Positions 1-64,000 of a stretch of DNA of 64,000 nucleotides are shown here, in pieces. The notes below the pieces were generated by a model, which saw only the letters and a program-made list of their open reading frames with translations, was not told the origin of the DNA and ran no database searches. Made by a program: the position numbers and the translations under genes. The stretch lies in assembly GCA_000165345.1 (NCBI GenBank), contig CM000434.1:544001-608000 (forward strand). The letters are read 5' to 3'. Numbering within the stretch: position 1 is the first letter of the stretch; the number at the start of each line of letters is the position of its first letter.

Positions 1-41
1 TTTCCAATAAAAAAGGCAAGAAAACTAATTCAATAATAAAA

Positions 42-3000
42 ATGATCAAACCAATTAGTTGGTATGAAACTTATTTCTCAAAATTTGGAAGATGTAATAT
101 GTTTATTAATCAGAATGGTGAGCTTTATTTTGTTAATGATAGGAAAAACCAGAGAGTTATGACCGAAAAAATAAAAATAGTTGTAAGTTTAATCCCACTT
201 AAGGAAGGAGTAATAATAGTTGGGTATGACAGAATTGAGACGAAGTTAATGATAAATATGGCCATATTAGGCCATCCACTTGAACATCCAACCAAGATTG
301 TTCTAAAAAGTTCAAGAAATTTATTTGATAAGAGTAATGAATCAAAATTCAACAAGGTTGTGATATGGGGTTCAGTAGACTTTCCATTAATAATGGTTTA
401 TGATCAAATAGAAAAAAATCACACTTTATATGTCTATAGTTATTTTAATAATAATTCATCACTAATTATTGAGTCCATTTGGGAAGATTCTTCAAAATAT
501 TCAAAATGTGCAGAAACAATTTTTATTTCAAGAACTATTTTTGATAACAATTTTATGATTTCATACCACATACCTTCTGCTTCAGAACTTAAACTAGTCA
601 TTTTTTCTGAAAGCGAATTTAATGATGTTTGCTATGGGAAAAAATCTATTATTGAAGACAAAGAACTAACATTACAAACGATACATAATGTGAAAGATGT
701 GGTACCAATTACGTTTGGGCACCAGCAAGAAAAGCATGAGCTATTTGGAATTCATTATTTATTTGGATTTAATTTTGTTAAGTCAAATCAACTTTTTAAA
801 CAAGAAAAATCCCAAGAATTACCTGTTTTTTCCTTAATCTTAATAGATACGGGAATGCTTTTACTTTATTCAGGTTCAGAGCTAATTATAAATGTAAATA
901 TTACAAGTGAGCAAATAGGAGATTTTGAATTATTGGGAATTAGCTCTGGAATTTCAAATAATTTTGATGCACTAGTCAAATTGAACGGTAATCATTCCAA
1001 TAAAGATCATTTGTTGGGAATTAGATGCTCGATTAATCTACTCCCTGAAGATTTTTTAGTCCAAATAATAACAAAACTACTAATAAGAATTTCGAATAAA
1101 GAATTTTCAGTAAGCCTAATTAGGGAGATTTTATTGAATAGATCAAATAAACATTGGGATATTTTACGCAAAATATTATTAGGTGAGACTAAAGATATTA
1201 ATACTGAACAAGAGTTAAAGTTTTCGAACATGAGCTCAAATGGTTCAATTGAATCTCCGATGTCAAATGGAGTGTATAAAAAGATAAAGTTATTTTCAGA
1301 TAAAGATGTTTGCTCAAATAATAAGTCAAAAACATGGCAAATATTATCAAAGTTTTGGGCAAGTTATTTGGAGAAAAATAAAAAATCACCGTTTGATAGA
1401 ATTGAATTCTCAAATTTAATTTCTAAGGGAATAATTCCTCATGAATTTTTAGAGGGGAAAAAGTATGAATATACTAATTATTCAAACAGTGGATACCAAA
1501 ATTTAGAGTTTAAGGCCAGTCCACAGTGTATGTACATTTTACATGCACTTTATGAAGAACTAAGCTTGTTCCCTCAATTTAATGCTTTAGATAATTACCA
1601 AAACCGATTGATGAAGGATATTTTAATTCCTCTTTCAAAGAAACTACTCTTATCTAATTATTATGAATACTACCAATTTTTAGATTCTTCATTTAATTTC
1701 ATAAATGAAATAAAAGACGATTCAAATTTTTCAGATTGGAGCTTTCCTCCAGTATTATTAGACAAACTATATTTTTTTACAAGGTTTTCCAAGAATAATA
1801 AAAAAGACATTTATTTTAAAGTAATTGAGAAACACTTTCCTTTGCAATGCTTTACTATAAAACTTTATGAACAATTACTCAATAGATCTAAAAACGGAGA
1901 GATAATTGATTTAATTTCTAAAGTTGGGATTACTAACACTATATTACCCATTTTAAGCCCAATTATTTCATTTCCAATTGAGAAATTTCTAAATAGCTAC
2001 TCGAATAATGTTCCCAACTTGAGTTTCGATGATAACAAATACTTTTTGTTAGGAAGACTAGACATGCTAAGCTACGCAAAAAATATTAACTCATCTTACT
2101 CTAGTGTTAACCTTAAAATTGCAAGTGGGTCAGATAACATTGCAGCATCTGTTCTCCCACATGGAAGGAACACTGTAGATGACCAAAAAAGTATGTTGGA
2201 AAATTTGCAGGCCTATTATAAGAATAAAGTGGACCCATTCAGAATAACTTCAGCCGAAAAAAGAACGATAATAGAAATATGGAAAAATGATCTGACTGAA
2301 TATTCAGATATTGGATCCTTTGAATTGTCCTATAAATGGTGTTTTCAAGTATTCTCCTATGACAATAGATATTGCGATGCACTGGAGCTACTTTCACTAA
2401 AAAACCCTCCTCAAATATTACTTCAACGCTCTTCAGGTGCATACCCTATTGATGAAGAATCTTGGGATGAGTTTCAAAGGCAAAGAGTAGTAGATGCGGT
2501 ACAATTAGTTTACACTAGCTTACTTGGAAGAGCAGCATGTACATTTGGCGGATCTTCATTTGATATTTCAATAAATAAAATAAACCGTCCCGTATTTGTA
2601 AATAAAATTTATGAAGTTGCGTCCAACTCTTTGATAAGCGTTGACATAGAGAGATTTAAAGAAGTTTGCTTTGACATATCAGTTTGGAATGAATTTTATA
2701 TGGGAGTTACTCAATCCCTGAATTATTGCTACCCATACTCTAAATTACCTCAGGATGGTTTTAACAAAAATAAAAAGCTCTGGATAATTGAGCAGATGGA
2801 TACATTCTCTTCTCAAGAAGATATTCCATTTATATCTGGTTTTTTATATGGGATCTCATTAAGTGGATTCTTTAAAGCGGACAAATCTGATTCAATAACA
2901 ACCTTCCCTTTAATTTTGGAGCCAAAAGAGATTTATAAAATTCTAGAGAATGATGGTCAATCAATAAAAACTTGTTCGATGTTGTTAGCAACCGCTATTT

Positions 3001-5753
3001 CTGCCCTCAAATCTCAAAATACTACACTTTTAAGGCTTTATTTAATGCATATTCCCAGCATACTTCCAAGTATTTATACAAAGTCTCTTCAAATATCTAG
3101 CATAAGTCAATATTCGGCAATAACTTCAATTGGGCTTTTGTTTTCCCAAAGCCGTAGTCATCAAGTCATAGAAATATTATTTTCAGAGTTTCTAAGAACA
3201 GTCTCTGATACTGATGACCAGGCCTCAATTAATCCAAACATTTACTCAATATCTGTTGCAGTTTCTCTCGGAATGGTGCTCCAACCAAATGAGGAATCAA
3301 TTAACACATCCTTTAATACAATGATAGAAGATGACATTACTAACGCTTTGTTAAGCTGTATTTCGGGAAATAAGCTTCCTAAATTTCTTTCGAGCCTTGC
3401 ATCTGGTCCAAATCTTGAGCATTATACAGAATTTTCTGGACTTGAAAGGTTCAAGTACCAAAATGAAAATATGGATGTGGGAAATAATTCAAAATCAAAT
3501 AGTAGTTTATCTTCTGGTACAAACAAATTCTCAAACTCTAGTAAAAATTACTGTTCTAAAATTGTGGACTCAACTTTGCTTGCTATCCCTGCGGCACTTT
3601 CTCTTTCAATCATGCATATTAGAAGTAAAAATAAATCAATTTCAAGTTCAATTTCTATACCATTTAGTCGGCCAGAAGAACTAGTAAATTATAGGCCGGA
3701 GGTACTTATTTTTATGTCTTTAGCAAAAGTTGTAATTGAATGGGAAGAAAGTAGCATTCCAAACAAGGATTTCATTTGTAGTCAAATCCCTAGTTACCTC
3801 TGGTACCTCCCTTCGGACAAAATCTTCCCTTTTCCAATTACTTCAAACAAATGCTCAGAGATCGAACCACAAGTTAATTCAAAGCTAATGCACTGCATTT
3901 CTATGGGAACTTTAGATTGGATTCACTGTATCCAAGCACGTATTGCTATTCTCTCTGGGATAATTTGGGGGCTAGGCATAGTGTTCGCAGGGAAAAGGAA
4001 TATCGAATTAAAATATACAACCACAACAATACTTGAATACTTAGATAGAATTCCTTTAATTCAAATGCCTCTTAGTATTGCATCTACAATTAGAGATAAG
4101 TCTATCTGTAGTACACACATTACAATTGACAGGTGGTCAAAGGAGCTTTGTATTAGAGTTTGTCTTACTAGCGCATCTTTATGTTTTTCAGGAAGTGGTG
4201 ATAAACAAATTTTGATGCAAATAAAATATTTCAGAGCGCAATTATTGGAGTCTGCTCAGTTATTATGGACTAGTTCAACTGCTATTTCACCATTCAGCAT
4301 ATTTTCCATACCACCAATTGAACATGTCCATAGTCAATTAATGGCGTATAACAATGCTCTTGGGTTTCTTTTCTTGTCTGCCGGGCATTTTTCCTTTAGC
4401 AATAAAGACAAACTTGGTTCGACATTTTTAATATTAGCAACACACCCAATATATCCCAAAGATTCTTCTGATATTAGTACTCCAGGAATAATATTCCAAC
4501 CATTGAGATATCTTTTCATTTCAGCGATGAACTACGGTCGAAGAGTTGTTATCCCGAAACTTGTAACTTGCTCGCCGGAACCTTTAAATGATAGTTGCGA
4601 TTTTAGTGGTATTATTTCAGAAGAAAAAATATATGTCCCCATCTCAGTCGAGCTTAAATCAGGCAAAGTTCAATTTCAAAGTGGGAGGACAGAATATTAC
4701 ATTCTTCCTACAGTTTTACCAGATTGGGAAGACATAATAAATATTAAAGTACTAGGAGATACTTACTGCCCAATTTTAATTGATTTTAATAAAGATAAAG
4801 ATACTAATTGTTATCAAAGGCTAATAAAAGGGGAACTTTGGGTTCAAACTAAAAACAGAAATAATGGTTATTGCTGGAATGAGGCAAACCACATCATCAA
4901 TCAAGTTAAAAATTACCAGTTTCATAATTTCCAGATATATAATTTTTATGACAATCAATTAAATAATAAGCAAATGCTCTATAAATATTATGGGCCAAAC
5001 AATAAAATTCTTTCTGCTAATTCAAATGTTTTCAGTCGATGTGACGAAATAAGCGATTTATACAAGAATTTCTCGCATACGCTAGTGCTGGAAGAAAATA
5101 AGTCGTTTTATCGTAAAATGAATAATAAAGAAATGCATAATAAAAAAGCTGGTTGTGCACCATGGCGTGGTGCTATTTTAAACAATTATATAGATCAAAT
5201 TCTTTCAACTTGGAATAAGATCAACCAGGATGGGAATGGATGTGAAATTCTATTATCTCCTGAAATTATAAAGATATTGAGAATCACACTTAACATAGAT
5301 AATGACAAAAAACTACAGACAATACTTCTAAATATTCATCGTAGGCTGCAAGCACAAATGAGCGTTTTAATTCGTTGTGTTAGATACTACTACGGCGCAC
5401 ACAATGGAACAAGAATTCCATCCTGCGATGAGAAACAGTCACTAAGGTTATTTCTTTCTCTAAATGGTATGCCACTAGCTTCCCATTTTAACTTTATTAT
5501 GAAAAAAAAAATTGAATCAAACACAAAGATCGATACTCTGCTTAGAAAAGATTATAAAAAATACGAGGAGATCATTGCTCCTATATTAATTATGGAACTC
5601 CCTACATTATCTTCTTTAGGGCTTCAAATTCTAAAAGTGTTTATATACGAACGCTATTTTAAAGCTCAAAGTGCAAGCTCGCAATCAATAGAAGCTCAAC
5701 AACAAATAAAATTAATGCTTACTCGTATATTTTCTTCTAAAAATTACTTTTAG
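42..5753 (+). CDS. Very large (1903 aa) protein, tentatively anaphase-promoting complex subunit 1 (APC1)-like. The frame stays open upstream to window position 3, so the gene may be 5'-partial.
   Basis: Long uninterrupted ORF. The C-terminal third carries PC-repeat-like Gly/Ala/Leu motifs (AILSGIIWGLGIVFAG, ALGFLFLSAGHFSF). Size and architecture fit APC1. No in-frame stop between nt 3 and the ATG at 42. Confidence 0.55.
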   Translation: MIKPISWYETYFSKFGRCNMFINQNGELYFVNDRKNQRVMTEKIKIVVSLIPLKEGVIIVGYDRIETKLMINMAILGHPLEHPTKIVLKSSRNLFDKSNESKFNKVVIWGSVDFPLIMVYDQIEKNHTLYVYSYFNNNSSLIIESIWEDSSKYSKCAETIFISRTIFDNNFMISYHIPSASELKLVIFSESEFNDVCYGKKSIIEDKELTLQTIHNVKDVVPITFGHQQEKHELFGIHYLFGFNFVKSNQLFKQEKSQELPVFSLILIDTGMLLLYSGSELIINVNITSEQIGDFELLGISSGISNNFDALVKLNGNHSNKDHLLGIRCSINLLPEDFLVQIITKLLIRISNKEFSVSLIREILLNRSNKHWDILRKILLGETKDINTEQELKFSNMSSNGSIESPMSNGVYKKIKLFSDKDVCSNNKSKTWQILSKFWASYLEKNKKSPFDRIEFSNLISKGIIPHEFLEGKKYEYTNYSNSGYQNLEFKASPQCMYILHALYEELSLFPQFNALDNYQNRLMKDILIPLSKKLLLSNYYEYYQFLDSSFNFINEIKDDSNFSDWSFPPVLLDKLYFFTRFSKNNKKDIYFKVIEKHFPLQCFTIKLYEQLLNRSKNGEIIDLISKVGITNTILPILSPIISFPIEKFLNSYSNNVPNLSFDDNKYFLLGRLDMLSYAKNINSSYSSVNLKIASGSDNIAASVLPHGRNTVDDQKSMLENLQAYYKNKVDPFRITSAEKRTIIEIWKNDLTEYSDIGSFELSYKWCFQVFSYDNRYCDALELLSLKNPPQILLQRSSGAYPIDEESWDEFQRQRVVDAVQLVYTSLLGRAACTFGGSSFDISINKINRPVFVNKIYEVASNSLISVDIERFKEVCFDISVWNEFYMGVTQSLNYCYPYSKLPQDGFNKNKKLWIIEQMDTFSSQEDIPFISGFLYGISLSGFFKADKSDSITTFPLILEPKEIYKILENDGQSIKTCSMLLATAISALKSQNTTLLRLYLMHIPSILPSIYTKSLQISSISQYSAITSIGLLFSQSRSHQVIEILFSEFLRTVSDTDDQASINPNIYSISVAVSLGMVLQPNEESINTSFNTMIEDDITNALLSCISGNKLPKFLSSLASGPNLEHYTEFSGLERFKYQNENMDVGNNSKSNSSLSSGTNKFSNSSKNYCSKIVDSTLLAIPAALSLSIMHIRSKNKSISSSISIPFSRPEELVNYRPEVLIFMSLAKVVIEWEESSIPNKDFICSQIPSYLWYLPSDKIFPFPITSNKCSEIEPQVNSKLMHCISMGTLDWIHCIQARIAILSGIIWGLGIVFAGKRNIELKYTTTTILEYLDRIPLIQMPLSIASTIRDKSICSTHITIDRWSKELCIRVCLTSASLCFSGSGDKQILMQIKYFRAQLLESAQLLWTSSTAISPFSIFSIPPIEHVHSQLMAYNNALGFLFLSAGHFSFSNKDKLGSTFLILATHPIYPKDSSDISTPGIIFQPLRYLFISAMNYGRRVVIPKLVTCSPEPLNDSCDFSGIISEEKIYVPISVELKSGKVQFQSGRTEYYILPTVLPDWEDIINIKVLGDTYCPILIDFNKDKDTNCYQRLIKGELWVQTKNRNNGYCWNEANHIINQVKNYQFHNFQIYNFYDNQLNNKQMLYKYYGPNNKILSANSNVFSRCDEISDLYKNFSHTLVLEENKSFYRKMNNKEMHNKKAGCAPWRGAILNNYIDQILSTWNKINQDGNGCEILLSPEIIKILRITLNIDNDKKLQTILLNIHRRLQAQMSVLIRCVRYYYGAHNGTRIPSCDEKQSLRLFLSLNGMPLASHFNFIMKKKIESNTKIDTLLRKDYKKYEEIIAPILIMELPTLSSLGLQILKVFIYERYFKAQSASSQSIEAQQQIKLMLTRIFSSKNYF

Positions 5754-5763
5754 CTCAATCCTG

Positions 5764-5797
<34 letters not shown>

Positions 5798-5964
5798 TTA
5801 TTTATGTGTATATATTACAAGATAGGTAGTTAGTGATTAATATTATTCAATATCCATTTATTTCTGTAATACCTAAGCGGCTATTTTTAAGTGGGCAAAA
5901 GAAAGATAATTTGGATTGCATAATAATTGTGTGAAGTAGTAAAACAGCATTTCAAACTACAACT

Positions 5965-7041
5965 ATGAATGTTTTGCTGTTATTATTATATCTATCCTTG
6001 ATTTACTGCTCCTACTGTTCAATTCAAAGAGCAGGGGTGAAGCAAATAAATACTTTAACACCTCAAAGCATAGAACGTAAAGAAGGAACGATAATTGATC
6101 AAAATTCTAGAAACTTTTGCCAGTATACGGACTTTCGTTGGTCGAGCTGCATTTGTGATAGGAATATTATGATTGGTGTTCGATCTTTGATAAAAGAGCA
6201 GACAGAAAATTGCTCTCCCGAAGTTACAATTATTGAACTTCCGTGTGACAAGTCTTCTTGCAATCAAAAACTTTTAACTACATCAGATGGTGTTGCATGC
6301 CCTTCGCTTGCAAATATTGATGGAGTATGTGACCATTCCAAAAATTTTTTGACTGATGTTATGGCAAAATCATTTGAAATGTGCAGATCATTTTGCTCCG
6401 TAATGGTAAATTGTACGCACTTTATTATGGATACAAAAAACTCAAGATGTAAACTTTACTCTGGAAATAAAATATGTGGTAAAGAGGCTCCTGGAATTAC
6501 AACAGGCCTAGCTGGCTTCGACACAAACCCATGTTCAGAATGTACAGTTGGTATATGGGGCGGCTTATCAGAGTGCAAAAAACCCGTAGACTTTGATCCT
6601 AATCTATTAGGGTGTGGAGAGGCTGTCCGCAGAAGGATTTCCAATGGTGATGTTGATGCAGACTGTCCGTACAGGACTGAGACTTGGACCTGCTCATTGC
6701 CAGGGCAAACCTGTGATATGAGAACTGAAATATCTGATATTTATCTAAAATCAAAACCAGAAAATGATGATAAATCAGAGTCTTATAAATTATTGGAAAT
6801 TTCTCTGATTTTTGCAGGAATTGTCACAGGGATTTTAATTTTTGTACCAACTTCACTTATCTTTCCTAAAATTGGCCAATTTTTTTATGGAAAAAGGTTG
6901 TATTCTTTGCTGTCTGGGAATGAGTTAGATTCAAGCCGAACTCCTGTAAATGAAACGATTAACAATCCGGATGACTATGAAGAATGGGAAGAGGACATGA
7001 ATGTAGAGTATGAAACGGAATTCACAATAGATAATAGATAG
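5965..7041 (+). CDS. Secreted Cys-rich type I membrane protein with PAN/Apple-like and TSP1-like modules, a single TM and an acidic Trp-containing cytoplasmic tail (TRAP/TSP-family adhesin-like).
   Basis: N-terminal signal peptide MNVLLLLLYLSLIYCSYC. Apple-like segment CRSFCSVMVNCTHF..RCKLY. TSP1-like WGGLSEC...GCGEAVRRR. TM LLEISLIFAGIVTGILIFV. Acidic tail ...DDYEEWEEDMNVEYETEF. Confidence 0.6.
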   Translation: MNVLLLLLYLSLIYCSYCSIQRAGVKQINTLTPQSIERKEGTIIDQNSRNFCQYTDFRWSSCICDRNIMIGVRSLIKEQTENCSPEVTIIELPCDKSSCNQKLLTTSDGVACPSLANIDGVCDHSKNFLTDVMAKSFEMCRSFCSVMVNCTHFIMDTKNSRCKLYSGNKICGKEAPGITTGLAGFDTNPCSECTVGIWGGLSECKKPVDFDPNLLGCGEAVRRRISNGDVDADCPYRTETWTCSLPGQTCDMRTEISDIYLKSKPENDDKSESYKLLEISLIFAGIVTGILIFVPTSLIFPKIGQFFYGKRLYSLLSGNELDSSRTPVNETINNPDDYEEWEEDMNVEYETEFTIDNR

Positions 7042-7140
7042 TTTCAGAGTCAAACTAAATATATTATTTGAGTTATTAATATTAGGCATTCAAGAGATTA
7101 ACTTAATTTTATGAATTAATTTTCTATCAATTTAAATTCT

Positions 7141-10100
7141 TTATAGTCTTCTACGCGTTCTTTTTCCTATCCTGTTAATTATTTCTTCATCAGAATCGAT
7201 ATTACTAGAATCAATAACTTTTATTCTATCTTCAAGGCCAATTTCTTGGAGTAGGATATTTGTATTTGTTTGAATAATATATCTCGGTAATCTTTTACTG
7301 AAGATTAATCTGAGTAGTTCATATTCAATCGAACGAATACCTTGAACTAAATTATTATTATTAATATTGAAGTGCTCGCAATTTGACCTCACTAAAAATA
7401 TATCAAATACTAAACTCTCTAACCTTCTGTAATAATTATTTCGAATTCTATTTATTATTGAAGTGAAACTAAATGGAAGAGGAATTTCTTTCCAATAGTG
7501 CATTACCCATTCCTGATTTGAAAATCCATTTTTTGATATATTTTTTTTTGAAAAAAAGGGAATTGGATATTTAAAGAATTCAACTACTGACAATGGATTA
7601 TTTTGCCCATTTTGAGTTGTCATCCAACAAAAAATTTTTATTAGATCATTGCTCGCCTCCAAATTGTTTGGGAGAGACTTTTTGTCAGGTACAGTTTCAT
7701 AAATTTCCCATGGACTGACCATTAAAGAGTTATTGTTACTTTCTTCCTGCTTCCAAGTGACTTCAATGGATTCCCAAATAAAATTTTGCTTAATATTTCT
7801 TATCAATATTTCGTGCCATTGATTATCAATAAATATATGATTTTCTTGTCCAACCCTTAGTCTGTGTTCTAAATTATGTATTCCCTTTTCAACCTCGTCT
7901 TCTAAAACCAAGTAATCAGGTCCATCATTCGGAGCGCATCTTATTTGCCAATAAACATGTTTTCCTGAAGTCAATTCCGTTAAAAACGTTAGTATAGCCT
8001 TAATAGAATGTTCTGTATCACTTGGAAATGCATAGGAAATATTAATTAATTTGCACTTTATAAATTCAAATTTCCTATTTGACCTTCTGGGTAGCCTTTT
8101 ATTTTCAGTAGCAATTTCTAGCATATTTTTAAAGAATATATCATCAAGTCCTGAGCAAATATAAGCATTTGGGAAAAAATAAAGGTAGTCATTTACTTGA
8201 GGTACATATCCTGCTGAAACTTCATCCGCTAATAGCCAAGATCTATTACAATGATTGTGCCCAGTATTATTTATCATATTTTCTCTCTTTGGACAATATG
8301 GAACATTTGATTGCTTGAGATAAATGCATTTAGGGCAAAAAAATAAGTAAAATTGCATAATATCACACCAATACATGTTTGACTCGCGAGGAGATATAAA
8401 ACTTGAGTTTACTGATTCTGGAAAAGAATGATATGCTAGCGCTGTGCAATGATAATGAAATTGACGATTGCATCTATTACCCTGACAGAGAATAGATGCG
8501 CCATAATCGTGGCAGTAGCTGCATGTTCCAATAAGCTTTGGAAATTTAACAATTTTCGAATCAAAAAATGTTGATGATAAACCATCTTTTGGGAGAGGTG
8601 GAGTTCCTTGAGAAGGATTATAAACTCTTCTCATGATATCGAATAAATTTGTGTAAACTTGATCATTAATGAGCTCCCATTGAAGAAAAGGAATTGTAAT
8701 TAGGCATCTTGAATGTAAGTAAAAACTACCTTCGCCAAAGTTATCATTTTCTTGAATAAATTTTGCATTTCTCTCTGGTCTATGCGTACTATAAAAATAA
8801 TCAAATGGTCCGATTAATGGCCCCAGATCAATGGATCCATTTACTCCATGAAGAATTGGCCTGATATTGTGGCTATTAAACTCAATCTCAGATTTAATTA
8901 AATATTTATAGCCAATAACTGTCGTGCTTGATTTCTTACATAGTTTGCAAACTAATAAATTATTGACTTCTTGCTCTTCTGAATCCGGCATCCAAATTGT
9001 ATCGAGATTTGAAAATGCGTAATATCTGAATTCAATTTCTGGTACGACTTCAGAGTCGGAATCTTGAACGTTAATTAGTCTATTCTTAATTTTACGGCGA
9101 GACCTCGTAATACTTTTTGAACCTCTAATCTCATTATATAAAGAATCTTCCGAAGTTAAATCGGAATCGTAGTCATTTTCGCCAAGGCTGGAATCATCGG
9201 AAGATGAAGAGCTTCCAGTATCTGAAATCGACGGAGAACGCCTACTAATCATTCTGAGCCTTCTATTTGTATTAGTAGTACTCGAGTTATTTATATCAAA
9301 ATCCTCATCATTTGAAAAGTCACTCGAATAACTTTGAGCTTCTACACTGCTTGTTTCATCATTATTGGTTTGGGAAGAAACCCACGTCAATTCTTCATTA
9401 ATATTACTTATTGTATTTCTAGATTGAAATGCATTTGAGTTGTTTGAAACTGTAGGGCTGCCATTAAGTGGATTTTTATCAATTTCAAGCATTTTCTTTC
9501 TATAAATTGATCTTTTTTTAGCCTTTTCTAAATATATTTCAGAGTTTAAATTTAAAATTTTATATGTGCTTAGAGTTTTATCAAGCTGCGGATAAAATGG
9601 AATTCTGCTGTTAAGTAATTCATTTCTTGTATTATTTTTCGAAGTTTTATTTCCAAGTGAAGAAAACATTGGGATCGGAGGTTGAATATCCTCTGGATAC
9701 ATTCTTTTATTTCTGTCAACTATAACTGATCTGGGTATCGTATATATCGGTCTCCTTAAGTTCTGATCTATCCATCCAAATGTATCATCCCTTAGAATTT
9801 CTGAAAAGTCGTTTAAGAAAAATTGCTCAGGAAAGGAATATCTGTATGTCTGATTTAGAACTTGCTGATTTAAATCTCCTTTATTGCATATATCATAAAT
9901 CTCAAAAGAGCCGTATTTTTGAGAAACTACGAAACTCAACCCATTTTTTATCCAAACGCCATTTAAATAAGGATTTTTTGTATTTTTATGTTCAAATAAG
10001 ATATTTGAATTGTTTTTAAATTTAAAATCATTTAGTTGGTTAAGTTTCGAGTTGGATATTACAAAAATAACTCCATTATATGTCAACGACAAAACTATTC

Positions 10101-12105
10101 CAGGGGATACTGGGTGAGGAATTAGACATGCAATTCGTGAGCAGACGCCTGGAAGAACTACATCTAGAAATCTTTCACCATAATTTCTTGAAAAATAAGA
10201 AATGCAGCATTCAATGCAACTTACAAGTGTGGAGTTTCTAGTTCTTCTCAACATTCCTTTAGATGTCACAGATTGAGCAATTAAAATGATCGAATCATCG
10301 CATGACCACTGTATACTATCTATAAATTGGACGAAATTTGAGGAACTATCAGTTCCAATAGATTTGTCATTTTCTTTATTTGGTGAGCTATCTTTCACAA
10401 CGAATCTTGAAGTTCTTACGGGATTCCTACGTAATAGTGAATTCTCATCCATTGATCCGCTTCCTACATAATCTGAGTCATCATCTGATAGACTTTCAGT
10501 TGGAGATTTTTCAGTAGCTTTTTTTATTGAATTATTCTTTTTCTTGGAATATGAATCACTGTTTATTCGGTCGGAAATATATGTATAAAGATTTGTCTGG
10601 TTATAAATACTTAGATTAGAAAATATCCACATAATAATTGTGCCATCATCAGAAGCAGTAACTAAATCATGTGAATTATTTGCAAATGAAACGTCTGGAT
10701 GTTCGTTGTGCTTTTGTGGCATATTGATCAAATTAATTCCACTCTTAGAGTGGGAATGTTCTAAAGGAATCATGAAAACTAATGAGTATCCTTGCATATC
10801 GTTTTTTTTTTGTATTGAAATAACTTCATTCGAAATATTTTTTCCAGAAATGTTAATTTGTATTTCTTCTGTTGAACTCAAGGACTGTAAAGAGGCACCA
10901 ACTGAAAAAAAGACATAGTTTTTAAGGTTTTCATCGGATGAAGATCCATGGTTAGCGATAGGATTTAAGCAAATATCAAATGCTTTTGGGGATAGTGGAA
11001 ATATATCAATCTTATAAACTGGAGGGGCTTTATAAAATAATGATTGCTCTCTTTCAAATGAACCTGGAGATTTAGATAAGCTTCCATAACGTTTAAAAAT
11101 ACTTTGGAAACTATTTAGTAGAACTTCTGGAAATTCTCTTCGTTTCATTAAAGCTAAATGGTACAAAGATCCATGGATAAAAAGATCAGAAACCTTATAA
11201 ACTGTTATGATTGCATTATCACCTGCAGAAATTAACATTTCAGACTCTTGAAATATATCATCATTATTCAGCTTAATGCTATGTTTTGAATATGCAAATC
11301 TAACAAATGTCAATCTGTCTGTATTTTCAATAATTGCCATTGGAACCCAATCATTTCCATATACCAAAGTTAACAAGAGTTGGCCCTTACCACAACAAGA
11401 TGCTAATAAAGCATTGCAAGAGTTAACATCAAGGTCGATTATATCCCCAGTGTGCTTCCTTACAGAAGCTAAAAGACTTCCCGTAAATGTGTTCCAGAGT
11501 CTAATCATTCCATCATCGCCTCCAGATATTAATACACTTCCTGTTTTATCTCTTTTAATAACATATACGCTTGCCGGTTCTCCTCCTACTCCAAATTCAG
11601 AGTCTTCAATATGTTGATGAGCATATATAAAATTTGATAGGATAAACCTGCCACAAAAGTTAGTTAGAAGATGAGAATATTTCATATTCGAAAGCATTAA
11701 TTTGTCACTAACGCCATGTTTTAAGCTCCTCAAATTTAGATAAGTTGATCTAGAACAGATATCTTTAATATTTTCAATGAAAGTTGAGTGGCCAATCACT
11801 TCATTCTTCAAATATTGAATGGTATTTAAAAAACTATCTTGATTAAAAATTAAATTCTCTGTTCCTACTATATTATTCTTATTAAATTTACACAACTCGA
11901 TAAATGAAGAAAGTAACTTGATAAACCCAAAAATATTATCTTGAAGCCCATTTGTTAGTTCTTCATATGATATTTGTGTTTCAGTGCCATCATAATTTAT
12001 TTTAGTAGGTATTTTCGAAATTGATTTAAACTTTTCAAAAACTCTGTTTGAAACATCGTCAAAACCATATTCTTTTAGGATATAACAAATATAATATGGC
12101 TCCAT
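7141..12105 (-). CDS. 1654-aa WD40-repeat protein with an N-terminal propeller resembling the BRWD/PHIP/WDR9 family. A C-terminal PHD-like zinc finger is present; no bromodomain is recognised.
   Basis: WD repeats such as VYVIKRDKTGSVLISGGDDGMIRLWNTFTGSLLASVRKHTGDIIDLDVN align with the first propeller blades of PHIP/BRWD1. Cys/His cluster CSYCHDYGASILCQGNRCNRQFHYHC. Confidence 0.5.
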   Translation of the reverse strand: MEPYYICYILKEYGFDDVSNRVFEKFKSISKIPTKINYDGTETQISYEELTNGLQDNIFGFIKLLSSFIELCKFNKNNIVGTENLIFNQDSFLNTIQYLKNEVIGHSTFIENIKDICSRSTYLNLRSLKHGVSDKLMLSNMKYSHLLTNFCGRFILSNFIYAHQHIEDSEFGVGGEPASVYVIKRDKTGSVLISGGDDGMIRLWNTFTGSLLASVRKHTGDIIDLDVNSCNALLASCCGKGQLLLTLVYGNDWVPMAIIENTDRLTFVRFAYSKHSIKLNNDDIFQESEMLISAGDNAIITVYKVSDLFIHGSLYHLALMKRREFPEVLLNSFQSIFKRYGSLSKSPGSFEREQSLFYKAPPVYKIDIFPLSPKAFDICLNPIANHGSSSDENLKNYVFFSVGASLQSLSSTEEIQINISGKNISNEVISIQKKNDMQGYSLVFMIPLEHSHSKSGINLINMPQKHNEHPDVSFANNSHDLVTASDDGTIIMWIFSNLSIYNQTNLYTYISDRINSDSYSKKKNNSIKKATEKSPTESLSDDDSDYVGSGSMDENSLLRRNPVRTSRFVVKDSSPNKENDKSIGTDSSSNFVQFIDSIQWSCDDSIILIAQSVTSKGMLRRTRNSTLVSCIECCISYFSRNYGERFLDVVLPGVCSRIACLIPHPVSPGIVLSLTYNGVIFVISNSKLNQLNDFKFKNNSNILFEHKNTKNPYLNGVWIKNGLSFVVSQKYGSFEIYDICNKGDLNQQVLNQTYRYSFPEQFFLNDFSEILRDDTFGWIDQNLRRPIYTIPRSVIVDRNKRMYPEDIQPPIPMFSSLGNKTSKNNTRNELLNSRIPFYPQLDKTLSTYKILNLNSEIYLEKAKKRSIYRKKMLEIDKNPLNGSPTVSNNSNAFQSRNTISNINEELTWVSSQTNNDETSSVEAQSYSSDFSNDEDFDINNSSTTNTNRRLRMISRRSPSISDTGSSSSSDDSSLGENDYDSDLTSEDSLYNEIRGSKSITRSRRKIKNRLINVQDSDSEVVPEIEFRYYAFSNLDTIWMPDSEEQEVNNLLVCKLCKKSSTTVIGYKYLIKSEIEFNSHNIRPILHGVNGSIDLGPLIGPFDYFYSTHRPERNAKFIQENDNFGEGSFYLHSRCLITIPFLQWELINDQVYTNLFDIMRRVYNPSQGTPPLPKDGLSSTFFDSKIVKFPKLIGTCSYCHDYGASILCQGNRCNRQFHYHCTALAYHSFPESVNSSFISPRESNMYWCDIMQFYLFFCPKCIYLKQSNVPYCPKRENMINNTGHNHCNRSWLLADEVSAGYVPQVNDYLYFFPNAYICSGLDDIFFKNMLEIATENKRLPRRSNRKFEFIKCKLINISYAFPSDTEHSIKAILTFLTELTSGKHVYWQIRCAPNDGPDYLVLEDEVEKGIHNLEHRLRVGQENHIFIDNQWHEILIRNIKQNFIWESIEVTWKQEESNNNSLMVSPWEIYETVPDKKSLPNNLEASNDLIKIFCWMTTQNGQNNPLSVVEFFKYPIPFFSKKNISKNGFSNQEWVMHYWKEIPLPFSFTSIINRIRNNYYRRLESLVFDIFLVRSNCEHFNINNNNLVQGIRSIEYELLRLIFSKRLPRYIIQTNTNILLQEIGLEDRIKVIDSSNIDSDEEIINRIGKRTRRRL

Positions 12106-12627
12106 GTATGATGAAATTTGAAAATGACATGAATTTTAACCAGCCATTTATTTTTTATTCATTATATTTGCTAAGCTATGTATTGTGAGAAATAATTATT
12201 AGCGCCCTAATAGTTAATCGTGATGTCAATAATAAGGACAGAATTATACATAAAACTAAATGGTCCAAAAAGTATGATTGGAGATCATATGACCGAGTCT
12301 TTAGTTCAATAGTGATATATAAATTTTAGTTTGGCATACAGACCTATTCGGCAAACAATTATCAAGCACTAATCAAACCTAGCAGAAATAAGATAAAAAA
12401 AAACAATAATTGGAGAATTAGTATTAATCTATCTAGAAATATTTCCTATTCCATACCTAAATAATATTTTGAGGGAATATGTTGTAGAGTCTTAATTGTT
12501 AGGTTCGCTTTCTAGATTTCTCCAGTAAATCAAAGCAATATTTTATTTTTAATTTTACAAACATGGCTTCCAACTAGGTAAGTTTATTTGTAAATTAATC
12601 AAATCTAATTAGTTGATTATCTCCACT

Positions 12628-13536
12628 TTAGTAGGAGACATTCATAGTTCCTTGGCTAACAGACTGATAGATGAATTTGATTGAGCTTGCATCGACCTTA
12701 ACAACACCCAAAGATTTTTCATTTACCTTGAGTTCTACTGATCCGCCTGAACTTGGCACAAGAACAAAATTAATAGAACTGCCCAAATTAATACCGGCTG
12801 GAATTTTCCCTCTACCTACAAAGGATCCAGATGATGTTGCGAGCCATTCTTGCTTCGTAAATGCAACTTCGAGAACTGGAAGTTTGTAAATATTGCTGTA
12901 TGTAGAGATGTAGAAGCTGAAGTAATCATCTGGAATGCTTGATGGCAATTCGGCTCTAATAGTAAGATTTTTTGTAACTCCATTAGACATGCCTACTAAA
13001 CTAGAGTTATTACATGAGCCTGATGAAGCAATTGAGCAGAATCCAGTTTCAGTTGTTGAATACTCCAAAAACTGTAATGTTGGAGCGCTTCCATTACTGT
13101 CTGATGTCAACATAAACGGAGCAGCGACCAATAGTGGGATTTCTAAAACTTTACTTCCAGCAATGAAAATTGCAAGTGATTTTTCTAAAGCAACCAAATC
13201 AAACGAAATGGTAGATCCCGTATTGTATTGACCATTCTTGTAAAGTGAATATGCTCTTAATGAAGCTATGCCACTTTCAATGGAACATGAGTCCACACCG
13301 AATCTTAATGTTGCAATATTCTGGAATGAAGAATTTGTCAATTCTAACGATGCAGATGGTAAAAGAACGACAGAAACACGGATAGCATCGCCTGGTGTCA
13401 TGCCACCTTCAATGAATGAGTACGAAGCATTCAAACAACTAGCTCCTTTTTTAAGAATGCAAACTCCATTTGCTGAAACCAAAGAAATGAAATAAAGTAT
13501 GCAAGCAATGAATATCGAGCTCCTTGCACCACTCAT
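12628..13536 (-). CDS. Hypothetical Ser-rich secreted protein (302 aa)
   Basis: ORF with N-terminal signal peptide (IFIACILYFISLVSANG) and no other recognisable domain. Confidence 0.45.
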   Translation of the reverse strand: MSGARSSIFIACILYFISLVSANGVCILKKGASCLNASYSFIEGGMTPGDAIRVSVVLLPSASLELTNSSFQNIATLRFGVDSCSIESGIASLRAYSLYKNGQYNTGSTISFDLVALEKSLAIFIAGSKVLEIPLLVAAPFMLTSDSNGSAPTLQFLEYSTTETGFCSIASSGSCNNSSLVGMSNGVTKNLTIRAELPSSIPDDYFSFYISTYSNIYKLPVLEVAFTKQEWLATSSGSFVGRGKIPAGINLGSSINFVLVPSSGGSVELKVNEKSLGVVKVDASSIKFIYQSVSQGTMNVSY

Positions 13537-13685
13537 TTTGTTTTATATTAATAACTACCAATTATAATAGAGCTCAAATTTATTATTTGGTGCAAATATT
13601 TTTGAAATGAAAGTGATTTCTTCTTGACTTTATGCCTAGAAACTGCATGCGCAAGTCCACGTTATGTCTAAAACCTGCACCCTGT

Positions 13686-13694
13686 TTTGGCGCC
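13686..13694. promoter_or_regulatory. E2F-like GC box TTTGGCGCC in the divergent promoter between 12628-13536(-) and 13959-15764(+)
   Basis: Isolated GC-rich motif with a GGCGCC palindromic core in an AT-rich spacer. The same motif class recurs in many promoters of this window. Confidence 0.4.
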
Positions 13695-13958
13695 AGATTG
13701 TATTTTTTTAAAATTATTGCATTGTACTTCAACATTCGAAAATAATACTTTATTCCGCTCGCTTTTCACGTCATTTATGTTTGAAATAATTTGCTTGTAA
13801 TTAGAAATGCCCATTTAATTAACGAATTCTAAGTTTGATCCGCATAAAATCTTATTTTCTATAAATTTTAGATTGTTTAGTTAAACGTTGAGACTTGATT
13901 AAAAATAAGTACCGCGTGATTTCCATTAGGAAAAAAATTTGACTTTTTCTGCTATGAT

Positions 13959-15764
13959 TTGAAAATGGAGGACAAACCAAAATGTAATCGTTGGTTCTTG
14001 CTTTTATTGTACTTTTTAATCTCATTTTCTGTATGTGGTTTAGTAGGTTCATTTACTGCTATTTTACCGCTGCTTAGAAAAGCTTGTATGTTTTCAAATC
14101 TATGCAGATGTGACCCAAGTACAAAAAACTACCGAGGCGATGACTGTTTGAATCCAGAATTAAAAGACTTAATATTATTGGAACCACTTTTGAGTCATGA
14201 ATGTGACCCTATAGGTTGTAATTTACAAAATGTTTTACATGTTGATGCCTGGAAGTTTGGTTTAAGTGCTCCGCTAATTGCTAGCCCCATTGCAGGGACA
14301 ATTGCAGATATCATTGGCCCAAGAGCTTTGGGTACCATTGGAACTATATTCGTATGTTGTGGATTATTGATTTGGCTACTACTTACTAATATTTTTGAAG
14401 TTTTGTGGATTGCAAAGTATTTACTTAGTTTAAGCTGGCTTTTTTTGGGAATCGGAAGAGTTTGTATTTCATACAGTATTGTTTCTGTTTCATCACTGTT
14501 TGAGATGCAGTCTCTGGTAATTTCCATTTTGGGTGGCCTTGTTGATGCATCTATTTTATTACCATTGTTAATAGTTAACTTTCAATCAGGTTTGAAGAAA
14601 TCAACTCAATTTGTAGAAAGCTATTCTGATACAAACAAACAAGCTGGAGAAAGGTTATTTATTTATATTTATGTAATTCTCTCAGTGCTTTCACTGATAT
14701 CTCTTTTCCTAACATTGCCTTCTGTAACATTCAACAAGCTTATTCATAAAAAGAAGCTTAGCAAAATTAAACAGTTCATTACTTGCCAAGAAGAAATGGC
14801 AAATGGAAATCAAGTAAGAAAAGACTTTGGAGAGCTAGAGAAATCCACTACTGAAGAGGACATACTAATTACATGCCCAAAAACCGTACAGTTAAGAGCA
14901 AGATCTGAAGTTACAAATGTTAAGATAAAAATTAAATGCTGTAGTTCGGAAGGAGTTGAGTGCGAATCTTCAGCAATGTGCAACCTTAAAGCCTCTTCTG
15001 CAATCATGGGTGGTTACAGTGTGGTCTGCTCATTAGCAAAATGTAGATATATGCTGAAAATAGACAAGATTAGAAGTTTTTCAACTCCTTCAAATATCTT
15101 CAATGTTTTTGACCTTAATGCTAAAAACAGCTTAAATACAATTATTGATAGACCAATATTTGAGCAACTATTTAGTTATGAGTACTTCACATTTATGGCT
15201 TTATTTATATATAACTTTTGGAGATGCTCAATTCTAGTTTCAAAAAGTGAATACATTGTTACATCTGTATTGTATATCAACAAGAGTGTTGGGATAGAAC
15301 AGGAAATGCTTCAAATCATGAATATTTATAACATTATTATGAGCTTAGGAAGTATCTTCAGCGTAATTTGGGGTATTATTGCAACTAAATATGGTGTCAA
15401 TTTTATGATTGGTTTGACCGCTATCTTAGGATGTTTAATACATGTTTTGCTTATATTCATCGATTCACTACCATTCTGGTGCATTTATTTATATTTTTGC
15501 GCATTTTCTGCTCTGAGATCATTCATATTTGGTTCATTAAATTGCTTCATTGGCGATACATTTGGATTTTCAAATTTTGCGAGATTAGCGGGAATACAAG
15601 CCTTTACATGTTTTATTTTTTTTCAGATTATGAATTTTTTAACTTCGCAATACTTTGAAGTAATTTCCTGGGCAAAAGTTAATCAATACTTGCTGATTCC
15701 TAATATTTTTTTATTATCTGTTCCATTTATTTTGAATCTTTTAAAAGCTAAGAGAAATAATTGA
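13959..15764 (+). CDS. Polytopic membrane protein (601 aa), MFS/solute-carrier-like transporter
   Basis: About 10-12 hydrophobic helices (e.g. GTIFVCCGLLIWLLLTNIF, LLIFIDSLPFWCIYLYFCAF). Gly-rich loop IASPIAGTIADIIGPRALG as in MFS transporters. Confidence 0.4.
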   Translation: MKMEDKPKCNRWFLLLLYFLISFSVCGLVGSFTAILPLLRKACMFSNLCRCDPSTKNYRGDDCLNPELKDLILLEPLLSHECDPIGCNLQNVLHVDAWKFGLSAPLIASPIAGTIADIIGPRALGTIGTIFVCCGLLIWLLLTNIFEVLWIAKYLLSLSWLFLGIGRVCISYSIVSVSSLFEMQSLVISILGGLVDASILLPLLIVNFQSGLKKSTQFVESYSDTNKQAGERLFIYIYVILSVLSLISLFLTLPSVTFNKLIHKKKLSKIKQFITCQEEMANGNQVRKDFGELEKSTTEEDILITCPKTVQLRARSEVTNVKIKIKCCSSEGVECESSAMCNLKASSAIMGGYSVVCSLAKCRYMLKIDKIRSFSTPSNIFNVFDLNAKNSLNTIIDRPIFEQLFSYEYFTFMALFIYNFWRCSILVSKSEYIVTSVLYINKSVGIEQEMLQIMNIYNIIMSLGSIFSVIWGIIATKYGVNFMIGLTAILGCLIHVLLIFIDSLPFWCIYLYFCAFSALRSFIFGSLNCFIGDTFGFSNFARLAGIQAFTCFIFFQIMNFLTSQYFEVISWAKVNQYLLIPNIFLLSVPFILNLLKAKRNN

Positions 15765-15832
15765 AATTCCATCTTTGAAAAACGATCGACTATTAATTAT
15801 TTGGTTCCTTAAGAAAAAAAAAGGTTAATTTA

Positions 15833-16696
15833 ATGGAAAATGGGAAAAAATCATTCCAAATAGTGGTTAATTCACTTATTTCTGGAGGCATTGCTGGACT
15901 TTTTGTTGAAACAATATTATATCCAGTGGATGCGATAAAAACGAAGATGCAATATAGATCGTTATGCAAAAATAGTGTGTTATTTTTTAGTACTAGAAAC
16001 TACTACAGGCACATATACTCAGGATTCAAGTATTCGGCATTTGGTTCTTTTATTTCTTCTTCCATTTTTTTCGGCACATTCCATTTTTTAAGTAATTATT
16101 CACCACAAGTGAAATATAAATCTCTAAAAACAATGCAAATTTCATTGATAAGTGAATTGTTATCATCACTGTTTAGAGCTCCCTTTGAAGTGATCAAACA
16201 GAATATACAAGTTAGAAACAAATCGTTTTTGGGACACTTTTACACTAATTATTCATTATTTAGGCATTGCCTTAATTTTAATAAAATAACTGCTAGCCTA
16301 ATCAGAGACATTCCCTTTTCCATTATTCAGTTCTCTCTTTGGGAGAAGCTGAACAGAACAGGAGATGGAGTCTTAGGTGAAAAATGCAACTTTAAAGATC
16401 TATTAAGCGGAATCTCTGGAGGTATAAGCGGTGCTATAGCAGCATTAATTACCTCGCCAGCGGACAATATAAGAACATATATTTTTACTAAGGCAAAGAC
16501 AAGAAGTTCAAATGTCTCGATTCTAAGTGCAATAAAAACGATTTACGGACTTAATGGAATAAAATCATTCTATATAGGATCGTTTCTACGTGCTTTATGG
16601 CTTACCATTGGTGGAATAATATATTTTGGTTGCTACCAACTTTGCAATTCTGCATTGGAAAAAATGTACCACAGTTTTGAAACATTACCTCAATGA
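15833..16696 (+). CDS. Mitochondrial carrier family (SLC25) protein
   Basis: Three carrier repeats with P-x-D/E-x-x-K/R signatures (PVDAIKTKMQ, PFEVIKQNIQ, PADNIRTYIF). Six TM helices in the ORF. Confidence 0.75.
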   Translation: MENGKKSFQIVVNSLISGGIAGLFVETILYPVDAIKTKMQYRSLCKNSVLFFSTRNYYRHIYSGFKYSAFGSFISSSIFFGTFHFLSNYSPQVKYKSLKTMQISLISELLSSLFRAPFEVIKQNIQVRNKSFLGHFYTNYSLFRHCLNFNKITASLIRDIPFSIIQFSLWEKLNRTGDGVLGEKCNFKDLLSGISGGISGAIAALITSPADNIRTYIFTKAKTRSSNVSILSAIKTIYGLNGIKSFYIGSFLRALWLTIGGIIYFGCYQLCNSALEKMYHSFETLPQ

Positions 16697-16697
16697 A

Positions 16698-17687
16698 CTA
16701 AAATAGACTATTTTCTCTGTCAAATAAATATATAGCAATAAATATTGAGTTAACAGCCATCTGACCAAAATATATTCCCCAATTTACATTTCCAAGTATT
16801 TCTTTAATTCCAACGTCGCCCCTACATAACCCAATATGGTCGCTCGACTGGCATCTTTTTACTGTTGAAATAAGAGCTAGTGGTGAAAGTAATGATGTAG
16901 TAAAATTGCTGACCCCATGTTTAAGATGCTTTTTATTATGTGGCTTTGTTTTAGTAGCGAGCAATTTATCTTCCGTGTCTTTCGCACGTTGATAATTAAT
17001 AGATAAATAAGAATATAAACTATTCTTTATTAAATCTTCGGTTATTCTAAAAATAATATGTGCAGTAACACCTTTCCACAAAGAGGTAATACCTTCTTCT
17101 GAATTTACTGAAAGTTGAATTAGTGAATATATCCCTATTACTGACTCTTCAATTTTGTCCTTATCGTCTTGTAACCCAAGATTATAGCGCTTAACGTCAA
17201 AAATTGCCTGTTGTGTAGAAATTACAAGCAAAGGGTATGTGATTATTTCAGAGATATACTTTGCGCTGCTCTTTACATATACTGGTTTTATAAATGAATC
17301 GTGAACTTTACTATGTCTTTTATATACTTTTAAAAGTTGATCATGTAATATTCGTGTAAAATATGAGTGTAAAGTCATAGGTATGAAACCTCTATACAAT
17401 CCCCAATATCCTTCTTCATTATAAATACACCTCAGAGAATCAAAAATAAGTTTTATTCCGCTTAAATTATAAATTATTCCTCTGCTTATCCTTGAACTTG
17501 AAGTTGTTGAATGTGCACTTTCAATGCTATTACTATTTTCTAAATAGCTTTCGAAATAAGGTAAGCACATTGACTTAAGCTGAATTGTGTAAACTGGATA
17601 AATAAGGACTAGTTGAGGGCTATTTAGCACGCCATATAGCCTTAGCAGTTGCCATTGTTCGTTTAATTTTATCTTTGGAAAATTCAT
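16698..17687 (-). CDS. Divergent mitochondrial-carrier-like protein (329 aa). Its stop lies 1 nt from the stop of the convergent carrier gene.
   Basis: Degenerate carrier motifs (IYPVYTIQLKS, GYWGLYRGFIPM, ITYPLLVISTQ, GITSLWKGVTAHI) and a tripartite hydrophobic layout. Confidence 0.45.
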   Translation of the reverse strand: MNFPKIKLNEQWQLLRLYGVLNSPQLVLIYPVYTIQLKSMCLPYFESYLENSNSIESAHSTTSSSRISRGIIYNLSGIKLIFDSLRCIYNEEGYWGLYRGFIPMTLHSYFTRILHDQLLKVYKRHSKVHDSFIKPVYVKSSAKYISEIITYPLLVISTQQAIFDVKRYNLGLQDDKDKIEESVIGIYSLIQLSVNSEEGITSLWKGVTAHIIFRITEDLIKNSLYSYLSINYQRAKDTEDKLLATKTKPHNKKHLKHGVSNFTTSLLSPLALISTVKRCQSSDHIGLCRGDVGIKEILGNVNWGIYFGQMAVNSIFIAIYLFDRENSLF

Positions 17688-17977
17688 TATATATATTTTC
17701 TAAAATAATCTATACCGCTTTTTTGCTCAAGCTGAATTATTAAAAATTCACTCACAATTTGGATTGTTTTAACTGTAAATTTGAATTAGTCAAAATCATG
17801 TCTTGTACTTTGTATTACAACTTTGAATTCCCATATTTATCGCTCCCACCAAAGATAACTAAGCTGAAAATTATTATATATATGTTTTGTTAACAACTTA
17901 TAATGTTTAATTATTGTTCATTCTCCTTTAATTGCTACTGATATTAGCATAAATAATTAATATATAGCTCCTTTTAT

Positions 17978-18017
17978 TTCCGCCTGGAATTGTTTTTTAT
18001 AACTTATCGCGCAAACA
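17978..18017. promoter_or_regulatory. Two E2F-like GC boxes (TTTCCGCC at 17978-17985 and TCGCGCAAA at 18005-18017) in the divergent promoter of the carrier-like gene and the Vps33-like gene
   Basis: GC-rich octamers in an AT-rich spacer, 30-70 nt upstream of the 18047 ATG. Confidence 0.35.
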
Positions 18018-18046
18018 AATCATGAAAATATTTTTAAAAAAAACTA

Positions 18047-20155
18047 ATGGACTTAATTCGACTTAACTGCCGTAAAACATTACTAAGTTTTCTTGAACTT
18101 GTATCAGAAAAAGATAATGAGAATCGATTAGCACCTCAGATTTTCATTGAAACATCAATTTCTTCTTTTCTGAGCTTAATTACTGATATTGTAGACTATA
18201 ATAATTTTGGTTTCAAAAGAATTCAACCTTTAATAATTTCAGAGGATGTTGAGGAAAGATTGGAATCAATTATTTGTGATTTTGAATTCGATTCAAATGT
18301 GAGATCAAATTTCATATATAAATTAAAATGTGTATTTCTATGTCATCCATCACTAAGTTCTACCTGTACCATCGTTAAACACATAGAGTTAATTTCAGCA
18401 TTATTAAAAAAAAATATAACCAAGCAAAAAATTGATGTTTGTTTTTATATTGGTTTTGTTCCTTTTTATTCTAAGGTAATATTACGGCTTCTTCATCAAC
18501 AGCTAGCTTCACTAAAAGTTACTCCAGAATGCTATTCAGTTAATTTATTTTGGGCTCCTATAGATGAAACCTCTCTTTCAATGGAATTTAGGAATATTTT
18601 CTTCGATTTCCACGTATATAAAGAAGAGTCTTCTTTACAATTGGTTGCTTATTCGTTATATTGGTTGTTAAAGTTTACAAACTCGACGAATGTACCGATT
18701 TATTCAATAGGATCTGCAGGAGTATCAGTCTTAGAGCACCTGATACGATGCTTTAAAGAAAATAACTCCCTATCCAATATTCTCAAACCTTTTGATTGGA
18801 ACACACTTTTTGAAACAAATGATGATCGGAATTACAAATATCCGGAGTTCAAACGCTCTGACAAAGACTTATTAACAAATACTCTGGAATTTACTCAGTA
18901 TTATCTTCAAAACTCTAATATTAAAAATTTTCCGGAAGATGATTTGACGAATGAATTTCCGATGGGTTTTGATCAGGTAATAATAATTGACAGAAGATGC
19001 GATTTGGTAACTCCATTTTCAACTCCATTTTCCTACCACGCTCTGCTTGACTTTCTTTTTGGTGTTCAAAAAACTTATGTTGATATACCAACAAAGAAAG
19101 TAGCATCCGACGTTTATGAAGAATCTCCTCATTGGAAACTACCTCTCTTTGGAGACCCACTATTCGCAATATTGAAGGATCTAAAACTTAAAGATGTGGG
19201 AATTTATCTCCACCAAAAAGCGAACGAGCTCCAATCATTATACCAAGAAAAAGAAAAACTTAAGGATATATCTGCGATTGGGGATTTTATTAGAAAATTA
19301 AAAGGTAAACAGCGTGAGCAAGGAACACTTGCTAAGCATGTCAATATTGCTACATATTTAAATGAATACTTCACAAAAGATTGCCAGACTTTGAGAAGGC
19401 TAGAGCTGGAAGATTCAATAATGTCAGATTCTCACCAATCAGTAACAGGTGTTGTCAAGGAACTAAGCACGAAGTTTTCAGAAGCAATCTCATTTAGAGG
19501 GGCGGAGGACTCGCCTCTAGAGGATCTTCTAGATCAGGAAGATATCCAAATAGAGGAAATATATAGATTACTATGCCTTTCGTGCATAATTGAAAATGGG
19601 TTCAAAAATAAAAAAGTTTATGAGCAAATCAAAAAACACATATTATCAGTTTTCGGTTTTGAAGAGTTATATAGAATGAATATTTTGGAAAGAGTTGGAC
19701 TTTTCAAGTTTGATCCAAATAAAAAATCGTACTGGCAACTAATAAAGCGTCTGCTCAATCTTTTTGTTGATGAAAGTGAGTCAGAAAATGATATAAGTTG
19801 TGTTTATAGTGGATATGCCCCGATAAGTACAAGGCTTATAGAAATCCTATGTAGAGAGATGAATAACTCCAAATCAGGTGGTTATGATTCTCTAAAAGAA
19901 GCGCTCAACTATGTATGGGGTCCTAGTGTTGAGCTAACTCCATCGATGCAATCTATGATAAAGCACAATTCGTGTTTGGTTGTTTTTGTTGGAGGAGTAA
20001 CGCTTGGTGAAATTGCAACTCTTAGAAAGCTCCAAGAAATCATTAATAAGGAGATCATTGTTGCAACTACAGAAGTTATTAACCACAAATCATTTTTTGA
20101 ATCATGCAAAAAACCAGAAAGTATGAGCCACCTTAGAAATGAAAATAGTAAATAA
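18047..20155 (+). CDS. VPS33: Sec1/Munc18 (SM) family protein, Vps33-like
   Basis: SM-family core VIIIDRRCDLVTPFSTPFSYHALLDFLFG. Length 702 aa. N-terminal helix similar to Vps33. Confidence 0.6.
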   Translation: MDLIRLNCRKTLLSFLELVSEKDNENRLAPQIFIETSISSFLSLITDIVDYNNFGFKRIQPLIISEDVEERLESIICDFEFDSNVRSNFIYKLKCVFLCHPSLSSTCTIVKHIELISALLKKNITKQKIDVCFYIGFVPFYSKVILRLLHQQLASLKVTPECYSVNLFWAPIDETSLSMEFRNIFFDFHVYKEESSLQLVAYSLYWLLKFTNSTNVPIYSIGSAGVSVLEHLIRCFKENNSLSNILKPFDWNTLFETNDDRNYKYPEFKRSDKDLLTNTLEFTQYYLQNSNIKNFPEDDLTNEFPMGFDQVIIIDRRCDLVTPFSTPFSYHALLDFLFGVQKTYVDIPTKKVASDVYEESPHWKLPLFGDPLFAILKDLKLKDVGIYLHQKANELQSLYQEKEKLKDISAIGDFIRKLKGKQREQGTLAKHVNIATYLNEYFTKDCQTLRRLELEDSIMSDSHQSVTGVVKELSTKFSEAISFRGAEDSPLEDLLDQEDIQIEEIYRLLCLSCIIENGFKNKKVYEQIKKHILSVFGFEELYRMNILERVGLFKFDPNKKSYWQLIKRLLNLFVDESESENDISCVYSGYAPISTRLIEILCREMNNSKSGGYDSLKEALNYVWGPSVELTPSMQSMIKHNSCLVVFVGGVTLGEIATLRKLQEIINKEIIVATTEVINHKSFFESCKKPESMSHLRNENSK

Positions 20156-20161
20156 GAGTCT

Positions 20162-20169
20162 TCCCGCGT
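20162..20169. promoter_or_regulatory. E2F-like box TTCCCGCG about 40 nt upstream of the capping-enzyme ATG
   Basis: GC octamer in the 51-nt spacer between the Vps33-like stop and the capping-enzyme start. Confidence 0.35.
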
Positions 20170-20206
20170 TAACCTAGAATATGAATAAAACTCAAACTTT
20201 TCTGCA

Positions 20207-21605
20207 ATGGATATCGCATTAAATATTGAAATTCCTGGAGTTGTTTTGAATGATGGTAAGTTAAAGCATTGCTTTAATATTGAATATCTTTTTAATTGCT
20301 AATATAGATTCTAAACGAAACGAAATTTTAAAAAAAGTTAGATCTTTTTGTGGTTGGCGTCAGGATACATTCCCTGGCTCACAGCCTGTGTCCTTAAACA
20401 GACAGAAGCTCGAGTCTTGTATTGGGAAAAATCTTTATGTGGCCTGCGAAAAGACTGATGGAATTCGGCTTCTTCTCTATGCAGCTAGTAGACGCGTTTT
20501 TCTAATAGACAGAAACCAAAAGATTAATATGGTAAAGATGACCCTTCCAAGTTCATTTTGGGATACTGTTTATGAAGTAAAGAGCTCAAATAAAAATATC
20601 GAGAATTTAGAAACTCAAAAAATCTTTTCAGGAAGAAATTCTGAATTATTAAACCTAGATCCAACAAGAGATGAGCATGCTCAATACTTTCAACAGAATA
20701 CTCTATTGGATGGAGAACTTGTAAAAGATACTATTGAGGTTGATGGGCAAAAGAGATATATTCTCAGATACTTAATTTATGATTGCATTTGCATTGAAAG
20801 AGACGATACTGTTAAATCCCTACCTTTGTTAGAACGGCTCAAGCTTGCATATCTAAAGGTTGTCATTCCAAAATGCAAATATGACCAAAATAGGTCTACA
20901 ATATCAATAGATCCAACTCCATTTGAGTTATATCTTAAGGACTTCTTTGAAGTCGACGAGGTTCCAGCAATATTGAACTTTTCAAGGCGTTTGCCACATC
21001 CCAGTGATGGAATCATCTTCACCCCAGTCCACCTACCATATGTTCCTGGAACGTGCCCTCAGCTACTTAAATGGAAACCCCCTCACTTGAATACAGCAGA
21101 TTTTGCAGCAATATTTTATGCAGAATCAGAATCATATGACTCTCGTGTATTTCTCGAGCTTTTGGTTGGGATCCGTGGTGTTAGAGCAAGTGTGAATTGC
21201 TTCTGTGTACCAAAAGGAAGTGTATACAATCAATTAGTAGATCAATTCAAATTATATAGAACCTCTGGTCAAATATTGGAGTGCTACTACGATGAGAATG
21301 CCATTTATTCTAAACCTACTAAGTCCGAAGATGGGAACATCTTATGGAATAAGCCATTTACCACAGTTCAAGGTGGGTGGATAGTTGAAAGAATTAGATC
21401 CGACAAGAACTCCCCGAATGATATTAATACAGTAAACCGTGTATTTGAATCTATTAGAGATGGGATCAACAGTGAGGTATTAATAAATACTATAAAACTA
21501 TACCAGAAAAGTGGGAAAAAGTCTGTTGTTGAGTACTGCAATGTCCCTGAGTTTGTTACAAATTGTAGAAAAGGTCAAATCGAAGACAAAAGAAGTGAAA
21601 TATAG
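20207..21605 (+). CDS. CEG1: mRNA capping enzyme guanylyltransferase. Two exons: join(20207..20255, 20308..21605). The track ORF start at 20280 is a TTG artefact.
   Basis: Exon 1 encodes MDIALNIEIPGVVLND; the EIPG motif is typical of capping-enzyme N-termini. The 52-nt intron runs GTAAGT...ATATAG. Exon 2 carries FPGSQPVSL and the KxDG active site VACEKTDGIRLLLY. Confidence 0.8.
20256..20307 (+). other. Spliceosomal intron (52 nt, GTAAGT..TAG), phase 1, in the capping-enzyme gene
   Basis: Splicing restores the frame between the ATG-containing micro-exon and the main ORF. Confidence 0.7.
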
Positions 21606-21631
21606 CTAATAATATTTGTACTTTATTATAT

Positions 21632-24186
21632 CTAATGTCTTTTTCCTCTCTTTCCTCCGCCTCTAAAACTATTTTTCGCTACATCTGATCTATAAGCAAG
21701 TTTAGGTAAGCTAATTACTTCGATTAAACTCAAAATTTCCTCATCGCAATTTGGGCATCCAACGAAATGTTCTTGTGATGTTTTTTCTTTACAAATCTTA
21801 AGTTTTCTAGATCCACACTTTTCGCAACGCTCGCCTAGAGAAAGCCTTTCACAAATATTTTTTTTTATGGAGAAGGATATTGAGCACCTTGAGCAATCAA
21901 ACCTCCAATCAGAAGTTGAGCTCGAATCCATTGTGATAATCCCATCTCTACAATCCTGACTTGGGCAAGCCATAAAGAATGTTGATTTTAAAGAGAAGTT
22001 ACATGTCTGGTGAGGGCAAAACTTGCAAAGCATATTTTCTTTAGCATCCAAGAAAGGGGGATCATTGTAACATCTTGGACAAAAGATACTTTTTTTCCCT
22101 TTTTGGTCAATGAATAACAATAACTCAAAGTCATCGATTGGGCATTTAAGTTCTTTGTAGATTTTAATTGTGCCTCTTTGAGGGATATCTAAATAAATCT
22201 CACAGAAAGAACAGTACAGTCTCTGAGGAAGAATATTAGAAATATATGTCAAATATCTTTTGCATTGTCCGCATCTGCTAATCCTACTACAAGAAGCAGT
22301 GATATTTGTAAAGCCAAGCCGGAATAACGACTCGAAAAGACTAATATTCTCCGCAAAATAAAGAAACTTGAGTTTGAAAACTGATAGAGAATGTTTAAGT
22401 ACTGCTTTGTGATTATATTTACCCTTAGCAATGAGATCGACATATTTCTCCATCTCGCTTCTAATCTTGGGTAGAACAAGCTCATGATCTATATTCATTA
22501 TTCCATGAACAAGAGCAATACCTAATTTTGTGGGTTCCAACCTTCTTCCTGAAGCTAATTTGACATACTCGCGCTCTTGAATTTTTTGAATATGCGTTGG
22601 CATTGAAGCATCGGTGCCAATTCCATGTTTTTCCATTAAAGAAAGAAGATCGCTTTCGCTTAGAATTGGTGGAGGTTTTGTCTCTTTAGAAAGAATCTCA
22701 ATATTCTTTATTGGTACTACTTCATTTAGAGTAAAATCTGGAATTATATTTGACTCATGACACGCAGCTCTACCCTGGATTACCGAAAATCCGTGGTCTA
22801 TTACTTGATTCCCACTAATTATAAAGATTTCACCATTAAGATCAAATTTAATGGTCCTGTTAATCATTTTTATATCATTTGATATTGTAGCAAAAAAATG
22901 ACGAGTAATTAAATCGTAAAGTCTCCAAGAATCTCCATCCAAATCATTCTGAGTTGCAGACCTAACGGGTGTAATAGGAGGGTGGTCTCCTAAATCCAAG
23001 CCATCCTTTCTTGGTAAGTTGAAGCCTTTCTGGAGCAAATCTGAAGAATAGCTTCCCCATACTGAATTATTCTTAAACATCTGAATTTATTATAAGAAAA
23101 TTAATTGCTATGCACATAATAACTTACCGCTATTGTAGATTTAATATCGAAATTCTTTGGATATCTCGACGTTTCTGTTCTAGGATATGTAGTAAAACCA
23201 GAAAGATAAAGCTTTTCTGCAATGTTTAGTGTTTGAAATGGCCCTATTCCAAGTATTGTTGATGACAGTTTGAGCATACTAACAGTATTTAAAGGTAGTG
23301 GTCTAATTCTTCTGGAGTTCTTGCTTGTGATATCAACAACCCTTGCTGATAATGGCTTCTTATTTTGAATTAATTGAAGAAAGCAATTTGCGACCTGAAG
23401 TTCAAATACCCTTGAACGACTCCAAATAAGATTTATATCTTGAGAATCTTTAGATAAAGTAGCAGAAATCGTATAATATTTTTCTGGTATAAAGCTATTT
23501 ATAGAGTCCCTTCTTTGGACAGTAAAAAAAAGGGTCGGAGTTTGGCAAGGGCCATAGGAAATTATTGAGCTTTTATTAAAATCTCCAAACTTGCTCTTTA
23601 AATACTTTGTTTGCAATCTTGAAAAAGCAACTCCTATTTTTAGGTCTAACTCTTGTCTTACATCTACGGCATCCGATTCATTTTTATTTGGGAATGTCAG
23701 ATTTTTCATTGCAAAAAAAATATCGCCAGGAGAAATTGAAGAAAACTTTGCTCTGAAAATCCAATCCCTCTGATCTCTTCCTTTGCTCATGTTATTTGAT
23801 ACAACATTAATTACTTCGAAACATATATTTTCCCCTTCTCTATCGCAGTCGAGCCAAAGTACTAAATAACTACAGCCTTTAGATTCTTTTTCTAAATGCG
23901 AAACCATTTTGGATGAAGATTCATTTTTTATTATTGGTGCATCAAAAAGAGAAACTGGGTCTGTTTTTTCCCAGTTAGAATAACTTTGAGGAAAGTCTAT
24001 TTCAAAAACATGGCCTGCAACTGAAGTTACTCTAAATTGAACATTCATTCCCATAAAAGTTCCATTAAACTCGTGTACAGGAGTTTTTCCACGTCGTGTA
24101 TCTAACTTTCCGTTTGAAAGTATCCTTGAAATAGTATCCGAAATTGATGGCTTTTCGGCCACCATTAACACTTTAATTGGTGACAT
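21632..24186 (-). CDS. TOP3: DNA topoisomerase III. Two exons: join(complement 24186..23128, 23080..21632), about 835 aa. The track shows it as two separate ORFs.
   Basis: N-terminal Toprim VLMVAEKPS..., then LSGFTTYPRTETSRYP. Exon 2 continues with LMEKHGIGTDASMPTHI and a C-terminal Cys-rich zinc-ribbon region. The 47-nt intron GTAAGT...TTCAG joins the ORFs in frame (...STIA|MFKNN...). Confidence 0.85.
23081..23127 (-). other. Spliceosomal intron (47 nt) in TOP3
   Basis: On the minus strand GTAAGT lies just after codon GCG (Ala). The acceptor TTCAG directly precedes ATGTTT. Phase 0. Confidence 0.75.
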
Positions 24187-24293
24187 TATTAATCAACTTC
24201 ATTAATTCTCCACTGACAAAATTTTTTCTGATCAATTTAATGTGTAGACGAGACATTTTGTTCAATGTAATATTTACATAAATGTATGCAACA

Positions 24294-24633
24294 CTATTTT
24301 TTATGTTGGTATAAGCTATCTATCTTAGAGCTTCCTAGATTTATTATTTTAGGGCATCCATCTCTATCTTTTTCACAAATTGTACATTCTCTACAATAAT
24401 ATGCATCCGAAACACCCTCGGAACCACAAATTATACATCTCCCCTGAATTAAATATTGATGAAAACTATTCATGATGCAGAAAAAAGATACTTACCTTCT
24501 GAGATCCATAGTTGCACTCGTTACATATTCTTACAACAGTTTCAGGATGCACTAGTGAGTCACATATTGGGCATCTGCCTTCGCATCTAACGCATAAACG
24601 CCCAATTGCGACTCCAGGCTGCTTCCTACACAT
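24294..24633 (-). CDS. PHF5A: PHF5A/Rds3/SF3b14b splicing factor. Two exons: join(complement 24633..24496, 24443..24294), 95 aa. Absent from the ORF track.
   Basis: Translation [46 protein letters not shown]|[40 protein letters not shown] matches the highly conserved PHF5A Cys skeleton. Intron GTAAGT...TTCAG, 52 nt. Confidence 0.85.
24444..24495 (-). other. Spliceosomal intron (52 nt) in PHF5A
   Basis: GTAAGTATC...TTAATTCAG on the minus strand, phase 0. Confidence 0.8.
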
Positions 24634-24769
24634 TAATAGACCAGGCTCTTAATTCCAATAGAAAGTTATCGCTTTAAACATGATGTATAGTTGAAAAACT
24701 TACGGTGTCGTAACATAGATTTAAATAAATAATATTAAAAGCGGTATCTGTATTATAAATTATCAATAA

Positions 24770-25120
<351 letters not shown>

Positions 25121-25148
25121 ATTGTTACATTATTAATACAATCTGAAA

Positions 25149-25958
25149 TTAGCTAACGGGGAGATGATAAATTGAGAGATCGCTAAAAGAACTACAGAAT
25201 ATGGTTTTGTAATCATTCACTGGAAAATTAATTGTACTAAAATTCATCTTTGAAAGAGAGGTTGATAAAACTTTGCAATATTCACACCTTTTGTTAAAAT
25301 TCTCGTTAGAATCAATTTGAAAGGTTTCTAAATTATTTCCCCATACAATCATTCGAGCTGAATCTGAATATAGTGTTTTCCCTTCACCGCTATTAAAGTA
25401 ATTTATTATCATCCCAAAAACGCAGCGATCGCAATGTGGCATAAAGAATAATATATTAATTTGACTGTCCCTACCATACAATTTATTTTTTAATTGGTGG
25501 TTAACTGTATTTAAAGGTATACTTAAATCATGTGATGTGAAAACCTCAATATGAGTTTTAAATTCCATAAATAATTCAAAAATGAGTTCTCTATCAGCTT
25601 GAGTGAATTCAGGATCGCAAAAGTAAATTCCTTCTAAATTTATTCGTTCATTTAAAGCAATAACTGCTGCAAGCTGGAAAAATGAGGAAAGATTAGAATT
25701 GATTGTAGACTCTAAACTTCCTAGGCCAATAACAAAAAAGACATTATTGTAACAAATACACCTACCTCTCAAAATGCATCTGGAGCTCGAACATTTCCTT
25801 CCTTTTATCCAATTTTCAAAGATTTCAGTCTCTAGATGTTCAACTATAGTACCCCAAAATTCGCTTTTCAATAGCTTTCTTTTACATTCCAAAACTTTTG
25901 CCTTAAGACTTCGTATATTGACATTTGTATTTATATTTTTGTCAATACTGCTTTTCAT
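25149..25958 (-). CDS. SRR1-domain-like protein (269 aa)
   Basis: Core VFFVIGLGSLESTINSNLSSFFQLAAVIALNERI...IYFCDPEFT resembles the SRR1 family motif (GlG.....QLa..l.l ... yDP.f). Confidence 0.4.
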   Translation of the reverse strand: MKSSIDKNINTNVNIRSLKAKVLECKRKLLKSEFWGTIVEHLETEIFENWIKGRKCSSSRCILRGRCICYNNVFFVIGLGSLESTINSNLSSFFQLAAVIALNERINLEGIYFCDPEFTQADRELIFELFMEFKTHIEVFTSHDLSIPLNTVNHQLKNKLYGRDSQINILFFMPHCDRCVFGMIINYFNSGEGKTLYSDSARMIVWGNNLETFQIDSNENFNKRCEYCKVLSTSLSKMNFSTINFPVNDYKTIFCSSFSDLSIYHLPVS

Positions 25959-26089
25959 AAAATTAAATATTAGTTACAAAGTTATATAGATCTAATATAG
26001 AAAGAAAATTTCAAGTTACGTTACTGACTTTTATGTCCCGCCAAGATTTATCTTAAAACAATACAAAATTTAGTAATTAATTGACTAAT

Positions 26090-26361
26090 ATGACGCAAGG
26101 AACAAACACCAAGAAAAGGATAGTTCAGCAAAAGTTAAAAGAGAGGAATAACAAACCAGCTCCCTCTAAAAAGCCAAAGAATTTCAAAAAACAAAACATT
26201 CTTAGAAAGGTAAGTTATTGCCGATTTTTTTTTTTAACTAAAGTTTATTAAATTCCTAGAACAAGAAGGTAGTTGGCGTTAAGCAAATAGAAAATTTGCT
26301 ATCTGGAGCAGCAGTTTCAGCCCACGAACACATGAAATACCTTACAAACAAACTAAAATGA
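26090..26361 (+). CDS. Small basic protein (73 aa), possibly L10K/C19orf53 (UPF0390)-like. Two exons: join(26090..26209, 26260..26361). Not in the ORF track.
   Basis: ATG ORF MTQGTNTKKRIVQQKLKERNNK... is interrupted by GTAAGT...CCTAG (50 nt). The spliced product continues NKKVVGVKQIENLLSGAAVSAHEHMKYLTNKLK. Confidence 0.45.
26210..26259 (+). other. Spliceosomal intron (50 nt)
   Basis: GTAAGTTATTGCC...AATTCCTAG, phase 0. Confidence 0.45.
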
Positions 26362-26641
26362 AGTAATCAAAGCTAACTTAGACCAATTTATAAATTTGAA
26401 TAAGGAAAAATTCGAGTAGATAGTGATAGATTAATTAGAGAGAAAAAAATAATAGCTATATTTTGCCTATTAATACGCTATATTAGTGTTTACTTGTCTA
26501 AGATGCATTCAGGTTTTTTTAACGAAAAGGCTAGACGAGTACCAATTTCAAAGGATTGTGTTACAATTGTAACAGTCATTTCACACCAATCGTGAAAAAT
26601 CCCCAGATTTGCTAAACAAAATATATTAGGCTTAAGGCAAA

Positions 26642-27130
26642 TTACTCTTCAACATCTTCGAAATTTTCAACCAAGTCTGGGATGTCGTCATCCTCACCGG
26701 ATGCCATCTTCAGTTTGTTTGCCTGTGACTCCTCTAAAAGCTTCTGGAATTTGGGATCGTTCAAAAACGCGCTCAAATCCATTGGATTTATTTGCTGAGG
26801 TAAGTCTTTGATGAGTTTCTCCTGTGGGTTACCTGTAAGGATGTATGTATTTGTAGCAACAGATGCCTGCAATTTGGGGTTCGAAAAGTGAAGACAAGTA
26901 CCATCCTTCTTCATCATTGTTACTTCACCAATAGCAGGGAAAGTTTGGCATCTAAAACGAGAAGTTACAGCCTGGAGTTTTTTTACGTCTACACCAGTTG
27001 GCTTTTGTGCTCTCTTCTTTCTTCTTGCAGTGCCTTTACCACCAACTTGAGTAGTTCCCACACCAAACCTATCTCTAAGTTTTTGACGAGCCTGCTCTAT
27101 TGTGTCATCAACCTTTATATCGGGTTTCAT
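26642..27130 (-). CDS. BTF3: Nascent-polypeptide-associated complex beta subunit (BTF3/EGD1)
   Basis: VGGKGTARRKK...KKLQAV...IGEVTMMKKDGTCLHFSNPKLQASVATNTYILTG...DDDIPDLVENFEDVEE. The start is placed at MKPDIKV because an E2F-like box lies inside the longer track ORF (26642-27202). Confidence 0.8.
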   Translation of the reverse strand: MKPDIKVDDTIEQARQKLRDRFGVGTTQVGGKGTARRKKRAQKPTGVDVKKLQAVTSRFRCQTFPAIGEVTMMKKDGTCLHFSNPKLQASVATNTYILTGNPQEKLIKDLPQQINPMDLSAFLNDPKFQKLLEESQANKLKMASGEDDDIPDLVENFEDVEE

Positions 27131-27170
27131 TTTATATAAATATTTGTCTGTCCTAATAAACTCCAACGAT

Positions 27171-27193
27171 CGCCAAAATTTCTTACGCGCGAC
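27171..27193. promoter_or_regulatory. E2F-like box (reads ATTTTGGCG / TCGCGCG on the minus strand) 40-60 nt upstream of the NAC-beta start
   Basis: GC-rich motif cgccaaaat...acgcgcga in the AT-rich leader. Confidence 0.3.
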
Positions 27194-27411
27194 AACTTCC
27201 ATGACTCATTCATCAATTTATTAAGTTCTTGTCTCGTACTTTTTTGAGAAATACGTCTTTTAGAGCGTCTCTAGCTACTGCCCCGCAATGGAATATAAGC
27301 GCTATCAGTTTAGAATCGTATATAAATTTTATGAATTATTGCTTCTGCTTACGACAATTTTGCTTTTCTTGATTATAATTATTAAATTCGTGTACAAATT
27401 GATTTTTGTTA

Positions 27412-28203
27412 CTAACCTACAAAAATTGATCCTAACCTTTTCCTTACCCCATCTTTATGCCTCAATTTCTGTGCTTTTTGAACAATTTTTATACTTTTGC
27501 TTACAAAATCATCTTTTTCATACTTTCTCCAGATCTTATTCTTCACCACCAAACAAATTGTTATAATAGATGCCAATTGGTGAGCTATAAGAACTAGTGC
27601 AATAGCAAGAGTTACGACTATCCATGACTCAACCGTGTTATATGTTATTCCAGGGTAAATCATTGTTTCTAGCTTATTCACAACAAAATAATTTAGGGTT
27701 AAATATGAAAGAACAACCATGAACAGATTCTTGGATGAAAGAGACGAAAAGTTTGAAGTACGAATGAGGTAGTCAATGCAAATGAATATGAGTCCCATCC
27801 CATGCATTTGCACCTCCCAAGTAATTGACCTCCATTTTTCTTTTGGATAAACTATTATCCAGAAAAATGGAACAATTACGCTCTGTAATGAAATGCTCAA
27901 TTCTCTTACAAATGTACAGGAATGTATTAGCCTTGTAGAGACATTTACTTTCACTAAACGTTCATAATCTACCAATGTTGCTATAAAATAAAATATTAAA
28001 GTTGAAGTGCATCCCCAATTTGTTAAATAATAAAAAAAACTGAAGTAGTTTGGTCCACAATCCAAAAACATCATCATCCATAATACTGAAAAATATGTAA
28101 CAGATAGCGCATCATAGACTAATCTAAGCTTCGCATTTGAAGTAACCTTTTTCTCGCCTTCAACTATTCTCACTTTATTTTTAACAGTTTTCTTTTCTTC
28201 CAT
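27412..28203 (-). CDS. Hypothetical 6-TM membrane protein (263 aa)
   Basis: ORF with multiple hydrophobic helices and a Lys-rich N-terminus. No family assigned. Confidence 0.4.
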   Translation of the reverse strand: MEEKKTVKNKVRIVEGEKKVTSNAKLRLVYDALSVTYFSVLWMMMFLDCGPNYFSFFYYLTNWGCTSTLIFYFIATLVDYERLVKVNVSTRLIHSCTFVRELSISLQSVIVPFFWIIVYPKEKWRSITWEVQMHGMGLIFICIDYLIRTSNFSSLSSKNLFMVVLSYLTLNYFVVNKLETMIYPGITYNTVESWIVVTLAIALVLIAHQLASIITICLVVKNKIWRKYEKDDFVSKSIKIVQKAQKLRHKDGVRKRLGSIFVG

Positions 28204-28583
28204 TTTTGTGTTTTTTTTAATTAAAAAATGTTGACAAATCGTTATTTATACCCTGCATGGCGCATTATGGGATACTAGATTCCATGTAATTTACGTCATT
28301 ATTAATATAAACCCACGAAAATACACGCGCCATTTGGAGCGGCAAGCTAAATTTCAGTTTAATTTGTCGAGAATCTTCAGGAAAAATGTAAATTCCTAAC
28401 AGAACGAAGATTAATCTACTATTTGAACAAAGCACTGTACAATTTACCCTTATTAAGTCAGATTTGCTTATTGAATTTTTTTCCTTTGTTAATTGAATCT
28501 AAGCAGCTAAGGCAAAAAGATATTAAATAGATTAAAGGATGTAGATGTAGAGTTTTTTCTACGTAAATCGCTCAGTTGATCAT

Positions 28584-31289
28584 TCACTTTGATTTATTAG
28601 GTGAATACCCAGATAATTTTTTGCATGCTTCTGGCGCAGGTCTCTCGCACTGTTCAAGCTCCCAAATTGCGGTAGCATATTCTTCGATTGTTCTATCAGT
28701 CGAGAATTTTCCCATAGATGAGGCAGCCTTGATGCAAGTCTTAACCCATGTAGTTTGGTCTCTGTATGCTTGATCAACTCTCATTTGCGCGTCACAGTAA
28801 AGTGGGAAATCATGGCATACCAAGTAGAAGTCGCCAATTTGGCCTTCACCGTTAGAACAGATTTTATTCACAATTTCACAGAATTCTCCTTGAGCCTTTC
28901 CGTCACCAAGCATGATCCCTCCTGTTCTAATAAAGTTGAATACATCATGTAGCCTCTGATCAATTGGGTAGTTTCCTTCTCTAGCTCTATTTCTAATGTG
29001 TTCAACTTCTTGTTCTAAAGCACCAAAAATGAACATTGTTTCGTTTCCGCACTCTTCACGAATTTCAACGTTGGCACCATCAAGAGTACCAATGATCAAT
29101 CCGCCGTTCATTACAAACTTCATATTACTTGTCCCAGAAGCTTCAGTACCAGCTGTTGAAATATGTTGTGAGATATCAGATGCCGGAATAATAATTTGGG
29201 CATTACTGACATTGTAGTTTGGCAAGAAGACACACATTAAGTAATCTTTTGTATCTGGGTCATTGTTGATTATTACTGATAGGTTATTCATCATTTTTAT
29301 TGCAGTTTTAGCCGTAGCATACCCAGGCGCAGCCTTTCCTCCAAAGAAACAGCATCTTGGTACGAATTTCTTTCTTTCTTCAGGTGAGATATGCTTTAAT
29401 GTAAGATATCTGTGAATAATGTAGAACAAGTTAAGTAGTTGTCGTTTATATTCATGGATTCTCTTGACTTGTATATCAAAAAGCATACTTGTGCTTACTT
29501 TGTATCCTGTATTGATTTCAACCCACTTAGCAAGTCTCTCCTTATTACTCAGTTTTACCTCTGCCCATTCTTTCTGAAGAGATAAATCATCAATATTGTT
29601 TTGTAAACTTCTAATCATATCGAAGTTAGTTAGCCAGCTATCGGATCCTAACCAGTTGGAAATTAAATGAGAAAGTTTTGGATTTGCGCAGTTTACCCAT
29701 CTTCTTGGAGTAACACCATTTGTAACATTGATAAACTTGTCATTGATTCCCTTGCGTCTGTAATATTCGACAAAATCTGAAAACAAATCCTTTTTAACTA
29801 TTTCACTATGAATAACTGCAACGCCATTGACTTTCCTGCATCCAATAACTGCTAAGTTTGCCATCCTTATTTTCTTGTCCCACCCCTCTTCATAAATAGA
29901 CATTTTTGAAATCCATGGCCCATCTCCCAAGACAGCTCTTACATCGTTCAAAAATCTATAATTGATTTCGTTGATTATCATCAAATGTCTGGGGAGTAGT
30001 TTGCTAAACAGGCTTGAGCTCCACTTTTCTAAGGCCTCTGGTAAAACAGTATGATTTGTATAATTAAAGCACTCACTAGTAATATTCCAGGCAAAATCCC
30101 AATCTAGCTCTTCAACATCTATCAAAATACGCATCATTTCTGCTACAGCGATAGTCGGATGAGTGTCATTGAGTTGGCATGAGACTTTTTTAGGTAGTTC
30201 GCTCCAATCTACCTTTCCTGATTTCTTGAATCTTCTCAAAATATCTTGAATCGTTGCGCATACAAAGAAGTATTGTTGTTTGAGTCTAAGCTCTTTTCCT
30301 TGTTCAGTGTTATCATTTGGGTATAATACCGAAGTAATGTACTCTGCTCTTTGTCTGGCGCAAACGGCATCAACATACTTACCTTCATTGAAAGCATTGA
30401 AGTCGAACTCTCTTGAAGGAGTTGCCTTCCAAAGACGTAAGTTAATACAATTGTAGGTATCAAAGCCTGGAATTGGATTATCATATGCAACTGCCTGAAT
30501 TACTTCGCCATCAACCCATCTGAACTTCTTTTTCCCATGCTCTTCAAATTCACGTACGTGACCATAAAATCGAACGCCATATGTTACATCCTGACGTTCA
30601 ATTTCCCATGGATTAGACTGCACAAGCCAGTAATCTGGGTGTTCAAACTGTCGGCCTTGAACGATTTTTTGCTCAAAAATACCATAAGTATATCTAATGC
30701 CATATCCCCATCCGGCATAATTCTTTGTAGCAAGTGAATCCAAAAAACAAGCCGCAAGCCTTCCTAGTCCTCCATTTCCAAGGGCAGCATCATGTTCATT
30801 ATCATACAGTGCTTCAAGATTATACCCTAAGTCAAACAGAGATTTTCTGTAATTTTCTTCAATGTCCAAGTTAACGAGAGCGTTTTGCATGGCTCTTCCG
30901 AGCAAAAATTCTAGACTCAAGTAATAGCAACGTTTGCAATCTCTTTCATTAAAGTACTCATTTGTATCATTCAAGTTTTCGATTAGACGATCCCTTATAC
31001 TATAGGCAGTTGCTCTATAAGCAGCATTGTCATCGAAATTGAATCTAGTTCTTGCAAGTGTGTATTCAACATGATTAACTATTGATCTCTGAATGGACTC
31101 AATATCTGTCGGCAGGTAGCTTTCCATTAAGTACCATAACTTCTCTCTTCTTTTGTCTGCAGTTGGATCGAAATCGTCCAAGTACATTCCTGTCATACCT
31201 CTTGGAACAGCCCCTGTCAACTTTGAGAATGAGGCTTTTCTCCTCATCTCAAAGTTGTAGTTATCACGAGTAAATACACTATCTCCCAT
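28584..31289 (-). CDS. PYG: Alpha-glucan (glycogen/amylopectin) phosphorylase
   Basis: 901 aa. Conserved EKLWYLMESYLPTD. Pyridoxal-phosphate Lys in EASGTSNMKFVMNGGLIIGTLDGANVEI. Overall GT35 collinearity. Confidence 0.95.
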   Translation of the reverse strand: MGDSVFTRDNYNFEMRRKASFSKLTGAVPRGMTGMYLDDFDPTADKRREKLWYLMESYLPTDIESIQRSIVNHVEYTLARTRFNFDDNAAYRATAYSIRDRLIENLNDTNEYFNERDCKRCYYLSLEFLLGRAMQNALVNLDIEENYRKSLFDLGYNLEALYDNEHDAALGNGGLGRLAACFLDSLATKNYAGWGYGIRYTYGIFEQKIVQGRQFEHPDYWLVQSNPWEIERQDVTYGVRFYGHVREFEEHGKKKFRWVDGEVIQAVAYDNPIPGFDTYNCINLRLWKATPSREFDFNAFNEGKYVDAVCARQRAEYITSVLYPNDNTEQGKELRLKQQYFFVCATIQDILRRFKKSGKVDWSELPKKVSCQLNDTHPTIAVAEMMRILIDVEELDWDFAWNITSECFNYTNHTVLPEALEKWSSSLFSKLLPRHLMIINEINYRFLNDVRAVLGDGPWISKMSIYEEGWDKKIRMANLAVIGCRKVNGVAVIHSEIVKKDLFSDFVEYYRRKGINDKFINVTNGVTPRRWVNCANPKLSHLISNWLGSDSWLTNFDMIRSLQNNIDDLSLQKEWAEVKLSNKERLAKWVEINTGYKVSTSMLFDIQVKRIHEYKRQLLNLFYIIHRYLTLKHISPEERKKFVPRCCFFGGKAAPGYATAKTAIKMMNNLSVIINNDPDTKDYLMCVFLPNYNVSNAQIIIPASDISQHISTAGTEASGTSNMKFVMNGGLIIGTLDGANVEIREECGNETMFIFGALEQEVEHIRNRAREGNYPIDQRLHDVFNFIRTGGIMLGDGKAQGEFCEIVNKICSNGEGQIGDFYLVCHDFPLYCDAQMRVDQAYRDQTTWVKTCIKAASSMGKFSTDRTIEEYATAIWELEQCERPAPEACKKLSGYSPNKSK

Positions 31290-31577
31290 TTTTATTGTAC
31301 TATTTCTGTTGACTTAGTTCAATTAACAATTAAGACTCTAATGTGTACGCCAAATTACTTCAATTGGGCATGCAAAAATATAGTCATCCACTAATTCGAG
31401 ATATGCTCGTATTATGGTTAAAACCGCATAAAAAATGGGTTTGTAATAAATATAAATCCTTTAAAATTTTATAGGAAGCCAACAAGCAACTCTAAATTAC
31501 ATAAGTTGAATGGCCTGAACTCACCTCAAAAAAAAATTTGTAACACATGATCTAATAATTATTGACCGGTGACTCGC

Positions 31578-31591
31578 ATTTGGCGCCATTT
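31578..31591. promoter_or_regulatory. E2F-like box ATTTGGCGCCATTT in the divergent promoter between glycogen phosphorylase and RPL21. A GCATGCAAAA motif lies nearby at about 31368.
   Basis: GGCGCC core flanked by T/A runs. Confidence 0.4.
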
Positions 31592-31711
31592 AGGTACGTG
31601 TAGCAACAAACTGGCCATTTGTGTCTTCGCGTCTCTAAACAATAATTTTAAGGGTAACCGATTAACGAGTTAAACTCTGTTGATTTTTTTTTTGGATTTA
31701 AGTAACTCAAG

Positions 31712-32191
31712 ATGCCTCATTCATTTGGTAAGAGAGCAAGAACTCGCTCAAAGTTCTCCAAGGGATTCAGACAGAAGGGTGTTCCCATGTTGTCAAGATA
31801 TTTGAAACCCATTAAGGTTGGAGATTATGTTGATATTGTTGTCGACTCCTCTATTCACAAAGGTATGCCATACCATTTCTACCATGGCCGCACCGGTGTT
31901 GTATACAACGTAGCTCCTAGAGCCTTGGGCGTCATTGTTAATAAGGTTGTTGGTAACCGTCAAATTGCCAAGAGAATTAATGTAAGAATCGAGCACGTAA
32001 GACTCAGCCGTTGCAATGAAGACTTCCTTAAGAGAGTCAAAGCTAATGATGCTGCAAGACACGAGGCCCACGTTGCAGGTTTACCATCACCTGTAACAAA
32101 GCGTGTTCCACAATTACCAAGAGAAGGTGGATTTGTCGACTGTTCAAATATGGAGGTACTCACTCCTCACATTACTGTCTCTATTTGCTAA
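31712..32191 (+). CDS. RPL21: 60S ribosomal protein L21e
   Basis: MPHSFGKRARTRSKFSKGFRQKG...GDYVDIVVDSSIHKGMPYHFYHGRTGVVYNV...NKVVGNRQIAKRINVRIEHVRLSRC. Confidence 0.9.
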   Translation: MPHSFGKRARTRSKFSKGFRQKGVPMLSRYLKPIKVGDYVDIVVDSSIHKGMPYHFYHGRTGVVYNVAPRALGVIVNKVVGNRQIAKRINVRIEHVRLSRCNEDFLKRVKANDAARHEAHVAGLPSPVTKRVPQLPREGGFVDCSNMEVLTPHITVSIC

Positions 32192-32390
32192 TTTGATGGA
32201 ACTGACTTATAGGCACCACTATTTAATTTTTTTTTAGCTTCGTGTTTTCTCTCGTTCGCTCTAATTATCTAAATTTATAACTTGTATCACCTGTAAATAT
32301 AGTGTTAGCTCAGGTTTGAAAATATATTGATGAAACAAAAGGGTTCGAGTTACAGAGTAGAGGTTAGTAGAGGTTGAAGTATATACTAGG

Positions 32391-34358
32391 CTAAATGGCT
32401 ATTTTTTGTTCTTGCAGGAAAGGTCCAGTCTCAACTAAATAAAAGACCGTTAGTGAGAAAATGAAGAATGTAAGGATTGGGTATAGAACAGGGAATATAT
32501 CAAATACCGACCCAACTTGTATTTCAGCAGACCTCTTGAAAGAATTAAGTGAATCAAAGGGGTCAATTTGATTTGAGTTAGGAAAAGAATAAGCTGATGC
32601 TAATTCTGATTTCTGTAGATCAAGAGTAGTTTTTGGTAATATCCAGCCTTCTTTCCAATAATAAGCTTCTAAAAATGCAACTACTGGTCCTTGTTCAAAA
32701 ATGTCTTTATCATAGTCATCATCAGTAAGATCGTTTATACTACTCAACATCTGATTAGTTACTTCTGCTGGAGTCTGGTTTGGACGATAGCAGTCAAAGC
32801 AAGATCCTATCGGAGGGAATGACACTCCAGTTCCAACGTAAGAAATGGATGACGATCTTTTTTGTTTTAAATGTTCATAACTACTTTCAGTTGCAACTCT
32901 TAGAGTTACTAGATTATGAACTCTGAACAGCCAAAAAACCAGACCCTCAGCCTCATAAAGTAAAACTGGGAATTTGTTGTTATTCATGGGAGGAATATAG
33001 GAAGTTCTATCACATGTATTATTATTAATCATTGTTTCAAAATGTTCTTTACAGCTTTGGCATACCATGAAATATTTGACCGTTTCAGCTATTCTATTTA
33101 CGACTTGCCCAGGCGTTAGTGAAGGCCCATTATATAGAGGACAGCCTTTTCCTTGTTGTTGAACGCCTTTAAGCAATGATATAGACCAAGAGTGGAAAAG
33201 AAGCCAAATTCCGCAGAATAAAGACTTTTTGCATATATAAAATGTAGGATCACTACCATTTTGTGTAGTACTTATACCTTCAACAACAACTGTTTTTATA
33301 AAGCTTTGCCAACTTTCCAAAGAAAGTTTGGAATAAATTGAATTATCCCTGTTGTCCATATAATTTTTGAGAAATACCAATATTTCTTCAAGTTTTGCTC
33401 TCGTTCTTTTGCTTGGAATAAGCACCCAACTAGTTTCAACAAATCTATATAGGGCATTTAAACGCCTCTTCTCCAGAAATTGTGAAGTATTTACTACATT
33501 GTTTCCAAAAAAGACCCAATTATGTAAAATATAAAATTTGGTCGTAATTGCATCAACTATTGCATGGGAAGGGCTAATTTGCATCGATTCTTCGCTCCAT
33601 CTACCAAAGTGATTTGAAATGCCAGTTTTTGTTTGTGATATTGCTGAAGTTGATAGTACAGAGTTATTTAATGGCTTGAATACGTTTGATAAGTCAAAAG
33701 CTCGGATAATTGAACACATTAAAAATGTTTCTTCATTTATTACTGGCATAGAAATTGACTTGCTTTTTAAATGCTTCAAATAAGGCACTTCCATCAACTT
33801 TGGAATATGCTTTTCTGGAAATACAATATGCTTTTCTGATTTTCTTGTACAGTTTATATCGCTAAACTCTGTATAATTAATTAATGACTCTAAATTTATT
33901 GTTTTATCCTCGGGACCAATTAGCCTTAGGTTTGGGAGTCCATCTATTCCCCAAATTGAGCATTCGCTATATCCCTTCCCACATTCAAATGCATAGAATT
34001 TTACGCCTGTAGGAGTCAAAGATTCAGCAACTTTTTTTAAAGGATTTGAAGCCATATGGCAGTACGCACAGAATGAAGAGTAAAAAATAATTACTTTTGG
34101 TCCATGTAAATCATTTAAAACTATGTCCCTTAACTCCCCTACGGAAGATAATTCCTTAATAAATGCTGATTTTGTATAAATCCCTTCCTTTGTTTCTATT
34201 CTAAGAAGATGAGCACCCACAAACCATGTGCAAATATACCAAATAAAAAATAATAAGCAACAAAAAATATATCTTGACCACAACATTCTGCTCAATATTC
34301 CATTACTTTTGTCAATCAAGTGATTTTCTCTTTTGTATTTCCATGAAAAACGATTCAT
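32391..34358 (-). CDS. QSOX: Quiescin-sulfhydryl oxidase (QSOX): thioredoxin domain plus Erv/ALR domain, with N- and C-terminal hydrophobic segments
   Basis: Trx-like CxxC (VIIFYSSFCAYCHM). Erv signature W..LFHS...P......YFMVCQSCKEHFE. C-terminal TM. Confidence 0.7.
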   Translation of the reverse strand: MNRFSWKYKRENHLIDKSNGILSRMLWSRYIFCCLLFFIWYICTWFVGAHLLRIETKEGIYTKSAFIKELSSVGELRDIVLNDLHGPKVIIFYSSFCAYCHMASNPLKKVAESLTPTGVKFYAFECGKGYSECSIWGIDGLPNLRLIGPEDKTINLESLINYTEFSDINCTRKSEKHIVFPEKHIPKLMEVPYLKHLKSKSISMPVINEETFLMCSIIRAFDLSNVFKPLNNSVLSTSAISQTKTGISNHFGRWSEESMQISPSHAIVDAITTKFYILHNWVFFGNNVVNTSQFLEKRRLNALYRFVETSWVLIPSKRTRAKLEEILVFLKNYMDNRDNSIYSKLSLESWQSFIKTVVVEGISTTQNGSDPTFYICKKSLFCGIWLLFHSWSISLLKGVQQQGKGCPLYNGPSLTPGQVVNRIAETVKYFMVCQSCKEHFETMINNNTCDRTSYIPPMNNNKFPVLLYEAEGLVFWLFRVHNLVTLRVATESSYEHLKQKRSSSISYVGTGVSFPPIGSCFDCYRPNQTPAEVTNQMLSSINDLTDDDYDKDIFEQGPVVAFLEAYYWKEGWILPKTTLDLQKSELASAYSFPNSNQIDPFDSLNSFKRSAEIQVGSVFDIFPVLYPILTFFIFSLTVFYLVETGPFLQEQKIAI

Positions 34359-34406
34359 AAATAATCCTCTATTTTGCGATTAACAAGTTACCGGTATTTG
34401 TTCTTT

Positions 34407-34418
34407 ATGGCGCGAAAA
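34407..34418. promoter_or_regulatory. E2F-like box ATGGCGCGAAAA in the QSOX/CNOT2 divergent promoter
   Basis: GC motif in an AT-rich spacer. Confidence 0.35.
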
Positions 34419-34583
34419 TATAATTATTAATAATAAAATAACCAATAAAAAGGCCAGCTTGCATAACGTGTTTAAAATGATTATTATTTATACCGCTTTG
34501 AAAATTAATAATATTGGAAAATTGTTGAACTGCAATAATAAAGTGTATGTAAGGGATTCATCTTGCCTAACAGTAAATCCTTG

Positions 34584-35570
34584 ATGGATGCTAAAAATCA
34601 GGTACAGAAGAGTTCTTCTTCTTCGTGCGATCAAGAAGATACGTCACCACAAAATAATACCATAAATAGTCAAAATCAATGCGATCAACAAACTTCAACT
34701 CAGAATAATGTAGATAAAGATTTGAGCCTTGAAGACATTTTATATGAAACTAATCAGCAAGCAATCTCTTACAATCGAACAAACTATGGCTTGCTAGGAA
34801 TACTCAACGTAATAAGAATGACCGATTCTGATTTGAATATTCTGGCTCTGGGAACTGATTTGACTACGCTAGGGCTCAATTTGAATTCATCTGAATGTCT
34901 ATATCTTAATTTTGACTCTCCCTGGAGTTCTAGCAAACCAGCTCAGCCTGAATCTGAAACAAACGAAATAATTCAGGCATTTGCAAACACTCCTAATAAT
35001 GTTTCACAAATCATTGGGTTGAAGTCAACGTATGTCCAGAAATTTGCCCTAGAAACCTTGTTTTACATATTTTATAATATGCCACAGGATTTGCTTCAAG
35101 GATTTGCTGCTGTAGAACTGTGTAATAGAGGATGGTTATACTATCCTGATTCATTGCAATGGTATTCAAAGGTTCAAAATGAAGAAAAGCAGACAGCTGA
35201 GTGGCAAGTTTTTGATACCGATAAATGGTGCAAAGTCCCTATATCTGACCCTCCATCAAGTAATTTACTTTCGATAGATGAGATTCGTCCAAGCGTGGAG
35301 GAAGGAGTCAGAATCCACTCCAAATGGATACAAGAGCAAAACCAAATTTATCAAATTGTCCAACAACAAATGCAGCAACAATCGAATAGTCGTAACAAGG
35401 GTTCCGAACCACAAATTAATTCTAATATGAACAATATCAGTGATTTTAGTTCAGCATATAATCAAAGAAGTATTCAACAAACTTTTTCCCAGGCTGGGAA
35501 CAACCAGACAATTAATTCAAACAATTATTCTAATTTTAGATCGTCCAATAGGCATAATTCAAGCTTTTAA
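34584..35570 (+). CDS. CNOT2: CCR4-NOT complex subunit NOT2 (NOT2/3/5 C-terminal domain)
   Basis: ETLFYIFYNMPQDLLQGFAAVELCNRGWLYYPDSLQW is the hallmark of the NOT-box. The first real ATG is at 34584; the track start at 34563 is TTG. Confidence 0.8.
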   Translation: MDAKNQVQKSSSSSCDQEDTSPQNNTINSQNQCDQQTSTQNNVDKDLSLEDILYETNQQAISYNRTNYGLLGILNVIRMTDSDLNILALGTDLTTLGLNLNSSECLYLNFDSPWSSSKPAQPESETNEIIQAFANTPNNVSQIIGLKSTYVQKFALETLFYIFYNMPQDLLQGFAAVELCNRGWLYYPDSLQWYSKVQNEEKQTAEWQVFDTDKWCKVPISDPPSSNLLSIDEIRPSVEEGVRIHSKWIQEQNQIYQIVQQQMQQQSNSRNKGSEPQINSNMNNISDFSSAYNQRSIQQTFSQAGNNQTINSNNYSNFRSSNRHNSSF

Positions 35571-35796
35571 GCGCACTAACTTATTAATACTTTATATATA
35601 TTTAAATTGTTGGCAAAATTAAATGCTTAATTATAAGGTACTAACTACCAAATTTTTTTCTATACATTGTAATGAACTTAATATTTCAATATCACATATT
35701 AGAAAGCCGGACCTGAAGTAGTTTACTTTAATTTTAATTTTTTTTTACCTCGGATTTTTTGTTCGCTTTGTCGCTTACCTCGTACTGCATTTTTAC

Positions 35797-35804
35797 TTTC
35801 GCGC
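35797..35804. promoter_or_regulatory. E2F-like box TTTCGCGC about 45 nt upstream of the HECT ligase ATG
   Basis: GC octamer in the AT-rich leader. Confidence 0.35.
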
Positions 35805-35847
35805 AGTATCTCGATTTATATGTTAATAGTAAATTGAGTTAAAGAAT

Positions 35848-38241
35848 ATGGAACTTTGTGACGACTCATCTGTATTGTTTAAGATATTATTTGAAAGATG
35901 CTTTCAAGAGTATCTCTTACTATGTTGTGACCCAACTGAATCTGCAGCGAACGCTATAAATCTCGCGAATGAACTAGCTCGTAAATGTTCCACTAAAGAC
36001 GAAAAGCAGCTTCTAATATTCGATTTGGAGGGATTATATATGATGATTGAGAAATATAATTTGTGTGACCGTATTTTAGGAAGCTACAAACGTCTTATAA
36101 ATATTAAGAATTGTATTAATAATCTTAAAGAAATTAATTATTCCCTTGAACAATGTAAACAAGTTTTGGCTAAACATAATATGAGCGTCATTGATATAGT
36201 AGGGATTTACTCTGATTATTATATTCTTAATAAGCTGTTTCTTATTGAAGAAGGTGATGACTTCGAGATTAAAATTGATATTGCTCACTTAAAGATGTTT
36301 ACGGATTGGATTGAATTGATGAGTCGTGAATATTTTGAACTAACAATTTTAAAGAATGGTATAAACAACGAACCAATTTCTAATATAATTAGTTTAGCCC
36401 AGTCAAATGTAATAGAGATGATCAGGAACAATTTCAATGTCACCTCTGAAGTTACTCAACATTTTGATGAAAAAGTAGGTAACAGAATCATAAAGCCCTT
36501 TCAAATAAGATTTATCTTAGTGTTACTACAAGGAAATATACTTGAACATGGATTTGGAGGATTTTCTGCTCTTAGAAGTACTCTGAATCTGATTTCCTTG
36601 TTCCACAACAATATTCAAGAAGTTTTAAAAAATTGGTTTATTAAACTTCCACTAGAATATTTAGAGCAGGCAGTTTCTACACTTCAGCAAATGATAAGTG
36701 TCCGATTTTATGAATTATATGACGATCATAATTATGAAAACCTTGATATTATCAGATTCCCCTTCAGGAATATTGCATCAAGTTCCATTAAATCTCTTAA
36801 ACCTGCTTTTCTTAATGATTTAAGAATCTCAAGTAATTTGCTTAGAATATTGTTTGATGCAAATAAAGAAAGAGGAATAATTACAAAAAATTTTGATTTT
36901 TCTAATAATAATAGATTAGATATCTCGCTTTTCACAAATGAAGCAATTAATTCTGCCAAAGCTTTATTGCAATATGAACTCAGGCAATGGTTTTTATCCA
37001 ACCCACCTTCAAACGATACTGAATTTGGTTTATTAAAAAATGCTTATCTCCTTGAGCCGTCTATTAAAGCGCAAGCACTTCAACAAGACTCCTTAATGCA
37101 GCAAAGACTAGAACTTCAATCATCAATTTCCCAAGCACTTGGATCTGTTGAATCCCTTTTCAATCCCACTCAGGCACTTATCCAACCATTTCTTGTACTA
37201 AAAGTCCATAGGGACTCAATTGTAAATGATTCCATGGAACAATTAGTAATTCAAAGTAACTTGAAAAAACAACTTAAAGTCAGCTTTGTTGGGGAAGAGG
37301 GGGTTGACGAAGGTGGAGTTCAAAAAGAATTCTTCCAATTATTGGTTCAAGAAATTTTTAACATTGACTTTGGTATGTTTATTTACTATGAAGATACCCG
37401 ATTATTTTGGTTTAACATGGCATCACTTGAATCAAATGGAGAATTTGAATTGATAGGAATTGTCTTGGCATTAGCAATTTACAATGGAATTATTTTGGAT
37501 GTACATTTCCCTCTTGCTGTATACAAAAAGCTACTTGGGTACAAGGTTGATATCGGCGATTTATATGAAATACAGCCTGAAGTCGCTAACTCGCTACTGT
37601 CACTATTATCAATAAAATCTGATTCTGAAATGGAACAGCTTTGTCTTACTTTTTCTGCAACTATTAATAATTTTGGAGTTATGGCTGAAGTTCCTATTGC
37701 TCCTGGGGAATTTGATCCCTCAGAACCTGTTACAATTTGTAATGTCCATAGATATGTTGAACTTTATTTAGATTGGTTTTTAAACAAGTCCATTGAAAGT
37801 CAATTCAGAGCATTCTACAACGGCTTCCAAAGCGTATGCGGAGGAAGGACTTTAGAATTATTTTCTCCAGAAGAACTAGTGTTAGTTATCTGTGGAAGCT
37901 CTGATTTTAATATTGATTCTTTAATTGAAGCATCGCAGTACCAAGATGGTTATACTAAAGATAGTACAACCGTTGTTATGTTTTGGGAAATAGTCAAAAA
38001 GCTAGACTTGAAGCTACAAAAAAAACTTCTTTTCTTTGTAACTGGTTCAGATAGAGTACCTATGAAGGGTCTGGGCGAATTGGGTTTTGTTATCGGCCGC
38101 CATGGCCCAGACTCTGATTTACTTCCTACTGCGCACACATGTTTCAATTTCTTATTAATACCAGATTACCAGAACAAGGAAAAGCTGGAAAGGCTTTTAC
38201 TTATTGCGCTTGAACATTCTAAAGGATTTGGGCTAAAATAA
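35848..38241 (+). CDS. HECT-domain E3 ubiquitin ligase (797 aa)
   Basis: C-terminal HECT domain: KVSFVGEEGVDEGGVQKEFF... and the catalytic-Cys region LPTAHTCFNFLLIPDY. Confidence 0.85.
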   Translation: MELCDDSSVLFKILFERCFQEYLLLCCDPTESAANAINLANELARKCSTKDEKQLLIFDLEGLYMMIEKYNLCDRILGSYKRLINIKNCINNLKEINYSLEQCKQVLAKHNMSVIDIVGIYSDYYILNKLFLIEEGDDFEIKIDIAHLKMFTDWIELMSREYFELTILKNGINNEPISNIISLAQSNVIEMIRNNFNVTSEVTQHFDEKVGNRIIKPFQIRFILVLLQGNILEHGFGGFSALRSTLNLISLFHNNIQEVLKNWFIKLPLEYLEQAVSTLQQMISVRFYELYDDHNYENLDIIRFPFRNIASSSIKSLKPAFLNDLRISSNLLRILFDANKERGIITKNFDFSNNNRLDISLFTNEAINSAKALLQYELRQWFLSNPPSNDTEFGLLKNAYLLEPSIKAQALQQDSLMQQRLELQSSISQALGSVESLFNPTQALIQPFLVLKVHRDSIVNDSMEQLVIQSNLKKQLKVSFVGEEGVDEGGVQKEFFQLLVQEIFNIDFGMFIYYEDTRLFWFNMASLESNGEFELIGIVLALAIYNGIILDVHFPLAVYKKLLGYKVDIGDLYEIQPEVANSLLSLLSIKSDSEMEQLCLTFSATINNFGVMAEVPIAPGEFDPSEPVTICNVHRYVELYLDWFLNKSIESQFRAFYNGFQSVCGGRTLELFSPEELVLVICGSSDFNIDSLIEASQYQDGYTKDSTTVVMFWEIVKKLDLKLQKKLLFFVTGSDRVPMKGLGELGFVIGRHGPDSDLLPTAHTCFNFLLIPDYQNKEKLERLLLIALEHSKGFGLK

Positions 38242-38485
38242 CTAAAACACTTCTGTAAATACCGAATGTTCTATTTTTTATCGCTTAAATTATAGAAAAT
38301 AAATGATTAGTTTTTTAAAATATTGATAAATATTGTATTGCTTAGATATTTTTGATAAATTCAGCTATTTAAGACAATAACAATTGATGCTACTTTTTGT
38401 AAATCTTGAAAACCTACGGGATTTATAAATCTCAAAGTTTCACATATATAAAAAAAAGCCTCGTTTTTGTGCTGCAACTCACATA

Positions 38486-38568
38486 GACAGTGTGGCCGAG
38501 TGGTCTAAGGCGTCAGACTTGAAATCTGATGTGGTCTCCACGCGCAGGTTCAAATCCTGCCACTGTCG
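38486..38568 (+). tRNA. tRNA-Ser(UGA): tRNA-Ser (anticodon UGA), class II with a long variable arm
   Basis: GACAGTG/CACTGTC acceptor. D-arm GGCCGAGTGGTCTAAGGC. Anticodon loop CTTGAAA. Variable arm TGTGGTCTCCACGCG. T-arm CAGGTTCAAATCCTG. Near-identical to canonical eukaryotic tRNA-Ser. Confidence 0.95.
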
Positions 38569-38569
38569 C

Positions 38570-38575
38570 TTTTTT
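38570..38575 (+). terminator. Pol III T-run terminator (TTTTTT) immediately after tRNA-Ser
   Basis: T6 starting 2 nt after the discriminator base. Confidence 0.7.
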
Positions 38576-38780
38576 ACAAAAATCCTTAATGTCAATTCCG
38601 AAATAATAAATTTATATTTTAGTTTTTTGGATTTAAAAAAAATTTATTGTAAATGTTAGTGAGCCATTCAAGTTTACTATCGCAATTATTCGATTTTTCA
38701 TTATTAATTTTTATCTGAGTTTTTTTTTCAGCATTTACTTAATACCGAAGACCAAAAATTTTTCTGAAAAAACTCAATAA

Positions 38781-41700
38781 ATGCCAGAGAGGTTCAAAGG
38801 CATTAAAATCAATACAATATGGGCAATTTTTCGGGTACAGTTTTTAGTATTATTACTTTTTCTTAATAATTTAGCTTGTGAAAATGAAATTTTGGATGAA
38901 TCGGAAAGAAATGCAGCTCTTATAAACAGTTCTTCACATACAAATCCGGATTCAATTCAAAATGAAGTAGCAAACCCAATGAATGAAATTACTCTCCTTT
39001 CAAGTTCAGGAGAAATTTCAAGCTTTAATGCTTTTGAGCTAAATGTTCAAGATCAATGTAATCAACTTTGGACATATAGGAATAAGCTGGTGCATGAAGT
39101 TTCAAATATAGTCAAATTGCATAAACAGTTTGTAATTTTTCTAAATAAAATCGATCCTAAAAAAAATACGGTTCATTTGGAAGAGATATTCAAGAAATCT
39201 TTGGATCTTTCTTTAGCCAGCAATCGTAATGAAGAAATCAACAAAAAATTTAAAGAATATCTTGGGTTGGCAGTAGATTACAGGTTCATCTCTTCAGATA
39301 AAGATGAATCAACAGTAAAAATACTTATTTCCAACAGATCCCCTTTGAAATCTTCACTAAAAGATCTTCTTATTTTAAAAAATGAATATTTAAAGTATAT
39401 TAGTAATTTTGATATTTGCGTTAAAAAAAAAAAAAAAGTGATAAAAAGTGGATCTGACTCTCTAAATGCGTTGATAAACCTTTCTAAACTTTTGAATATT
39501 TCTGAAAACGCATTATATGATGAAAACATTGGCTATCTTGAACAAATTTCCTCAATTACAAACAATCTTGATTCTAATCTTAGTTTTATTAAAACATTAA
39601 AAAAACTTCAAGAAGTTTGCGATAAAGGTCTTGCTCAGGACGATCAATCAAATAAAAAAAGTAAGATTAAATGGTTAAAAAAAAACTCTAATAAAATTAA
39701 CAAAACTATGAGTAGTTTTGAAGATATTTTTAAGATGAATTCAAAAAAAGTCCATAATTTGTTAAATTGTATTAACCACTTTCAAACCTCGAACTCAATT
39801 AATGATAACACTCTAGCAATGGTTAATACAATAGGAAACCAGATTGTAAATCACTCTATAAATAGAAGAAATGTCTTATCAGTTATCTCATCTAGGTATA
39901 CAATTACAACATTAAATACTTATATACTGAACAATAGGTTGTTTTCTTTATGGTTATTTGTTCAAAAAAGATTAACAACCATTCAAATCGCAATTAAAGT
40001 TATGAAAGAATCCAAAGAATTGACTAATCGTATGAATTCTGTTTTTTCTATGGATGAAGCAATTGATTTACTAACAAAGTGTTCCGAAACTTTAAGAAAA
40101 ACTGCATCAGATTGGAATGTTTTTTTTTCTGATAAAAATACACTAATCATTAAAAAACTACACAAAGAAACACTTGAACAGTTAAACCATTATAAATTTG
40201 AGGGTGATCGAAATACGCTTGCAATGTATATGGAATGGATTTGGCTAAATAATCATATTCAAAGTGTTATTGAGCAAGGATATGATGCATTCGAGGGAAT
40301 TATTAAAGGCACTTTGAAAAGTCCGCTTACAAATTGTGCAAAAAATTTAAGCTCACTATATAAGAACCTCAAATCGGAATTTAGTGCTAAGGAAAATTTT
40401 AGTGAGAAAACTATTAAAAAAATCAACAAAGAATATAGAAGTGTATTAAATGATGTTTCAGGTCATTTATTAAAGCAAATAGATTCTCTTTTCTCTCTAA
40501 AACACTCATTTTTGTGGCCACATAATAATGCGACTTTAATTTCAGCAATATCAATGTATAATCGAACTTCAGAGTTTGTAAGCTCAATAAACTTGCCTCA
40601 AGAACAAAATTCATTCGAAAAGCCAAATTATTCTTATGAGCTGTTAAAACAACAACAAATAATTACTAATGGATTTTCTACATTATATGAAAATATTAAA
40701 ACTAGATTTAATTGGGATTTAAGCTTATTCCAAACTGAATTCGGATATGTGAAAAATATTAATCTTGGATTAGATACAGAAGAAACCATTAATTTTTCTA
40801 AACTAAAGGTTTATCAAGATTCTTCTGAACAATTTGGAGAATGGTTTGAAAGCACACTTGAGTTTTTGAATTTGAAAGAAAATTTCTCAAAAGCAAAGAA
40901 TATTCTTGAGCAAGCAATTCAATTCAGATTACAATTTATACAACAGTGGTCCGATATAATTGCAAAGATTATAAATAAAGTAGGGAATCCAACAGCATTA
41001 AGTATTAGTAAAATATCTGAAGAAGCCTACACATACTATTTACAATATCAAGTTTCAAAATCAAAGGAGTTTTCGAATTATTTTGAGAGTGATTTATCTA
41101 TTCTGAAGTACGTAGATGTTGTGGATAATTCACTATCTGATTTAAACAGAGAAAGTTTCGTCTCAAAATTTGAAACTACAAATGCGCCCAATTTAGATGG
41201 TTCTTATCATGGCGATGATGAATTTCCATCTGTATCATCTATTAAAAGTTACTTAACGGATTTAAAAAATAGAGTTGATCATTATTGCAGTTATGAACAA
41301 AAAAGAAACAAAAATGATGAGGATTACCTCTCAATTGTCAGACAGATTTGCGATAAATTTTCCATCATTTTTTCTACTATTAATCAAAATTTAAAAGGAG
41401 TAGATTCAAAATTGCAAAGGGTTTATTCAGATTTAGAATCTCAGAAAGAAGATATTTCGAAACTTGATACAATTATTCAAGATTGCATTTCCTTAGATAA
41501 TAAAGTAGGTAGAGTTAAATGCTGGATTCCAAATCAATCTATTGAATTACCACTGAGAAGGGCACTTCAAATAAGGAAGGTAATGAATAATTGGTTAAGA
41601 GAAACTATTAAAACAAAAGTACTTGTATTTTCAAATTTTATTGAAGATTGCTTGAAGTTGAACTTTAAGGGATCCTTGATTTTCCAAAACAATGAATCAA

Positions 41701-43235
41701 ATAAAGTTGAGCAAACTCAAATTGAAAGAATTAATTCTTTCCAATTATTATTAAAGTTAATAAATGATTTAATGCCAAATATTGTCGAGGAATTAAATAC
41801 ATTAGAGACTATTTATTTGAAATACTATCAGAATAAGATAAATGAAATAACATCTGCATCAAAGTTACTTTTATTTAATTATTTGAAACTTAACTCCATG
41901 AAAACTACTCTAATTCATAATTATGGAAAGGCTAATTTATTTCAAAAGATTTTCAGATTTCCTAAGCTTTTACTATCCAAAGATGAAGTCCATAACATAG
42001 AAAGTTCTACATTCGCATTTGACAGTCCTGTAAATAATAACGCAACTTATGCAGCAGATTTAACTGATTACATTAAAAATAATCAGCTATCTTCAAATAA
42101 TCACACTATTTTGTTAGGAAAATATCTCAAAGCACTTTCAACATTAAAACATAGAATTGAGGATATTCCACAAATAAATGATAATAACTCATCATTATTA
42201 AATGAAAATCTAAAGTCAGAAATTGAATTTGAGAAATATAGAAACATCGAGGAGAAGTCATTATTGATTCTCGGCGAGTCAGATAAATATCTCAAGCTTG
42301 CAAATATCGAGCACTTTAGATTCTACACTATTCGGAATATAACGGGCAATATAACTGATGTAATTTCAAAACTTTCGGAGGAAATTAAATTAAAAGAAGA
42401 AAAACTAGAAAAAAGAGAAGAAGAAATTGCAAATACTAATTGTTACAGACGGTGGAAATGGAAAAAAAGGGTTAAGAGGCGAAAAATGAAAAAAATTAAA
42501 GATGAAAAAATAGATAAAATGATCAAAATTAATAAATCTAACGCTAATTTGAATAATTTGAAGTTAAAAAAGAAAGAAGCTAATGGAAAACTAAAGTTAT
42601 TTTTGACAAAGACAATAAACATTGAAAATTTTGATACAAGCTGCAATCCAGTAGAAGATCTTGAAAGTATATCATATGACGACAAAAGCGATTTAGAAAG
42701 CTTCCAATTTGATGATTTATACAAGTTTGATGAAAGGCCCGGAAGATACAATCCCAAAAATCAAGAAGAACAAGAGATTGAATATGATGATGATACTGGA
42801 GGTACAACTGAATATGGAAAGAAACCCAATTCGCTTATATCAAAGATAAGCACAGCTGTAGATATGGCTGTTACAATTAATAACTCAATTAGACAGTATA
42901 AGGAAATCAAAAATGAATTAGAACAAAGTGGAATCGAATTTGGACAAGAAAACTCGGGAGTAAATTTAATGGCAGGGTTTGACGTACTGAATGCATTGAC
43001 CGGAGGACCTACTGAGGATTTGAGTGCAATGTTAGGTTCTATTAACGAGCAAGATCAAGTTTTTAATGAGGCCGATATTTTGGGCGAATTACAAACAGGT
43101 GAGATGCCAAATGGCGTGGAAAAGGAAGTCAATAGTAGGCCTTTCGAAGGCTTGGATATTTCATACGATGATTTTAAACGAAAGGTTGAATTCGAGCTTA
43201 AAAACTCTGATTTGAATTTTGATTTTGACGATTAA
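38781..43235 (+). CDS. Large (1484 aa) secreted low-complexity/coiled-coil protein with a Lys/Glu-rich and acidic C-terminal region
   Basis: Signal-peptide-like N-terminus (FRVQFLVLLLFLNNLAC). Long Asn/Lys/Glu-rich helical regions. Basic cluster RRWKWKKRVKRRKMKK. Confidence 0.5.
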   Translation: MPERFKGIKINTIWAIFRVQFLVLLLFLNNLACENEILDESERNAALINSSSHTNPDSIQNEVANPMNEITLLSSSGEISSFNAFELNVQDQCNQLWTYRNKLVHEVSNIVKLHKQFVIFLNKIDPKKNTVHLEEIFKKSLDLSLASNRNEEINKKFKEYLGLAVDYRFISSDKDESTVKILISNRSPLKSSLKDLLILKNEYLKYISNFDICVKKKKKVIKSGSDSLNALINLSKLLNISENALYDENIGYLEQISSITNNLDSNLSFIKTLKKLQEVCDKGLAQDDQSNKKSKIKWLKKNSNKINKTMSSFEDIFKMNSKKVHNLLNCINHFQTSNSINDNTLAMVNTIGNQIVNHSINRRNVLSVISSRYTITTLNTYILNNRLFSLWLFVQKRLTTIQIAIKVMKESKELTNRMNSVFSMDEAIDLLTKCSETLRKTASDWNVFFSDKNTLIIKKLHKETLEQLNHYKFEGDRNTLAMYMEWIWLNNHIQSVIEQGYDAFEGIIKGTLKSPLTNCAKNLSSLYKNLKSEFSAKENFSEKTIKKINKEYRSVLNDVSGHLLKQIDSLFSLKHSFLWPHNNATLISAISMYNRTSEFVSSINLPQEQNSFEKPNYSYELLKQQQIITNGFSTLYENIKTRFNWDLSLFQTEFGYVKNINLGLDTEETINFSKLKVYQDSSEQFGEWFESTLEFLNLKENFSKAKNILEQAIQFRLQFIQQWSDIIAKIINKVGNPTALSISKISEEAYTYYLQYQVSKSKEFSNYFESDLSILKYVDVVDNSLSDLNRESFVSKFETTNAPNLDGSYHGDDEFPSVSSIKSYLTDLKNRVDHYCSYEQKRNKNDEDYLSIVRQICDKFSIIFSTINQNLKGVDSKLQRVYSDLESQKEDISKLDTIIQDCISLDNKVGRVKCWIPNQSIELPLRRALQIRKVMNNWLRETIKTKVLVFSNFIEDCLKLNFKGSLIFQNNESNKVEQTQIERINSFQLLLKLINDLMPNIVEELNTLETIYLKYYQNKINEITSASKLLLFNYLKLNSMKTTLIHNYGKANLFQKIFRFPKLLLSKDEVHNIESSTFAFDSPVNNNATYAADLTDYIKNNQLSSNNHTILLGKYLKALSTLKHRIEDIPQINDNNSSLLNENLKSEIEFEKYRNIEEKSLLILGESDKYLKLANIEHFRFYTIRNITGNITDVISKLSEEIKLKEEKLEKREEEIANTNCYRRWKWKKRVKRRKMKKIKDEKIDKMIKINKSNANLNNLKLKKKEANGKLKLFLTKTINIENFDTSCNPVEDLESISYDDKSDLESFQFDDLYKFDERPGRYNPKNQEEQEIEYDDDTGGTTEYGKKPNSLISKISTAVDMAVTINNSIRQYKEIKNELEQSGIEFGQENSGVNLMAGFDVLNALTGGPTEDLSAMLGSINEQDQVFNEADILGELQTGEMPNGVEKEVNSRPFEGLDISYDDFKRKVEFELKNSDLNFDFDD

Positions 43236-43331
43236 TCAAATTGATTTTTTTTATTAACAAAGCTAAATTACAAAAAAAAAAAAAAAAATATGCAAAAAAC
43301 TTCTAATTTAGAGAATTAAGTACTCATATAG

Positions 43332-43934
43332 TCAGTCAGTCATACCTGGTACTTTATTTATTGGTTTTCTACGTCTAACTTGTTTGCTTTTAGGTTTATT
43401 TGAGCTTTTCTCTGTTTCCTCGCTTCCTACACTTGTTAATGAAGCTTCAGTGTAGGATCTTTTTGATTTTTTATCTCCAACAACTTTCCAACCTCCTGAA
43501 TCATTCTTATCTATTTCAAATGATAAGCCTTGTATATGTTTTGTTGACGGAACAAATTGTTCACTCTTTTCAGGAATTTGTTTTTCCTCGTCCTCGCTTC
43601 CTTCAGTATCTAAAGGCGGAATAAATGGCTTTGATAGAGTTTTTTTTTGATTAGATTTGGAACTTTGCTGCACGATCTGTTGAGGTTCTTTATTATATTT
43701 CTGTTTATTATTCCCCTTCTTTTTATTTTGTTTCTTGACCTAATTAAATAATTCGAGTCAATTTGCTAGTTTAAATAAACACTTTAAACTCACCTTCTTC
43801 TTTGTTAACTCAGCATAGCAGATAAAAGGAAACACAATTGAGAGTGTAATCAAAGTAAAAGAAATAAAAATGGCAGTGGGGTTGCCTACTGAAAGATTTT
43901 CTCTAATTAATTTAATCAAATTTACGTCAAGCAT
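43332..43934 (-). CDS. Small signal-anchored Lys/Ser-rich protein (about 182 aa). Two exons: join(complement 43934..43794, 43739..43332).
   Basis: Upstream exon MLDVNLIKLIRENLSVGNPTAIFISFTLITLSIVFPFICYAELTKKK joins in frame through GTGAGT...TTAATTAG (54 nt) to the track ORF (V)KKQNKKKG.... The track ORF alone starts at a GTG. Confidence 0.4.
43740..43793 (-). other. Putative spliceosomal intron (54 nt)
   Basis: GTGAGTTTAAAG...AATTAG on the minus strand, phase 0. Confidence 0.4.
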
Positions 43935-43970
43935 TATTAATAAAATCTTAAATAAAAAAAAAAAAAAATC

Positions 43971-43978
43971 TTTCCGCC
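43971..43978. promoter_or_regulatory. E2F-like box TTTCCGCC in the divergent promoter, adjacent to an A15 tract
   Basis: GC octamer flanked by poly(dA). Confidence 0.35.
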
Positions 43979-44104
43979 AATAATTATTCAGGGGTGAAAT
44001 TTCAAAATCGGAAAAATCAATTTAATTGCGAACCAAATTGTAGGGAAGATTAATGTGATAAATTAAAAGCATTACTCAAACTAAGTTGCTAATACTAAAT
44101 TCCA

Positions 44105-45085
44105 ATGCAAGAGCTAGATTCATTGGAGAATACTAATATCGAAACAATTGAATACAGCGTTGACTTTCAAAACGAAGGGGTCTGCAAATTTTTATTTAAG
44201 CCAGATCACTATGCTCTTTTTTCCAAATTAAAGAGTCTTCTAGATAATGAGTGTTTCGATCTTGAAAATCTTGATATTTCAACACAAGTCATAGATTTGA
44301 ACCCACAACATTATACTGCGTGGTACTTCAGAAGAAAAATCATTCGCGAAAATTATGTTGAACATGAAAATAAAACGGAGTTCCTTAGAGAAGAATTAAG
44401 ATTCGTTAGAGGTATTTGTGAAAGAGCTCCAAAGTGTTATCAATCATGGTGGCATATGAGAGTTATTAGAGAATTACTTGGATTTGACATTGAAGAATTA
44501 AATTTCATAAGTAAGCAGCTGGAATTTGACGCAAAAAATATGTATGTGTGGAATCATAGGACTTGGTTTATTAGGAAATACAATTCTGTTGAAAATGATT
44601 TACTTATTAGTGAGTTGGATTTTATCTCAAAGTTGATTTCTGAGGATTGCAGAAACAATAGTGCCTGGTGTTACAGGCATTTTATTTTCACTAATTTAAA
44701 AAAAATGAATGCATTAAAAGAGTCTGATCTACTTGAGGAGGTAGATTACATAGTTAATTGGCTGATGTTTGCTCCACACAATGATTCAATATGGAACTAT
44801 ATAATTTCATTCTTTAGCAAAATAATGGTTAATGGAAATGTTAACAAAGAAACCTTAATTAAGAATTTGAGTCTTGAAAATGCGCCTAAGAGTTTTATAG
44901 ATGCAATTGATGAAATTTATACTAATCATTATGATAGTTGCCATCAGGTTGTGTATATTAAGGCTTGTATGGAATATGAAAAAGGTGATACTGATTTTGC
45001 TTTAAAAGCTTTCAAGCTTCTGCAATCAGTGGATCCAATAAGAAAATTCTACTGGAAATGGAGGGCAGATAATTTAAAAACTTGA
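44105..45085 (+). CDS. FNTA: Protein farnesyl/geranylgeranyl-transferase alpha subunit
   Basis: Repeated prenyltransferase-alpha (PPTA) motifs: QSWWHMRVI, YVWNHRTWFI, NSAWCYRHFIF. Confidence 0.85.
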   Translation: MQELDSLENTNIETIEYSVDFQNEGVCKFLFKPDHYALFSKLKSLLDNECFDLENLDISTQVIDLNPQHYTAWYFRRKIIRENYVEHENKTEFLREELRFVRGICERAPKCYQSWWHMRVIRELLGFDIEELNFISKQLEFDAKNMYVWNHRTWFIRKYNSVENDLLISELDFISKLISEDCRNNSAWCYRHFIFTNLKKMNALKESDLLEEVDYIVNWLMFAPHNDSIWNYIISFFSKIMVNGNVNKETLIKNLSLENAPKSFIDAIDEIYTNHYDSCHQVVYIKACMEYEKGDTDFALKAFKLLQSVDPIRKFYWKWRADNLKT

Positions 45086-45157
45086 AGTGCATGTGTATAT
45101 TTAATAAATATTAATTAAATTCCTGTAATTTATTCCAAAATGCACTAAAATTAATTT

Positions 45158-45899
45158 CTAAACAACGTTTTTATCAGAAAAGTACAGGGATTCTTCCAAA
45201 TTGTTTATTTCATCAAAGTTTACAGTATTCTCAACGGTCTATAGGAATAATTATAAATATTATAAGGTAATCTTTCTTTTTTCAAACTCACCTCCGTCTT
45301 TCCTTTCAATCTAGCAATAGAAAAAACTCTTAACATTTGAAGGCAAAATCTAGATGATGTTAGGATTTGTTCAAATATATCAGTGGCCTAGAATGTTATT
45401 AGTGAATTAACTAACGCGTTAATATTTATATTTAACTTACTATCTGGTTATTTCTTAAATCGGCAATTTTTTTTGTAGCAAAAAGTCTTCGAATATCACC
45501 ATTTAAGAATAATAATGAAAGGCAGGTCAATGCAACAACAAAGTCAAATACATTATTTACTTTGTTAAAAAATCTTTTTTTCATTAAGAATAGTTTAATT
45601 ATTACTTCAAATGTCAAGGTTAGTGTTATAATTGTTTCCAGGAAAATAGAAAATCTACTTCCTGATTGAGCCCTAAACAAGCCACTGAAAAGAACCAAGA
45701 TGTTTAATAAAAAAATTCCAAGGTAGAGATATTTTGAAAACTCAGAATAGTATAATCTTTTAACTATTGTAATAGCCCTTTCCTCACATGTTAAATTTGA
45801 AGCCCAAAATGAAAACCCTTGATCTCTGGAGCTTCCGTTAATTTCAAAGTTGTGAAAATCGGTACTAGTAAGTCCTCCAGGGTATCTATACATATCCAT
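45158..45899 (-). CDS. Four-helix voltage-sensor-domain (VSD) membrane protein, Hv1-like, with no pore domain. Three exons: join(complement 45899..45441, 45387..45292, 45238..45158), 211 aa.
   Basis: S2 LETIITLTLTFEVIIKLFLMKKRFF carries the E...FE..K charge-transfer pattern. S3 NKVNNVFDFVVALTCL carries N..D (compare Hv1 [28 protein letters not shown]). An S4-like SRFCLQMLRVFSIARLKGK is encoded by exon 2. The track ORF runs through the first intron (GTAAGT) to a false stop. Both introns are 53 nt with canonical ends. Confidence 0.6.
45239..45291 (-). other. Spliceosomal intron 2 (53 nt) of the VSD gene
   Basis: GTGAGTTTGAAAAAAG...TTCCTATAG, phase 0. Confidence 0.5.
45388..45440 (-). other. 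Spliceosomal intron 1 (53 nt) of the VSD gene
   Basis: GTAAGTTAAATAT...ACATTCTAG, phase 0. Confidence 0.55.
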
Positions 45900-45975
45900 T
45901 ATAATTTGGAACTATATTCATAATTCGAGGAAAAAAAAACACGATTGTAATTAATACATGAAATAATTGGTAAAC

Positions 45976-45990
45976 TTTATGGCGCCTTAA
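45976..45990. promoter_or_regulatory. E2F-like box TTTATGGCGCCTTAA in the divergent promoter between the VSD gene and the 46100 gene
   Basis: GGCGCC core in an AT-rich spacer. Confidence 0.4.
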
Positions 45991-46099
45991 TGATTAATTG
46001 AATTACGAATCATTATGAACTCTTATTAATGCAATTTATTCCATAAATGTATTCATTATTGATTTGTATAAAATTCAATTTTATTAGGTTTAAGTTATA

Positions 46100-46957
46100 A
46101 TGCAACAGATACAATCAAAACTCTCAATTATCTCAAAATCTATTAATAGTAAATCTCTAAATTCATTTGAATTTAACAATAATTATAATAGTCAGAACCC
46201 TAAATTCCAGATTGTTGAAGAACAAAAATCAGGCAATAACAGTGAATTAGAATTTTTGATTGACGCATCTAAATTTTACAGCCTAATTTGTCCTAGTTTA
46301 TCAAGCCGTTTAATTTGCAAAGTTGCAAATTTAACATCCGAAATCAGTCAGACAAAATCATATAGTGATTATTTTTCAGGAAAAATTTGTCCAAAATGTT
46401 TTTCAGTATATTTAATAGGAATTAATTGTAAATTAGAGGTCAAGCCTATTAAAGGGATTATTAGGAAAAGACTGAAAAAGAAACTACTCAAGCTTAGCAA
46501 AATTAGTGGCCAGAATTTCCAAAATTATTCTTTTAAGAATATATTAATTTCATGTAAACTTTGCAAATTTAGTTTTAAGAAACCTTATTGGGAGAAAAAG
46601 ATTAAAAATACGAATAGACATGAACCACTAAATGATGCTCAAAATAATAAAAACAAAGTCGAAGACATTCTTAACTACTCTAATTTTATCTTAAGCAATG
46701 CTGATACAAGCATTCAAGATCAATGCCGTCAAAATAGTAATAAAAGTGGTAATTCACAAAATGGAAATCCGAACACTAATAAAAATCACAGATTCTTTAA
46801 TAAGACTCAAAAGGCGGGCTCAATGCTTCAAGAAAAAAAAAATTCTTATGTTGACATTACTAATTTAACTGAGTTAAATAAGGATATAAAGAGCGAGCAA
46901 AGCAGCCAATCTACACAGGGCAATAGTTTTTATGATATTTTATCCATGCTTGAATGA
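46100..46957 (+). CDS. Zinc-ribbon protein with an Asn-rich C-terminal extension, possibly an RNase P Rpr2/Rpp21-like subunit
   Basis: Two CxxC pairs (CPKCFSVYLIGINC ... CKLCKF) with a Lys-rich linker, and an N-terminal helical region (EFLIDASKFYSLICPSLSSRLI), arranged as in Rpr2. Weak. Confidence 0.35.
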   Translation: MQQIQSKLSIISKSINSKSLNSFEFNNNYNSQNPKFQIVEEQKSGNNSELEFLIDASKFYSLICPSLSSRLICKVANLTSEISQTKSYSDYFSGKICPKCFSVYLIGINCKLEVKPIKGIIRKRLKKKLLKLSKISGQNFQNYSFKNILISCKLCKFSFKKPYWEKKIKNTNRHEPLNDAQNNKNKVEDILNYSNFILSNADTSIQDQCRQNSNKSGNSQNGNPNTNKNHRFFNKTQKAGSMLQEKKNSYVDITNLTELNKDIKSEQSSQSTQGNSFYDILSMLE

Positions 46958-46971
46958 CATGACCTTTTGAA

Positions 46972-48376
46972 ATGTGTTTTATTTCATTGAATTCGTATAT
47001 TAAAGATGTCCCAGTTATTTTCATTTTTGGTACAACAGGTAGATTAACTTATTACATTCAATAAGGCTTAAATAACTTTTTTAAATCTTTGTTATTTCTA
47101 TAATGTGTAGCTTCTGGCAAAACTCGTTTATCTATAGATATCTGGAAATATCTTGACAAAAAAGTATGTTTATTCAATTCATATAGAAAACCATATTTTC
47201 TTTTTAGGGATTTAAATCAGAAATAATAAATTGCGACTCAATGCAACTATACAAAGGCTTTGATATTGGAACTGCTAAAGTATCCAAAGAAATTCGTAAT
47301 AGAATCCCTCATCACCTATTAGATGTTTTTGATATTGATGAAGATTGTACAGCCTCCAAATATATCAGTATAGCAGTACCAATAGTAAGTTGTGATTTAA
47401 AAGTAAATTCAGTGCATTTATATCACATATAGATCGATAGATTGATCAGCGAAAATGTTACTCCAATTATTGTTGGTGGCACTCACATGTACCTTAAAGC
47501 GTTGATTTGGAAGTCTATTATTGACTCAGAAACATGTAGTAGCGTAAATCCTTCAATTAAAGATGAAGAATACTCAAACTTCACAAACGAGGAGTTGCTT
47601 GAACAGCTTTCGAAGATTGACCCTGAAAGAGCATTGTCATTAAATATAAATGACCGACGAAAAATAATCAGAGGGATAGAGGTAAATTTTTATAAATATT
47701 TATTAATCACAGTTAAGTAGATTCATAGATTTATAACACAAACGGGTTAACATTTACAGAGTTAAAGAAAATTCATCCATACAAAGTTAGATACAACAAT
47801 AGTGTATTATTTTGGGTAAGAAATAACAATATAAGAGAATGCATAGATATAAGAATAAATGAAATGATTAATGTAAGTTGCAATTCAGCGTCATATTTAA
47901 ATTTGAACATTCTTCCATAGGATGGATTATTAAAAGAGGTTTTTTTACTTAAGGAGAGGTTATTAACTTGTAATAAATATATTGGTTTATTACAAGGAAT
48001 AGCCTACAAAGAATTCATAGATATTCTCGACAAAAAAACAAAAATAGAAGACATTTCCGAAGAAGAACTCAATATATGTATTGAAAATTTGCGTATAAAG
48101 ACGTTTCAATACAGTAAGAGACAAGAGAAATTCATTAAAAAACATATAATTAATCGCGGATTAAATGTAAATATATTAGAATTTGATGGTGAAGTATCAG
48201 ATAGTCAGAAATTGGAACTACTTGAATTTAATTTTCAAAGTACTTCAATTATTTATAAATACTTGTCTAAATTATTTAATTTAAAGAATAACTCTGAAAG
48301 CAAACAAGTTTATTCATCTTGGGAAAAGTCAGTGTTAACTCGCGCATTCATGATTCTGGATAAAAAATTAAGTTAA
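46972..48376 (+). CDS. MOD5: tRNA dimethylallyl(isopentenyl)transferase (MiaA/Mod5/TRIT1). Six exons: join(46972..47038, 47111..47163, 47208..47384, 47433..47681, 47729..47872, 47921..48376), 381 aa.
   Basis: Spliced product: MCFISLNSYIKDVPVIFIFGTT|ASGKTRLSIDIWKYLDKK|GFKSEIINCDSMQLYKGFDIGTAK...|IDRLISENVTPIIVGGTHMY...RGIE|IYNTNGLTFTELKKIHPYKV...|DGLLKEV...QYSKRQEKFIKK. It carries the P-loop, DSMQxY, VGGT and C-terminal MiaA motifs in order. The track shows only three fragments. Confidence 0.8.
47039..47110 (+). other. Intron 1 (72 nt, GTAGAT..TGTAG) of the IPT gene
   Basis: Needed to join the GTT | ASGKT P-loop halves. Phase 1. Confidence 0.6.
47164..47207 (+). other. Intron 2 (44 nt, GTATGT..TTTAG)
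   Basis: Phase 0. Joins ...YLDKK to GFKSEIINCDSMQ. Confidence 0.65.
47385..47432 (+). other. Intron 3 (48 nt, GTAAGT..ATATAG)
   Basis: In-frame intron containing a TAG. Removal joins AVPI to IDRLISENVTPIIVGG. Confidence 0.7.
47682..47728 (+). other. Intron 4 (47 nt, GTAAAT..TTCATAG)
   Basis: Only this acceptor keeps the frame open into IYNTNGLTFTELKK. Confidence 0.65.
47873..47920 (+). other. Intron 5 (48 nt, GTAAGT..CCATAG)
   Basis: Joins ...RINEMIN to DGLLKEVFLL... Confidence 0.7.
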
Positions 48377-49500
48377 TATGGCGAAATACTCCTTGACAGA
48401 GAGCGTGAGGAGTCACTTTCTGGAGAAATTTCTCCATCACTAGGAGGATAGATTTTTGTATCCTCTTTAATATGTTTTTTGTGTTTTTCTGAACTTATTC
48501 TATTCAATTCAACTGTCGAATAAGGGTTAGATCTAGTGTTTATATGTTTGTTTCTCGGCCCAAAACTGTTATAGTCACTCTGCACAGTCGACTTATAATT
48601 ATTTCCGAGCTCTTCATATCTCGTTTGGTTATTTTCTCTTCTGGATGAATGATTACCATAATTATCACGGTAATCCATATGCTCCCTATTTCTCCTATCT
48701 CTATAATTGTTTGAATAGTAATAAGCACGGCCTTCACCGGAGTAGCTTTGTCTATGTGATTTATATCGGAAATCGCCTTTATGAGCTATATTTTCATGTC
48801 TGTAGTTGCTATCCCTATTGGGAGAATGCGCTTTGATCCATTCTTTTAAATCTTTTGCTTGCTTTCTAATTTTTAGGTAGCCAACATGAATTTTACCGTT
48901 AAAGTGATCATTTAACCTTTGGTCATTGTCAGTTTCTGAAAGAAATGCGGCACAAATTTCACATGGGTGAAGTTTTTGACGATACATTCCATTCTCAACA
49001 TCTTCCTTTGTAGCAGATATCTTCATTTTTTGTTGATTTAGTCTTGTTAAGTCTTCCATCCTCTTCAAAGAGCCATCTATATCGCCATTTGCACCTAAAT
49101 CATCAATCTCCTTCATAATTTCTTTAATCTCAAGATCTAATGCCCGTATATTTTCATCTTCAAGTTTTGAACTTCCTGAAAGCTCAGCACGAACACGGTT
49201 TCTTTCAATCTTTTTATTGCAATCATCTACCATTCCCTGAAATACTCTCAAACTATCTGTCTCATATTTAATTCGAGTATTTCCTTTCGATTCTCTTTCA
49301 CTTAAGTACTTTTCCCTTAAAACTTCCGAATGGATATTTTTACAAGGACCCATATACAGCTTTGTATTTTCAAATAATTCATGAGGACATAGTCCGCATA
49401 AGTAGAATTTACAGACATCATTATCATGAGGGTTTTTCTTCTCTATTGGAGCTTCAATCCCTCCCATCAAATCTTCAATCTGACGTCTGATTTCATCCAT
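48373..49500 (-). CDS. LUC7: LUC7-like U1 snRNP protein with an Arg/Asp/Glu/Tyr-rich C-terminal tail
   Basis: N-terminal MDEIRRQIEDLMG and zinc finger CKFYLCGLCPHELFENTKLYMGPCKNIHSE. Second finger HPCEICAAFLSETDNDQRLNDHFNGKIH. Its stop codon overlaps the IPT stop on the opposite strand. Confidence 0.85.
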   Translation of the reverse strand: MDEIRRQIEDLMGGIEAPIEKKNPHDNDVCKFYLCGLCPHELFENTKLYMGPCKNIHSEVLREKYLSERESKGNTRIKYETDSLRVFQGMVDDCNKKIERNRVRAELSGSSKLEDENIRALDLEIKEIMKEIDDLGANGDIDGSLKRMEDLTRLNQQKMKISATKEDVENGMYRQKLHPCEICAAFLSETDNDQRLNDHFNGKIHVGYLKIRKQAKDLKEWIKAHSPNRDSNYRHENIAHKGDFRYKSHRQSYSGEGRAYYYSNNYRDRRNREHMDYRDNYGNHSSRRENNQTRYEELGNNYKSTVQSDYNSFGPRNKHINTRSNPYSTVELNRISSEKHKKHIKEDTKIYPPSDGEISPESDSSRSLSRSISPY

Positions 49501-50029
49501 TATTATTGGAATATATTAATTCATATCAACATTTACATGTATATGCATTTATTTAAATGAAATTAGTACTAACATTTATTTATTTATTTCCAATTATTGA
49601 CTAATGCGCCTTTAAAAATTATTAAAGTAAAATAAAAATTAAAAAAAAATTCTTTGAATATAGAAAGATAAACCCAATTTTCAAAATAAACCTTAGATTT
49701 CAGGAAGAAAAATTGAGATTTGAATTGAGTTAATCTTGTATGAAAAAGTAAGCAGGAATAAATATCTTTGTGAGTACAAGCTACATCAAAAAAAAAAAAA
49801 AAAGAAGATGCAGTCCAGTTCACAAAATAAGGTCGGTAATAACAATTTTCAAGGAAAAATGAATTTCTTGAGTAGATAAAAATTATTATAACTTTTACAT
49901 TAATCAAAATAAAATAAGTGACAAATTTACCGCCTGCTTAAACGCCCCATACTAAAAAAGAAAGAAAATCAAATTCTTAATTTATTACTGTGGGTTTGAA
50001 AAAAATCATTCCTCTAATAGAAACCCATT

Positions 50030-53000
50030 ATGAGGAATATAAACTTCTCGTCATCATCTTCTGAAAATTTGACGAGAAGTTCAGTATTAAGAAGACAATT
50101 ACATGACCAAAGCCATTTTTTGCCTTCTAATTCTTTAGTAAATTCGAACAATACGGTACAGGATTATAGGTTTTTACCCAAGCCAACATTTAGAATCGAA
50201 GATAATAATTTGTATTCTAATTTGAATCAAAGTAATTACAACTCTAATTGGAAGCAAACATCATTGGGGCTTTTAAAGTCTCCAATTAATGGTTTAAGTA
50301 GAAGTTCTCAAGATTTGAGGAATTCATTGATTGAAAAGACTACAGAAAAAAGTAGCAAGTATGTTAAAACCCCATACCCACATGTTTACAAACCTGACAG
50401 CTATTTAAAAAATGAAATTAGCATTCCAAGCCATGGAAGCCACCTTCCTTTATTGCCTCCCAGCAGATTCCCTTTCCAATCAGAAGCGAGACGTACAATT
50501 AACAGATTATCAGATAGTACTACTAAATACAACTTAGGTTCCAATGATTATGATTTGCAAAGAGATACACAAACATGTAGGAAAAGAAATTTACAACAAG
50601 TTTATAAGCAAAAAAATGAAAATGAGCATGAAGAAGAGGAATTCCACGATGCAATTAGTGATGATGAATATATCAGCAATGAATCCATGAATAATCCAAA
50701 CAAAAGACCTAATATTCCTCCTCAAAAAAAAACTTACAACCAAACTCCCTCAACCGCAGCTCAAACAGGATTATTAGGTACGCAAAACAATACTCCAAAT
50801 AAGCCAACAAACACCTATGGCTTACCACTTTCTATGATAGATGATGATTATAAACCGGATCCTACTCCAGCTTATAACTTTTCAGATGAAAAACTTCGTG
50901 ATGTACAAAAACAGGCAAATCCATTGGGTTTAACGCAGTATTCACATCCTTATAACTTTCCGAAGGCCTCATTTTTACCTCCTAATACGGAGCCTAGTTC
51001 CAACATTATTCATTCATCAGTACAAAGAATAAGAACTCCACTAAGATACAGATCTAGTTTACTTGGCGCACTTTCAAATCGAACAAATTCATCATGCAGG
51101 ATTTTGTCTGCTGCAGAAATGAAGAAAGTATTCTGCAAATCAAAAAAACCTATTGGTAGCTTAAAGGACTTTGTTCACACGATAGAACTTCGCAATGAAA
51201 CTTTAAATGAGCCAAAAACAAATTCAGAATTACCAAAAGTGCCTGAAGTTCATTCAGAAATTGAGCATGCTATCGAGGACAAGTCTTCCAAGAACGACAA
51301 GGATAGTAGTCCTGAAAAAGATTCAAAAAATAACAAAGAAGACATCATTAGTTCTAAATCTGAATGTTTAAATCAATCTACATTGGAAGTATCCAACATA
51401 CTATCAAAAATTGCAGATAAATCAATTTCACCTGAAAAATCAGATGGGGATAAAGAGCTAGTGGAAAAAGTAAATAATGTTGATAACTTACAAGTTTCTT
51501 CACCTAATATCTTTGTTAATGATTCAAAGCTACCAGTCTTAAGCGAACAAGATAATAAATCTAACATCACCACTATTGACATTGAAGCAACAGTTGAGAA
51601 AAGAGATGATATTAAGGAAACTAAAGAAGTAGTTTCTGAAGATTTTTCATTGAAAGAAAAAGATTCAGAAGTTACTGAAGCAAAAAAAGATGAGCCTGTG
51701 CCATGGTGGCTGGCTAATGTTGATAAACCAAATTTGGTTGAAGTAGACAACGAAGGGGTGTTTATGCCTGATGAAGATGATGAAAAGAAAGATAATGAAG
51801 AGAAGCCCACTATTTCTGCAGCAGGCCTATTTTCACTTCCTTCTACTGAAGGTTCAAGCGATAAAAATATTGCAACTTCATTATTTTCATTTGGTAATTC
51901 TTCTACAAATGCATGCGTTTCTACTGGAACCTCTTTATTCGGGTCTTCATTATTCCAAATTAACAAGACTAGTGAGAATAGTGCCGCTCCTGAGGAGCCA
52001 AAGCCTGAGGAGAAAGCTCTTCCTTTGCTTAATAGCCAGTCTAGCACCTTTTCATTTGGTCAAGGCATTGACAACAGTGCTTCAAGCAACATTTCATTAT
52101 TCGGAATTACCTCTAAAACTGTGGAAGAAAAAACTACAATTGGCGAGATAGAAAAGCCCATTTCTGAAACAGTTGTTGATACAGAAAAGGAAACAACAGA
52201 TTCTAGTTTAAAGCCTCAATTATCAATATTCGGAAGACCATCTCCAGTTGATGAGGAAAAAAAGCAAGCTGAAAATTCCGAGAAAAAAGTTGGAATTTTT
52301 AGCACGGATAATCCTGGATCGCTATTTTCTTCTACAAACAACATCAGTGGCTTGTTTTCTCAACAGAGTTCGAGCATGAATCAATTATTTGGATCATCTA
52401 GCGCTTCAAGCTCTACTCAAAATGCTTTCAGCACGAAGGATATTTTCAGTCTTTCTTCATCTGGAGTGTCTACAAAAATAAATGATACAGAAAAAAGAGA
52501 AGTTTCAGCCCCAATTTTCGGTTCAAGTGATATGGAAAGCAAGAATCCTGCTTCTGATGTTTCTTTATCTGCATCTTTGGGTTTAGGTAATTTGAACTCG
52601 TCTTCAAATATGAGTTTTACGGGTGGCAGCACTGCTTCACAGACGACTCTACAGACTCCAGGATTATTTGACGCAAAGTTAATAAATTTTACTGGAAGCA
52701 CTAATTCTTCCACCGCAGCTGCTTCTTCATCATTGTTTGGTGGCTCTAATCCAAGTAATAACACTTTGGGACTAGGAAATTCTTTATTTTCAACCCCAAC
52801 AAATAATAATTCGATGGCTTCAGGCTTATTCCCAAATCCTAATACATCTACCAGCAATAACATTCCTTCAACAACAGCTGTAAATTCTATTTTTGGAGCT
52901 CAGCAAGTTCCAGTATCGGACGTAAACCCAACTCAGAATACTTTGAATTTTGATTCCAATATTGCCGGATCAAGCAACTCTGTACCAGGTTCAAATAATA

Positions 53001-53434
53001 TAAATATTTTCTCACAAACGCCATCTATTTTTGGTTCCAGTAATAGTTCAAACCCTTTTGTGTTTGGATCAAATAATAAGCCAAATGACCAAACTGTTAC
53101 TCAAACTCCTGGACAAAATTTGGAACAAAGTAGTGGCTCAAACATTTTTGGATCACCACAAGGAATCTTTAATTCAACAAACAAAGCAGAAACAAGTATT
53201 TTTGGTGGAATGCCTAGTAACCCTGTAGCAACTCAGTTTGACCCAAAACCCCAAGTTTCAGGCCAGCCCCCAATAAATACAAGTATTTTTGGATCTAACC
53301 CTACCAATTTGCTCGGCGCATCGCCATTAGTGGGAAACAATAGTAATCCAAACCCCTTTGTTGGTCACTCATCCAATCCAGCAGGAGGAACTTCTCATAG
53401 GAGAAGAATTGCGAGAGCTAAAAGATCCCATTGA
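50030..53434 (+). CDS. FG-repeat nucleoporin (1134 aa)
   Basis: At least 30 FG motifs (SLFGSS, SIFGRPS, NQLFGSSS, PIFGSSD, SIFGAQQ, PFVFGSNN, NIFGSPQGIF, SIFGGMP, SIFGSNP) in a Ser/Asn/Thr-rich C-terminal half. The central charged region is K/E/D-rich. Confidence 0.7.
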   Translation: MRNINFSSSSSENLTRSSVLRRQLHDQSHFLPSNSLVNSNNTVQDYRFLPKPTFRIEDNNLYSNLNQSNYNSNWKQTSLGLLKSPINGLSRSSQDLRNSLIEKTTEKSSKYVKTPYPHVYKPDSYLKNEISIPSHGSHLPLLPPSRFPFQSEARRTINRLSDSTTKYNLGSNDYDLQRDTQTCRKRNLQQVYKQKNENEHEEEEFHDAISDDEYISNESMNNPNKRPNIPPQKKTYNQTPSTAAQTGLLGTQNNTPNKPTNTYGLPLSMIDDDYKPDPTPAYNFSDEKLRDVQKQANPLGLTQYSHPYNFPKASFLPPNTEPSSNIIHSSVQRIRTPLRYRSSLLGALSNRTNSSCRILSAAEMKKVFCKSKKPIGSLKDFVHTIELRNETLNEPKTNSELPKVPEVHSEIEHAIEDKSSKNDKDSSPEKDSKNNKEDIISSKSECLNQSTLEVSNILSKIADKSISPEKSDGDKELVEKVNNVDNLQVSSPNIFVNDSKLPVLSEQDNKSNITTIDIEATVEKRDDIKETKEVVSEDFSLKEKDSEVTEAKKDEPVPWWLANVDKPNLVEVDNEGVFMPDEDDEKKDNEEKPTISAAGLFSLPSTEGSSDKNIATSLFSFGNSSTNACVSTGTSLFGSSLFQINKTSENSAAPEEPKPEEKALPLLNSQSSTFSFGQGIDNSASSNISLFGITSKTVEEKTTIGEIEKPISETVVDTEKETTDSSLKPQLSIFGRPSPVDEEKKQAENSEKKVGIFSTDNPGSLFSSTNNISGLFSQQSSSMNQLFGSSSASSSTQNAFSTKDIFSLSSSGVSTKINDTEKREVSAPIFGSSDMESKNPASDVSLSASLGLGNLNSSSNMSFTGGSTASQTTLQTPGLFDAKLINFTGSTNSSTAAASSSLFGGSNPSNNTLGLGNSLFSTPTNNNSMASGLFPNPNTSTSNNIPSTTAVNSIFGAQQVPVSDVNPTQNTLNFDSNIAGSSNSVPGSNNINIFSQTPSIFGSSNSSNPFVFGSNNKPNDQTVTQTPGQNLEQSSGSNIFGSPQGIFNSTNKAETSIFGGMPSNPVATQFDPKPQVSGQPPINTSIFGSNPTNLLGASPLVGNNSNPNPFVGHSSNPAGGTSHRRRIARAKRSH

Positions 53435-53596
53435 CATAATTAATTAGAAATATTCGAGTAGGCTGTGTAACTAATCAGATAAAGAAGTAAAATAACACTA
53501 GATGATTATATATTATCAGTGATTATATTCTAATTATGTAATTACCTCACTATCTATTATCTAAAATTTTAACTATTGAACAGATTTGGTCTTTAA

Positions 53597-54694
53597 TCAA
53601 AAGTTTGGGTTTGACCATTGTGACTCTGGTGGGAACTGTAGGCTGTGGAATTGTGAAAGAACCCCATCTTTCCATACTCCTTGAATTGAGTGGCCCATTG
53701 CAAATCTAAGAATTCCCTTGCCATCTTTCCTTCCATTTGCCCATTCACCCTCATAAACGTTATTATCCTCTGCACAATAAAATATTCCCTTGCCATGCCT
53801 TCTGTCATTTTCCCAATATCCTTCGTACCTGTTTCCATTGGCATAAGTATATACTCCAAATCCACATGCTTTGTCTGCAACCCAGTTGCCTTTGAACCTA
53901 TCATTATTTGAGTAAAATAGTTCACCTTCACCGTGCTTTTTTGCGTCAAGCCAGTCGCCAACGTATTTATCTCCTCTGCTATAAGTTAAAGTACCCTTAC
54001 CGTTAACTTTTCCATCCTTCCAGTATCCTTCGTATTTCTCACCGTTCTGATAAGTCAGTACTCCATAACCTTCTTTAACATCATTAACCCATTCGCCTTC
54101 ATAAACATTTCCACATGGGAAAATGTATGTACCTTTGCCATGCATAGAACCTTCGAACCAGTCGCCTTCGTAAACAGCAGAGTCAACATACACATATTTA
54201 CCGTGACCATGCATCTTACCATTTACCCAGTCTCCTTCATATTTCTCAATAATTTGGTCTCCTGTACTACTTACATATGTTACAGTTCCTTTTCCATGCC
54301 TTTTATCATCTCTCCATTCACCTGAGTAAATATCACCATCTACGTATTTATACACGCCTCTTCCGTGCATCTTACCATCAACCCATTCTCCTTCGTATAC
54401 ATCGCCATTGCTGAAAGTTAACTTACCATATCCATTGATCTTTCCATTTTCCCACTGTCCCTCATATGTATTTCCACTTGAAAAACTTGCTTTTCCTTGA
54501 CCATGGATTTTATCGTCAACCCATTCACCTTCATACGAAGCTCCATCAGCATAAGTAAATTTTCCAAAACCTTCTCTCTTACCCATTACAAAGTCTCCCT
54601 CATACTTTTCATTTTTTGAGTATATCAATACGCCTCTTCCATGAAATAGCCCACCTTTAATATCCCCAGAATAAGAATGACTGGATGTTTCCAT
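53597..54694 (-). CDS. MORN-repeat protein (365 aa, about 15 tandem MORN motifs)
   Basis: Repeating YEGEW.DGK.HGKG units throughout the ORF. Confidence 0.85.
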   Translation of the reverse strand: METSSHSYSGDIKGGLFHGRGVLIYSKNEKYEGDFVMGKREGFGKFTYADGASYEGEWVDDKIHGQGKASFSSGNTYEGQWENGKINGYGKLTFSNGDVYEGEWVDGKMHGRGVYKYVDGDIYSGEWRDDKRHGKGTVTYVSSTGDQIIEKYEGDWVNGKMHGHGKYVYVDSAVYEGDWFEGSMHGKGTYIFPCGNVYEGEWVNDVKEGYGVLTYQNGEKYEGYWKDGKVNGKGTLTYSRGDKYVGDWLDAKKHGEGELFYSNNDRFKGNWVADKACGFGVYTYANGNRYEGYWENDRRHGKGIFYCAEDNNVYEGEWANGRKDGKGILRFAMGHSIQGVWKDGVLSQFHSLQFPPESQWSNPNF

Positions 54695-54956
54695 GTTTCT
54701 TCTAATAAGTCTAGCTATTTGAAATAATCGTACAGTTGGTATTCTATTTTTTTAATAAATAAATATCTTTCAAAAAAATATATTTTATATGGGAAAAATT
54801 ACAATTCAGTTTTCAAGAATATTGAATTAATAGCCAACAATTTCAATATTATTGAATTCTATCCTTCATAGACCCAATAATATTTAAAATAATTTTTTTT
54901 GACTTTAAATTTAACACGTCAGTAGGATGTGCTGCTGCCACAAGACTCAAACAAAT

Positions 54957-55000
54957 TGCATGCAAAAATTCCCCACATTTAGCGCCAAATGGCGCGTTAG
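54957..55000. promoter_or_regulatory. Composite promoter element: TGCATGCA (54957-54964) followed by the inverted pair TTTAGCGCCAAATGGCGCGTTAG (54978-55000) in the MORN / 927-aa protein divergent promoter
   Basis: Near-palindromic GCGCCAAATGGCGC. Both motif classes are known as over-represented upstream elements in Cryptosporidium. A third GGCGC box sits at 55331-55340. Confidence 0.45.
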
Positions 55001-55476
55001 TTGCCAACATAGAACAAAACAAAATTTTTAACATAATTAAGTAAAGTTAATATTAAACTACACACAAAAATAATTAAATTTAGGATTTGCCACAATTAAA
55101 ATACTAAGTGATTTAAAAACACCTTCTTTGAAAATACTATTTGAAAGTTTGACTTGCCATTCTATTTTTTTTTCATTTAGTGCTAGTTAGCCTTGATCAT
55201 CATATCTCGTTTTTAGGTTTATGAACAAAGCTGTTCTATTAATATTACTCCTTTACTCGAATACTTAGTGAGAATATTTATGTATATTTTGTTGGTAATT
55301 ATTAAATTAGATTCTATTAAGTTTTTCAATTTTTGGCGCATTAAGTGCTTTTGAATGATAATCTGTTTGAATAGTGAGTTAAACTATATACTATTGAAAA
55401 AGAGTATTTTGCTGAGTTAAATTTAGACATTAATCATCTAAAATAATCTGTAATCTACTCAATTTTGTAGCAGGAT

Positions 55477-58260
55477 ATGTATTCCCAGATTCCTATTTCG
55501 CCCTCTTTAAGATCAAAATACAATTCAGGTAACCAAGGGGTCCAAAGGAAAATAAATGCTGATGACATGAATACAGCTGTCAGCTCATACTCTAATAACA
55601 TGTTTGCTACAAATTTAGATGGATACGATGTATTTGACAATGTTAATAAGGATTCTGAGCTGAATATGCCAAAAATTCAAAAATCTAGCTTTCCGCATGG
55701 GAGCTACAGACCATCTTCTAGTAATATAAGTATTAATAATGGAATAAATATAGATTCTAACACAAATAATAGGCCAAATATTGGTAGATTCTCTGTGAAT
55801 CCAGGTAATTTGAACGTGAATGGGACAACTAATCAGATTCAAACAAGTAGTGCTCCAATGAGTACTCCTCTCCCGGCTATCCCACAACCACCTGTCCCGT
55901 TTCAGAACAACTCCTCTATTTCTGGAGGAATTCAGTATCAGTCTCCAAAAAATACTATCCCTACTCAGCCTCCTAATAATTTGCAGCCTGTCAATCAGAT
56001 ATCAAAGCCATTTCTTCAAAATACCAACACAAATCCTAACTTTCAGAATATGCCCATTCCATATCCTCCAAAAGCTCCACTTTCAGATTGTAATAATTCT
56101 GATTCTGAATCTTCGTTTAGCAAGAAAATGCAGGATAATAAGGAAAGACTTGAACAATTAAATATTTCTAGAACAATGTTGGCATCTATGGGTTCTCCTT
56201 CTAGTGATTCTCGGCATTCTTATTCTCAAGACAAATCTCAAGAAGCTGATAGGACTCAGAACCCATTCCAAAGTGGAAAAAATTCAATATCTCATTTTGG
56301 TATTCAAGAACCTAATTCAAATAAGAATACAAGCAGATCGAATTTAAGATTACCACCGAAAGTTCCAGGTATTAGTTCTAACAATGCATTCAAATTTAAC
56401 ATATCACAGCCAGCCCAGAATAATCAAATTAACCTTGAAATGCCAGAAGTTTCCATGAAAAGTGTGGATAGTAACGCTGAAAGAAATATCGTTGGATTGA
56501 AGGATACAGTTAGACCTCCAACAGCACCTACATCTTTCCCTTCAAATAAATTGAATCTCGATAACAACAGTAATCTAGCCAATAATCTCGTAAAACCCCC
56601 TTTTAAAAGTCATAACGATCTTTCAGCAAGTCAGGATTCATTTTTTTCATCAGATACCCAAGACACCTCCAAGATATCTCAAATTCCTCGCCAAACACCA
56701 TCAGTTGTACGTCCGCCAACTGCCCCTAATTCAATATCTAAATCTTCATCATTACCAAAAGTTGACTTACTTATTAATTTGATGGATAAAACAGTTGAAA
56801 ATAAGCGTAGAGAATTTGAAAAACTAAACAAGCTTAAATCTGCATTATCTGAGCTTGGCGACTTTAATAAGAAACTATTGGAAGAAAATACGAGATTGAG
56901 GAGTGGAAACAATAGTACAAATTTACAAGAAGTCAGCTTGTTATCAAGAGATTTACAAAACGAATCTACGGAGTTCACCAATAGCTATCAGACGCCTTTG
57001 AGTGATGCTGTAAGCCCTTTCATTCCTAGTGTTCACGATCCAGAAACGCAGATTAACTCTCTTAAGACAATTATTAACAAAAAAAATCAACGAATTTCAG
57101 AGTTGGAGAAAAAATTATCAAATAGAGAATCAAACAATCTTTCTGCAACAGAATTTGATGTTTGCCATTCTTTACTCCAAAAAATAAAAACCAGAGATGA
57201 AGATCTGAGCAGCACTTTAGAGGAAATTCAAGAAACTTATATTAACTCTATTACTGACCAGGTTAATAGCTGCCTCTCAATCCTTACAGATAAAAGCTAT
57301 GGAAAACTGAAAACTATTGCTAACGATGTCTTAAATCAAATAGAGTTCAATTATAAAGCTCTGAGTGTGACTCTTGAACATTTATTTGAACAACAAAGTT
57401 CAACATTGGAGAATATTAAACACGAAGGAAGAGTAGACACACAATTGGATAGCTCAAACTTACAAAGTAAATTGAGTTCAAGAGAATTTAATGCTCATGA
57501 AGTTAATCTAAATAATATTCAATTTGATACAGTCGTAAGTAATGGCTCTAAGAGTTTTGATAACACTTTTGTCCAAGAAAATGCTCAAGATACTTTTAAA
57601 TTTAAAAAATCACAAGGAACTGGAGACTATTCGAATAATGGCGATGAGTTTCTTGTAGCCCAAACAAAAAAAATGTCTTTAAACGGAAACGTTGAGCTAG
57701 ATAATGAAGTTAACGTTCCTCAATGTATTATAAATAGCAGTATTGAAGTTAATCACGACGAGTCAGCTATGCAAAATCAACATCAAGAACTTAATTTATA
57801 TCAGAATAGCACTTTCAATCATGAAACTCAAGACCATAGAAATGATTATGTTCAGAATCAAGCTTTCAACACCATGAATGTAGCTCAAGGGGCATTTGTG
57901 AATGACCATGCTAATAACCATATATATGAGCTTCATAAGGACGAGGATCATTCGTCTTCAACTCAAAGAGTGGAACAAGAAAACTCTTCTCATCCAGCGT
58001 TTGGTTTTGAACAGGAAAAACATTATAATAGCCATTTTGGCCAATATGAAGGAAACAATTTTTCTCCAGAAAAAGAGAATGCTCAACAGGGAGCTGATTA
58101 CACAAATAGCGTTCCTCCGCCAGTGTTCGCAGCATATTATGAAGGTGGTGACAATGAGAATAATAATCTCTTCACTATGGACACAATGGTAAATGCAGAT
58201 GGATTATACTTTGATAACCATTCTCATTACCATGTTCCAACGAATTATAGTAATATTTAA
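55477..58260 (+). CDS. Hypothetical 927-aa Ser/Asn/Pro/Gln-rich low-complexity protein with a central coiled-coil
   Basis: Long ORF with a clean ATG. Coiled-coil segment NKRREFEKLNKLKSALSELGDFNKKLLEENTRLRS. Confidence 0.5.
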   Translation: MYSQIPISPSLRSKYNSGNQGVQRKINADDMNTAVSSYSNNMFATNLDGYDVFDNVNKDSELNMPKIQKSSFPHGSYRPSSSNISINNGINIDSNTNNRPNIGRFSVNPGNLNVNGTTNQIQTSSAPMSTPLPAIPQPPVPFQNNSSISGGIQYQSPKNTIPTQPPNNLQPVNQISKPFLQNTNTNPNFQNMPIPYPPKAPLSDCNNSDSESSFSKKMQDNKERLEQLNISRTMLASMGSPSSDSRHSYSQDKSQEADRTQNPFQSGKNSISHFGIQEPNSNKNTSRSNLRLPPKVPGISSNNAFKFNISQPAQNNQINLEMPEVSMKSVDSNAERNIVGLKDTVRPPTAPTSFPSNKLNLDNNSNLANNLVKPPFKSHNDLSASQDSFFSSDTQDTSKISQIPRQTPSVVRPPTAPNSISKSSSLPKVDLLINLMDKTVENKRREFEKLNKLKSALSELGDFNKKLLEENTRLRSGNNSTNLQEVSLLSRDLQNESTEFTNSYQTPLSDAVSPFIPSVHDPETQINSLKTIINKKNQRISELEKKLSNRESNNLSATEFDVCHSLLQKIKTRDEDLSSTLEEIQETYINSITDQVNSCLSILTDKSYGKLKTIANDVLNQIEFNYKALSVTLEHLFEQQSSTLENIKHEGRVDTQLDSSNLQSKLSSREFNAHEVNLNNIQFDTVVSNGSKSFDNTFVQENAQDTFKFKKSQGTGDYSNNGDEFLVAQTKKMSLNGNVELDNEVNVPQCIINSSIEVNHDESAMQNQHQELNLYQNSTFNHETQDHRNDYVQNQAFNTMNVAQGAFVNDHANNHIYELHKDEDHSSSTQRVEQENSSHPAFGFEQEKHYNSHFGQYEGNNFSPEKENAQQGADYTNSVPPPVFAAYYEGGDNENNNLFTMDTMVNADGLYFDNHSHYHVPTNYSNI

Positions 58261-58367
58261 AAAGATTTAAGACTAAAGGGATAAATTAGACAAACTTAGA
58301 CAGATTGTGGTTATATAATGTATATATGTAACTTAAAGTAGCTTTAATCTTGATGTTAATAACTCAT

Positions 58368-60026
58368 CTACTCTTGTGGAAGTGATTCAACTTCCGATGG
58401 AGGAGCTCTACTAAAGGGAACCCAGTTAAAATTTTTATCAATTAAAGTAATTCCTGGTCTTCCAGAACGTTTAACAATACCCTTGAGAAATTCCTGGTTA
58501 CAGAAAATATAATGTTGATCCTTGATATTTCTCATAATTCCGTTTTCTTCCAAAATTCTGATTACATCCTCCCTCCTGATTCCAGTGCTTCTTACAACGT
58601 TGTCAATAAACTTACTATAGTTACTTACTTGGAGAGGTTGTTTCGAACCACCTCTTTCACATATCTTGTTTTGTTTAAAATATTCGAGAAGATATTCAGA
58701 TATCCTATGGGCCCACCAATTATTATAGATTGCCCTACCCAAGTCAGAAAGAGGTCTTTCAGGATGTCCCCATTTACCTTCTTTAAGCGAAAGTTTATAT
58801 GACAAGTCAACAAGAAGCTTTCCATAACCCTTCCTCTGATAGCAAGGTAAAGTTAGGATACATGCAAGATTATAATGGAGTAATGAAACCTTTTCTTTGG
58901 AAAAGTAGCCGACAATATGACATCCCTCTTCATCAACTTCAGTGACAATATAGAATAAAAATGGTTCTACATCGTACTGTAGAGTTTTGTGATCTAAGAA
59001 TAGTTTGGCCAAGTAACATAAATTTTCCGCGTATCCTCTAGTTAATGCACCATCAATTTCGAAGACTGAAATATTATCCTTTCTATATATTTCATTACCT
59101 GGGGGATGCCTTAGTTGGCACCTGGAAAGATGCCTAATAAGTTCATCTTCAAAGCAAAAAAAGTCCAAACAGTACTCACAAAAATGTAAAGTGTCAACAT
59201 TTTGATACTCATCTGGGAGTGGAGAAAAGTACCAAGTGTCTAAAATGAATTTTCCTATACGAACTCTGCCAATTGTCCTAAGTCTAGTTGTTTCCTCATG
59301 GTCAAGAATTGCAGAGTGGTCCATCCCTTCATGCTCATCAGGATCTTCTCCATCAGAAATGTCCAAAACCCCTACATTTCTTTTCTTAGACTTATTCCCA
59401 GATTTATTAGCTGAATTTGAAACTACTAATGAAGATATAAATTTTATTCCCTGTTTCTGAAACCTCTCAATTAAAACAGGATCATTTAATTCTTCAACAT
59501 CAAAAGAGAGTTTTATATCTTTACCTTTAACCCATCTATCCAGACGTCTATTTAGACCTCTAAAATGCACATAAAACTCATAATCCTCCTTGATTTGCGA
59601 CTCATTAGACGATGAACTCACTTTGATTAAAGAATTCTGTTTATTCCCTCCCGTCTTTTTGTTCACTAAATGCGATAAATGAGTGACCTGAGTTCCATAA
59701 AGCTTCCAACCTACTACGCGAGCGAGCATCTGTTTACCTTCTTCCTCAAATAGTGCCAGTACCCATTGGTTCACACTTGGGAAGTCGGCTGTTGGGCCTT
59801 TTTCTATTGTAGGAACTGCTTCATCTTCCTTACATTCATCCAAAGTCTTATCTGAATGTTCCTCAATTGAGCTGTAGATTCTTGCATTCGTCTTTTTCCT
59901 TTGATTTTCAGATGAAATTAATTCGCTTGAGACTGCTTCATTATTATTTGAAGTATTACTTGGTGTATTATTTGCCTGTTGTTTTTGAATGTTGGATGAC
60001 CTTGAACGCAAAGCCATATTAACCAT
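58368..60026 (-). CDS. MYST: MYST-family histone acetyltransferase with an N-terminal chromo/Tudor-knot domain
   Basis: C2HC finger LHFCEYCLDFFCFEDELIRHLSRC. Acetyl-CoA site LPCYQRKGYGKLLVDLSYKLS. Tudor-knot YYVHFRGLNRRLDRWV. Confidence 0.9.
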   Translation of the reverse strand: MVNMALRSRSSNIQKQQANNTPSNTSNNNEAVSSELISSENQRKKTNARIYSSIEEHSDKTLDECKEDEAVPTIEKGPTADFPSVNQWVLALFEEEGKQMLARVVGWKLYGTQVTHLSHLVNKKTGGNKQNSLIKVSSSSNESQIKEDYEFYVHFRGLNRRLDRWVKGKDIKLSFDVEELNDPVLIERFQKQGIKFISSLVVSNSANKSGNKSKKRNVGVLDISDGEDPDEHEGMDHSAILDHEETTRLRTIGRVRIGKFILDTWYFSPLPDEYQNVDTLHFCEYCLDFFCFEDELIRHLSRCQLRHPPGNEIYRKDNISVFEIDGALTRGYAENLCYLAKLFLDHKTLQYDVEPFLFYIVTEVDEEGCHIVGYFSKEKVSLLHYNLACILTLPCYQRKGYGKLLVDLSYKLSLKEGKWGHPERPLSDLGRAIYNNWWAHRISEYLLEYFKQNKICERGGSKQPLQVSNYSKFIDNVVRSTGIRREDVIRILEENGIMRNIKDQHYIFCNQEFLKGIVKRSGRPGITLIDKNFNWVPFSRAPPSEVESLPQE

Positions 60027-60708
60027 ACAAGCCCATTAAAAAAAAATATCATAAAGTATTTGCCTTCAGTTTGTATTTGGTTTCCCTAAATCAATTACAA
60101 AAATACTATTAGTCAGTCATGTATTCGAGAAAACCACTTTCCATTCCCTGCGTAATATTATTTTCTATTTCAACGAGATTCCCTCAAATTCGCACAATTT
60201 TGCGCTACAAATTAATTCCCAAAATTTCAATTATTGGAATTTGGCAATTGCTAGGAGTAAAAGTCGCAAGCCACAAGTTCAAAGTCACAACTGCCTTAGA
60301 CAAACTAAAGCCCACTTCATCCAAGGCCTGTCATTACAGTGCATTAGTCCTAATCATTTCTACACTATACTAGTCAATTTGAATAGGTATTACGAATGAG
60401 CTAGAAGAATAATAAGGCTAGTAAGGAAATTAACAATTTCCAATAAACAATAAAGTGAAATAAACGCTTTCCTTCTCATTCAAAGTCGAGAAGACAGATC
60501 TTCAAATATGAACTAGCCAATAAGAATAATATAGTAACAGGAGAAATTAGCCAAAACTAAAATATGAGAAGTGTGTTTCTTACAAAATACTTCAACTTAG
60601 ATACCAGTACATATTGTTCCGACCTTTCAATACAAATATCCTCGACCAAATTTGCACGATATCTTTCTCTGATTTTATTTAAAAGAAATAAATTTTGAAA
60701 TGCGTGTC

Positions 60709-60716
60709 TTTCCCGC
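60709..60716. promoter_or_regulatory. E2F-like box TTTCCCGC in the long (1.2 kb) spacer upstream of the ApiAP2 gene
   Basis: Canonical TTTSSCGC E2F consensus. Confidence 0.35.
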
Positions 60717-61217
60717 TCGATACCTATTCTGGAGACGCGAGGCGTATTTAGAAATGTTATACTTTAAGAAATAGTAAAAAGGCAAAAAGAATTACTAATA
60801 TTAGATAGGATAGTTAAAAAGAGAGGGATAGAAACGGAGGGATAGATGTATAGCAATACGTATTAGATAAATAGTGAGCAAATAGTCACAATTAAGTGGC
60901 AGAATGTGAGTGTATACTTTGCTGTGCGGACTGCCATTCACGCAGACAAGTCCAGACAGACCATTGCACAGAGAGCTATTTGTGTTGTGTACAATCTTGT
61001 GCAATATCGGTTGAGTTTTTTTATAATTAATAATATATAGAATATTTATAATAATAATTTAAATAATATATTTTATTTATTATTATTTATATTCTTCGGA
61101 CAACAAAGCTCAATACCAGTTTGTTCTTCAACTCGCTGTCACAGTTTAAAGTACACTACACAGGATTTGAATAATTGAAGCTATTTATCTGTATATTTAT
61201 GAAAGCTTGATAGGCTG

Positions 61218-63296
61218 ATGAAAGATAACATCATGTCCGAGAATGACTCAGGCCATATTTCAACAGAAAATCTGTTAAATAATAATAACCAGGAAAAGGA
61301 TTTGTCAATAGACGATAATAATGTTGCAAATACGCCATCAGATGATTTTGGACATAAAGAAGAGGTTACTCAGGATTCTAGTCCAGTATCGCTAAATTCA
61401 TCGCCAATGCAAGAGCATAAAAGTGAGGTTGAGGATATAAAGGGAGAAATTGCTCAAACAGAAAAGTTTGATGAGTCGGTTTCCACTGAAACAAATGATG
61501 CAAAACAAGAAAATTTGGATGAAGTTAAGGAAGATAATACCACAGAAGGTAACCCTATGCAAGATGAGACCAATGATTCAAATATAGAGTTACAATGTGC
61601 TAATAATTCACTAGCTAAGGGAGAGTCCGCTCCATCTAATTCAGAGGAACATTCTGGTTCTATTAATATGCCAGAATTATCGCTTCCATATAAGCTCTGG
61701 ATTGACGCAAAGAGCAGAGACTGGATACTTGAATGGCAGACAAAGAATGGAAGATGGAGTGTTAGGAAGTTTAGTTGTAAGCGTTGGGGAAAAGGAAAAG
61801 CTTATTCTCATGCAATGAATTTCTTGGCATCATTGACTTCTTGTGGAATCATAAAGGATTCTAATTATAATCAGCAATTAGGAGATTCTAATGAATACTC
61901 AGCTGAATCTGTAAACCATGTAAACAGATCTGTTGAGGATGAACTTGTACTGCAATTCCTTTCCCAGCGTGATGCAGTTGCTAATGCAGAAAAACAAAAG
62001 AACGGATTCGGATCGAATTCTGGGTTGAATACACTAGCAGCTATCGCAGCTGCAGCTGCAGCTGCAGCCATTGCTTCAACTCCAACTAAGTCTCAGGCTC
62101 CAACTAAAGATCATGCTTCTTCTCAATCAACAGCCACACCTCAACCACAAGTTAGAGGTGCAGTCAGAAAGAGTGGTGTGCCTGGAGTCTATTGGAGCCA
62201 GAAGCCTCAAGGATGGAGAGTTGTTTACTACACCGGTAAAGATCGTGAGTTCGAATATTTCAAGGTTCCAGCGAACGCCTCAGAGGAAATAATCAGTGAA
62301 ATTCTGGAAGTAGCTAAGCGATTCAGATCTCAAGTTACTGCAGAAGGCCGTCACTTACCAAATGGTGCAGTAGGCTCCAGTTCAAAGAGAGCAAGAATGG
62401 CAGAAAGAAAAGCAGCTGCAGCTGCAGCAGCAGCTGCTGCTGCTGCTGCATCAGCTGCTCCTGACGCACCCAGACATTTACTTCAATCAAGAACTAATCA
62501 CTTCCCTGAGGAAGGACTCACAGATTATTTAAGGAATCCATCTGATATCACCTCAAAGAGTCTTTTAGAAACCGATCCCTTATCACAATTTTCATCCAAG
62601 TTTAGCCCAGCAAATATTGCAGGATTACAGAATCCGACAGGAGCTATGTCGCCAGGTCCTTATGAATGGCTCTATAATCCTTTATTAATGAACTTATATG
62701 GTAACTATTCTGCTGCAAGCCAGGCAGCTGCAATGCAGCAGTGGGCAATGTTTCAAAATTCCTTTTCTCAAAATGGCGGAATGCTTCCCTCAGCTATTCC
62801 AGGGCAAGTTGATACCTCCACTCCTCAAGCTAACCCAATGTTAAATTCCTTTTTGTCAAACCCATTCATGAATCCGTTTGGGTTACAAGTACCACCAATA
62901 CTAGGACAAAATGCAAACTTGATAGCTCAGATGCCTCAAGTTTCTACAATGAATCCAGCTTCACAAATGAACATGAATATGTTTGGTCGTTATTATGGAA
63001 TGACCCTTCCGCAAGGCCAAACCAACCACTCGCCAGCAGTATCTCCTATAGGTCAAAATGCCAATCCCGCATCTTCAGCTCCTTCACAACCTGATTCTGC
63101 GATGTGGTTTAATCAGCTTAATTCCGCACAGCAGTTAATGCCTAATCATGATCAACTAGTGCAACAACCAGCAACTTCGGACTCTTTTAACACATCTCGA
63201 GCAGATGAAGACACCTCCCTTATTAGCGAGACCACAAGCAAACAAACAGAAAATCTGCTCGAAGTCTCATCGAGCAGCAACAAGACATCCAGCTAA
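61218..63296 (+). CDS. ApiAP2 transcription factor with two AP2 domains and two poly-alanine tracts
   Basis: AP2-1 is LWIDAKSRDWILEWQTKNGRWSVRKFSCKRWGKGKAYSHAMNFL. AP2-2 is SGVPGVYWSQKPQGWRVVYYTGKDREFEYFKVPANASEEIISEILEVAKRFR. Ala runs are encoded by GCAGCTGCA repeats at 62041-62075 and 62410-62460. Confidence 0.85.
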   Translation: MKDNIMSENDSGHISTENLLNNNNQEKDLSIDDNNVANTPSDDFGHKEEVTQDSSPVSLNSSPMQEHKSEVEDIKGEIAQTEKFDESVSTETNDAKQENLDEVKEDNTTEGNPMQDETNDSNIELQCANNSLAKGESAPSNSEEHSGSINMPELSLPYKLWIDAKSRDWILEWQTKNGRWSVRKFSCKRWGKGKAYSHAMNFLASLTSCGIIKDSNYNQQLGDSNEYSAESVNHVNRSVEDELVLQFLSQRDAVANAEKQKNGFGSNSGLNTLAAIAAAAAAAAIASTPTKSQAPTKDHASSQSTATPQPQVRGAVRKSGVPGVYWSQKPQGWRVVYYTGKDREFEYFKVPANASEEIISEILEVAKRFRSQVTAEGRHLPNGAVGSSSKRARMAERKAAAAAAAAAAAAASAAPDAPRHLLQSRTNHFPEEGLTDYLRNPSDITSKSLLETDPLSQFSSKFSPANIAGLQNPTGAMSPGPYEWLYNPLLMNLYGNYSAASQAAAMQQWAMFQNSFSQNGGMLPSAIPGQVDTSTPQANPMLNSFLSNPFMNPFGLQVPPILGQNANLIAQMPQVSTMNPASQMNMNMFGRYYGMTLPQGQTNHSPAVSPIGQNANPASSAPSQPDSAMWFNQLNSAQQLMPNHDQLVQQPATSDSFNTSRADEDTSLISETTSKQTENLLEVSSSSNKTSS

Positions 63297-63742
63297 TGTA
63301 AAAAAGTCTCTAAAGTTTTTCAGGTTCTTATTTTTCTTGCCTCGAGCTAAATCTTCCAGGCAAGATTTTCTAGCTTACGCTTTATTTTTTTTCTTATGTA
63401 TCTTATGTTCCAATGAAAGCGAATTTGAACAATTAAAAAAAACAGGTTTGTCGCACTAATATTGTTATTCAAGGTTATTAATACCCGTCGCATCATGTTT
63501 TAGAGTATTCACTTATTGGCCAAAATGAGTGTTTTTTGACAGTTATTATCTAAATTGTCAGGCATGTATGCAATAATCCTTTAGATTGATTTATTAATTA
63601 ATAAATTAATAAATACAAGTAGTCGTTATTATAAATACCTAAATCAACTTTGTATTTAGATATCACTCTAATTCAGTTTTAGTTGAGTTTAACTTCTCTC
63701 GTAATACCTTTGGTGACTCTTAATTGTTGTTAAATCTCGATA

Positions 63743-64000
63743 TTATGAGTCTGAGAACTCTGTGGAGAATATTTCCGAAATTACTTTGGCCTTTATAGGG
63801 CCGATCCCCTGAATCTTTGAAAGCTCTTCTTCGGAAGCATTCACCACCTTTGAAATCGATCCAAAATGCTTTAAAAGATTCTCTGAGTCCGTCTTGTTAA
63901 TCCTTGGTAAGGAGCTCAAGGCGTCCCTGATTCTGGAAAACAAGTCTAACGAAAGCCCTCCCCTAATGATTTCGCTTGAAGAGTTTTCATGAGATTTTAA
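63743..64000 (-). CDS. ERCC1: ERCC1 (XPF partner) C-terminal (HhH)2 domain. The gene is partial; its N-terminus lies beyond the window end.
   Basis: INKTDSENLLKHFGSISKVVNASEEELSKIQGIGPIKAKVISEIF matches the ERCC1 HhH2 domain. The frame stays open through nt 64000. The M in the track is a TTG. Confidence 0.7.
   Translation of the reverse strand, partial: LKSHENSSSEIIRGGLSLDLFSRIRDALSSLPRINKTDSENLLKHFGSISKVVNASEEELSKIQGIGPIKAKVISEIFSTEFSDS

Follow-up and report, generated by a model that had tools for sequence, protein, structure and literature searches.

CpTSP6 (cgd6_2310) of Cryptosporidium parvum, a known membrane-anchored PAN-TSR protein with a likely TRAP/MIC2-like adhesin function

Introduction

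The adhesins of the TRAP family have a type I topology, in which a signal peptide is followed by extracellular TSR and/or vWA domains and a single transmembrane (TM) helix, and what unites its members is a Trp at the penultimate position or the C-terminus of an acidic tail. Accordingly, PfTRAP ends in EENEWN and PbTRAP in EDNDWN. The vWA domain is not universal among the members of this family, and one of them, Plasmodium MTRAP, carries a C-terminal extension beyond its aldolase-binding motif. MTRAP is a small protein with a pair of TSRs and a tail that is acidic, contains a Trp, and ends in this extension, and it is reported to be needed for gamete egress and transmission. Motility and invasion have been shown to proceed without aldolase, and current proposals assign the role of connector to GAC. 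Tails of this kind can also contain sorting information, as the EIEYE and YxxPhi tyrosine motifs of a Toxoplasma MIC tail direct sorting to the micronemes. A separate set of apicomplexan micronemal proteins includes the PAN lectins SML-2, MIC4, and MIC5.

In C. parvum, a CpTSP family was reportedly described by Deng et al. in 2002, the year from which the name CpTSP6 is said to date. This thrombospondin-repeat family has 12 members, CpTSP1-12 (PMC10034466). Within its PAN-TSR subgroup (CpTSP1 and CpTSP3-6), John et al. (2023) described CpTSP1 and CpTSP6 as type I membrane proteins and called both of them analogous to MIC2 and TRAP (PMC10034466). [quoted passage not shown] It differs in the length of its gene, which at 2064 nt is twice that of CpTSP6, and in its TSRs, which are more numerous and pass normal criteria. 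TRAP-C1 is abundant in sporozoites, is both C-mannosylated and O-fucosylated, and is found at the apical end, in the micronemes, and on the surface. Another member, the heparin-binding CpTSP4, is likewise micronemal. As of 2023, CpTSP8 was stated to be the only localized CpTSP member, and a 2025 review lists TRAP-C1, TSP8, and CpTSP4 as the only ones with micronemal data. The same review describes CpROM1 as a micronemal rhomboid without known targets. The CpTSP proteins, which C. parvum and C. hominis have in conserved form, have been discussed as vaccine antigens.

Here, we compare a 358-aa protein encoded in C. parvum DNA with these systems. An earlier note on this DNA had read the protein as a TRAP-like adhesin. 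Its observation was confirmed and its interpretation, partly supported, was largely right about the architecture of CpTSP6, while its placement of the tail among those with a sub-terminal Trp of the aldolase-binding class was unsupported.

Results and discussion

Identity of the gene

The window, by which we mean the whole 64,000-nucleotide stretch of DNA under analysis, is AT-rich (about 33% GC) and dense in long unbroken ORFs. On its plus strand, positions 5965-7041 contain an ORF that encodes 358 aa from an ATG start, exactly as the earlier note described and as confirmed from the ORF list and its translation. With 358 codons and a stop, this is a complete and intronless CDS. At the base composition of the window, the probability of a stop is 0.074 per codon, which amounts to one expected stop per 13-14 codons. 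The chance of a frame remaining open over this length is ~1e-12, and ~1e-7 such ORFs would be expected on both strands of the window. Thus, at 33% GC, the ORF is not expected by chance. Two minus-strand ORFs located inside the gene (6055-6267 and 6456-6644, both with TTG starts) were dismissed as mechanical by-products.

The identical 358-aa protein is encoded on three C. parvum chromosome 6 records (BX526834.1, CP029785.1, and CM109966.1), and all three show the same gene neighbors as the window, namely a gene resembling APC1 on the upstream side and, downstream, a convergent WD40/bromodomain gene. Published supplementary tables from two papers identify the ORF as cgd6_2310, CpTSP6, UniProt Q5CX66, and XP_627588. 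The ORF is the known C. parvum gene cgd6_2310 (CpTSP6), as a different identity is excluded by the exact match, and its membership in the CpTSP family follows from its identity with the annotated gene. In the 2023 annotation, CpTSP6 is composed of a signal peptide (residues 1-18), a TSR (52-99), a PAN domain (112-190), a second TSR (193-250), and a TM helix (279-300) (PMC10034466). The length, signal peptide, TM helix, and domain boundaries of the ORF are all in agreement with the published CpTSP6. A full-text literature search using the locus tag cgd6_2310 found no paper. The gene, its family membership, its TSR-PAN-TSR-TM architecture, and the analogy to TRAP/MIC2 are all already known from published work.

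Conservation and membrane topology

A protein search with CpTSP6 matched its Cryptosporidium orthologs only. Twelve other Cryptosporidium sequences are orthologous to CpTSP6 at 45-99% identity, among them those of C. hominis (99%), C. meleagridis (95%), C. ubiquitum (82%), and C. andersoni (47% by BLASTP and 45% in the alignment), and several carry the label 'TSP1 domain-containing protein TSP6 precursor' or 'CpTSP6 extracellular membrane-associated protein'. We also searched 1.84 billion representative proteins exhaustively with an HMM of the family, which returned only the family itself plus one unrelated protein with five PAN domains (P0013). Neither paralogs nor TSR proteins were recovered from these representatives, and no sequence homolog outside of Cryptosporidium was detectable by this search. 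A deeper CpTSP6 alignment could therefore not be obtained from this search.

Across the 13 sequences, 19 invariant Cys and one nearly invariant Cys bring the ectodomain to 20 conserved Cys, and its three modules contain 68 invariant positions. We expressed the conservation of each region as its mean identity to the C. parvum sequence across the 13 sequences. By this measure, the TM helix (92%) and the C-terminal 14 residues (89%) are better conserved than the ectodomain modules, with values of 78% for PAN, 76% for the N-terminal TSR (TSR-N), and 75% for the C-terminal TSR (TSR-C). The juxtamembrane stretch has a mean identity of 84% and the tail linker at residues 320-334 one of 42%. The residues invariant in all 13 sequences include A284, G285, and T288 of the TM helix as well as W341 and E348-Y-E-T-E-F-T354 of the tail. 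From these results, we can conclude that conservation in CpTSP6 is highest in its TM helix and at its C-terminal VEYETEFT motif, which is a mildly new, descriptive observation; both are sensible first targets for mutagenesis. CpTSP6 is also under purifying selection, as reported from a negative Tajima's D and one segregating site among 32 isolates (PMC10034466).

Hydropathy analysis of CpTSP6 identified exactly two hydrophobic segments, at residues 1-21 and 273-304, and both agree with the published signal peptide (1-18) and TM helix (279-300). The signal peptide (MNVLLLLLYLSLIYCSYC, nt 5965-6018, plus strand) lies in an N-terminal segment with Kyte-Doolittle values above 1.7 and, as read from the sequence, ends with small residues at S16 (-3) and C18 (-1); a second published supplementary table has the entry 'signal peptide: yes' for CpTSP6. 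The TM helix (nt 6799-6864, plus strand), which no other segment exceeds in conservation, has a hydropathy peak of 2.5. Its outer half contains small Ala-Gly residues, as in rhomboid-cleaved adhesins, and the invariant A284-G285 pair (nt 6814-6819, plus strand) is a candidate rhomboid cleavage site. By analogy with MIC2/TRAP-type adhesins, and given the unassigned targets of CpROM1, we infer that a rhomboid may cleave CpTSP6 near this pair.

Overall, CpTSP6 consists of three disulfide-rich modules (a degenerate TSR, PAN/Apple, and another degenerate TSR), a short stalk, one TM helix, and a 57-residue acidic tail. The combination of signal peptide, PAN/Apple, TSR, TM helix, and acidic tail had previously been read from the sequence as that of a type I membrane protein, which agrees with the published view. 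With the Plasmodium TRAP family and Toxoplasma MIC2, CpTSP6 has in common its signal peptide, putative TSRs, single TM helix, and acidic, Trp-bearing tail, and thus the type I topology of the TRAP family. Unlike TRAP and MIC2, it is devoid of a vWA/I domain and has a PAN domain instead.

The cytoplasmic tail

We examined the composition and conservation of the cytoplasmic tail (residues 302-358, nt 6868-7038, plus strand). It begins with the conserved juxtamembrane stretch, which contains Y313-SLL as a YxxPhi motif, and continues through the variable linker (residues 320-334) into the acidic Trp motif PDDYEEWEED (residues 335-344, nt 6967-6996, plus strand) and a near-invariant C-terminus, MNVEYETEFTIDNR (residues 345-358, nt 6997-7038, plus strand). 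Asp/Glu outnumber Lys/Arg by 14 to 5 among the 57 residues and by 11 to 1 in the last 28, so that CpTSP6 shares the acidic tail of the TRAP family. The earlier note had quoted DDYEEWEEDMNVEYETEF, which is indeed present at residues 336-353, and had called its Trp sub-terminal. The acidity of the tail was borne out and W341 is invariant, but this Trp is located 17 residues from the C-terminus in C. parvum and 17-21 residues from it in all 13 sequences, and the 17 residues that follow it are conserved. Neither CpTSP6 nor any other of the 13 sequences has a penultimate or C-terminal Trp. The Trp position of CpTSP6 departs consistently from the TRAP rule, which is likewise a mildly new, descriptive observation, and the arrangement has a precedent in the C-terminal extension of MTRAP.

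When the 25-mer tails of PfTRAP and PbTRAP were aligned with the CpTSP6 tail, they performed no better than shuffled peptides (z < 0). Sequence homology of CpTSP6 to TRAP/MIC2 was detected neither by this comparison with shuffles nor by the exhaustive profile search. Since the Trp is misplaced and the tails are unalignable, the likeness to a TRAP tail is one of composition and a local acidic-Trp motif, rather than one of homology or position. Thus, the proposal that a sub-terminal Trp makes the tail characteristic of gliding-motility adhesins was not supported. Membership in an aldolase-binding class of tails was rejected as well, due to the Trp position, the unalignable TRAP tails, and an aldolase model that has been superseded. 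The tyrosine motifs of the tail provide a different comparison: the [IV]EYE within VEYETEF resembles the EIEYE of a Toxoplasma MIC tail and Y313-SLL resembles YxxPhi, from which we infer, by analogy, a possible role in microneme sorting.

The PAN/Apple domain

The PAN/Apple domain spans residues 112-190 (nt 6298-6534, plus strand) and contains 8 conserved Cys. The earlier note had recognized an Apple-like 4-Cys module here; the PAN/Apple assignment stands, but the four Cys quoted are those of the Pfam-matched core. The Pfam searches for PAN and TSP_1 that it had proposed gave a marginal outcome. PAN_1 (PF00024) matched residues 132-169 with E = 2.4e-4 and 21.3 bits, which is 0.1 bit short of the cutoff of 21.4, and TSP_1 had no match in the C. 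parvum protein. PAN_1 was matched by all 13 members of the CpTSP6 ortholog set. A profile of the ortholog PAN regions, when searched against the PDB, matched factor XI apple 4 (E = 4.4e-4), Sarcocystis SML-2, TgMIC4, and EtMIC5, while the best Foldseek matches of an ectodomain model were SML-2, the HGF N domain, the FXI/kallikrein apple domain, and TgMIC4, all of which were weak (E of at least 0.013). The central module of CpTSP6 is therefore matched by the apple domains of factor XI/prekallikrein and by SML-2, MIC4, and MIC5 in profile and fold searches, and we accept a PAN/Apple domain in CpTSP6 on the combined Pfam, ortholog-profile, and fold-search evidence. The apicomplexan PAN lectins are soluble, multi-PAN proteins, whereas CpTSP6 has a single PAN domain that is flanked by TSRs and anchored to the membrane. 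Analogy with these lectins only suggests that the PAN domain of CpTSP6 might bind galactose.

Proposed function and its alternatives

Taken together, we assign a probability of roughly 0.7 to the reading in which CpTSP6 is a known gene of the PAN-TSR subgroup, membrane-anchored along with TRAP-C1, and operates through the adhesin mechanism proposed here. By analogy, its function is likely that of a TRAP/MIC2-like type I adhesin. CpTSP6 would enter the secretory pathway and fold with ten disulfides, with C-mannosylation being possible at W59. The tyrosine motifs of its tail (YSLL and the invariant VEYETEF) would sort it to the micronemes, and it would then be released onto the zoite surface. 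Its lectin-like PAN module and basic TSR strands may bind host glycans or glycosaminoglycans, and its acidic Trp tail would couple to the actomyosin glideosome, most plausibly via the GAC connector rather than aldolase. Finally, a rhomboid protease would shed CpTSP6 by cutting near Ala284-Gly285 in the TM helix. Because both are type I membrane proteins in the PAN-TSR subgroup, CpTSP6 and TRAP-C1 are candidate links between host ligands and the motor as well as candidate rhomboid substrates. Points in favor of this reading are the sequence constraint on CpTSP6, its published analogy to MIC2/TRAP, and the micronemal location of CpTSP1 and CpTSP4; points against it are the position of the Trp, the unalignable TRAP tails, the sub-threshold TSRs, the low-confidence structure models, and the non-detection of CpTSP6 in a sporozoite proteome. 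A more specialized role, which we regard as unlikely, is that CpTSP6 is not a redundant mini-TRAP, but the carrier of a Cryptosporidium-specific module formed by the Ala-Gly TM helix and VEYETEFT. Such a protein might use a non-classical partner or sorting route, act at a stage other than the sporozoite (merozoite or gamete), and be a substrate of CpROM1.

The available expression data bear upon another explanation, which seems to us quite improbable: by analogy with Plasmodium MTRAP, CpTSP6 may serve merozoites or sexual stages instead of the sporozoite, with a function unrelated to gliding. The sporozoite proteome contained nine TSPs, of which CpTSP6 was not one, and it is likewise missing from the TSPs with C-mannosylated peptides obtained by C-mannosyl immunoprecipitation (PMC10034466). 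cgd6_2310 is transcribed during in vitro development, and a real-time PCR transcriptome, in its 2-24 h clustering, places TSP6 among the genes peaking at 24 h post-infection. Both points would fit a later stage, as would MTRAP itself, which has its C-terminal extension after the aldolase-binding motif and has been cited as a gametocyte egressome factor essential for transmission. The TRAP family is also increasingly credited with functions beyond the transmission of force. However, a small, Cys-rich, membrane-bound protein such as CpTSP6 may have escaped detection in the proteome simply because it is scarce or yields few tryptic peptides. Our search of the literature, which included the 2025 review, found no localization, binding, cleavage, knockout, or other genetic data on CpTSP6.

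The same low standing applies to the idea that CpTSP6 is not a primary host-binding adhesin, but a membrane-anchored escorter or co-receptor like Toxoplasma MIC6. It would bind the soluble CpTSP3-5, while its tail and TM helix would supply the sorting signals that bring the complex to the micronemes and would hold it at the surface. Soluble MICs require membrane-anchored partners for microneme targeting, CpTSP3-5 have the same PAN-TSR string without a TM helix, and according to John et al., such adhesins form complexes via their ectodomains (PMC10034466). The better conservation of the CpTSP6 TM helix and tail relative to its ectodomain would suit an escorter as well, but TRAP-C1 is equally possible as the anchor. 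Moreover, the 68 invariant positions indicate that the ectodomain is strongly constrained too, which would fit direct ligand binding.

The TSR modules

Two regions assigned as degenerate TSRs flank the PAN domain. TSR-N (residues 52-99, nt 6118-6261, plus strand) has 6 Cys and is assigned from the published annotation and from its alignment with a TRAP-C1 peptide. This module (FRWSSCIC...GVR) was overlooked in the earlier note, which gave the domain order as PAN-TSR; in the published annotation, the order is TSR-PAN-TSR. Its W59-S-S-C62 is the sole WxxW/C C-mannosylation motif in CpTSP6. TSR-C (residues 193-250, nt 6541-6714, plus strand) also has 6 Cys, one of which precedes the Trp strand in a spondin/TRAP-like arrangement, and its assignment draws upon ortholog matches, paralog peptides, Foldseek, and the published annotation. 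It contains the two strings that had been quoted as a degenerate TSP1 repeat, WGGLSEC (residues 198-204) and GCGEAVRRR (residues 216-224).

No curated sequence threshold is reached by either TSR. Pfam TSP_1 matched neither CpTSP6 nor any of the 13 family members, the ortholog profiles of TSR-N and TSR-C matched no PDB sequences, and the two modules had no similarity in a profile-profile comparison. TSR-N had no sequence match in either the PDB profile search or the Pfam search of ortholog pieces. The TSR-C pieces of three orthologs matched TSP1_spondin over positions 1-49/52 with E of 0.003-0.04, which is sub-threshold (18 versus 41 bits), and the C. parvum TSR-C piece itself did not match this Pfam family. 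PTN_MK_C, a TSR-like domain, was weakly matched by six orthologs.

Ten C-mannosylated TSR peptides from CpTSP1-4, 7, and 8, identified by John et al. through mass spectrometry, were aligned to CpTSP6. Nine of them found their best local alignment within residues 166-222. The peptide Cys and Trp fell on C193, W198, and C204 in eight of these nine, while the alignment of the ninth extends to W198 and S202 only. The z-scores of single peptides ranged from 0.4 to 4.0, and their shared position is the stronger point. The tenth peptide, YTEWSAWSSCDC of TRAP-C1, aligned to YTDF-RWSSCIC (residues 54-64) with a score reached by 2 of 300 shuffles. The two have an unusual C-x-C spacing in common, making WSSC-x-C a signature common to CpTSP6 TSR-N and a TRAP-C1 TSR peptide. 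For the degenerate TSP1 repeat claimed by the earlier note, the sub-threshold TSP1_spondin matches of the orthologs and the paralog peptides in register are supportive, but Pfam has no match in C. parvum.

With only 13 close sequences to draw upon, structure models of CpTSP6 are weak. An AlphaFold2 model of the full-length protein from the 13-sequence alignment had a mean pLDDT of 40 and was unusable, and the ectodomain-only model, with a mean pLDDT of 52, is only suggestive. A Foldseek search of the PDB with this low-confidence ectodomain model gave no match at E ≤ 0.001; its list consists mostly of PAN domains and TSRs, the latter from F-spondin (TSR1; TMt 0.56, rmsd 4.0 Å, 57 columns), semaphorin-5A, and properdin. 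Overall, the results are consistent with a TSR-PAN-TSR architecture, though they do not independently prove it. From the absence of Pfam TSP_1, PDB, and HMM-search matches to TSR proteins and the dissimilarity of the two modules, one could argue that the TSR-like regions are unrelated Cys-rich linkers in a single-PAN membrane protein of superficial TRAP likeness, but this is highly improbable and the least likely of the three alternatives, as three orthologs have nearly full-length, albeit sub-threshold, TSP1_spondin matches, all ten proven paralog TSR peptides fall on the two modules, TSRs of F-spondin, Sema5A, and properdin appear beside the PAN matches in the fold search, and six orthologs weakly match PTN_MK_C.

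In comparison with CELGEWSSWSPCSVTCGCGTTTR of TRAP-C1, TSR-C of CpTSP6 has Leu201 where WxxW has its second Trp, and an insert precedes the CG..R.R strand, which measures 7 residues against this sequence and 7-9 residues in the description of the module overall. With a Leu at the second Trp position of the Trp-Arg ladder, ligand binding by CpTSP6 could differ from that of canonical TSRs.

Conservation of the CpTSP6 transmembrane helix and C-terminus

When the thrombospondin-repeat protein CpTSP6 (cgd6_2310) was compared across Cryptosporidium species, its transmembrane helix (92% mean identity) and its C-terminal MNVEYETEFTIDNR (residues 345–358, window positions 6997–7038, forward strand; 89% mean identity) were both found to be more highly conserved than every module of the ectodomain. 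The helix includes an Ala-Gly pair (A284-G285, 6814–6819, forward strand). Both this pair and EYETEFT are invariant across the Cryptosporidium species and are unchanged even in C. andersoni, despite an overall identity to CpTSP6 of only 45%. An exhaustive search with the CpTSP6 family profile recovered a sole non-family match, P0013, a 490-aa protein encoded outside the window that contains five strong PAN_1 domains (E = 6.5e-41) and whose similarity to CpTSP6 is confined to the PAN core. Across the whole of CpTSP6 there is just a single occurrence of the WxxW/C C-mannosylation consensus, W59-S-S-C62 (within residues 52–62, 6118–6150, forward strand). The second thrombospondin repeat (TSR) has lost the acceptor pattern and instead reads W198-G-G-L201. 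This may be part of the reason that CpTSP6 is absent from the published anti-C-mannosyl-Trp immunoprecipitation.

Genomic neighborhood of CpTSP6

Upstream of CpTSP6 is a 1903-aa ORF (42–5753, forward strand) with domain matches to anaphase-promoting complex subunit 1 (PF27562 APC1_4th and PF21282 APC1_3rd). Its annotated product is 2006 aa in two assemblies vs. 1764 aa in the older chromosome 6 record BX526834, indicating that the gene models differ at the 5’ end. The 211-bp intergenic stretch separating this APC1-like gene from the start codon of CpTSP6 includes a perfect (AT)15 dinucleotide microsatellite (5766–5795), which could serve as a polymorphic marker. On the other side, CpTSP6 is convergent with a 1654-aa gene (7141–12105, reverse strand) exhibiting weak WD40 beta-propeller and bromodomain matches. 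The stop codons of the two genes are separated by just 99 bp and therefore their 3’ UTRs must be either very short or overlapping.

What the first reader, a model, noticed from the sequence alone, without database searches (positions are those of the whole stretch)
45158..45899. Three-exon gene encoding a pore-less voltage-sensor-domain (Hv1-like) membrane protein
The 155-aa track ORF ends by reading into a GTAAGT intron. Splicing two 53-nt introns gives a 211-aa, four-helix protein. Its S2 (FEVIIKLFLMKKRFF) and S3 (NKVNNVFDFVV) align almost residue for residue with the charge-transfer centre of voltage sensors (Hv1: [27 protein letters not shown]; Kv: FELLVRFF...NIIDIVAI). An S4-like RFCLQMLRVFSIARLKGK sits on its own exon. 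No pore or phosphatase domain can follow, because the gene ends 72 nt before the convergent prenyltransferase gene. To my knowledge a VSD-only (proton-channel-like) protein has not been described in a Cryptosporidium-type apicomplexan. The S4 has few gating charges, so it could equally be a degenerate sensor.
Basis: partly seen in the sequence, partly recalled or inferred. Interest (0 to 1): 0.75.

Follow-up and report, generated by a model that had tools for sequence, protein, structure and literature searches.

The report
Stand-alone voltage-sensor protein, not Hv1

Summary
Observation confirmed. A minus-strand, three-exon gene (45899-45158, two 53-nt GT..AG introns) encodes 211 aa. Seven Cryptosporidium species keep the same exon structure: exon 2 is always 96 nt, the introns vary from 45 to 143 nt, and exon changes fall mostly at third codon positions. 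C. hominis CHM_6g2520 (211 aa) is 98% identical.

The "Hv1-like" reading fails. Asn66 sits where Hv1 has its selectivity Asp112. S4 reads R-x3-Q-x2-R, not RxWRxxR. Human Hv1 scores lower than single Cav sensors and aligns over S1-S3 only.

The gene belongs to an uncharacterised VSD-only family found in Cryptosporidium, Plasmodium, Toxoplasma (TGME49_246460), Theileria, Eimeria, Vitrella, early fungi, a stramenopile and a glaucophyte. Family signatures are RLYYS before S1, E/E/D countercharges, Leu at the usual Phe plug position, a conserved S3 Cys and a (D)IDF tail motif.

The Toxoplasma ortholog fractionates with plasma-membrane proteins. Function is untested. I favour a low-charge sensor or adaptor, with conduction through the sensor as the main rival.

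The parts
45441..45899 (-). Exon 1 (aa 1-153): N-terminal cytosolic segment, pre-S1 helix with the RLYYS motif, S1, S2, S3 and the start of the S3-S4 loop
   Evidence: ORF list and splice reconstruction. It is 459 nt in 6 of 7 species and 456 nt in C. canis. Variable columns by codon position are 65/42/134.
45747..45788 (-). Pre-S1 (S0) amphipathic helix, CEERAITIVKRLYY. R48 is in 72 of 85 family sequences; S52 of the RLYYS motif, one residue beyond this interval, is in 75 of 85.
   Evidence: AF2 helix 38-51; column frequencies; coordinates.
45675..45743 (-). S1 helix (aa 53-75). Asn66 lies at the position of the Hv1 selectivity Asp112.
   Evidence: AF2 helix 53-75; hhalign register against human Hv1; the column holds N49/S16/A10 of 85.
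45585..45650 (-). S2 helix (aa 84-105). It carries outer Glu88, Leu95 at the charge-transfer-centre Phe position, inner Glu98 and Lys102.
   Evidence: Alignments to Cav VSDs and to Hv1. Conservation: E88 72E+10D, L95 57L/12M/7I/5F, E98 80E+4D, position 102 62R+14K of 85.
45501..45554 (-). S3 helix (aa 116-133) with the N116-x-F-D119 motif and conserved Cys126
   Evidence: N116 75/85, D119 83/85, C126 71C+9S of 85; AF2 helix 114-132.
45388..45440 (-). Intron 1, 53 nt, GTAAGT...TTCTAG, phase 0, located in the S3-S4 loop
   Evidence: Length is 46-58 nt in 7 species, identity to distant species falls to 45-50%, and GT/AG is kept.
45292..45387 (-). Exon 2 (aa 154-185), which encodes S4 and little else
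   Evidence: Exactly 96 nt in all 7 species; variable columns by codon position 12/4/30.
45313..45381 (-). S4 helix (aa 156-178) with the family signature R166-x3-Q170-x2-R173; S176 and R179 continue the three-residue register
   Evidence: R166 79/80, Q170 71/80 and R173 76/80 of non-gap sequences. Aligned to the FFR-LFR-VMR run of Cav1.2 IVS4 with a one-residue offset.
45239..45291 (-). Intron 2, 53 nt, GTGAGT...CTATAG, phase 0, located just after S4
   Evidence: Length is 45-143 nt in 7 species.
45158..45238 (-). Exon 3 (aa 186-211 plus the TAG stop at 45158-45160): cytosolic acidic tail. V191-N192-F193 (45215-45223) is the local form of the family IDF motif.
   Evidence: Family column counts of 85: I42+V24, D54, F63. 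Variable columns by codon position 17/8/25.

Best explanation
The locus encodes a 211-aa stand-alone voltage-sensor-type domain: a pre-S1 helix, S1-S4 and a short acidic tail. It is the Cryptosporidium ortholog of Toxoplasma TGME49_246460 and of the Plasmodium 'conserved protein, unknown function'. These belong to an old eukaryotic VSD-only family whose nearest sequence relatives are the S1-S4 repeats of Cav/Nav/CatSper-type channels, not Hv1.

Shown here:
- the gene model;
- the VSD homology and fold;
- retention of the classical countercharges (Glu88 outer; Glu98 and Asp119 inner; Lys/Arg102);
- a reduced S4 with two near-invariant arginines seven residues apart and a near-invariant Gln between them;
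- Leu instead of Phe at the hydrophobic plug;
- conserved cytosolic motifs (RLYYS before S1; a basic cluster plus (D)IDF after S4);
- fractionation of the Toxoplasma ortholog with plasma-membrane proteins.

Inferred mechanism: Gln170 sits in the Leu95 constriction. Arg166 pairs outward with Glu88 (and Asn66), and Arg173 pairs inward with Glu98/Asp119. This would give a sensor that can shift by at most about one charge per step. A pore or enzyme is absent, and the Asp and Trp that make Hv1 conduct protons are missing. I therefore think it most likely acts as a low-gating-charge sensor or adaptor at the plasma membrane or late secretory membranes. Its output would be a conformational change passed through the S4-proximal basic linker and IDF tail, and the pre-S1 helix, to a partner protein or to lipids, not a proton current.

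Confidence is about 0.9 for identity (stand-alone Cav/Nav-type VSD, not Hv1) and about 0.35-0.4 for the sensor/adaptor mechanism; the single figure given (0.5) is a compromise between the two.
For: Gene model: plus the annotated 211/212-aa orthologs.

VSD homology:
- The single protein against PDB hits only VSDs (Cav1.1 repeat IV, E = 1.4e-3; NavAb).
- The family profile against PDB gives Cav2.2 at E = 9e-31 with all four repeats matched. Cav1.2 repeat IV scores 48 bits over profile positions 39-163, including S4.
- Pfam Ion_trans positions 1-117 of 241 are matched above the gathering score in several relatives, with no other domain anywhere in the family.

Fold:
- AF2 with the 42-sequence alignment gives pLDDT 71.6, with the core at 80-91.
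- The Foldseek top hits are NavAb, TPC2 and Nav1.7 VSDs.

Conserved residues.

Family distribution and lack of characterisation.

Localisation of TGME49_246460: 'PM - peripheral 2', TAGM-MCMC probability 0.998 (PMC7670262 Table S4; class definition).

Precedent for a VSD-only protein that senses voltage: TMEM266 (PMC6392501, title and abstract). That it does not conduct is my recollection of that paper.
Against: - No functional data exist for any family member, so the sensor/adaptor role is inference.
- A near-invariant Gln, plus polar Asn66, Thr/Asn92 and Cys126 lining the crevice, would fit a permeation or ligand site as well as a sensor.
- The hyperLOPIT class is defined for peripheral inner-leaflet proteins. 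The alternative TAGM-MAP method left the protein unassigned (Golgi, p about 1e-9), and the authors note uncertainty among the Golgi, vesicle and PM classes.
- The Toxoplasma protein carries a roughly 450-aa N-terminal extension that Cryptosporidium lacks.
- The window protein alone has no significant Pfam hit.
- The residue pairings are deduced from alignment registers. I could not inspect the model coordinates.
- No RNA data confirm splicing in this species.
Confidence: 0.5

Rival explanations
1. The sensor is itself the conduction pathway. With a neutral Gln occupying the hydrophobic constriction between two arginines, the crevice could pass protons or small cations. This would be a natural 'omega/gating-pore' channel, for example a leak in Golgi, endosomal or plasma membranes.
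For: - Gln170 is nearly invariant (71/80), whereas a simple loss of charge would tolerate many residues.
- Polar residues (Asn66, Thr/Asn92, Cys126) and Leu instead of Phe at the plug line the crevice.
- Papers found report that changing the hydrophobic gasket of Hv1 (PMC6754559) or single countercharges of Ci-VSP (PMC10686229) creates gating-pore/omega currents.
- From my own knowledge, Arg-to-Gln/Gly/His S4 mutations in Nav1.4 and Cav1.1 cause gating-pore currents.
- The Toxoplasma ortholog's Golgi/PM ambiguity is compatible with an endomembrane leak.
Against: - No current has been measured.
- Countercharges and flanking arginines are fully retained, which in canonical VSDs seals the crevice.
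- Leu, Met and Ile are still bulky plug residues.
- A constitutive leak would be costly for the cell.
- The conserved cytosolic motifs are not explained by a pure channel role.
Confidence: 0.2
2. One reading: an Hv1-type voltage-gated proton channel.
For: - The protein is VSD-only, about 200 aa, with no pore domain.
- S2/S3 align with Hv1: E98=E153, K102=K157, D119=D174.
Against: - The two features used to define Hv channels (PMC10377628) are both absent. The S1 Asp/Glu selectivity filter is Asn66 here and N/S/A across the family. S4 is RFCLQMLR, with no Trp and no RxWRxxR.
- hhalign to Hv1 gives only 68% probability and stops before S4.
- The family profile scores Hv1 at 28 bits, against 37-48 bits for single Cav repeats and 41 bits for NavAb.
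- The same review states that Hv-like sequences lacking these elements are unlikely to be proton-selective.
Confidence: 0.05
3. A voltage-insensitive relic. The four-helix bundle is kept only as a membrane scaffold, for example as an auxiliary subunit, a trafficking or sorting factor, or a lipid-binding module. The buried charges would be conserved for folding rather than for sensing.
For: - Only two arginines lie in S4, and they are off the canonical three-residue repeat.
- Many S1-S4 domains (TRP, TPC repeat I) are not voltage sensors (my own knowledge).
- The conserved tail motif (D)IDF, often repeated, looks like a short linear binding or export motif.
Against: The complete set of countercharges is conserved at 85-98% from alveolates to fungi, together with a basic residue one turn below Glu98 and the N-x-x-D motif of S3. 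That is more than folding alone usually demands.
Confidence: 0.2
4. Gene-model artefact. The introns are not removed and the real product is the 155-aa three-helix ORF, or the locus is decaying.
For: No transcript data were available for this species. Public models in four other Cryptosporidium species stop in an intron or skip exon 2.
Against: - Exons 2 and 3 are under codon-position-biased constraint in 7 species, and exon 2 has an invariant length.
- The introns diverge freely in length and sequence while keeping GT..AG.
- Distant, transcript-derived homologs have the same S4 and IDF tail.
Confidence: 0.03

Closest known systems
S1-S4 voltage-sensor repeats of four-domain Cav/Nav channels, NavAb/CavAb and CatSper (N-terminal half of Pfam PF00520 Ion_trans)
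   Same: - These are the best sequence relatives: the family profile gives E = 9e-31 on Cav2.2, and 48 bits on Cav1.2 repeat IV including S4.
- They share the S2 E...E...R/K pattern, the S3 (W)NxFD motif and a pre-S1 helix.
- Structure searches recover them.
   Different: - No S5-S6 pore follows: the gene ends 72 nt before the next gene, and homologous transcripts are complete at about 200 aa.
- The plug residue is Leu, not Phe/Tyr.
- S4 has R-x3-Q-x2-R instead of four to six basic residues at every third position.
Hv1 / HVCN1 voltage-gated proton channel
   Same: - Both are stand-alone VSDs of similar size with cytosolic N and C termini.
- S2 and S3 align: E153, K157 and D174 have equivalents here.
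   Different: - Asn replaces the selectivity Asp112.
- There is no RxWRxxR and no Trp.
- The S4 segments do not align.
- No long C-terminal helix is predicted that could form a coiled coil (tail 33 aa, low confidence).
- Hv1 scores lower than Cav/Nav sensors.
TMEM266 (HVRP1), a VSD-only protein
   Same: Both have a pore-less, enzyme-less S1-S4 architecture and unknown physiological output. TMEM266 shows that such a protein can be a functional voltage sensor (PMC6392501); that it does not conduct is my recollection of that paper.
   Different: TMEM266 is a metazoan protein with a charge-rich S4 (my own knowledge), whereas this family is found in alveolates, early fungi, stramenopiles and a glaucophyte, and is charge-poor.
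Ci-VSP / TPTE voltage-sensing phosphatases
   Different: There is no phosphatase domain. A profile of S4 plus tail finds no VSP or PTEN sequence, so the remembered resemblance of 'DDIDFS' to the PTEN/VSP 'DGFDLDL' segment is not supported.
KCNQ1 (Kv7.1) voltage sensor
   Different: KCNQ1 is a six-helix pore-forming channel with more S4 charges. The family here has one extra residue between Arg and Gln.

Membership tests
Hv1 (HVCN1) voltage-gated proton channels | Four-helix S1-S4 protein without a pore domain | tested here: met
   The 211-aa product ends 72 nt before the next gene. The AF2 model has helices 53-75, 82-112, 114-132 and 152-187.
Hv1 (HVCN1) voltage-gated proton channels | Acidic selectivity-filter residue (Asp, rarely Glu) in mid-S1 (hHv1 D112) (PMC10377628) | tested here: not met
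   hhalign places Asn66 at D112. The family column holds N49/S16/A10/T3/G3 of 85, and D/E are not among the five commonest residues.
Hv1 (HVCN1) voltage-gated proton channels | S4 signature RxWRxxR(/K) with the conserved Trp (PMC10377628) | tested here: not met
   S4 is SSRFCLQMLRVFSIAR, with no Trp. The family consensus is R-x3-Q-x2-R. S4 is left out of both the hhalign and HMM alignments to hHv1.
Hv1 (HVCN1) voltage-gated proton channels | Hv1 proteins are the nearest sequence relatives | tested here: not met
   The family HMM scores hHv1 at 28.2 bits. It scores 48.4 bits on Cav1.2-IV, 37.8 on Cav2.2-IV and 40.7 on NavAb. Hv1 and VSP are absent from the best 60 PDB hits.
Hv1 (HVCN1) voltage-gated proton channels | Voltage- and delta-pH-gated, proton-selective current | not testable with these tools
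   Needs electrophysiology.
Voltage-sensor domain superfamily (S1-S4 of Pfam PF00520) | Significant profile similarity restricted to the S1-S4 half | tested here: met
   The window protein alone gives no Pfam hit and E = 1.4e-3 to Cav1.1. Relatives match PF00520 positions 1-117 of 241 at 27-38 bits, above the gathering score of 25. The family profile gives E = 9e-31 to Cav2.2.
Voltage-sensor domain superfamily (S1-S4 of Pfam PF00520) | VSD four-helix fold | tested here: met
Voltage-sensor domain superfamily (S1-S4 of Pfam PF00520) | Countercharges: an outer S2 acid, an inner S2 acid plus a basic residue four positions later, and an S3 Asp | tested here: met
   E88, E98, K102 and D119 are conserved in 82-85 of 85 family sequences, counting conservative D/E and R/K exchanges; position 102 is R/K in 76 of 85.
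Voltage-sensor domain superfamily (S1-S4 of Pfam PF00520) | Aromatic (Phe/Tyr) hydrophobic plug three residues before the inner S2 Glu | tested here: not met
   Leu95 here. The family column holds L57/M12/I7/F5/V3. This residue aligns to F150 of Hv1 and to Phe in the Cav repeats.
Voltage-sensor domain superfamily (S1-S4 of Pfam PF00520) | S4 with at least 3-4 basic residues at every third position | tested here: not met
   In the three-residue register the residues are Q170, R173, S176 and R179. R166 is offset by one. Only R166 and R173 are family-wide.
Voltage-sensing phosphatases (VSP/TPTE) | PTEN-like phosphatase domain after S4 | tested here: not met
   Only 33 residues follow S4. No Pfam domain is found. 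The S4-plus-tail profile finds no VSP or PTEN.
TMEM266 / HVRP1 | Sequence relatedness to TMEM266 | not tested
Uncharacterised eukaryotic VSD-only family (TGME49_246460, CMU_007310, Plasmodium 'conserved protein, unknown function') | RLYYS pre-S1 motif, S2 E-x6-L-x2-E-x3-R/K, S3 N-x-F-D plus Cys, S4 R-x3-Q-x2-R, a post-S4 basic cluster and an I/V-D/N-F motif, with no other domain | tested here: met
   All are present in the window protein: R48-L-Y-Y-S52, E88/L95/E98/K102, N116/D119/C126, R166/Q170/R173 and V191-N-F193. HMM E-values to family members run from 4e-48 (C. muris) to 1e-11 and beyond.

The most novel reading that the evidence does not exclude
This gene represents a previously unrecognised, ancient class of stand-alone voltage-sensor proteins. 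The class has the S4 signature R-x3-Q-x2-R, Leu at the plug position, a conserved crevice Cys and an IDF tail. It is present in all major apicomplexan pathogens (Cryptosporidium, Plasmodium, Toxoplasma, Theileria, Eimeria) and apparently absent from their animal hosts. In this reading it is functionally active, either as a new kind of VSD-intrinsic ion or proton pathway or as the voltage-sensing subunit of an unknown effector at the parasite plasma membrane.
Probability: 0.3. Interest if true: 0.8.

Novelty: new variant of a known kind. Interest (0 to 1): 0.55.

Why it matters
Only a few kinds of pore-less voltage-sensor proteins are known: Hv1, the voltage-sensing phosphatases and TMEM266. 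Each has taught something about how S1-S4 domains work.

This family is a fourth, uncharacterised lineage with an unusual but strongly conserved S4 (Arg-Gln-Arg) and an aliphatic plug. That makes it a natural experiment on the minimal requirements for sensing, or for conduction through a sensor.

How apicomplexans set and sense membrane potential and pH is poorly understood, and Cryptosporidium has few recognisable channels. The family is a compact, conserved membrane protein and was not recovered from animals in these searches. If the Toxoplasma ortholog's location holds, it sits at the plasma membrane. It is directly testable by heterologous expression and by knockout in Toxoplasma or Cryptosporidium.

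On the practical side, several public Cryptosporidium gene models for this locus are truncated or skip the S4 exon and should be corrected.

Tried and rejected
- Pfam scan of the window protein alone: nothing significant (TMEM175 at E = 0.5 only).
- AlphaFold with only six Cryptosporidium sequences: unusable (pLDDT 38.6). It was repeated with the 42-sequence family alignment.
- The word-indexed homolog search with the family alignment added few distant members. The exhaustive HMM search was what revealed the family.
- Fold search against afdb50: the library was not available.
- Remembered resemblance of the post-S4 'KR...DDIDFS' segment to the PTEN/VSP 'KRRY..DGFDLDL' linker: a profile of S4 plus tail found no VSP, PTEN or channel sequence (best E = 0.27, unrelated proteins). 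Rejected.
- Search for fused domains in longer family members (Toxoplasma, Besnoitia and 300-520-aa metagenomic members): nothing beyond Ion_trans S1-S4. No 'Rosetta-stone' clue was found.
- Literature searches for cgd6_2520, TGME49_246460, Hv1 or VSD in Apicomplexa or Cryptosporidium, and 'VSD-only': nothing on this family in any main text. One Neospora paper concerns a different, six-helix protein.
- The Toxoplasma CRISPR fitness data could not be reached because the paper is not held.
- I could not inspect the model coordinates, so the proposed Arg-Glu/Asp pairings are not verified in 3D.
Full report
**What is in the sequence.**
The feature lies on the minus strand. The 155-aa ORF (45899-45432) runs through a GTAAGT at 45440. 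Removing two 53-nt introns leaves three exons of 459, 96 and 81 nt. The introns are 45440-45388 (GTAAGT...TAG) and 45291-45239 (GTGAGT...TAG). The exons read in frame to a TAG at 45160-45158 and give 211 aa. The stop is 72 nt from the end of the convergent prenyltransferase-alpha (PPTA) ORF at 45085. The start is about 200 nt from a divergent Rpr2-like gene.

**Is the splice model real?**
I fetched the orthologous loci of C. hominis, C. ubiquitum, C. canis, C. felis, C. bovis and C. ryanae. All have the same neighbours: LUC7, IPPT, Rpr2, this gene, PPTA. I then aligned the DNA.
- Applying the same junctions gives an open 210-212-aa frame in all seven species.
- Exon 2 is exactly 96 nt everywhere.
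- Intron 1 is 46-58 nt and intron 2 is 45-143 nt, with no preference for multiples of three.
- GT..AG is always kept.
- Intron identity to the distant species falls to 38-50%, while exon identity stays at 55-81% (69-81% for exons 1 and 2).
- Variable columns fall mainly on third codon positions: exon 1 65/42/134, exon 2 12/4/30, exon 3 17/8/25.

Three-exon models of 211/212 aa are already annotated in C. hominis (CHM_6g2520, 98% identical), C. ubiquitum, C. bovis and C. xiaoi. Distant homologs derived from transcriptomes contain the same S4 and tail in one piece. No RNA data for the window's own species were available. Even so, the comparative evidence makes the 211-aa product very likely. The window is 97.4% identical in DNA to C. 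hominis over 3.75 kb, which is the divergence expected for C. parvum or a close sibling.

**What the protein is.**
Hydropathy shows three strongly hydrophobic helices and a fourth amphipathic one. Alone, the protein has no significant Pfam hit, but phmmer against PDB sequences returns almost only voltage-sensor domains. The best is Cav1.1 repeat IV at E = 1.4e-3, followed by NavAb.

An exhaustive HMM search with six Cryptosporidium orthologs found 88 relatives at E <= 1e-3, most of them 150-350 aa long. Cluster look-ups identify them as follows:
- other apicomplexans: C. muris, C. andersoni and C. serpentis (211 aa), Plasmodium spp. ('conserved protein, unknown function'), Neospora, Besnoitia, Toxoplasma (TGME49_246460), Eimeria, Theileria, Cardiosporidium, Siedleckia and Platyproteum;
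- other alveolates: Vitrella and Colponema;
- fungi: Blastocladiella, Mortierella and Lichtheimia;
- a labyrinthulomycete (Aplanochytrium) and the glaucophyte Cyanophora.

None is characterised, and UniProt auto-names several 'Ion transport domain-containing protein'. Members that reach Pfam's threshold match only positions 1-117 of the 241-position Ion_trans model, that is S1-S4. No member has any other domain.

**Why it is not Hv1-like in the specific sense.**
The Hv field defines these channels by an acidic selectivity-filter residue in mid-S1 and the S4 motif RxWRxxR. Hv-like sequences lacking these elements are considered unlikely to be proton-selective (PMC10377628).

I checked my remembered human Hv1 sequence against PDB entries 5oqk and 3a2a. 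hhalign then places Asn66 opposite Asp112. The alignment has only 68% probability and stops before S4. Across 85 family members that column holds N/S/A. S4 has no Trp and reads R166-F-C-L-Q170-M-L-R173. The family HMM scores Hv1 at 28 bits over S1-S3 only, below single Cav repeats (37-48 bits) and NavAb (41 bits). Hv1 and VSP do not appear among the best 60 PDB hits.

However, those residues are common to voltage sensors in general.

**Family anatomy.**
The near-invariant positions, in window numbering, are:
- R48, S52 and Y59 (a pre-S1 'ANRLYYS...Y' helix);
- E88 (outer S2) and E98 (inner S2), with R/K102 one turn below;
- N116 and D119 (S3 'NxFD');
- C126 (S3; 71 Cys and 9 Ser of 85);
- R166, Q170 and R173 (S4);
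- a basic cluster after S4, followed by I/V-D/N-F193, often preceded by acidic residues and sometimes repeated.

The position of the charge-transfer-centre Phe (Hv1 F150, Phe in Cav repeats) is Leu95 here and L/M/I in 76 of 85 sequences. Against Cav1.2 IVS4 (FFR-LFR-VMR-LVK), R166 aligns with the first Arg, Q170 with the second (with a one-residue offset), R173 with the third and S176 with the Lys. The sensor therefore keeps all its countercharges but only two ladder arginines, separated by a conserved neutral Gln.

**How it most likely works.**
Shown: the fold, the homology, the residue conservation, and the absence of a pore, an enzyme domain and the Hv1 determinants.

Also shown, for the Toxoplasma ortholog only: the protein is expressed in tachyzoites. 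In hyperLOPIT it is assigned to 'PM - peripheral 2' with TAGM-MCMC probability 0.998. The TAGM-MAP method left it unassigned, and the authors note blurred boundaries among the Golgi, vesicle and PM classes (PMC7670262).

Inferred from helix registers: Gln170 rests at the Leu95 constriction, Arg166 pairs with Glu88 on the outer side, and Arg173 pairs with Glu98/Asp119 on the inner side. Such a sensor could move by about one charge in either direction. The most parsimonious output is conformational, passing through the post-S4 basic linker and IDF tail and the pre-S1 helix to a partner or to membrane lipids. The precedent is TMEM266, a VSD-only protein that senses voltage (PMC6392501) and, as I recall from that paper, does not conduct. 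I put about 0.9 on the identity and about 0.35-0.4 on this mechanism.

**Rivals.**
- Conduction through the sensor itself (0.2). This is favoured by the invariance of Gln170, the polar crevice residues and the aliphatic plug. It is also favoured by evidence that gasket or countercharge changes open gating pores (PMC6754559, PMC10686229).
- A voltage-insensitive scaffold, auxiliary subunit or trafficking factor (0.2).
- A true Hv1-type proton channel (0.05).
- An unspliced 155-aa product (0.03).

**Novelty and value.**
The gene is already annotated as hypothetical and the domain is picked up automatically in some orthologs. I found no study of the family in any organism. It is best described as a new variant of a known kind: a fourth lineage of pore-less voltage-sensor proteins with its own S4 signature. 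It is conserved across apicomplexan pathogens and was not recovered from animals in these searches. It is easily testable by electrophysiology and parasite genetics. I lowered the interest score because the function is wholly inferred and the striking 'proton channel' reading is not supported.

Noticed in passing
Public orthologs P0003 (C. canis, 186 aa), P0004 (Cryptosporidium sp. chipmunk genotype I, 160 aa), P0009 (C. ryanae, 214 aa), P0010 (C. felis, 176 aa); loci L004-L006: Four public gene models for this locus appear wrong. The C. canis and C. ryanae models read into intron 2. The chipmunk-genotype model reads into intron 1. The C. felis model skips the S4 exon by joining exon 1 to an internal site of exon 3. 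For C. canis, C. ryanae and C. felis, the genomic DNA supports intact 210-212-aa three-exon genes; the chipmunk-genotype DNA was not examined.
   Followed up: partly
window 47385-47432 (+ strand): The neighbouring tRNA isopentenyltransferase (IPPT) gene is split into two ORFs (47241-47432 and 47442-47720). A 48-nt GTAAGT...ATATAG intron in phase 0 joins ...AVPI to IDRLISENVTPIIVGGTHMY. The reading frame also continues upstream of the listed ATG (EIINCDSMQLY), so the true start lies further 5'.
   Followed up: partly
window 45522-45524 (Cys126 codon, minus strand): A Cys in the outer half of S3, two helical turns above Asp119 on the same face, is conserved in 71 of 85 family members and is Ser in 9. 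A buried conserved Cys in a voltage-sensor crevice is unusual. It might mark a metal, redox or ligand site.
   Followed up: no
C-terminal tails of family members (for example P0044, P0045, P0066, P0077, P0043): The acidic I/V-D-F motif after S4 is repeated two or three times in some members (DLDFDIDFG, TIDF...SIDF, DIDFSTFDPDIDYEF). Many tails end in acidic-hydrophobic termini such as DDGL, DDEL or EDEF. This looks like a short linear binding or export motif. From memory, a 'DID' di-acidic COPII signal exists in yeast Gap1p; this was not tested.
   Followed up: no
P0014, P0015, P0125/P0126 (Neospora, Besnoitia, Toxoplasma TGME49_246460): Coccidian orthologs carry a roughly 450-500-aa low-complexity N-terminal extension with no Pfam domain, placed before the same C-terminal VSD. 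Plasmodium orthologs have a shorter extension of about 130-170 aa.
   Followed up: partly
window 38486-38569 (+ strand): A tRNA-Ser (anticodon TGA) is the only tRNA found in the 64-kb window.
   Followed up: no
window 45388-45440 and 45239-45291: Both introns of the gene are exactly 53 nt in this genome and in C. hominis. The first falls within the S3-S4 loop and the second just after S4, so S4 is a separate 96-nt exon in all seven species examined. Whether this exon structure extends to C. muris or other apicomplexans was not checked.
   Followed up: no

Follow-up and report, generated by a model that had tools for sequence, protein, structure and literature searches.

The tRNA dimethylallyltransferases (EC 2.5.1.75), also called tRNA isopentenyltransferases (IPT), make up the MiaA/Mod5/TRIT1 family. 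These enzymes bind the pyrophosphate of DMAPP through an N-terminal P-loop and activate N6 of A37 with a catalytic Asp located in the DSMQ motif (Asp46 in Mod5) (PMC5699536). The sequence A36-A37-A38 is necessary in the tRNA but insufficient alone, and a zinc finger is a hallmark of the eukaryotic IPTases (PMC5699536). In the current study, we analysed a 64,000-nt stretch of Cryptosporidium parvum chromosome 6 (hereafter the window). The locus at window positions 46972-48376 of the plus strand is, with high confidence, a nuclear tRNA dimethylallyltransferase gene with six exons and five introns, as judged from its sequence. When the exons were spliced according to the original prediction, which had proposed five introns of 72, 44, 48, 47 and 48 nt and a 381-aa product, the resulting CDS of 1146 nt encoded exactly 381 aa plus the stop codon, and the product matched QOY41137.1 (GenBank locus tag CPATCC_002789) and WRK32856.1 of C. 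parvum at 100% of residues. A gene with the same span is annotated in CP141123.1. The gene is thus an ordinary, previously annotated one, and its exon set equals the current evidence-based GenBank annotation. The features of the locus are as follows (window coordinates).

46100-46957, plus strand: Rpr2/Rpp21 RNase P subunit, the upstream neighbour; single exon, 285 aa; PF04032 at E=6.6e-8; intronless in four assemblies
46958-46971, plus strand: spacer of 14 nt from the Rpr2 stop to the IPT ATG, read directly
46972-47038, plus strand: IPT exon 1, 67 nt, starting at M1 and ending one base into the Ala23 codon, placed by splicing and alignment
47039-47110, plus strand: intron 1, 72 nt, phase 1, GTAGAT..TAG; splits the P-loop as GTT/ASGKT
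47111-47163, plus strand: IPT exon 2, 53 nt; second half of the P-loop (ASGKTRLSIDIWKYLDKK)
47164-47207, plus strand: intron 2, 44 nt, phase 0, GTATGT..TAG
47208-47384, plus strand: IPT exon 3, 177 nt; DSMQ motif with the predicted catalytic Asp50, and PHHLLD motif
47385-47432, plus strand: intron 3, 48 nt, phase 0, GTAAGT..TAG; in frame, final codon TAG
47433-47681, plus strand: IPT exon 4, 249 nt; GGTHMY motif and helical insertion domain
47682-47728, plus strand: intron 4, 47 nt, phase 0, GTAAAT..TAG
47729-47872, plus strand: IPT exon 5, 144 nt
47873-47920, plus strand: intron 5, 48 nt, phase 0, GTAAGT..TAG; in frame, final codon TAG
47921-48376, plus strand: IPT exon 6, 456 nt including TAA; C-terminal part of the IPPT domain and 77-residue tail
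48373-49500, minus strand: LUC7 (U1 snRNP), the convergent neighbour; single exon, 375 aa; PF03194 at E=4.9e-61

The assignment to the isopentenyltransferases, made in the original prediction from the letters alone, was borne out by profile searches. The 381-aa protein matched the Pfam family PF01715 (IPPT) at E=1.4e-56 with 192.3 bits (cut-off 23.6) over profile positions 1-242 of 243, and the miaA equivalog model TIGR00174 with 208.4 bits (cut-off 148.65) over positions 1-280 of 288. Because of this IPPT match and the exact match to a deposited protein, the identity of the chromosome 6 gene is beyond chance. Exon 1 supplies beta-strand 1 together with the first half of the P-loop (..IFIFGTT), and positions 1-8 of TIGR00174 were matched only when exon 1 was included. 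The P-loop GTTASGKT (residues 20-27), which conforms to the pattern G-x-T-x-x-G-K-[ST], is built across the junction of exons 1 and 2 and is intact only because intron 1 is removed. The predicted catalytic residue is Asp50 in NCDSMQLY, which lies opposite the Asp of NSDSMQVY in the alignment with yeast Mod5 (chain residue 34, or Asp46 in full-length numbering) and is invariant across every Cryptosporidium model that includes it. PHHL and GGTH motifs were also present. An alignment to Mod5/TRIT1 had been proposed as a check, and yeast Mod5 aligned at E=8.5e-33 over residues 15-307. The solved structures of MiaA and Mod5 aligned at E=1e-33 to 1e-35; these alignments were ungapped at four of the five exon junctions, with junction 2 falling in a 5-residue gap.

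By the family mechanism (PMC5699536), the enzyme is predicted to form i6A37 from DMAPP and tRNA, and this modification would stabilise the decoding of codons whose first base is U. A candidate substrate in the window is tRNA-Ser(UGA) at 38486-38569, the anticodon loop of which (CUUGAAA) contains A36-A37-A38. A literature search found no study of a Cryptosporidium IPT and no enzyme assay of the protein, and the gene is not mentioned in the supplements of the annotation paper PMC4637869.

All five introns were of the U2-type GT..AG class, and their removal restored one open frame together with the conserved motifs. Their positions were kept in C. hominis, chipmunk genotype I, C. ryanae, and C. 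andersoni, and were thus already in place before gastric and intestinal Cryptosporidium species diverged. The lengths of introns 1 to 5 were 72/44/48/47/48 nt in C. parvum, 71/44/44/47/48 nt in chipmunk genotype I, 97/160/91/57/63 nt in C. ryanae, and 56/56/72/73/61 nt in C. andersoni. The GTAGAT donor of intron 1, which had been singled out as unusual, proved to be real, as the same donor was found in C. hominis, chipmunk genotype I, and C. ryanae; C. andersoni had GTATAT at this site, and the exon side of the donor was CAG in all compared species. Intron 3 was, as proposed, an in-frame 48-nt intron containing a TAG (phase 0, with TAG as its last codon). Intron 5, which the original prediction did not remark on, was likewise in frame with a terminal TAG.

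Only two of the five introns (3 and 5) carry the GTAAGT donor, introns 1, 2, and 4 having GTAGAT, GTATGT, and GTAAAT, respectively. In an old annotation, GTAAGT was the donor of 84% of 213 Cryptosporidium introns (PMC2483917); the binomial probability of two or fewer such donors in five is 0.032. This shortfall is a matter of donor strength and not of membership in the intron class. The authors of the paper describing this deposited annotation reported RNA-seq backing for 100% of its introns (PMC8744675), which is an indirect line of evidence for the splicing of this gene. Among public assemblies, no transcript-derived contig with the spliced 381-aa ORF was found, the only carriers being two genomic chromosome records. 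When structured or known RNAs that might account for the conservation of intron 1 were sought in the introns, Rfam gave no match at E<=1 within window positions 46800-48500, and the predicted folding of intron 1 did not surpass that of its shuffled versions (z=+0.29). Intron 3 alone folded somewhat better than its shuffles (z=-2.8).

Comparison with chipmunk genotype I revealed selection on the coding sequence. Substitutions at codon positions 1, 2, and 3 numbered 43, 25, and 101 (p=1.9e-12). Frame-breaking indels were absent from the exons and present in introns 1 (a 1-nt indel) and 3 (48 vs 44 nt); identity was 66% in intron 4 vs 83-88% in exons. In the C-terminal tail, the frame was held with one in-frame 6-nt indel, and the last 45 codons showed 10, 5, and 9 substitutions without third-position bias, which indicates that the tail is weakly constrained. 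These data bear on whether the gene is a decaying pseudogene with chance GT..AG pairs for introns, a reading that might be drawn from the frame being split into ORFs of 30-95 aa that prokaryote-style gene callers call separately, and from the first chromosome 6 record, BX526834.1, having no annotation at the locus. The excess of third-position substitutions argues against decay, as do the intact catalytic motifs, every one of which is present, and the five splice-site pairs, which are kept across the genus while intron length and sequence diverge freely. The pseudogene reading therefore retains almost no probability, the comparative data having in effect refuted it.

Public records differ in how they model this gene. 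Besides the 381-aa form, there are shortened forms of 143, 292, 319, and 361 aa and fused forms of 600 and 614 aa in older or automated records, and BX526834.1 has none. Given that an alternative exon set with a longer or better-conserved product would have spoken against the proposed one, the public alternatives were scored with TIGR00174; those of 361, 319, and 143 aa were all shorter and scored lower (192.5, 185.4, and 99.6 bits, respectively, compared with 208.4 bits for 381 aa). The 319-aa form has the exon set used in two curated annotations, those for C. hominis 30976 and C. tyzzeri (OLQ17657.1 and TRY51222.1), and its presence in both raises the question of whether it represents the true or main mRNA. 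In this model, translation starts at an out-of-frame ATG at 47006, the donor at 47039 is joined to the acceptor at 47207 so that exon 2 is skipped, and removal of a sixth intron (~48241-48301) changes the reading frame so that translation ends sooner, at ~48337-48339, and the CDS overlap with LUC7 is avoided. The weak GTAGAT donor could favour such an alternative acceptor. However, the P-loop, which is required in this family for DMAPP binding, is lost in the model, and the score is lower, with a profile match that begins only at position 17. Moreover, neither the acceptor AG of the sixth intron nor the alternative TAA is conserved in chipmunk genotype I, which instead keeps the 381-aa frame (the 6-nt indel being in frame) and whose C-terminus is conserved (SWEKS.L.R.FMILDKKL). 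C. andersoni's own annotation includes exons 1 and 2, and later C. parvum annotations adopted 381 aa instead. We consider it very unlikely that the 319-aa model describes the main mRNA.

The placement of the gene between its neighbours was also as originally described. The claimed start 14 nt past the upstream stop was reproduced (Rpr2 TGA at 46955-46957, IPT ATG at 46972), and the IPT stop (48374-48376) does overlap the minus-strand LUC7 stop (48373-48375), with 2 nt in common and a CDS overlap of 4 nt (48373-48376). The exact LUC7 protein is present on C. parvum chromosome records. C. hominis and chipmunk genotype I have both the 4-nt CDS overlap and the 14-nt spacer between Rpr2 and IPT. 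In C. andersoni, the overlap is 8 nt and the spacer 33 nt, and in C. ryanae, the spacer is 18 nt. Within the spacer lie a 3-codon mini-ORF, ATGACCTTTTGA (46959-46970), and a TGA at 46960-46962 in the IPT frame; because of this TGA, an IPT start further upstream is ruled out.

The common strand and the spacer of only 14 nt are also what would be expected if Rpr2 and IPT, both of which act on tRNA, were one fused gene and protein, as they are in two public records (614 aa in chipmunk genotype I and 600 aa in one C. meleagridis assembly). Against a fusion, the two reading frames differ, the in-frame TGA stands just 5' of the IPT ATG, and the Rpr2 stop and 14-nt spacer are kept in C. hominis and in chipmunk genotype I itself. 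The two genes are annotated apart in C. parvum, C. hominis, C. andersoni, C. ryanae, and a second C. meleagridis record, and the literature warns that read-through reads yield false fusions in the C. parvum genome (PMC8744675). A genuine fusion is thus extremely improbable, and we treat Rpr2 and the 381-aa IPT as separate genes.

The original prediction had further described the neighbours as intronless. This held for the adjoining Rpr2 and LUC7, both single-exon genes, but not for the surroundings at large: the 211-aa gene at 45158-45899 on the minus strand, two genes upstream of IPT, has two 53-nt introns and is one of five intron-bearing genes in the window besides IPT. In total, 6 of the ~33 genes in the window contain introns, 11 introns altogether. 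About 11% of C. parvum genes have introns, with 2-10 exons per intron-containing gene (PMC4637869), so that the six-exon IPT gene falls in the upper tail but within the described range. Its many introns are best read as old introns that were retained while the genome lost most others. Spacers of <=28 nt occur at five gene junctions in the window, and tight packing is therefore a property of the genome and is not specific to IPT; the best explanation of the 14-nt spacer and the stop-codon overlap is an ordinary outcome of genome compaction. As a result of this spacing, the transcription start or 5' UTR of the IPT gene, and its 3' UTR, would lie inside the neighbouring genes.

A regulatory role for this arrangement is conceivable but improbable: Rpr2 and IPT might form a functional two-gene read-through unit in which intron 1, with its weak GTAGAT donor, would serve as a splicing checkpoint on P-loop-containing IPT, the exon-2-skipped form being the off state. 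Behind this proposal are the involvement of both genes in tRNA maturation, their location on one strand with a spacer of 14-33 nt throughout the genus, and the unusual conservation of intron 1. The main value of the present analysis is as an annotation check, since the IPT gene is missed, shortened, or fused in many public Cryptosporidium records. These errors likely arose from the short exons, the three non-consensus donors, and the 14-nt spacer. On the comparative evidence, other species should be annotated with the six-exon, 381-aa model. To our knowledge, C. parvum has no isoprenoid-precursor pathway of its own, and the enzyme would therefore rely on salvaged DMAPP; as a starting point for work on tRNA modification or drug targets, this is a modest one.

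From the tree and the indel signatures described below, we infer for this IPT an origin from the eukaryotic Mod5/TRIT1 type, followed by loss of the C-terminal zinc finger. A Pfam scan of the 381-aa protein gave no zf-met or zf-C2H2_jaz match at E<=0.01, and tail residues 305-381 contain no Cys and a single His. Moreover, when the zinc-finger segments of two zinc-finger-type eukaryotic IPTases (P0013 and P0081) were searched against the window by tblastn, no match was obtained, and hence no downstream zinc-finger exon. The missing finger could also be read as a sign that a bacterial-type MiaA entered the genome through horizontal or endosymbiotic transfer, in which case all five introns would have been gained later in an intron-poor lineage. 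Consistent with such an origin, the protein passed the bacterial equivalog model TIGR00174, its best non-Cryptosporidium matches were MiaA proteins of bacterial length (157 bits vs 146 bits for the best zinc-finger-type protein), and its top matches among solved structures were the MiaA proteins of Bacillus and Staphylococcus. However, all outgroups were ~32-37% identical, with no specific bacterial donor clade, and the pairwise distance was ~1.3 substitutions per site to bacterial and eukaryote-type proteins alike; neither raw hit ranking nor these distances could decide. A neighbour-joining tree placed the Cryptosporidium proteins with P0013 and P0081 in 100/100 bootstraps, although this is a distance tree with only these two eukaryote-type sequences, which are AT-rich, and shared composition may contribute to the grouping. 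The Pro-less GTT P-loop, the GGTH-Y motif, and an 8-residue insertion (CIE before the KRQ helix) are likewise as in yeast Mod5 and not as in bacterial MiaA. The tree and these signatures favour the Mod5 type, and a bacterial origin is accordingly highly unlikely. The biological point of the locus would thus be a Mod5-type IPT that lost its eukaryotic zinc finger, and not a new kind of genetic element.

The closest described systems are annotated Cryptosporidium orthologues, bacterial MiaA, and Mod5/TRIT1. The IPT of C. parvum IOWA-ATCC shows no difference from the window protein, C. hominis CUV06679.1 is 98% identical with equal span and exon count, and the annotation of the 340-aa C. andersoni protein has the identical five intron positions. 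Bacterial MiaA (PDB 2qgn, 3d3q, 2zm5, and 3crm) resembles IPT in core length and in having no zinc finger (E=1e-35), but has a GPT P-loop and GGTGLY and lacks the 8-residue insertion; IPT, for its part, extends into a C-terminal tail of 77 residues, and its gene is nuclear and spliced. Like S. cerevisiae Mod5 (PDB 3eph) and human TRIT1, IPT has the PF01715 domain and a DSMQ motif with its catalytic Asp, and it shares with yeast Mod5 the Pro-less P-loop (GTT.. or AGTT..), GGTH-Y, and the CIE-containing insertion ahead of the KRQ helix. By this likeness, its expected substrates are cytosolic tRNAs with A36-A37-A38. As we know of no organellar genome and no organellar tRNAs in Cryptosporidium, mitochondrial tRNA substrates are not expected. 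Unlike Mod5 and TRIT1, the Cryptosporidium enzyme is without a C-terminal C2H2 zinc finger, and its gene is interrupted by five very short introns.

The region is AT-rich (GC 28-40%), with long ORFs tightly packed. The LUC7 ORF (a U1 snRNP gene; 48373-49500, minus strand), convergent with the tRNA isopentenyltransferase gene (IPT), was found as an exact sequence on the C. parvum records CP141123.1 and CP029785.1 and on the chromosome 6 record BX526834.1; the IPT locus was thus assigned to C. parvum chromosome 6. The original prediction stated that five introns of 72, 44, 48, 47, and 48 nt must be removed to reconstitute IPT. When the window was spliced at the implied coordinates, all five were reproduced, yielding a 1146-nt coding sequence and a 381-aa product:

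46972-47038, plus strand: IPT exon 1
47039-47110, plus strand: intron 1 (72 nt; donor GTAGAT, acceptor TAG, phase 1)
47111-47163, plus strand: exon 2
between exons 2 and 3, plus strand: intron 2 (44 nt; GTATGT, TAG, phase 0)
47208-47384, plus strand: exon 3
47385-47432, plus strand: intron 3 (48 nt; GTAAGT, TAG, phase 0)
47433-47681, plus strand: exon 4
between exons 4 and 5, plus strand: intron 4 (47 nt; GTAAAT, TAG, phase 0)
47729-47872, plus strand: exon 5
between exons 5 and 6, plus strand: intron 5 (48 nt; GTAAGT, TAG, phase 0)
47921-48376, plus strand: exon 6

The unusual GTAGAT donor proposed for intron 1 was read in the sequence, and intron 3 was indeed in frame with a terminal TAG, as was intron 5. 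The predicted 14-nt gap to the upstream RNase P subunit gene Rpr2 was also recovered (Rpr2 stop 46955-46957, IPT ATG 46972). An IPT start further upstream is excluded by an in-frame TGA at 46960-46962, and exon 1 contains just one more ATG (47006), which does not lie in frame. At the 3′ end, the predicted stop codon overlap was present, with the IPT TAA at 48374-48376 and the LUC7 stop at 48373-48375 on the opposite strand.

The 381-aa product gave a Pfam IPPT (PF01715) match with E=1.4e-56, spanning 242 of the profile's 243 positions, and passed the NCBIfam MiaA equivalog model TIGR00174 (208.4 bits; cut-off 148.65). The expected match to Mod5-type proteins was likewise obtained, as the sequences of solved MiaA and yeast Mod5 structures gave alignments with E values of 1e-33 to 1e-35. 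These alignments were gapless across four of the five exon junctions, and junction 2 (K40|G41) fell inside a gap of 5 residues. Only once intron 1 is spliced out is the P-loop GTT|ASGKT assembled. Asp50, in the DSMQ motif, is aligned to yeast Mod5 Asp46, the catalytic residue, whose role in the family mechanism has been described (PMC5699536).

Exact-sequence look-up identified the product as QOY41137.1 (CPATCC_002789, C. parvum IOWA-ATCC) and WRK32856.1; a gene call covering the same span is present on CP141123.1, and the C. hominis orthologue is 381 aa with 98% identity. The finding is therefore a correct reconstruction of a gene already known and annotated. According to the IOWA-ATCC annotation paper (PMC8744675), RNA-seq supports 100% of the introns in that annotation as a whole, which is the sole, and indirect, RNA-level evidence for the IPT introns; a transcript-derived contig carrying the spliced ORF was sought among public assemblies, and none was found. 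Other public records differ: BX526834.1 leaves the region without any annotation, and the competing models are as follows:

143 aa: exons 3-4 alone
361 aa (Iowa II): without exon 1
319 aa (C. hominis 30976, C. tyzzeri): start at the out-of-frame ATG 47006, exon 2 skipped, additional last-exon intron
600 aa and 614 aa (two public records): fused to Rpr2

Against TIGR00174 the 381-aa model, matched from profile position 1, scored highest (208.4 bits), followed by the 361-aa (192.5), 319-aa (185.4), and 143-aa (99.6) models; thus, the longer or better-conserved alternative that the original prediction had considered did not emerge. Skipping exon 2 deprives the 319-aa model of the P-loop. Its additional intron was unsupported, the acceptor AG and stop codon not being kept in Cryptosporidium chipmunk genotype I, in which the 381-aa reading frame persists together with the C-terminal SWEKS..FMILDKKL. 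That automated pipelines break this gene can plausibly be put down to its weak donors and short exons.

Orthologous loci were compared in C. andersoni, C. ryanae, chipmunk genotype I, and C. hominis, with IPT rebuilt in the first three by picking similarity-maximising acceptors. All five introns lay at identical protein positions in the rebuilt genes, while the lengths of introns 1-5 varied freely (chipmunk 71/44/44/47/48, C. ryanae 97/160/91/57/63, C. andersoni 56/56/72/73/61 nt). The rebuilt C. andersoni gene matched the span of that species' annotated 340-aa protein. Between C. parvum and chipmunk, exon substitutions at codon positions 1/2/3 numbered 43/25/101 (p=1.9e-12), and the exons held a single, in-frame 6-nt indel; frame-breaking indels occurred in introns 1 and 3. 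In the last 45 codons (48241-48376) substitutions were 10/5/9, and the absent third-position bias indicates weak constraint on the tail. The final ~45 nt are nevertheless almost invariant; because 48241-48376 must double as the LUC7 3′ UTR on the opposite strand, this conservation may belong to either gene.

GTAAGT, the donor of 84% of Cryptosporidium introns in a survey of an old annotation (PMC2483917), occurs at just two of the five IPT donors (binomial P=0.03). The GTAGAT donor is kept in C. hominis, chipmunk, and C. ryanae, and is GTATAT in C. andersoni; its exon side is CAG in all compared species, which would add U1 pairing. Intron 1 itself was 100% identical to C. hominis and shared 65 of 71 positions with chipmunk, as against ~75% identity in introns 2-5 (Fisher p=0.002) and 85-87% in the flanking exons; similarity to C. 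ryanae and C. andersoni was gone except for the donor. Rfam searching of 46800-48500 gave zero matches even at E<=1, and intron 1 folding gained no stability over shuffled sequence. Among the five introns tested, notable structure was lacking save for a mild hairpin in intron 3 (-8.4 kcal/mol, z=-2.8; 3 of 200 shuffles equally good), possibly a chance result among five.

The original prediction also described the neighbours as intronless and the locus as ultra-compact; the tight spacing held, but introns occur in 6 of ~33 window genes, IPT included. By comparing annotated span with product length and solving for missing introns, 11 introns were found, five within IPT; the six rebuilt elsewhere used GTAAGT (n=4) or GTGAGT (n=2):

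20207-21605, plus strand: mRNA capping enzyme, one 52-nt intron (20256-20307)
21632-24186, minus strand: topoisomerase III, one 47-nt intron (23081-23127)
24294-24633, minus strand: PHF5, one 52-nt intron (most likely 24444-24495)
~43330-43934, minus strand: small gene (158 and 186 aa in public records), one or more introns, with a GTGAGT donor near 43792
45158-45899, minus strand: 211-aa gene, two 53-nt introns (45388-45440, GTAAGT; 45239-45291, GTGAGT)

In prokaryote-style gene calls topoisomerase III is split into two fragments of 361 and 482 aa, and an alternative PHF5 solution with a GTGCAA donor also leaves the frame open. Long T tracts (~17-19 nt, minus strand) at 43270-43300 and 43950-43970 bracket the small gene. 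The 211-aa gene, between a prenyltransferase alpha-subunit gene and Rpr2, had zero Pfam matches; older records give its first exon alone (153/155 aa), and counterparts of 211 aa (C. andersoni) and 214 aa (C. ryanae) occupy the corresponding position.

Genome-wide, ~10.8% of C. parvum genes have introns, with 2-10 exons (mean 2.6) per intron-containing gene, and mean intergenic length is 552 bp (PMC4637869). Six-exon IPT is in the upper tail of this range. Gaps between coding sequences across the window had a median of ~200 nt, five being at most 28 nt (-4, 1, 14, 26, 28), including:

16696-16698, opposite strands: two mitochondrial-carrier genes, 1 nt apart
21605-21632, plus/minus: capping enzyme and topoisomerase III, 26 nt apart
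25120-25149: CutA1 and SRR1, 28 nt apart

Tight packing is thus a regional and genomic property. The Rpr2-IPT spacer measured 14 (C. hominis, chipmunk), 18 (C. ryanae), and 33 nt (C. andersoni), and the IPT/LUC7 overlap 4 (C. hominis, chipmunk) and 8 nt (C. andersoni). Taken together, the number of introns in IPT, its weak donors, and its close packing are real and conserved, at the edge of the documented Cryptosporidium range but inside it.

Rpr2 and IPT (46100-48376), both tRNA-maturation genes, were adjacent on the same strand in 5/5 species examined (spacer 14-33 nt); the spacer contains a 3-codon mini-ORF (46959-46970). The sole RNA gene found in the window, tRNA-Ser(UGA) (38486-38569, plus strand), has an anticodon loop, CUUGAAA, with the A36-A37-A38 motif required by isopentenyltransferases; lying 8.4 kb upstream of IPT, it is a candidate substrate. 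The remaining curiosities are the kept adjacency of Rpr2 and IPT, the unusually conserved intron 1, and zinc finger loss.

Raw database ranking placed bacterial-length MiaA proteins slightly ahead, and pairwise distances did not discriminate between bacterial and eukaryote-type proteins. Neighbour-joining, however, grouped Cryptosporidium with the set's only two zinc-finger-type eukaryotic proteins in 100/100 bootstraps. Like yeast Mod5, Cryptosporidium IPT has a Pro-less GTT P-loop, an 8-residue insertion ahead of the KRQ helix, and GGTH-Y, where bacterial MiaA has GGTGLY. Unlike eukaryotic Mod5/TRIT1, it is without the C-terminal zinc finger, a hallmark of eukaryotic enzymes (PMC5699536): the 77-residue tail holds 0 Cys and 1 His, and a search downstream of IPT found no zinc-finger exon. 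With eukaryotic sampling in the tree limited to two proteins, and compositional attraction possible, we conclude from these sequence features that IPT is probably a Mod5-type enzyme that has lost its zinc finger.
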